A DNA stretch of 11,234 nucleotides, from UHGV virus genome UHGV-0140033, one strand, 5' to 3'. The notes below the pieces were generated by a model. The model was not told the origin of the DNA, did no database searches, and saw nothing but the letters and a program-made list of their open reading frames with translations. Positions 1-11,234 of the stretch are shown here, one piece after another. The position numbers were made by a program, and so were the translations under genes. Origin of the DNA: a virus. Each line of letters starts with the position of its first letter. Positions within the stretch are counted from its first letter, which is position 1.

Positions 1-145
1 TCATCCATATCACCACGTCAAAGGGTGACAGCAGGCTCATAAGACGCCCCAGCGTGGCCAGAGTGCGTTCACTGCGTATTTTCATGAAAGGAGATCACTC
101 AATAACTTCCATCGAGATCGGGTAATAACATTTGAACAGATCGCT

Positions 146-211
146 GAATAACATCGATGGAGATCACTTTTGACTCATTTTGTTATTCAGTGATCTCCAT
201 CAATGTTATTG
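146..211. repeat. Near-perfect 22-bp inverted repeat pair (146-167 aataacatcgatggagatcact / 190-211 agtgatctccatcaatgttatt) with a third GGAGATCACT copy at 89-100
   Basis: Read directly from sequence; one mismatch over 22 bp, 22-bp spacer. Candidate transposase-binding terminal repeats or an operator. Confidence 0.5.
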
Positions 212-265
212 GAACTTCACAGGTGTGTTGATCTGTATCTTTTGCCATTCCGGTAAAGGATACCT

Positions 266-1359
266 ATGCCAACAGTTCCAATTTCTATGAGAAAACTTAA
301 AGAAATTCTTAGGCTTAAATACGGTGTTGGACTCAGCCATCGACAAATTGGTCGTAGTCTTGCAATCTCCCCTTCCGTTGTATCCAGATATGCTAATCGG
401 GCGGCTCAACTTGGCATAAAGCAGTGGCCCTTACCTACAGGATGGGATGATACAAAACTAAAACATGCGTTCCTTCAGACCCAGGTTAAGATGAAGAAGC
501 ACTCTCTGCCTGACTGGGCTACAGTACACCGGGAACTGCGTAATAAATGCGTGACGCTGCAGCTACTCTGGGAAGAATACTGTGAGCGTAATCCAGGCGG
601 TTTTTACAGTTATAACCATTACTGCCGGATGTACCGTGAATGGCTCAAAACCACTTCACCATCAATGCGTCAGGTACATAAAGCTGGCGAAAAACTTTTC
701 GTTGATTACTGTGGACCTACCGTTGGCGTTACCGACCCTGAGACCGGAGAAATAAGAACTGCTCAGGTCATCGTAGCTGTTCTCGGGGCATCAAGTTACA
801 CATGGGCAGAGGCCACCTGGTCTCAGCAGCTTGAAGACTGGGTGATGAGTCATGTTCGCTGCTTCCAGTGGTTGGGTGGCGTTCCTGAACTTGTTGTTCC
901 GGACAATCTGAAAAGCGCCACATCCAGGGCATGTAAGTATGATCCTGACGTTAACCCTACCTACCAGCAGATGCTTGAGCATTATAATGTCGCAGTTTTG
1001 CCTGCGCGGCCACGTAAACCGAAAGATAAAGCCAAAGCTGAAGTTGGCGTTCAGGTTGTTGAACGCTGGATCATGGCCCGAATCAGGCATGAGATCTTCT
1101 ACAGCCTTGCATCGCTTAATCAGCGCATTCGGGAGTTGCTGGAAAGACTGAATAACAAAATAATGCAGAAGTTGGGTTATTCACGTGCAGAACTCTTCAT
1201 CCAGCTTGATAAACCCGCACTGAAGCCTCTTCCTGAAGCCAGTTACAGTTACACCCTGGTGAAGAAAGTCAGAGTTCATGCCGATTACCACGTGGAAATC
1301 GACAAACATTACTACTCGGTTCCATGTTCGCTGTTAGGCCAGCAACTGGAAGCATGGAT
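266..1359 (+). pseudogene. istA: IS21-family transposase IstA, C-terminally truncated by IS629 insertion
   Basis: ATG at 266 with AAAGGA SD. N-terminal HTH region; DDE-type motifs (FVDYCGPT, VVPDNLKS, KPKDKAKAE); HYNV..PARPRKPKDKAKAE resembles the IS21 IstA HYNF.PRACRPRRARTKGKVE block from memory. The 380-aa track ORF runs on into the IS629 left inverted repeat, so the last ~16 codons are not istA. Confidence 0.75.
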
Positions 1360-1385
1360 TGAACCGCCCCGGAAATCCTGGAGAC
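1360..1385. repeat. IS629-like left terminal inverted repeat
   Basis: tgaaccgccccggaaatcctggagac; reverse complement closely matches 2644-2669. Confidence 0.75.
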
Positions 1386-1413
1386 TAAACTTCCTGAGAA
1401 AGAGGTAAACAGG

Positions 1414-1740
1414 ATGACTAAAAATACTCGTTTTTCCCCCGAAGTCCGTCAGCGGGCGATTCGAATGGTTCTGGAAAGTCAGAGCGAATATGACTCACAA
1501 TGGGCGACAATTTGTTCCATTGCTCCAAAGATTGGCTGTACGCCGGAGACTCTGCGTGTCTGGGTTCGCCAGCATGAGCGGGATACCGGGGGCGGTGATG
1601 GAGGGCTCACCACCGCTGAACGTCAGCGTCTGAAAGAGCTGGAACGTGAAAATCGTGAACTGCGCCGCAGTAACGATATCCTTCGCCAGGCTTCCGCTTA
1701 TTTTGCGAAGGCGGAGTTCGACCGCCTCTGGAAAAAATGA
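1414..1740 (+). CDS. IS3-family transposase OrfA (HTH/leucine-zipper DNA-binding subunit), 108 aa
   Basis: ATG at 1414 with GAGG SD; [19 protein letters not shown]... is typical IS3-family OrfA with a C-terminal coiled-coil ([13 protein letters not shown]); stop overlaps orfB start. Confidence 0.9.
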
Positions 1741-2627
1741 TGCCACTGCTGGATAAGCTGCGTGAGCAGTACGGGGTCGGACCGGTATGCAGCGAACTGC
1801 ATATTGCCCCGTCAACGTATTACCATTGTCAGCAACAGCGACATCATCCGGATAAACGCAGTGCCCGTGCGCAGCACGACGACTGGCTGAAGAGAGAGAT
1901 ACAGCGCGTATACGATGAAAATCATCAGGTGTACGGTGTGCGTAAAGTCTGGCGTCAGTTGTTACGGGAAGGAATCAGGGTGGCCAGATGTACAGTGGCA
2001 CGTCTCATGGCGGTTATGGGACTTGCCGGTGTTCTCCGGGGTAAAAAGGTCCGTACGACCATCAGCCGGAAAGCCGTTGCCGCAGGCGACCGCGTAAACC
2101 GTCAGTTCGTGGCAGAACGACCTGACCAGCTGTGGGTGGCTGATTTTACTTACGTCAGCACATGGCGGGGCTTCGTCTATGTGGCGTTCATCATTGATGT
2201 GTTTGCCGGATACATCGTGGGGTGGCGGGTCTCATCGTCCATGGAAACGACATTCGTGCTGGATGCACTGGAGCAGGCGTTATGGGCCCGTCGACCGTCC
2301 GGCACGGTCCATCACAGTGATAAAGGTTCTCAGTATGTATCGCTGGCCTACACACAGCGGCTTAAGGAAGCCGGATTACTGGCATCAACAGGAAGTACAG
2401 GCGACTCGTATGACAACGCGATGGCGGAGAGCATCAATGGTCTTTACAAAGCGGAGGTAATACACCGTAAGAGCTGGAAAAACCGTGCAGAAGTGGAACT
2501 GGCCACACTCACGTGGGTGGACTGGTATAACAATCGACGATTGCTGGAAAGGCTGGGCCATACTCCTCCGGCAGAAGCAGAAAAAGCTTATTATGCTTCC
2601 ATCGGAAACGATGATCTGGCAGCCTGA
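1737..2627 (+). CDS. IS3-family transposase OrfB (DDE catalytic subunit), 296 aa; probably expressed as an OrfAB fusion by -1 frameshifting
   Basis: DDE motifs including the IS3-family signature [18 protein letters not shown]; A6 run at 1732-1737 in the orfA/orfB overlap (ATGA). Confidence 0.9.
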
Positions 2628-2643
2628 GTTCACAGATAAAACA

Positions 2644-2669
2644 CTCTCCAGGAAACCCGGGGCGGTTCA
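2644..2669. repeat. IS629-like right terminal inverted repeat
   Basis: ctctccaggaaacccggggcggttca; imperfect inverse of 1360-1385. Confidence 0.75.
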
Positions 2670-3096
2670 GATAATCGGCGTGGCAGATGACATATTTTTT
2701 ATCTTTGCTCACCAGTTCGATGATTAACGGAAGTTCATCTGCTTTATGGGCAAGAGCTTTAGCCAGAATTTCTTTGTCGTAATCGAGATTAAAGAACCAG
2801 CCACCGCCATTAAGCAGCCAGTGATTGACGTTTCCACGCTCTGATAAGCCATCAATCATCATTTGCTCATGGTTTCCACGTACAGCTCTGAACCAGGGGA
2901 ATGTGATTAATTCCAGGCATTCGACGTTCTCTGTACCGCGATCGACCAAATCGCCAACCGAGATAAGCAGGTCTTTTTTGGTGTCGAATCCTATCGTCTC
3001 CAGTTTTTTCATCAGGTTCGTGTAGCATCCGTGCAGATCGCCAACTACCCAAATATTTCGGTATTTGCTGCCATCAATTCTTTCGTAATAGCGCAT
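2670..3096 (-). pseudogene. Lambda-type Ser/Thr protein phosphatase (ninI/orf221 homolog), 3' end truncated by IS629 insertion (first ~143 codons remain)
   Basis: [25 protein letters not shown]...GDLVDRG...GNHE metallophosphatase motifs; near-identical to lambda PPase as I recall it up to ...KYVICHADY, where the reading frame enters the IS right end. True start is ATG at 3096, not the track start at 3171. Confidence 0.8.
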
Positions 3097-3280
3097 CTCT
3101 TTCACTCCATCCGCGATGAACCATGAGAACGTCGTTGACGATGGCGTGCATTTTCCCGTCTTTATCATCAACGTATTTTCTGACCGTACCGCGACTACAT
3201 TTCAGTCTGCGTGCTACTTCTGTCTGGTTTCCGTATGCTTCAACGAGCATGTCTGGAATGGTTTTTACTGAGAACGTCAT
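3074..3280 (-). CDS. ninH: NinH-like protein, 68 aa
   Basis: Position between ninG and phosphatase as in lambda; start overlaps ninG stop (ATGA); sequence matches lambda NinH by recollection. Confidence 0.8.
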
Positions 3281-3888
3281 GCGGCCTCACTTCTGCTATT
3301 TCGCAGGTCTTTGAGTTTCTGTTGGTACTCTGCCTTGATCGCCTTGCACTCTTCGACAGTCCAGCGATGGCGGTTATGGTTTGATTCGATTTCGTCTACT
3401 GCTTCCTGCCCGATGCGATTAATCAGTTCGACGCGATACGGAACGAGATTTCCGCTTTTATGCTGGTTGCACACCACGCATTGCTTGTGAATATTGCGTT
3501 CATCAAATCGGAGTTGAGGTGCCGCAGCAGTTGTCCGGTAATGTCCGGCATCCCACTGAGCAGACGTGAGCGTTCCGCACGAGATACATGGTAAGTCGCG
3601 GTCTCTTTCTCTGATGAAGGCGTTTACGGCTTGTTGGGCTTGTTTAATCCAGTAACTGCGGGGCTTTAAGGCGAGTTTTCGAATCTTAAGTTTATCTTTC
3701 TGTTTCTGCTCCTCTCGTCGTCGTTTCTTCTCTGCTGCTTTTTCCGCTTTTTCGCGTTCTTTGCTTCGTCGTTCGAGTGCTATCTTGGTTCCACACTCTG
3801 GAGAGCACCACCACTGATTAGCGAATGCAGGGTGAAACCATTCCCGGCATTCATCGTTTTTACATCGTCTTCGCGCTGGTTTAGCCAT
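3277..3888 (-). CDS. ninG: NinG (Rap-like recombination-associated) protein, 203 aa
   Basis: Cys-rich N-terminus ([10 protein letters not shown]...CSPEC), basic KR-rich linker, C-terminal CISC...CVVCNQHK; length and position match lambda NinG. Confidence 0.85.
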
Positions 3889-4157
3889 TATGGTTCGCTC
3901 CAGTAATTCTCAATTGCAGCAGCCATTCTCTGCATCCACTCTGCCAGCTTTAACGCGGCTTCTCTTTCAGAACCACATTTAGGGAAATCCTTCATTTCCA
4001 TGCTGGCCTTATATGTTCTGAATGCCAGGTCTCCGGTAATAACCAGCTCCTGATCAAGCACAGAGCGTTTATTCCGGTGTTGAACGTAATAGACAGATTC
4101 AGTCCGCATTTCTTCTCTGTCTTTTTTGAAGGAAATAAGCTCAGAGAAATCACTCAT
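3888..4157 (-). CDS. Hypothetical nin-region protein, 89 aa (no lambda counterpart at this position)
   Basis: ATG at 4157 with GAGGAAG SD; stop overlaps ninG start; tightly packed in the operon. No family recognised. Confidence 0.55.
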
Positions 4158-4362
4158 CGTCTTCTTCCTCGTACATTGAGCTATTCGGATCGCTCATCAG
4201 TTCTGCGCAGCAGTGCTCACATACGTGAACTTCCAGCACATGCAGCTTCTGACCGCAGTTAGCGCACGTTAAAGCTCGCTCGACGCTTTCTTGTTCGTAA
4301 CTTCGATTTTGGTCAATCACCTTGTTTTCCTCGCACGATGTCTTAGCCACCGGATATCCCAC
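4150..4362 (-). CDS. ninF: NinF-like zinc-ribbon protein (~58-70 aa; start uncertain, track start is GTG)
   Basis: [34 protein letters not shown] matches lambda NinF by recollection; CxxC...CxxCC motif. No in-frame ATG upstream, so the start may be GTG at 4362 or 4350. Confidence 0.65.
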
Positions 4363-4499
4363 AGGTGAGCCGTGTAGTTGAAGGTTTTTACGTCAGATTC
4401 TTTTGGGATTGGCTTGCGTTTATTTCTGGAGCGTTTCGTTGGAAGGTATTTGCAGTTTTCGCAGATGATGTCGGTGATACTTCGTCGCTGTCGTCTCAT
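4317..4499 (-). CDS. ninE: NinE-like protein, 60 aa
   Basis: [20 protein letters not shown]... matches lambda NinE by recollection; ATG at 4499 overlaps the upstream stop (ATGA). The 90-aa track ORF is an upstream extension. Confidence 0.75.
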
Positions 4500-5023
4500 G
4501 CTGCCCTCCTGACGCCCTGCCCGATCGCCATCAATGCCGCTTTGGATACGGTAGTAAACATCCGTCGAGGACTGATGAACGGTCGCCAAATCAGCAGCAT
4601 GGAGCCTTTGCTGTTTCCCTTCTTCTCCAGCCCTGTCGATGGTTCGATAAAATTAATCCGTCCATCAGTGATAATACGAACTTCGTCAACACTCTCCAGA
4701 GCCTTGCTGAACCATCCGACAGACATATCCTCTGGCACAAGCATCACTACCGTCTGTCGCTGTTGTATGCACTGCTCAGCGGCTTTTTCCACCCACGGCC
4801 TGATATTGCTGTACGGTGGGTTATTCCAGATTGCACCGTGGCTTATCCACTCAGAATTGAGTGCGTCGTCGGCCTCAGTTAGCCAGTGAGCGCACAGAGC
4901 GTTTTTGTCGCTCGCTGCCGAATCCAGCCAGAATCCAAACTCAATATCCAGTGCATCAAAAAGCCAAAGCGGCGTTTGCCAGCAGTCCTTGTCGTGTGCT
5001 GGCGTATTTGATTTGATAGTCAT
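4496..5023 (-). CDS. Phage-type DNA N6-adenine methyltransferase (Dam-like); alternative start ATG at 5050
   Basis: NPPY catalytic motif (WNNPPYSN); phage Dam family. ATG at 5023 overlaps ninB stop (ATGA) and is preceded by AAGGGAAGG; ATG at 5050 is also in frame. Confidence 0.75.
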
Positions 5024-5466
5024 GCAGCCTTCCCTTTTCGTTGTGACCATTCATACTCTCTCCGGGAGTCATCACTCCATCGCACGTTGCGCTCTGAGCC
5101 GAACCAGAACATGATTTCGATAAGCTCAGTCATGTTGGCCTTTCGCATTTTGCTGGTACGCACGCCAAGCATGACAACGCCACCGTCGATACCAGGCGCA
5201 CTTCTTTGCTCCATTTTTTTGGTCTTAAGCCACAGGGCAGTGAACAGATCTTTCCAGTCCTCCGGCGCAAGTCTCTCTCCATGCCAAAGCACCTGACGCG
5301 ATACGTCCTGCAATAACGCCCACATAAGGCGGTTTTGAGGATTGCTCCGCTTTGGTTCTTTAATGTGGACTTCGTGAGGTGACTTGTCGTCGATCGGAAG
5401 TGAGAGTATTGCGTCTATGGCGTTGTTTCTGATTGCTTCGTTGCGAAGCATGTATATTTGCTTCAT
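5020..5466 (-). CDS. ninB: NinB (Orf-family recombination mediator), ~148 aa
   Basis: DVSRQV.WHG...W...FTA...WSD..R.EYEW...G.AA conserved blocks shared with lambda NinB; ATG at 5466 with GAGGTG SD (track start at 5472 is GTG). Confidence 0.85.
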   Translation of the reverse strand: MKQIYMLRNEAIRNNAIDAILSLPIDDKSPHEVHIKEPKRSNPQNRLMWALLQDVSRQVLWHGERLAPEDWKDLFTALWLKTKKMEQRSAPGIDGGVVMLGVRTSKMRKANMTELIEIMFWFGSERNVRWSDDSRREYEWSQRKGKAA

Positions 5467-5473
5467 TGTCACC

Positions 5474-5680
5474 TCAACTCACAAAACGCCACGCCATTTT
5501 TGCTACAGCGACAGGCGCAACACCGATAATCACCCACAGGAGAATGCTACCGAAAAGCACACCCACCAGGTCTTTACCTTCGCCTACCAACCGGACAAAA
5601 CAGCCAGCAACCACAATGAACGTCGCCACCATCCACAGAGCACCGAGAAGCCTCAATGCAGAGAAAATCAACTCAACCAC
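5474..5680 (-). CDS. Small hydrophobic protein (68 aa, 2 predicted TM helices) in the ren/ninA slot between replication genes and ninB
   Basis: GTG start preceded by GGGGGAGAG SD; stop 2 nt before ninB start. Composition is strongly hydrophobic, so chance ORF is not excluded. Confidence 0.4.
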   Translation of the reverse strand: MVELIFSALRLLGALWMVATFIVVAGCFVRLVGEGKDLVGVLFGSILLWVIIGVAPVAVAKMAWRFVS

Positions 5681-5695
5681 GATTTACTCTCCCCC

Positions 5696-5727
5696 AAATA
5701 AAAAGGCCTGCGATTACCAGCAGGCCT
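5696..5727 (-). terminator. Intrinsic terminator on the minus strand (tR2-like position, between helicase gene and nin region)
   Basis: Perfect 8-bp GC-rich stem (5704-5711 aggcctgc / 5720-5727 gcaggcct), 8-nt loop, followed on the minus strand by TTTTATTT. Confidence 0.55.
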
Positions 5728-5752
5728 GTTACAAGCTCAGTGATGTAGATGG

Positions 5753-7129
5753 TCATACGTCCGCCCCTTGTGCATATCGTCTGCCACGCGCAGCAGGCGC
5801 ATTTGATGCTGTGCAAATCTGTCTGGCTTCATCCTGGTCACATGCAACAAAGTGTCCGTTACAGAATCGCTGGTAAACCGTACCAAGCGAGCCAAAACGG
5901 TTTTTCGTCACGATGATTTCAGCAAATGGCGCGGCGCTACTGTTCTCGTCATATACCGCTTCCCGATAGAGCATGATGATTGAGTCTGCGTCCTGTTCAA
6001 TGCTTCCTGAATCACGCAAATCTGCGTTTGTCGGGCGTTTGTTTGGTCGCTTCTCAACATCGCGCGAAAGCTGACTCAGGGAGATAACAGGCGTTTTTAG
6101 GTCTTTCGCCATCGCCTTCAGGCTTCCGGAGATGTGAGCAATTGCAAGGTCGTTGCGGTCTGCTTTCGGCTTCTCAATCAGGCCAAGATAATCCGCCATG
6201 ATGAGTGACAGGTTTGGGTTTTCCTGTTTGTGCCGTTCTGCGATTGAGCGTATTTCTTCGACCGATAACCGCGAGGCATCGACTACCCATACATCCAAAT
6301 CTGCAAGCTGACTCATGCCGTTAGCAACACGTGCCCAGCCCTCGTCATCCATCGATGCAGGATTTCGCAGCACGCTAACCGACATCCTCCCGGCGTTGGC
6401 AATACTTCGCTCTGCAATCTGCAATGCGCTCATTTCCATTGAGAAAATCAATACTCCGCGCCGGACGTCAGAACCAGGAATAACGCGGCTTGCAACGCCT
6501 TCGGCAATCTTCAGCGCCAGTTCGGTTTTCCCCATACCAGGACGAGCAGCGATTATCACCAGGTCTTCCGCGTTCATCCCTCCGGTGATGGCATCAAGTT
6601 CTTCGATTCCGGTCTTCAGGGTATCGGACTCTTCTCCGTTCCTCAGACGCCTGTCAAGCGTGTCAGTGTAGTCAGTAATGATTTCCCCTAACCGTACAGG
6701 TTTTACCTCGTCACGGGGCTTTCTGATGGCTGAAAGACGCTTTACAAGTTCATCCATCGCCTGACTCGATGCGTCGATGGTTCCGCTCTGAATTGGTTCA
6801 CGCATTTCATCCATGATTTCCAGCACCAGACGGCGGTGATAGTTATCCGCGACCATTCCGGCATATCCCTTCAGGTTTGCGGCACTCGGGCAGTTTTTGC
6901 TGGTCATCAGGATTGACGTGAAATGCTCCTCTCCGCACGCCTCGGCAACCATCAGCGCGTCGATTAGGTTTCTGTTTCTCGCCTGCTTGCGGATAACCTC
7001 GAAGGCTTTCCGGTAGAGCGGAATTGAAAACGCTTCCGGCTCAAGCGTTGCCAGAACGTCACTGGCAGTTGGTGTTAATCCACCAATCAGCAGACCGCCG
7101 ATAACGCTCGCTTCGATATCCTGTCTCAT
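5753..7129 (-). CDS. Replicative DNA helicase, DnaB family (P22 gene 12-like), 458 aa
   Basis: DnaB N-terminal domain; Walker [17 protein letters not shown]; RecA-like C-terminal domain; start overlaps upstream stop (ATGA). Confidence 0.9.
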
Positions 7130-7947
7130 GCAATCCCCCTGTCTGCAAACTTCCCTTCACGAACTCCCGTTAACGAATCTTCTCTCAGCAGGTAATCAAA
7201 ATCGGCCGTCCAGCCCGTGTCGTTGTCTCCGAAGTAAAACGGCTTGGCCTGATGCACAAACGCCCTGACATACGCTCTGAAACCGTCCACGTTTGGCGTT
7301 TTCAGTTGCGGGATGATTTTCTTCAGGCGGCGTTTGCGTTTCTCGTTGACCGCAACAGCGTGTGGAAGTCTGTCACCGACTTCGGTGTTGTAGGCGTTCA
7401 GGAAGGATTCGTAGTCGATTCGTTCTGCCTTGCGACGTTCAGGTTTAACCTGCCCATCGCCGCCCCCGTTAGGGGGTAAGGGGGTATTTGTATTTATTGT
7501 CTTTTGTATATTGTCTTTTGTGTTTAGCTGACTTGGCTTATACCCATTAGCCGACTTGGCTAATGTTTTATTAGCTGTTTTGGCTAATGTTAAGCTGTCC
7601 TGGCTAATCCACTGCGAAACCACCTTGTTCACTCCGATTTTCACGCCATCAGCAATGAGGAATTTACGCTCAATAAGCTGGCGCTTGGCAGCGCAAACAT
7701 GAGTGTGATGAATACCTGTCATGGCTGCTATCTGCGTGTTTGTGAGTCGATCCATCGGCTTATTGAATCCGTATGTCTTGCGCATGATAGCGAGCATCAC
7801 CTTCAACTGCCGGACGGTTAAATCAGCCATCAGCAGACTGTCGGTAATCTCGTTAGCAACGCGCATGAAACCATCTTCGGTGTCTGCCACGCGATGCTCC
7901 ACGACCTCCAGTTGAGGCCTGTAATCAGCTAACTTAACGACGCCCAT
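7126..7947 (-). CDS. O: Replication initiation protein O (lambda O N-terminal domain / P22 gene 18-like), 273 aa; contains the origin
   Basis: ADLT.RQ.KV.LAI.RKTYG.NKPMDR motif shared with lambda O N-terminus; strong AGGAG SD; iterons lie inside the coding sequence as in lambdoid O genes. Confidence 0.85.
7484..7522. other. AT-rich DNA-unwinding region of ori, adjacent to the iterons
   Basis: gtatttgtatttattgtcttttgtatattgtcttttgtg with tandem attgtcttttgt repeats, flanked by a G-rich palindrome cccccgttaggggg (7465-7478). Confidence 0.65.
7524..7607. repeat. Phage replication origin iterons: four ~17-bp repeats (TTAGCTGACTTGGCTTA / TTAGCCGACTTGGCTAA / TTAGCTGTTTTGGCTAA / TAAGCTGTCCTGGCTAA) at 20-24 bp spacing
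   Basis: Read directly from sequence; each has internal dyad symmetry (TTAGC...GCTAA); located mid-gene in O. Confidence 0.8.
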
Positions 7948-8095
7948 GTTTCACTCCTGCTTTGGCTAGTCTGTAAACACCAACAAGGCGCTCTGCGAAC
8001 GCCCTGTTATTTGCTGCGGCTACCACTAATCCCTCAGGTGAATCAGGGTGTCGAATCTCTTCTTTTTCCTGGTATTTCTTACGACGTTTTGTCAT
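7934..8095 (-). CDS. Small basic hypothetical protein (53 aa) between cII and O
   Basis: ATG at 8095 with AGGAG SD; track start at 8140 is TTG. Lys/Arg-rich N-terminus. No family recognised. Confidence 0.4.
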   Translation of the reverse strand: MTKRRKKYQEKEEIRHPDSPEGLVVAAANNRAFAERLVGVYRLAKAGVKHGRR

Positions 8096-8129
8096 AATTA
8101 CTCCTGTGGATTGATCCAGTCTTTCTACA

Positions 8130-8408
8130 TCAGGCCTCAAAACTGTTGCAGCAGTCTTGAGGCTTTTCTTTTGTCAGCACCATGGCTACTTTCTTTGCCA
8201 GCTCTGCTAATTCCTCGTCTTCAACACCCCACTCCAGCACAGCCAGAAGCATGGCCATCTTTGGGATAAAGCTGTCTTTCCATCGCGAAATTTGCGATTC
8301 ATTAATCCCTAATGCATCAGCAACCTTTCGCTGACCACGTACAGCAATTCGATTCAGGATGTTGCTTGTAATTGCATTCGCTTTCTTGCGAGTACTTGTA
8401 AGTTGCAT
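8130..8408 (-). CDS. cII: CII-like transcriptional activator, 92 aa
   Basis: SQISRWK..FIPK.AMLLAVLEWGV matches the lambda CII core; upstream AAGGAAATACTTACATATG is identical to the lambda cII translation-initiation region as I recall it. The 121-aa track ORF is an upstream extension. Confidence 0.85.
   Translation of the reverse strand: MQLTSTRKKANAITSNILNRIAVRGQRKVADALGINESQISRWKDSFIPKMAMLLAVLEWGVEDEELAELAKKVAMVLTKEKPQDCCNSFEA
8386..8399 (+). promoter_or_regulatory. Candidate CII-binding site / pRE -35 region (TTGC-N6-TTGT)
   Basis: TTGCgagtacTTGT within the first cII codons on the opposite strand, resembling the lambda TTGC-N6-TTGC CII site; imperfect second half-site. Confidence 0.3.
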
Positions 8409-8465
8409 ATGTAAGTATTTCCTTAACAAATAAGAAGTTATGCGCATCAAATTATGCGCGTTGTA

Positions 8466-8510
8466 TTCCCGCATTTCGGCGGGAATGATGACCATGACTG
8501 TTAAAGAGCG
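8466..8510 (-). promoter_or_regulatory. nutR-like antitermination site: boxA (CGCTCTTTA, 8510-8502) and boxB hairpin (8485-8466)
   Basis: Minus strand reads CGCTCTTTAACAG immediately after the cro stop, then 13 nt, then a 7-bp stem TTCCCGC/GCGGGAA with purine-rich loop CGAAAT; same arrangement as lambda nutR. Confidence 0.55.
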
Positions 8511-8516
8511 GTGTTA

Positions 8517-8711
8517 CTATTTGTTTTTCTTGTTGCTTGGGAAAGGACGAACTTCCTCTCCAATCACACTGCCATCAGGCTTTACCGTAACCATGATGTT
8601 ACGGCCTGCCAGAATGGCCTTGCTGATAGCGCACTGGATTACACCAAAGTCACTGGCTGCTTTAGCCTGTCCATGGATTTTGGCGTAATCGGCAAGTGTC
8701 ATTCGAATCAT
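8517..8711 (-). CDS. cro: Cro-like repressor, 64 aa
   Basis: [15 protein letters not shown]...AGR.I...DGSV..EEV.PFPSNKK aligns with lambda Cro (about half identical by eye); ATG at 8711 with GGAG SD. The track start at 8717 is GTG. Confidence 0.85.
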
Positions 8712-8741
8712 ATGCACTCTCCGTTATTAACCATGAACAAA

Positions 8742-8806
8742 GAATACTACAGGTATTCAAAGCAATCAATACTCAGGGTATTTTTAGTTTAAGTACCTTA
8801 GCTATT
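8742..8806. promoter_or_regulatory. OR operator region: three operator sites (AATAC-N5-GTATT at 8743-8757 and 8768-8782; degenerate AGTAC-N5-CTATT at 8792-8806), containing the divergent pR/pRM promoters
   Basis: Palindromes read directly; centre-to-centre spacing 24-25 bp as in lambda OR1-3. Possible pR -10 TAGTAT (minus, 8749-8744) and pRM -10 TAGAAT (8806-8811). Confidence 0.7.
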
Positions 8807-8817
8807 AGAATTAAGCT

Positions 8818-9502
8818 ATGGAAAATAAAAAATCACTGACGACAGAACAGCTCGAAGACGCTAAGCGGCTTAAGGCTTTGTATGAGTCAAAAAAGAAAGA
8901 ATTGGGAATAACCCAATACTCAATCGCTGATGAACTGGGTATCACCCAAGGAGCGGTAGGGCATTATCTTAATGGCAGAAACGCGTTTGTTGCAAGTCTC
9001 AATTGCTGATTTTTGCCAGTCAATTGCTGCCAAGGTTGCAGAACAGGCAGAAAGCCTTAAGAGCGATGCCAACGTAAGGTATGCAGGGGAATACAGAGCA
9101 GGAAAGAGGTATCCGGTGTTAAGCAGTATCCAGGCTGGCTCGTGGTGTGAAGCATGCGAACCATACACCATTAAAGACATAGATGTTTGGCTTGAGTCTG
9201 ACGCGCATATTCAAGGTAATGCGTTCTGGCTTAAAGTGGAAGGTGATTCAATGACGGCACCGGTTGGGTTAAGCATTCCAGAGGGAACATTCGTTCTTTT
9301 CGATACCGGAAGGGAGGCGATCAACGGCAGCTTGGTCATAGCAAAACTTTCTGACTCTAACGAAGCAACATTCAAGAAGCTGATAATCGACGGCGGAAAT
9401 AAATACCTCAAGGGACTTAATCCTGCATGGCCTCTCGTGCCAATCAATGGAAACTGCAAGATTATAGGCGTTGCAATTGAGACAAAACTAAGGCTGGTTT
9501 GA
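8818..9502 (+). pseudogene. cI: cI-type repressor disrupted by a +1 frameshift: N-terminal HTH domain 8818-9009, C-terminal S24 LexA-like peptidase domain continues in another frame to 9502
   Basis: N-terminal [33 protein letters not shown] resembles the lambda cI N-terminus; C-terminal frame has AG..WLKVEGDSMTAP...ATFKKL S24 motifs. Frame changes between 8960 and 9009, most simply at the TTT run 8986-8988. Confidence 0.75.
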
Positions 9503-9519
9503 TCACGCAAGGGGCGATT

Positions 9520-9888
9520 ATGGTTGGAACCGCTATAGCAAGCTTTTTTGGGATGTTGGCAATCTCGACAATTTACGGCTTAGCGCATGCTTTTATTGCG
9601 AAATCTCTATCAGAAAAAATAAGCCAGGCTTGGGCGCATAGATCAGCTCGTTTCATGATTCTGGTGATCATAGCAATACAAGGGATATCTGCATTTATCC
9701 TCTATGGATCAAGCTTATACCTATTGTATCAAGGCGCGACATTTACGCCTTACACCAGTGATTACGGAACTCTATACGATGGTAGTGAAGACATCACTGT
9801 GGCTTGGATCGTCTTTGGTTTATCTATGGCCGTGTCTGTTGTAGCAGACATCATTAAGGTAATTCTCGTCTTAACCTTCGCTGACTAA
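9520..9888 (+). CDS. Uncharacterised integral membrane protein (122 aa, ~3 TM helices) cotranscribed downstream of cI in the rex slot
   Basis: ATG at 9520, 17 nt after the cI stop, with G-rich SD (track start 9499 is TTG); three long hydrophobic segments; no similarity to lambda RexB recognised. Confidence 0.65.
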   Translation: MVGTAIASFFGMLAISTIYGLAHAFIAKSLSEKISQAWAHRSARFMILVIIAIQGISAFILYGSSLYLLYQGATFTPYTSDYGTLYDGSEDITVAWIVFGLSMAVSVVADIIKVILVLTFAD

Positions 9889-9942
9889 CCTATAATCCCG
9901 GCAGCAATAGCTATCGGGATCCACTTCACATATCCCGCATAA

Positions 9943-10143
9943 AAAGCACTGAACAAGCAGACACCGAAACAAATAGAAGTCATGCGCTGTCTGGCGCAAG
10001 GCATGCCGAACAAAATGATCGCCTACAAAATGGGCATCAGCACATCAACCGTCAAAGTCCATCTGAACCGTATTTACATGCGTTTGAACATCACCAACCG
10101 ATTGCAGGCGTTGTTGTGGCTGAACGAACACAACATGTTCTGA
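9943..10143 (+). pseudogene. 3' fragment of a LuxR/NarL(FixJ)-family response regulator gene: C-terminal HTH domain only
   Basis: LNKQTPKQIEVMRCLAQGMPNKMIAYKMGISTSTVKVHLNRIYMRLNITNRLQALLW has the LuxR-type HTH signature and resembles the NarL C-terminus. In-frame TAA at 9940-9942 sits where the receiver domain should be. Confidence 0.55.
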
Positions 10144-10346
10144 CGCGTTTCGAAAAACCGTTCGACGTCGAATGGCTGTTCGATTCAGCCGTCGCGGACG
10201 AAGCGGAACAATACGTTTTCCACCCGAAACAAACATTGCGCAGAAATCCGGACGGATCGCTGACCGTCAAATTCCGCGCGGGCGGACGGCTGGAAATGGA
10301 TTGGCATCTGTACACTTGGGGAAAGCACGTCAAAGTCGTCAAAGCG
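10143..10346 (+). other. Possible gene fragment resembling the C-terminal (WCX-like) region of a WYL-domain transcriptional regulator; no start and no stop of its own
   Basis: Frame translation ...FHPKQTLRRNPDGSLTVKFRAGGRLEMDWHLYTWGKHVKVV resembles WYL-regulator C-termini (HP.Q...DGS...EL.W.L.WG..V.V). It runs directly into the antisense of rho. Confidence 0.25.
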
Positions 10347-11234
10347 TTACGAATTCATCGCTTCGAAAAAGTCGTGATTGTTTTTCGACTGTTTCAGCTT
10401 TTCCATCAGGAACTCCATCGCGTCGGCGGGTCCCATCGGCATCAGCACGCGGCGCAACACCCACATTTTAGGCAAAGTATTTTTATCCACCAACAATTCC
10501 TCATTACGCGTACCCGATTTTGTAATGTCGATAGCGGGGAAAATACGTTTATCAGAAACTTTGCGATCCAAAATAATTTCGCTGTTGCCTGTGCCTTTGA
10601 ACTCTTCGAAAATCACTTCGTCCATTCGAGAGCCCGTTTCAACCAAAGCCGTTGCGATAATTGTCAGCGAACCGCCCTCCTCTACATTACGAGCAGCACC
10701 AAAAAAGCGTTTAGGCTTTTGCAGAGCGTTGGCATCCACACCACCTGTTAACACTTTACCCGATGAAGGAATAACGGTGTTATAAGCACGAGCTAAACGC
10801 GTAATACTGTCCAGCAAAATCACAACGTCTTGCTTGTGTTCGACAAGGCGCTTAGCCTTTTCAATCACCATTTCAGCGACTTGAATATGGCGGCTTGCGG
10901 GCTCGTCAAACGTTGAAGAGATAACCTCACCTTGAATCGAGCGTTTCATATCCGTCACTTCCTCGGGGCGCTCATCAATCAACAAAACAATCAAGTGAAT
11001 CTCTGGGTGATTAGCTGTAATCGCGTGAGCGATGTTTTTCATCATGACGGTTTTACCTGTTCGTGGAGGCGCAACAATCATTCCGCGTTGACCTTTACCT
11101 TGCGGGCAAATCAAATCGATAATGCGGTCGGTTAAATCTTTGCCTTTTTCACCGCTTGGCAGCTCGTAATCCATCTTCAGCTTTTCATCTGGATACGTTG
11201 GCGTTAAGTTATCAAAGTTGACCCGATAGCGCAA
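10347..11234 (-). CDS. rho: Transcription termination factor Rho, C-terminal ~295 codons (5' end beyond the window)
   Basis: Walker [34 protein letters not shown], RecA-like ATPase domain ending ...[13 protein letters not shown] at 10347-10349. Clearly divergent from E. coli Rho as I recall it (roughly three-quarters identical by eye). Confidence 0.9.

Follow-up and report, generated by a model that had tools for sequence, protein, structure and literature searches.

The open reading frame that directly follows the repressor gene cI in the window, by which we mean the whole 11,234-nucleotide stretch of DNA analysed here, is hkaS of coliphage HK620 (AAK28867.1; GenBank AF335538, where it is annotated as "unknown"). 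We propose that its product, a predicted three-helix inner-membrane protein consisting almost wholly of membrane helix, is expressed in lysogens and excludes superinfecting phages by blocking genome entry at the inner membrane; we put the probability of this reading at roughly 0.4. The position of the gene and the type of protein that it encodes both suggest a role in exclusion or abortive infection. The gene itself is an accessory (moron-type) component of the HK620-type immunity cassette, and the features of the window that bear on its function are collected in Table 1.

Table 1. Positions of hkaS and of the surrounding features in the window.
Feature	Position	Strand	Basis
cro	8517..8711	-	Pfam Cro, E 3.6e-26; HK620 annotation
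OR1 (8742-8758), OR2 (8767-8783) and OR3 (8791-8807), with divergent pR and pRM	8742..8807	.	HK620 annotation transferred via identical alignment
cI (HTH_3 + Peptidase_S24), pseudogene	8818..9502	+	32-bp deletion between 8986 and 8987
Shine-Dalgarno sequence of hkaS, AAGGGG	9509..9514	+	sequence reading; 5 nt before the ATG
hkaS coding sequence	9520..9888	+	ORF; HK620/mEpX2 identity; PHROG 6534; AlphaFold2; dN/dS
Stem-loop just after the hkaS stop	9895..9920	+	RNA fold
Foreign, non-E. coli DNA replacing tIMM/OL/pL/N	9976..11234	.	end of homology at 9975
GerE HTH fragment	9982-10143		Pfam
WCX-domain fragment	10116-10346		
rho, partial	10347-11234	-	best match in Alphaproteobacteria, 81% amino acid identity

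The preliminary description had placed a protein of 122 amino acids 17 nt past the cI stop codon, and both figures were confirmed. Translation of the frame gave 122 codons plus a stop, from the ATG at 9520 to the TAA at 9886-9888, with a 17-nt spacer between the ATG and the cI stop TGA at 9500-9502; position 9503, at which that description had started, is the base right after this TGA. An AAGGA or AAGGGG motif was present 5 to 8 nt upstream of the hkaS ATG in all four divergent lineages inspected. Some gene callers start the frame at an upstream TTG (position 9499, giving 129 amino acids, as in P0001). This start was rejected, since in the Salmonella lineage an in-frame TAA abuts the ATG, which fixes the start codon of hkaS at the ATG.

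Comparison with phage sequences established the identity of the gene. The window from 8700 to 9975 is more than 99% identical in nucleotide sequence to the immunity region of HK620. The encoded HkaS is 100% identical in amino acid sequence to the mEpX2 protein and differs from that of HK620 at one residue (G20 against V20). The profile of PHROG 6534 ("unknown function") matched all 122 of its residues (1-122) with an E value of 2.4e-79. The suggestion that the gene may be undescribed was therefore not borne out: the ORF is already in GenBank, and it is its function alone that remains undescribed. Among the papers covered by a literature search, which left out the 2001 genome paper on HK620 (Clark et al.), there was no functional study of hkaS. 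A small hydrophobic ORF that converges on hkaS (9885-10013, minus strand) was considered as a partner gene and discarded, as it is absent in the Salmonella loci L002-L004 and in L006 and poorly conserved in the Hafnia-type loci L008 and L010.

To place hkaS in its locus, we relied on the annotation of HK620, with coordinates transferred as window = L001 + 5699. In HK620, hkaS is flanked by cI on one side and on the other by tIMM ("termination of cI transcript"), after which come OL3-OL1/pL, nutL, and N. The placement directly behind cI held throughout a survey of related loci. In all nine divergent loci, whose homologues are 52-83% identical, hkaS was found between N and a repressor gene encoding HTH_3 and Peptidase_S24 domains, 17 to 20 nt after the latter. 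These loci differed from one another in their replication genes and in the genes beyond N on its left side. Among the IMG/VR loci whose homologues reach 97% identity or more, hkaS was intact in 80 of 80 copies, and a full-length cI was present 17 to 19 nt upstream in each of the 79 loci that include upstream sequence. Neither the window nor the nine divergent loci had a RexA-like gene between cI and hkaS, in line with the initial observation that a RexA partner is missing and that hkaS follows cI directly.

The linkage between hkaS and its repressor is strict. The 16 phage records with a cI of at least 99% identity are exactly the 16 that carry hkaS, whereas in the next relatives of this cI (58-71% identity) the slot holds other cargo or is empty. 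Erwinia phage 49 has an unrelated protein of 200 amino acids there, with a weak sub-threshold TPR match; ENT39118 has an unannotated ORF of 120 amino acids that lacks a long hydrophobic stretch; Fostie has a protein of 97 amino acids; and Serratia OS31 has no ORF. In phage 434, whose cI is 52% identical, the slot is occupied by the unrelated hex gene. The interval between cI and OL is thus a variable cargo site, and hkaS appears to have been acquired at the root of the HK620-immunity clade. Its accessory status agrees also with a GC content of 42%, compared with 45-48% for its neighbours, and with evolution faster than that of cI. Strict linkage to cI would be expected for any gene located between OL and OR, because recombination within the cassette would part the repressor from its operators.

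The proposal that this slot is a hotspot for exclusion cargo agrees with the literature, which lists rexAB of lambda, stk of 933W, and hex of 434 as genes that are cotranscribed with the repressor and exclude other phages (PMC3564112), and adds bstA while describing the region between cI and N as a mosaic hotspot (PMC8585504).

From the arrangement of operators and promoters, pRM is expected to transcribe cI and hkaS together in lysogens. A pRE promoter is also annotated in HK620. A scan for promoter- or terminator-like sites between cI and hkaS found none; the scan was insensitive, as it also missed the known pR. Downstream of hkaS, the segment from 9886 to 9975 folds with -15.3 kcal/mol (z = -2.6), and a stable hairpin occurs 10 to 25 nt past the hkaS stop in all four lineages compared (z from -2.2 to -4.6), even though the hairpin sequences are mutually unrelated. 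A clear U-run after the hairpin was seen in none of the four. The hairpin is likely to be the 3'-end structure of the cI-hkaS transcript, and it may act as a terminator. As to the cotranscription with cI that the preliminary description had assumed, the slot itself and the terminator annotated past hkaS in HK620 speak for it in the family. In the window, cotranscription with a functional repressor gene cannot be taken for granted, given the frameshift in cI and the truncated, chimeric state of the prophage.

The window departs from HK620 in two ways, and both the split of cI and the loss of the natural downstream end (tIMM, OL, and pL) had escaped the preliminary description. Alignment with HK620 revealed that a frameshifting deletion of 32 bp splits cI into two ORFs (8818-9009 and 8972-9502); Pfam places the HTH_3 domain on one of these ORFs and the Peptidase_S24 domain on the other. 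This deletion was not seen among the matches listed from 145 matching complete E. coli genomes, each of which aligned the 80-base query in two pieces over 112 bases, nor in any of 79 IMG/VR loci. At the other end, the window has no further homology to HK620 or to any E. coli genome past 9975, a point just short of tIMM/OL, and the last 1.26 kb is pieced together from the gene fragments given in Table 1. On the left side, an IS3 element interrupts an IS21-type istA and also truncates a NinI-type phosphatase gene. These features may stem from natural decay of the prophage, from chimeric assembly of the sequence, or from a join made by engineering. In the window hkaS is intact but probably poorly expressed, because activation of pRM by cI is lost, the premature cI stop invites polarity, and the downstream signals are gone.

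We examined how widely the family is distributed. All 16 phage records with hkaS label it as a hypothetical protein. They include HK620, mEpX2, HK630, HK140, HF4s, HZ41, vB_EcoP-611R6, phi296/phi367, and two Stx2c-converting phages and, judged by name and taxonomy, they cover several virion types (for example the P22-like podovirus HK620 and the Stx2c-converting phages). Of 5426 complete E. coli genomes, 146 (about 2.7%) carry the cI-hkaS segment. A word-indexed search of 5.8 billion proteins returned 12 HkaS clusters, the most distant at 52% identity, with members in E. coli, Hafnia paralvei, and Salmonella Mbandaka; when 1.84 billion cluster representatives were searched exhaustively with an HMM, one full-length cluster and one fragment of 44 amino acids were returned. 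For HkaS, Pfam searches of the window and of seven family members gave only generic transmembrane families below threshold (Cation_ATPase_C and TssN); NCBIfam, PADLOC (E<=10), and PDB sequence searches with HkaS gave no matches; and fold searches gave generic helical bundles and nothing more specific. As far as these searches reach, HkaS forms an orphan family of narrow range, in prophages of E. coli, Salmonella, and Hafnia.

Whether hkaS is under selection was assessed from its rate of change. Between lineages, cI is 80-95% and Cro 79-95% identical, whereas HkaS is 52-82% identical. In the pair of HK620 and a Hafnia-type locus, dS was about equal in hkaS and cI (0.67 against 0.73), while dN was 0.097 in hkaS and 0.024 in cI, which gives omega values of 0.146 and 0.033, respectively. 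A second hkaS pair gave an omega of 0.22; in deeper pairs the synonymous sites were saturated. The dN/dS of hkaS is 0.14-0.22, and the gene changes four to five times faster than cI. Within the E. coli clade, the variable codons of hkaS comprised 21 nonsynonymous and 16 synonymous ones, compared with 5 and 33 in cI (Fisher p = 9e-5). The amino acid changes of hkaS in E. coli are mostly conservative singletons in the helices, and the sole common dimorphism is TV/SM at residues 93-94. Frameshifted N-terminal variants also exist (P0006, P0007, and P0009). In lineages down to 52% identity, hkaS nevertheless keeps exactly 122 codons with no indels despite saturated synonymous sites, which demonstrates constraint. 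These results show that hkaS is not a chance reading frame, and that it is clearly constrained by purifying selection, yet far less than cI.

The three transmembrane helices that had been proposed were supported by two approaches. In hydropathy analysis, the Kyte-Doolittle mean over 19 residues exceeded 1.6 in three hydrophobic segments, at about residues 1-27, 42-70, and 90-122. From an alignment of seven sequences, AlphaFold2 predicted long helices at 2-29, 41-73, and 89-121, along with a short helix at 31-38 and a small beta-hairpin at about 78-86 (mean pLDDT 92.1, pTM 0.79). Crude, unweighted sums on the Hessa scale were about +1.7, -0.2, and +2.2 kcal/mol for TM1, TM2, and TM3, respectively; by this sequence measure TM2 scores as strongly hydrophobic and the other two as borderline. 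Loop 1 is net positive (K28, K33, R41, and R44) and loop 2 net negative (D81, D87, E90, and D91). This charge distribution predicts that the N-terminus and the acidic, Tyr-rich hairpin of loop 2 face the periplasm, and that the basic loop 1 and the C-terminus lie in the cytoplasm.

Not all parts of the protein are equally conserved. The best-conserved ones are loop 1 (LSxKISQAWxHRxARF), in which 9 of 17 residues are invariant, the C-terminal tail (ILVLTFAD), in which 8 of 9 are, and the end of TM2 on the periplasmic side (YLLYQGATFxPY), with KISQAW-H-ARF, YLLYQGATF, and ILVLTFAD as invariant motifs. Four polar residues within the helices, Q54, S106, D110, and K113, are invariant as well. The tip of the periplasmic hairpin is the least conserved part.

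We then compared HkaS with known exclusion and lysis proteins. The hhalign probabilities were 0.7% for RexB, 0.3% for SieA, 0.1% for SieB, 0.08% for 434 Hex, and 0.45% for the P22 holin gp13. T4 Imm (Imm_superinfect), for which Pfam served as the sole comparison, was not among the hits at E<=1 for seven HkaS members. The absence of similarity to RexB, SieB, and Imm that had been noted by eye was thus upheld, with RexB and SieB below 1% and no Imm among the Pfam hits. Loop 1 was also considered as an FtsH-inhibiting amphipathic helix like that of CIII, from a resemblance to SLxE+I[S/T] seen by eye, and this candidate was dropped at an hhalign probability of 0.13%. By sequence comparison, HkaS belongs to PHROG 6534 and not to the RexB, SieA, SieB, Imm, Hex, CIII, or holin families.

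The closest known counterpart is HkaS of HK620 itself, the same gene, equal in length and likewise placed between cI and tIMM/OL; there cI is intact and the terminator and operators are present. HK620 carries in addition a separate putative SieB-type gene, hkaP. Lambda RexB resembles HkaS as a small polytopic membrane protein encoded downstream of cI inside the immunity region, but it has a RexA partner and four predicted helices, compared with three in HkaS. P22 SieA, a small exclusion protein of the inner membrane that prophages express, has about three (three to four) transmembrane helices, no soluble domain, and a conserved motif on the cytoplasmic side; the three helices predicted for HkaS from hydropathy and AlphaFold2 would agree with this build. 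SieA is longer than HkaS (162-164 against 122 amino acids), has its own promoter, and carries a conserved motif, FxRYPxEAxxFNK (PMC10883804), that is absent from the HkaS sequence; its gene is flanked by the ejection-protein gene 16 and the tailspike gene 9 in P22-like prophages, whereas hkaS lies in the immunity region and is found also in siphoviral and Stx phages. By analogy SieA appears to be the best functional counterpart, and HkaS may work in a SieA-like manner, with the likeness one of mechanism and not of family.

Other occupants of the slot differ from HkaS in build. The Hex protein of 434 ("repressor protection protein") is also the product of a single accessory gene right after a related cI (52% identity), cotranscribed from pRM, and provides heterologous exclusion together with stabilisation of the lysogen; however, it is made up of a single hydrophobic segment at the N-terminus and a soluble domain after it, in contrast to the almost purely membrane-helical HkaS. 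BstA of prophage BTP1 and Stk of 933W are defence genes downstream of the repressor, presumed to share its promoter, but their products are large soluble abortive-infection proteins with no similarity to HkaS. Class I holins have three transmembrane helices with the N-terminus out and the C-terminus in, which the predicted topology of HkaS fits. In contrast to HkaS, whose gene lies in the immunity region, whose tail is ILVLTFAD, and which has no holin Pfam match, they have a charged C-terminal tail and are encoded in lysis cassettes.

On our preferred reading, in an intact prophage hkaS would share with cI the transcript from pRM and, at establishment, that from pRE, and HkaS would be translated from its own Shine-Dalgarno sequence. 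Since hkaS lies in the cI operon, HkaS would be made continuously in lysogens. It would then hinder the incoming phage genome from crossing the cytoplasmic membrane, as do P22 SieA, HK97 gp15, and T4 Imm; its targets might be phage ejection proteins or a host inner-membrane protein exploited by phages, and the superinfected cell would survive. The expression logic of the cI operon, the precedents in the slot, and the type of protein, which in build is like the single-component exclusion proteins of the inner membrane, all point by analogy to exclusion. HkaS could instead act as an abortive-infection effector that assembles into a pore, or in another way dissipates the membrane potential, once a superinfecting phage disturbs the membrane, in the manner of a holin or of RexB without RexA, so that the cell dies and the clone is protected. 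We consider this unlikely. By hhalign, HkaS is homologous neither to RexB nor to the P22 holin, its tail lacks the charge typical of holins, and a pore-former made constitutively in lysogens would need a control mechanism, of which none is visible. There is also no RexA-like sensor, and HkaS has no room for a cytoplasmic sensing domain, which favours a passive block of entry over a sensor-effector system. Several observations weigh against the entry block as well. The best-conserved surfaces of HkaS are predicted to be cytoplasmic and its periplasmic loop is the least conserved part, although an arms race could explain that variability; hkaS travels with podovirus, siphovirus, and Stx-phage virion modules, and so is not matched to one injection machinery; and no exclusion protein compared shares a sequence or fold likeness with HkaS. 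The linkage to cI can be explained by trapping between OL and OR with no need for functional coupling, and the amino acid polymorphism in E. coli (21 against 16 variable codons) fits weak constraint.

The cytoplasmic conservation agrees with a modulator of lysogeny or host physiology, which would act through loop 1 (9 of 17 residues invariant) and the C-terminal tail (8 of 9) on FtsH/HflKC, on RecA-stimulated cI cleavage, or on a transporter, and would stabilise lysogeny or alter the envelope. Such a role is possible, though we rate it below exclusion. It is consistent with the occurrence of hkaS with one cI clade only, with the additional production of HkaS expected from pRE at establishment, and with the precedent of 434 Hex, which occupies the same slot and stabilises lysogens by blocking RecA-stimulated repressor cleavage; RexA has also been reported to influence induction, in work cited in PMC12315714. 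However, HkaS has no similarity to Hex or CIII by hhalign, linkage to cI is expected anyway for a gene between OL and OR, and the sister cI lineages manage without hkaS. A more specific version, in which HkaS would be no passive entry block and would instead, as a regulator anchored in the membrane, link the condition of the cell envelope to the HK620-type lysogenic switch, with the KISQAW-H-ARF loop and the ILVLTFAD tail binding cI, RecA, or FtsH/HflKC and tuning establishment or induction, and with exclusion secondary as for 434 Hex, is less likely still than an abortive effector. Least probable of all is that hkaS is a hitch-hiker of little or no current function, trapped in the immunity cassette and a silent relic in this window. 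The four- to five-fold faster change than cI, the high share of nonsynonymous changes among its variable codons (21 of 37, compared with 5 of 38 for cI; Fisher p = 9e-5), the frameshifted variants P0006, P0007, and P0009, the narrow taxonomic range, and the broken cI and lost OL/pL of the window would all fit a hitch-hiker. Against it stand a frame of 122 codons kept to 52% identity with saturated synonymous sites and a dN/dS of 0.14-0.22, the invariant motifs and the conserved Shine-Dalgarno sequence, the 80 of 80 intact IMG/VR copies, and a confident AlphaFold2 model. On balance, we retain exclusion at the inner membrane as the preferred reading.

HkaS is an uncharacterised occupant of a slot whose genes (rexAB, stk, hex, and bstA) have repeatedly proved to be defence or switch-modulating genes. 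Its carriers include the laboratory-model phages HK620, mEpX2, and HK630 as well as Stx2c-converting phages, and the gene is small, self-contained, and easily tested, which makes it a reasonable candidate for experiments. An effect of HkaS on induction, if it has one, would have consequences for how stable Stx prophages are. Should HkaS exclude phages, it would be relevant to host-range work with lysogens of HK620 immunity, and would represent a new single-gene family of inner-membrane exclusion proteins.

Compared with HK620, the cI repressor gene of the window lacks 32 bp between positions 8986 and 8987, and this deletion shifts the reading frame, so that cI is read as two open reading frames (Table). 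Matches were obtained in 145 complete E. coli genomes, and none of the matches listed from them carries the same deletion; nor does any of 79 IMG/VR loci.

Both ends of the window depart from the phage. On the left, an IS3-family element interrupts an IS21-type transposase gene, and phage homology resumes past the element only at about position 2670, showing that it also displaces the C-terminus of the NinI-type phosphatase. Neither Q nor the late region is present. On the right, homology to phage and E. coli stops abruptly at 9975, just short of the HK620 tIMM terminator and left operators, and gives way to a patchwork of gene fragments (9976-11234). The closest relatives of its partial rho are from Alphaproteobacteria, at no more than 81% amino acid identity. 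The appearance of this right-hand segment suggests chimeric assembly or artificial joining.

Downstream of hkaS, the gene for the predicted membrane protein that follows cI, a stable stem-loop was present 10-25 nt past the stop codon in all four lineages inspected (z = -2.2 to -4.6). The hairpin sequences are unrelated between the lineages, and a clear U-run accompanies none of the four. The annotated tIMM of HK620 lies further downstream than this stem-loop. The cIII gene of HK620 contains an internal stop codon and is annotated as shortened; HkaS loop 1, the conserved basic loop, was therefore considered as a substitute FtsH inhibitor, an idea that profile comparison did not support.

Features of the window and of related loci
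Feature	Locus	Coordinates	Strand	Remark
istA, IS21-type transposase	window	266-1408		broken by IS3-family element
IS3-family orfA	window	1414-1740
IS3-family orfB	window	1737-2627
NinI-type Ser/Thr phosphatase	window	2509-3171	-	C-terminus replaced by IS3
cI 5' ORF	window	8818-9009	+	holds HTH
cI 3' ORF	window	8972-9502	+	holds S24 peptidase
GerE/LuxR HTH	window	9982-10143		C-terminal end only
WCX domain	window	10116-10346
rho	window	within 9976-11234	-	partial
Post-hkaS stem-loop	window	9895-9920
Post-hkaS stem-loop	L002 (Salmonella)	5381-5421
Post-hkaS stem-loop	L006	5383-5412
Post-hkaS stem-loop	L008 (Hafnia-type)	1832-1859
cIII	L001 (HK620)	6049-6189
Slot, 200-aa protein	L095 (Erwinia phage 49)	2530-3132		weak, sub-threshold TPR match
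Slot, unannotated ORF, 120 aa	L096 (Cronobacter ENT39118)	2621-2983
Slot, hypothetical protein, 97 aa	L097 (E. coli phage Fostie)	2664-2957
Slot	L094 (Serratia OS31)	2512-3046		empty

In phages with a cI that shares 58-71% identity with that of HK620, the slot between cI and the left operators carries differing, uncharacterised cargo or, in Serratia OS31, none. Across L001-L010 and the IMG/VR loci L099-L178, HkaS changes at 4-5 times the rate of the adjoining cI, with synonymous divergence equal in the two. Within E. coli, the variable codons of hkaS comprise 21 nonsynonymous and 16 synonymous, in contrast to 5 and 33 in cI, and the sole common HkaS dimorphism is TV/SM at residues 93-94, on the periplasmic edge of TM3. 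A few database copies of hkaS (P0006, P0007 and P0009) have a frameshifted N-terminus, with the first 30 or so residues replaced, which points to sporadic decay or to sequencing errors; several hundred member sequences are intact.

Follow-up and report, generated by a model that had tools for sequence, protein, structure and literature searches.

The window analysed here, a stretch of 11,234 nucleotides from the virus genome UHGV-0140033, starts as Escherichia coli DNA and ends inside an alphaproteobacterial rho gene. Where exactly does one origin give way to the other, and was the join made in a cell, in a tube or by an assembler? A first-pass annotation of the letters had seen an abrupt junction at 9889-9942. 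The origin of the DNA does change nearby, but the true break is situated at 9975/9976, outside this interval. Native genomes show the window to be three gut organisms strung together: E. coli (1-9975), an alphaproteobacterium designated X (9964-10469) and a second alphaproteobacterium, Y (from 10458/10470). We consider it probable that these pieces were fused in silico into one inter-genome chimeric contig, and the source of the chimera is most likely a gut metagenome assembly or a contaminated E. coli library.

The E. coli part of the window

The left side of the window is a stack of insertion sequences followed by part of a lambdoid prophage. Its components are as follows.

1-72: part of the interior of an E. 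coli-type IS1; plasmid pCE0021a has the matching IS1B interior at 97% identity
71-1359, plus strand: left end of ISEc12 (IS21 family) with the 5' part of istA, 99.9% identical to the ISEc12 of L107
1360-2669, plus strand: IS3-family element, IS629/IS1203-like, with terminal inverted repeats, 98.1% identical to the copies in E. coli O145:H28 RM12581
2670-9963: early region of a lambdoid prophage (nin, replication genes, cII, cro, OR), 97-99.9% identical to E. coli prophages, mEpX2 and Stx-type phages
8743 and 8768: OR operators of the AATAC-N5-GTATT pattern
8786-9502, plus strand: cI-like repressor
9520-9888, plus strand: gene of a 122-aa membrane protein in the rex slot
9889-9963: native prophage intergenic DNA with TATAAT, hairpin, GGATCC and TAA

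The ISEc12/istA piece (71-1359) is interrupted by the IS element that follows it. In the E. coli records listed, the IS1 and ISEc12 pieces are not contiguous, and the IS3-family element at 1360-2669, which abuts the prophage, has neighbours that differ between its two sides. The stack at the left end could represent natural nested insertions or more repeat-mediated misjoins.

Phage mEpX2 and over 140 E. coli prophages have the 122-aa protein of the rex slot in conserved form. Pfam assigned it to no significant family; a Cation_ATPase_C match (E = 0.0035) was below the cut-off and was disregarded. This predicted membrane protein may be an uncharacterised exclusion gene.

The E. coli character of the DNA left of the flagged interval, which the first-pass annotation had recognised, is clear: over 8400-9888 the identity to prophages of E. 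coli is 99.9% (501 genomes, with full cover in 146). The annotation was also right that OL, pL, N and int are missing, as confirmed by comparison with a native prophage and by the operator pattern search, and that AATAC-N5-GTATT does not recur beyond OR, since the search of the window returned just the two copies at 8743 and 8768. In the native locus of E. coli E2863, two such operators are located 46 and 71 bp past the position of the breakpoint, and small ORFs, cIII, kil, gam and bet lie beyond them. The absence of OL, pL and N from the window is thus explained by truncation of the prophage at 9975, 46 bp short of OL.

The flagged interval and the first junction

All of the features that had been listed for 9889-9942 are present, namely the stop of the membrane-protein gene (9886-9888), TATAAT (9891-9896), the 6-bp stem (9895-9900/9915-9920), GGATCC (9917-9922) and the in-frame TAA (9940-9942). 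As marks of a junction, TATAAT, the hairpin and the BamHI site have lost their meaning, because all three are native phage sequence. A consensus promoter scan of 9400-10500 found no -35 partner for TATAAT, the scan of the same range called no terminator-like sites, and the hairpin is an unexceptional fold (z = -1.7); on these grounds TATAAT and the hairpin were discarded as junction features. The GC and skew profile, which had been suggested as a check, leaves the junction unmarked (GC 0.43-0.46 on the left and 0.47-0.49 on the right).

The break was located by comparison with native prophages. With 9700-10150 as the query, 146 E. coli genomes match, and every match stops at base 276, which is window position 9975. 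Sixteen sequenced lambdoid phages (mEpX2, Stx-type) likewise stop at 9975, and E. coli identity amounts to 99.6-99.9%. Since the E. coli match runs unbroken to 9975 in 146/146 genomes and 16/16 phages, the interval 9889-9942 is native prophage intergenic DNA, and the position first proposed for the junction was wrong by 33-86 bp. When the right flank (9943-11234) was compared with 5,426 complete E. coli genomes, just its first 33 bases (9943-9975) occurred there. The exact match to 9943-9975 is present in only 4 of these 5,426 genomes.

The break coincides with a short stretch common to both partners.

9964-9975: join 1, the 12-bp stretch CCGAAACAAATA common to the E. coli prophage and alphaproteobacterium X

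The crossover at join 1 is bounded by 9963, which carries the E. coli base, and by 9976, which carries the X base. E. coli RM12581 is perfect through 9975 and the native X contig L100 is perfect from 9964, the two being alike at 15 of the 16 positions 9960-9975. E. coli prophages vary by a 1-bp indel inside this overlap (window 9970 versus ~3270 in L001), reading GAAACAAATA versus GAAA-AAATA. Reading by eye, we recognised no cloning site at the joint AAATA/GAAGTC, and no vector sequence was seen.

A separate BLAST of each flank gave the predicted split: the left flank is E. coli DNA, and the right flank is of non-enterobacterial origin. This result bears directly on three simple explanations: that the prophage ends at att, that a deletion from OL to int has left a scar, or that two DNAs were ligated at GGATCC during cloning. 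The missing OL, pL, N and int and a BamHI site close by are in their favour, but we give them next to no probability. The break interrupts the immunity region at a point past the rex-slot gene and short of OL, away from att; an integrase is lacking, and the next DNA is alphaproteobacterial and carries no E. coli host gene. After a deletion, the sequence joined on would be of phage or E. coli origin and not alphaproteobacterial. As to cloning, 54 bp separate GGATCC from the break to its right, and 146 E. coli prophages carry the site natively. These explanations are thus contradicted both by where the right flank comes from and by the phage nature of the BamHI site.

The piece from alphaproteobacterium X

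The 506 bp at 9964-10469 are 100% identical to two independent native X contigs, L100 and L101 (58.7 kb); when this match is extended left to 9960, it acquires a single mismatch, at 9963. The X contigs were obtained in two ways: five, from metagenomes, via a conserved GerE string, and six long ones via Rho P0109. The six are mostly labelled as human stool assemblies (Hadza, Nepal). The X piece contains a GerE gene minus its first five codons, a WYL/WCX remnant and the last 40 rho codons.

9976-10143, plus strand: stand-alone GerE/LuxR-type HTH gene of X, Pfam GerE E = 1.5e-19 (9958-10143)
10151-10346, plus strand: remnant of a WYL-WCX regulator, WCX part only, Pfam WCX E = 8.9e-6 (~10167-10340)
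10347-10457, minus strand: X-type end of rho, last ~37 codons and stop, 100% identical to L100/L101 and ~58% to Y relatives

In native X the gene order is maf-aroE-coaE-dnaQ, secB, rho (forward), WYL-WCX (reverse), GerE (reverse) and LysR (forward). There a LysR gene precedes GerE, and rho runs on as X-type.

The GerE frame had been taken for a 3' fragment of a LuxR-type gene starting right after the TAA at 9940. It is in fact a nearly complete stand-alone GerE gene of 65 aa, lacking only codons 1-5. With the overlap included, the window contains codons 6-65, but neither the start, nor codons 1-5 (MTHHL), nor the region upstream of them. From TPKQIEV to the stop the product is identical to P0126 (65 aa), and the gene is 100% identical to L100 and L101 at the nucleotide level. 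P0126 was found on 137 contigs of up to 630 kb. Homologues of the frame are all small (53-72 aa); together with the identity to P0126, this rules out that the frame is the tail end of some larger LuxR-type regulator. A 3' fragment of a two-domain LuxR regulator was therefore rejected, the native gene having 65 aa and a GerE domain only (P0126, P0001). Between the TAA at 9940 and position 9963 the DNA belongs to E. coli and is open in the GerE frame by accident. The frame seems continuous back to this TAA because the CCGAAACAAATA overlap encodes the conserved P-K-Q-I of the GerE family. An exact look-up of the 53-aa ORF 9982-10143, beside join 1, returned nothing.

Upstream of WCX, which is a C-terminal extension found in WYL regulators, Pfam detects no WYL domain in the window. 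Between rho and GerE, the WYL-WCX locus of X has at least four alleles, including a different form in L102. The other forms are distributed as follows.

Full-length WYL gene (317-318 aa): L082, L098, L099, L104, L105
WYL gene with a 795-bp deletion: L096, L097, L103, L106
WYL gene with another 83 bp deleted, so that it abuts the rho stop: L100, L101 and the window

This allele series is gene decay caught within one species. The WCX remnant of the window is a native deletion allele of X and no artefact. Two extra joins, between GerE and WCX (~10150) and between WCX and the rho stop (~10345), had first been read from comparison with the full-WYL contig L082 and were rejected. The same deletions are present in native L096, L097, L100, L101, L103 and L106, so both boundaries are natural strain polymorphism.

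The second junction and the hybrid rho

The right side had been regarded as a single foreign block. A second join between organisms is, however, located 500 bp further, inside rho.

10458-10469: join 2, the 12-bp exact overlap of X and Y rho, CACCCACATTTT
10470-11234, minus strand: rho of the second alphaproteobacterium Y, running off the window end, ~96% identical in nucleotides to L088-L095 (Rho P0004)

Pfam places the Rho ATPase domain on the minus strand at 10347-11234. Join 2 sits within a 38-bp near-identical rho stretch (10432-10469), in which X and Y have a single difference, at 10457. L100 is perfect to 10469; all of the Y relatives (8/8) are perfect from 10458, have a mismatch at 10457 and then share 25 bp. 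From 10470 the identity to X drops to ~72-80%, and that to Y climbs from ~58% to ~96%, the value reached by the closest Y relatives. The encoded protein changes its affiliation in the same way.

Residues 1-255: 255/255 identical to Y (P0004), 215/255 to X (P0109)
Residues 256-267: the same in Y and X
Residues 268-295: 19/28 identical to Y (P0004), 28/28 to X (P0109)

The P0004 cluster (11 members) contains no hybrid Rho of this kind, nor do the best 120 Rho matches. The best match reaches 97%, and every difference from it is inside the X-derived tail. A genome scan seeded with the Rho fragment at the protein level led to Alphaproteobacteria, where the relatives did not exceed 81% among the matches listed and the parents were not among these. 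Native Y contigs have a 79-aa ORF, mnmE, rimP, nusA and infB after rho, all on the rho strand, and neither WYL nor GerE there.

The 90% Rho cluster of P0004 also includes the 53-aa P0142 (MLILVTYDVNTETEEGRKRL...), which has a Cas2-like look and is unrelated to Rho. Its presence there is probably a clustering or gene-call oddity of the collection.

Search for the arrangement in other genomes

The first-pass annotation had named a single reference with the whole contiguous arrangement as evidence against its junction; none was found in E. coli, phages, plasmids, GTDB, IMG/VR or JGI. The junction of E. coli and X is absent from 5,426 complete E. coli genomes, from phages and from plasmids, and the 34-base string of join 1 has no exact match in 185,579 GTDB species representatives, IMG/VR or the JGI metagenomes. 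The phage and plasmid collections contain nothing close to the right side, only ~70% rho homologues. Absence from public collections is weak evidence, since the source sample itself may be outside them.

These searches bear on the possibility of a real transfer, in which a lambdoid prophage of gut E. coli took alphaproteobacterial DNA beside its immunity region via 12-bp microhomology, the rho of the donor being a natural X/Y recombinant. The genomes of lambdoid phages are mosaics with foreign genes close to the rex slot, the partners share a habitat, and there is microhomology at the junction. We nevertheless hold such a transfer to be very improbable. It would require two rare events within 500 bp, and neither the 11 cluster members nor the best 120 matches mentioned above provide the X/Y hybrid Rho of its donor. 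The insert occurs in no E. coli genome, phage or plasmid searched. It would remove OL/pL, which is required for early leftward transcription of the phage, in exchange for captured genes that are non-functional (GerE without a start, rho convergent). No time would have elapsed since the supposed event, given that free-living X still matches the middle piece at 100% identity. If true, this would be a cross-class transfer so recent that the insert still equals its donor at 100%.

Overlaps at the joins and probable origin of the chimera

At both joins the overlap is exactly 12 bp, one mismatch stands just before it, and at that mismatch the window follows the left-hand partner. The chance of at least 12 identical bases at a random blunt join is P ~6e-8, which indicates that both joins depend on the overlap. 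Between 10 kb of E. coli DNA and the 11-kb X locus, ~13 shared 12-mers are expected and 14 were found; the overlap thus mirrors the joining rule, without biological specificity. So regular a pattern hints that the joining rule was algorithmic and that the smallest overlap it accepted was near 12.

Short exact overlaps of 12 bp are also favoured by template switching, and the partners, all of them gut organisms, would mix in one tube. The window might in this case be an in vitro chimera, in which a polymerase switching templates during whole-genome or multiple-displacement amplification or library PCR joined the DNA of three organisms; what the assembler then reported would have been an actual, though artificial, molecule. 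This is rather unlikely in our estimate. It requires two switches 500 bp apart on the same molecule, and with a short-insert library it would mean two independent chimeric fragments with the same X piece. Amplification chimeras are often inverted, but strand and order are kept at both joins.

Among the four origins that had been offered at the outset, the assembly join is therefore favoured, whereas the deletion or recombination scar, the transfer chimera and the cloning join are disfavoured. The segments have differing sources, their native continuations diverge, the breakpoints lie on shared sequence, and the junction is not reproduced in independent assemblies; these are the signs of misassembly. 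Inter-genome misassembly at conserved sequences common to several organisms is a documented and prevalent class of error (PMC9661791).

How could an assembler have produced the contig? At join 2, a textbook case of this error class, it would have passed from one species to a related one through a rho motif conserved in both. At join 1 the E. coli prophage path probably came to a dead end just before OL/pL and was closed onto an X fragment by a chance 12-bp overlap. This fragment would have been of low coverage and of read-pair size; the middle X piece is merely 482-506 bp long. Undisturbed, the E. coli path would have continued to AATATCCTTTGTATTC... (OL), and the X path would have read ...CATGACGCATCATCTGAC upstream and ...TTTTCGACAGCATATCC downstream. 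Common assemblers work at their main graph stage with k-mers longer than 12 bp, so an additional step would be needed for join 1, such as tip or gap closing, or else a chimeric read. Steps that close tips or gaps do exist in assemblers.

The arrangement is very probably no real biological feature, and its components are ordinary in their native genomes. With GerE cut at codon 6 and the prophage cut 46 bp before OL, the joined DNA forms no functional unit. It has no biological import and represents no new element; its value is in quality control. Left unsplit, the contig would mislead by presenting an E. coli phage with alphaproteobacterial genes, a hybrid Rho and a host link between a lambdoid phage and a gut alphaproteobacterium. 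Splitting the contig at 9975/9976 and 10469/10470 should precede any host-assignment, gene-transfer or binning analysis. A flank-by-flank search may catch one join yet overlook the second, 500 bp off.

Comparison with known systems

The components can be compared with their native counterparts. Up to 9975, and including the flagged interval, the left side of the window is like the lambdoid immunity region of mEpX2 and Stx-type phages (99.8% identity); in contrast to these, the window version ends 46 bp before the first OL operator. In gut Alphaproteobacteria, stand-alone GerE proteins are encoded beside WYL-WCX, and the frame of the window equals P0126 from residue 6 to the stop. Without a start codon and upstream region, however, the window copy is a truncated passenger.

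The joints resemble those of microhomology-mediated or homology-facilitated illegitimate recombination, where short identical stretches lie exactly at novel joints. The event here differs in being double and non-functional, with an insert 100% identical to its donor and a joint known from the contig only.

The inter-genome translocation misassembly described for metaMIC (PMC9661791) likewise places segments of different organisms in one contig, with breakpoints on shared sequence. Join 1 departs from this class in that only 12 bp are shared, between the unrelated Gamma- and Alphaproteobacteria, and no conserved gene is involved. The likeness to the class lies in the breakpoint within the housekeeping gene rho of related species and in the native references, which diverge at each breakpoint.

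What the first reader, a model, noticed from the sequence alone, without database searches (positions are those of the whole stretch)
10347..11234. Partial rho gene is clearly not Enterobacterial-type, unlike the rest of the window
Rho is highly conserved among Enterobacteria, yet this C-terminal domain differs from E. coli Rho at many positions (for example [50 protein letters not shown] versus [50 protein letters not shown]). Codon style in 9940-11234 also looks different. Either the host is not an E. coli relative and carries a strikingly E. coli-like IS/prophage segment, or the contig is chimeric.
Basis: partly seen in the sequence, partly recalled or inferred. Interest (0 to 1): 0.5.

Follow-up and report, generated by a model that had tools for sequence, protein, structure and literature searches.

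The report
Chimeric contig: E. coli prophage plus alphaproteobacterial rho
The odd rho gene is real but belongs to uncultured gut Alphaproteobacteria, and it sits next to E. coli prophage DNA because this low-coverage metagenome contig splices pieces of three different genomes, so it is almost certainly an artefact and not biology.

Summary
Bases 10347-11234 (minus strand) encode the C-terminal 295 residues of Rho. The fragment is 68% identical in protein and about 70% in DNA to E. coli Rho. Bases 1-9963 are about 99% identical to E. coli IS elements and a lambdoid prophage.

The window is a whole metagenome contig, ENA ERZ1745232 NODE_604_length_11234_cov_5.5, and it has three sources:
- E. 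coli, up to 9963.
- A gut alphaproteobacterial lineage "A", 9964-10469. It is 506/506 identical to a Hadza-study gut scaffold. It holds a 5'-cut small LuxR-type gene, a WYL/WCX remnant and the last 33 Rho codons.
- A second alphaproteobacterial lineage "B", about 10446-11234. It is 787/789 identical to another gut contig, and its Rho body is 100% identical to a 422-aa Rho.

The A/B switch lies in a 24-38-nt stretch that both lineages share, the signature of a k-mer mis-join. The E. coli/A switch has only 6 nt of microhomology (CCGAAA). A second assembly (SAMN03418254) also contains it, so reads must span it. I read that as a library chimera. A real recent recombination event is not excluded (about 8%).

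Interest is low.

The parts
266..1359 (+). ISEc12 (IS21-family) istA, cut at its 3' end by the next IS
   Evidence: ORF. Annotated as an ISEc12 family transposase in the E. coli hits. This junction with IS1203 is not contiguous in any complete E. coli genome.
1360..2669 (+). IS1203/IS629-like IS3-family element (orfA 1414-1740, orfB 1737-2627). Its inverted repeats start at 1360 and end at 2669, and GAT flanks both sides.
   Evidence: Sequence. E. coli annotation.
2670..9963 (.). E. coli lambdoid prophage early region: truncated Ser/Thr phosphatase, NinH, NinG, Dam methylase, NinB, DnaB-like helicase, replication protein O, cII, cro, a cI/LexA-family repressor with a 32-bp frameshifting deletion near 8988, and a 122/129-aa membrane ORF
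   Evidence: Pfam labels on the source contig. The cI deletion.
9964..9969 (.). Crossover zone between E. coli and alpha-A: CCGAAA is shared by both parents. It sits within an imperfect match of 14 of 16 nt (9960-9975).
   Evidence: Three-way alignment. The last E. coli-specific base is 9963 and the first alpha-specific base is 9970. The chance of 6 nt or more of microhomology at a random blunt join is 0.0013.
9970..10143 (+). 5'-truncated gene for a small stand-alone LuxR/GerE-type HTH protein. It is 65 aa in its natural hosts. The first 5-6 codons and the promoter are missing, leaving a residual ORF at 9982-10143.
   Evidence: Pfam GerE at 7e-18. The 65-aa homologues P0121 and P0122. 100% DNA identity to L093.
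10151..10346 (+). Remnant of the C-terminal WCX domain of a WYL-family regulator, with no start and no stop codon. The deletions that made it are natural polymorphisms of the alpha-A lineage.
   Evidence: Pfam WCX at 1e-6. Full-length 317/318-aa WYL+WCX genes in L092, L096, L097 and L100, and deleted variants in L093-L095, L098 and L099.
10347..10469 (-). The rho 3' end of alpha-A type, with its stop codon at 10347-10349. The last 33 residues of the protein are identical to the tails of the 417-aa Rho class (P0083, P0106, P0120).
   Evidence: There are 506/506 identities to L093 over 9964-10469.
10446..10469 (.). Crossover zone between alpha-A and alpha-B inside rho. The 24 nt CACGCGGCGCAACACCCACATTTT are identical in L093 and L106. 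The shared stretch could reach 38 nt (10432-10469), depending on the true alpha-B parent.
   Evidence: The second assembly, L108, ends at 10465.
10470..11234 (-). The rho body of alpha-B type (ATPase domain), running off the contig end
   Evidence: 100% amino-acid identity to P0001 over residues 1-262. 99.7% DNA identity to L106, 93% to L002-L007, and only about 75-80% to alpha-A loci.

Best explanation
The window is one whole low-coverage metagenome contig (ENA ERZ1745232 NODE_604, k-mer coverage 5.5). It joins DNA from three organisms that live together in the human gut. They are an E. coli strain (IS elements plus the early region of a lambdoid prophage) and two related uncultured Alphaproteobacteria. 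The rho fragment is a genuine alphaproteobacterial rho, and that is why it differs from E. coli Rho. The fragment is itself spliced. Its last 33 codons, together with the downstream WCX remnant and the small LuxR-type gene, come from lineage A. The rest comes from lineage B. The A/B splice lies in a 24-38-nt stretch identical in both lineages, where a de Bruijn-graph assembler can step from one genome to the other. This step is inferred. The E. coli/A splice has only 6 nt of microhomology, so reads must span it. The most likely source is a chimeric library molecule, made by fragment ligation or template switching, that bridged two low-coverage contig ends. This step is also inferred. Nothing here operates as a biological system. 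The LuxR-type gene has lost its start and promoter, the WCX piece is a remnant, and the Rho is a hybrid seen nowhere else.
For: The window is identical to contig L107, ERZ1745232 NODE_604_length_11234_cov_5.526702.

The left part is about 99% identical to E. coli up to base 9975. E. coli strain PK6 continues past that point with different prophage DNA.

Bases 9964-10469 are 506/506 identical to L093, a gut scaffold from RAMP15-1_SAMN03418253. L093 continues upstream into the intact 65-aa GerE gene and a LysR gene, and its own rho body is only about 75-80% identical to the window.

Bases 10446-11234 are 787/789 identical to L106 (ERZ1023658 NODE_49). The Rho of L106 ends ...IDKLRVSKNNQDFFAAMNSK, unlike the window. 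In the L002-L007 loci of this lineage (which encode P0001), rho is followed by a 79-aa ORF and mnmE.

The window's Rho body is 100% identical to P0001, and its 33-residue tail is 100% identical to P0083/P0106/P0120, whose bodies are only 86% identical. None of the 120 best homologues, and no member of the P0001 cluster, combines the two. The hybrid product is not on record.

Nearest named relatives are 'MAG: Alphaproteobacteria bacterium' and 'Acetobacter sp.' MAGs. All 80 genome loci kept by the scan are best matches from Alphaproteobacteria or unclassified MAGs, at 81% identity or less.

The right end is absent from E. coli genomes, plasmids and phages, apart from about 70% identity to their own rho genes.

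The other assembler's scaffold, L108, stops at 10465, inside the shared stretch, and starts inside the IS. That is what one expects at graph branches.

From the literature: chimeric contigs arise where related species share k-mers (PMC7299287). In vitro chimeras typically prime on 2-21 nt of complementarity (PMC1855051).
Against: The E. coli/A junction has only 6 nt of exact microhomology, too short for any k-mer mis-join. It also appears in a second assembly made with a different pipeline (L108, SAMN03418254), which differs from the window by only 6 SNPs. So sequencing reads span the junction. Both assemblers followed this path and not the natural continuation of either parent.

I could not establish whether the two assemblies used the same reads. 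I could not see coverage or read pairs. I could not confirm the library protocol.

Six nt of microhomology has a chance of 0.0013 at a random blunt join. It therefore points to a pairing-dependent process, which could be in vitro or in vivo.
Confidence: 0.85

Rival explanations
1. The E. coli/alpha-A junction is real. A gut E. coli strain, or its defective lambdoid prophage, very recently acquired a piece of alphaproteobacterial chromosome by microhomology-mediated illegitimate recombination just downstream of the immunity region. Only the A/B switch inside rho is an assembly error.
For: The junction is present in two assemblies from different pipelines. Six nt of microhomology within a 14-of-16 match fits illegitimate recombination. 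The same rare prophage variant, with the 32-bp cI deletion, is seen only on these two contigs. That suggests one particular strain in which the junction could be fixed. Neither assembler branched at the junction.
Against: The alpha-A piece is 100% identical to the donor lineage over 506 nt, so the event would have to be extremely recent and yet dominant in the sample. The acquired DNA has no mobile-element features. It starts inside a gene, and it contains only a truncated gene, a remnant and a rho tail. The junction is absent from 5,426 E. coli genomes, plasmids, phages, IMG/VR and JGI metagenome contigs. At 5.5x coverage, one chimeric fragment with overlapping mates or PCR duplicates could satisfy both assemblers. 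The two assemblies may derive from the same reads.
Confidence: 0.08
2. The host is not an E. coli relative. An alphaproteobacterium carries an E. coli-like prophage and IS block next to its rho.
For: Rho is a single-copy housekeeping gene, so taken at face value it would mark the host chromosome.
Against: The block is 98-99% identical in DNA to E. coli prophage, ISEc12 and IS1203 over 10 kb. Many natural alpha-A and alpha-B contigs, up to 630 kb, show other neighbours of rho and no such insertion. The junction cuts the GerE gene. The rho is a hybrid of two lineages.
Confidence: 0.02
3. The hybrid rho is natural. An alpha-B-like strain in this host replaced its rho 3' end and downstream region with alpha-A DNA by homologous recombination, so that 9964-11234 is one real organism. 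Only the E. coli join is artefactual.
For: The crossover lies in a conserved stretch where homologous recombination is also possible. The two lineages appear to co-occur in gut samples, since loci of both kinds come from one run of consecutively numbered ENA assemblies (ERZ268584xx-ERZ268591xx).
Against: No such hybrid exists among the 120 best Rho homologues or in the P0001 cluster. Gene order around rho differs between the two lineages, so a second homologous crossover is not obvious. The other assembler stopped exactly at this point, as expected at a graph branch between two co-present genomes.
Confidence: 0.1

Closest known systems
Inter-genome chimeric contigs in short-read metagenome assemblies (review PMC7299287)
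   Same: Adjacent segments have near-identical best matches in different taxa. One breakpoint lies in a conserved gene, within a 24-38-nt stretch shared by two related species. The contig has low coverage (5.5x). A second assembler breaks at the same point.
   Different: The E. coli/alpha-A breakpoint shares only 6 nt, so it cannot come from k-mer sharing. It needs a chimeric read or a real molecule, and a second assembly reproduces it.
In vitro chimeric DNA molecules formed during library preparation or amplification (Lasken and Stockwell 2007, PMC1855051: priming on 2-21 nt of complementarity in over 70% of junctions)
   Same: The junction has short microhomology (6 nt exact, 14 of 16 overall) between unrelated templates, with no biological signal at the breakpoint.
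   Different: That paper describes MDA chimeras, which are mostly intramolecular inversions. I have no evidence that MDA was used here, and this join is intermolecular and colinear.
Transcription termination factor Rho of Alphaproteobacteria (uncultured gut lineages annotated 'Alphaproteobacteria bacterium' or 'Acetobacter sp.' MAGs)
   Same: The body is 100% identical in protein to the 422-aa P0001. The tail is 100% identical to the 417-aa class. The fragment scores above the TIGR00767 and NF006886 cutoffs.
   Different: No natural protein on record combines this body with this tail. The N-terminal RNA-binding domain lies outside the contig.
Escherichia coli Rho (PDB 1PV4/1PVO and others)
   Same: It belongs to the same family and has the same ATPase-domain architecture. 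The alignment covers residues 128-416.
   Different: Identity is only 68% in protein and about 70% in DNA. This is not the enterobacterial orthologue.
Foreign cargo genes (morons) in lambdoid prophages
   Same: Foreign DNA sits next to the immunity region of a lambdoid prophage.
   Different: There is no intact gene with its own promoter and terminator. The first foreign gene has lost its 5' end. The foreign DNA is a housekeeping locus from another class at 100% identity to its source.

Membership tests
Transcription termination factor Rho (TIGR00767 / NF006886) | Score above the curated family cutoff | tested here: met
   The 295-aa fragment alone scores 527.2 bits against a cutoff of 509.45, and 529.7 bits against a cutoff of 315.
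Transcription termination factor Rho (TIGR00767 / NF006886) | RecA-type ATPase domain with a Walker A motif, and alignment to solved Rho structures | tested here: met
   The motif PPRTGKT is present in the translation. The fragment aligns to E. coli Rho residues 128-416 at E = 4e-131. Full-length homologues carry PF00006.
Transcription termination factor Rho (TIGR00767 / NF006886) | N-terminal Rho_N and RNA-binding (OB-fold) domains | not testable with these tools
   The contig ends at 11234, inside the gene. The closest full-length homologues have PF07498 and PF07497.
   Identity is 68% in protein. DNA identity is about 70% to the rho of all 5,426 E. coli genomes, and none reaches 80%.
Rho of uncultured gut Alphaproteobacteria | Near-identity to rho of contigs or MAGs assigned to Alphaproteobacteria | tested here: met
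   The body is 100% identical in protein to P0001, whose cluster member P0124 is named 'MAG: Alphaproteobacteria bacterium'. DNA identity to L106 is 99.7%. The tail and downstream region are 100% identical in DNA to L093.
Inter-genome chimeric contig | Adjacent segments with near-identical best matches in different organisms | tested here: met
   E. coli at 99%, alpha-A at 506/506 and alpha-B at 787/789.
Inter-genome chimeric contig | Each parental sequence continues differently across the breakpoint in its own genome | tested here: met
   E. coli PK6 continues with prophage DNA. L093-L100 continue into the GerE start and LysR on one side and into an alpha-A rho body on the other. L106 and L002 have their own rho tail, and L002-L007 carry a 79-aa ORF and mnmE downstream.
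Inter-genome chimeric contig | Breakpoint inside a sequence stretch shared by the parents and at least as long as an assembler k-mer | tested here: inconclusive
   The rho breakpoint shares 24-38 nt, which is compatible with k = 21-33. The E. coli/alpha-A breakpoint shares only 6 nt, which is not compatible, so that join needs a chimeric read.
Inter-genome chimeric contig | Read-level signature: a coverage step, no or few non-duplicate spanning pairs, and reads supporting the parental continuations | not testable with these tools
   No reads are available. Only the contig's mean k-mer coverage of 5.5, taken from its name, is known.
Genuine horizontally acquired cargo in a lambdoid prophage | Intact gene or genes with their own expression signals, or mobile-element or att boundaries, recurring in independent genomes | tested here: not met
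   The GerE gene lacks its first 5-6 codons and its promoter. The WCX piece is a remnant. The junction is absent from E. coli genomes, plasmids, phages, IMG/VR and JGI contigs. It is present only on L107 and L108.

The most novel reading that the evidence does not exclude
The E. coli/alpha-A junction is a real molecule. A gut E. coli strain in a person sampled in the Hadza study (SRP056480) carries, downstream of the immunity region of a defective lambdoid prophage, a very recently captured fragment of alphaproteobacterial chromosome. The fragment was joined through 6 nt of microhomology. This would be inter-class illegitimate recombination caught almost in the act.
Probability: 0.08. Interest if true: 0.55.

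Novelty: not a real feature. Interest (0 to 1): 0.1.

Why it matters
As biology it matters little. The rho is an ordinary alphaproteobacterial rho, and the juxtaposition is most likely an artefact.

As quality control it is useful. A public contig (ERZ1745232 NODE_604) and a second public scaffold (RAMP15-1_SAMN03418254 scaffold_977) both carry an E. coli/alphaproteobacterium join. That join could be misread as a prophage with foreign cargo, as host-range evidence, or as horizontal transfer of a housekeeping gene. It also yields a hybrid Rho protein that exists in no organism.

If the junction proved real, it would be a rare direct observation of very recent inter-class DNA capture in the human gut.

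Tried and rejected
- Exact look-up of the partial Rho product and of the 53-aa GerE ORF in the gene-position index found nothing on record. The look-up of the 63-aa cI fragment is what found the source contig.
- Exact searches for the junction in IMG/VR and in JGI metagenome contigs found no match.
It returned only relatives at 81% identity or less, all best matches from Alphaproteobacteria or unclassified MAGs, so it named the class but not the species.
- I first read the LuxR-type piece as the C-terminus of a NarL-like response regulator. I rejected this because its closest homologues are stand-alone 65-aa proteins.
- I first suspected that the two deletions around the WCX remnant were further chimeric joins. 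I rejected this because L093 has exactly the same architecture, and other alpha-A contigs show intermediate forms.
- Tetranucleotide and GC profiles do not discriminate at this length.
- The literature search did not recover the library protocol of the source study.
- A natural phage or plasmid carrier of the right end was looked for and not found.

Full report
**What is at the coordinates**

The minus-strand ORF 10347..11234 has its stop codon at 10347-10349 and runs off the right end of the window. It encodes the C-terminal 295 residues of a transcription termination factor Rho. NCBIfam gives NF006886 529.7 bits (cutoff 315) and TIGR00767 527.2 bits (cutoff 509.45), over profile positions 128-414.

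Against solved E. coli Rho chains it aligns over residues 128-416 at E = 4e-131. Identity is 197/289, or 68%. In DNA, all 5,426 complete E. coli genomes match this rho at about 70% identity and none above 80%.

**The rest of the window**

Bases 1-9975 are E. coli DNA. Bases 8000-9975 match more than 100 E. coli chromosomes at about 99%, and bases 1360-9975 match O145:H28 genomes at 98%.

The content, from left to right, is:
- ISEc12 (IS21-family) istA, cut at 1359.
- A complete IS1203/IS629-like IS3 element, 1360-2669.
- The early region of a lambdoid prophage: phosphatase remnant, NinH, NinG, Dam, NinB, DnaB-like helicase, O, cII, cro, cI and a small membrane ORF.

No E. coli genome matches beyond 9975.

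**What the right end is**

The closest Rho proteins are unnamed metagenomic proteins at 97% identity. Related proteins at 87-94% are named 'MAG: Alphaproteobacteria bacterium' or 'Acetobacter sp.'. All 80 genome loci kept by a scan of GTDB species representatives are best matches from Alphaproteobacteria or unclassified MAGs.

The piece between the E. coli DNA and rho is not a response-regulator fragment, as I first thought. It holds two things:
- The gene for a small stand-alone 65-aa LuxR/GerE-type protein (Pfam GerE 7e-18; homologues P0121 and P0122).
- A remnant of the WCX domain of a WYL-family regulator (Pfam WCX 1e-6).

In natural contigs of one gut alphaproteobacterial lineage, which I call alpha-A, the order is LysR, then the GerE 65-aa gene, then a WYL/WCX gene of 317-318 aa, then a convergent rho (L092, L096, L097, L100). 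The WYL gene is polymorphic in that lineage. Several contigs carry a deletion of about 793 bp. One contig, L093, also lacks the WCX tail and the terminator. The window has exactly the L093 architecture. It is identical to L093 at 506 of 506 positions over 9964-10469. L093 is scaffold_135 of RAMP15-1_SAMN03418253.

**The rho fragment is itself a hybrid**

From 10470 rightwards the window diverges from L093 to about 75-80% identity. There it matches a second lineage, alpha-B. Identity to L002-L007 is 93%. Identity to L106 (ERZ1023658 NODE_49) is 787/789 over 10446-11234.

At the protein level:
- Residues 1-262 are 100% identical to P0001, of the 422-aa class.
- The last 33 residues are 100% identical to the tails of the 417-aa class (P0083, P0106, P0120), whose bodies are only 86% identical to the window.
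- None of the 120 best homologues, and no member of the P0001 90% cluster, combines the two. The hybrid product is not on record.

The natural alpha-B rho ends ...IDKLR[LV]SKNNQDFFAAMNSK. In the L002-L007 loci it is followed by a 79-aa ORF and mnmE. The crossover lies in CACGCGGCGCAACACCCACATTTT (10446-10469), which is identical in L093 and L106. The shared stretch could extend to 38 nt (10432-10469), depending on the true alpha-B parent.

**The E. coli/alpha-A junction**

A three-way alignment compares three sequences:
- Window: ...AAGCAGACACCGAAACAAATAGAAGTC...
- E. coli: ...AAGCAGACACCGAAAAAAATAAATATC...
- L093: ...CATCTGACCCCGAAACAAATAGAAGTC...

The last E. coli-specific base is 9963 and the first alpha-specific base is 9970. 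The crossover is therefore within CCGAAA (9964-9969), inside a 14-of-16 imperfect match. The chance of 6 nt or more of microhomology at a random blunt join is 0.0013.

The junction removes the first 5-6 codons and the promoter of the GerE gene. On the E. coli side it falls in prophage intergenic DNA. There is no att site, inverted repeat or IS end at the junction.

**Provenance**

The 63-aa product created by a 32-bp deletion in cI exists on only two contigs of the whole gene-position index.

- L107 is the window itself: ENA ERZ1745232 NODE_604_length_11234_cov_5.526702. It is a SPAdes-style contig with a mean k-mer coverage of 5.5.
- L108 is ENA ERZ28624925 RAMP15-1_SAMN03418254_METAG-scaffold_977, 7,851 nt long. 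It matches window 2616-10465 with 6 SNPs and a 10-N scaffold gap.

L108 contains both the cI deletion and the E. coli/alpha-A junction. It starts inside the right end of IS1203. It ends at 10465, inside the stretch shared by alpha-A and alpha-B.

**Interpretation**

The A/B join has every mark of a graph mis-join. It sits in a shared k-mer-length stretch inside a conserved gene of two co-resident relatives. The other assembler stopped there. The resulting protein exists nowhere else. This kind of error is well described (PMC7299287).

The E. coli/A join cannot be a k-mer mis-join. Reads must span it, and two pipelines followed it. Two readings remain: a chimeric library molecule or a real molecule.

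I favour the library chimera, at about 85% for the overall artefact reading, for these reasons:
- The foreign piece is 100% identical to its donor lineage.
- It carries no mobile-element features.
- It begins inside a gene.
- It consists of a truncated gene, a remnant and a gene tail.
- Coverage is about 5x. At that depth, contig ends are frequent, and one fragment with overlapping mates or PCR duplicates can bridge two ends.
- The junction is absent from 5,426 E. coli genomes, from plasmids, phages and IMG/VR, and from JGI metagenome contigs.

Short complementary stretches at in vitro chimera junctions are documented, at 2-21 nt in MDA (PMC1855051). I have no evidence on which protocol was used here.

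Against my reading, both assemblers ran through the junction without branching. I could not show that the two assemblies share reads. A real, very recent capture of alphaproteobacterial DNA by an E. coli prophage therefore stays open at about 8%.

Codon usage of the right-end genes does differ from the left part. The distance is 1.27, against 0.81 +/- 0.12 for random subsets. TTG makes up 50% of Leu codons on the right and 10% on the left, CAA makes up 78% of Gln codons against 30%, and there are no AGA or AGG codons. One left-part gene reaches 1.21, however, and a housekeeping gene set against phage genes is not a clean comparison.

GC (0.48 on the right against 0.44-0.54 on the left) and tetranucleotide correlation (0.64, within the left-part range of 0.53-0.79) do not separate the parts. 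Similarity searches decide the case, not composition.

**Verdict**

The unusual juxtaposition is not a biological feature. The rho itself is an ordinary rho of uncultured gut Alphaproteobacteria. Interest is low. The only open point worth a check is read-level support for the E. coli/alpha-A junction.

Noticed in passing
window 8818-9502 (deletion near 8988): The prophage cI/LexA-family repressor carries a 32-bp frameshifting deletion relative to E. coli PK6 and all other top E. coli hits. The deletion splits it into a 63-aa HTH ORF and a 176-aa peptidase S24 ORF. The 63-aa product occurs on only two contigs in the whole collection: the window itself and L108.
   Followed up: partly
window 1357-1362 and 2667-2672: The IS1203/IS629-like element (1360-2669) has unrelated flanks: ISEc12 istA on the left and a truncated phage Ser/Thr phosphatase on the right. 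Both flanks abut the IS with GAT. Neither junction is contiguous in any of 5,426 complete E. coli genomes. The second assembly (L108) starts at 2616, inside the IS. The left 2.6 kb may therefore be another repeat-mediated join or an IS-mediated rearrangement.
   Followed up: partly
L092-L100 (alpha-A loci); window 10144-10346: In the alpha-A gut lineage, the WYL/WCX regulator gene between the 65-aa GerE gene and rho is polymorphic across samples. Three forms occur: full length; a deletion of about 793 bp flanked by a 10-nt repeat; and a further deletion of about 80-95 bp that also removes the shared terminator hairpin between the WYL gene and rho. This is apparent gene decay in progress.
   Followed up: partly
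L088-L100; window 9982-10143: A small stand-alone LuxR/GerE-type HTH protein (65 aa, sometimes called as 53 aa) is conserved next to a divergent LysR-family gene in several gut alphaproteobacterial lineages. It has no receiver or ligand domain. Its function is unknown.
   Followed up: no
window 10116-10751 (+): A 211-aa ORF arises because the WCX remnant has lost its stop codon and reads on antisense through the rho 3' end. The gene caller called it on L108 as a 116-aa partial product, but it is not a real gene.
   Followed up: yes
protein cluster of P0001: P0128 is a 53-aa protein with a Cas2-like sequence. It is listed as a member of the 90% cluster of the Rho protein P0001, which looks like a clustering oddity in the protein collection.
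   Followed up: no
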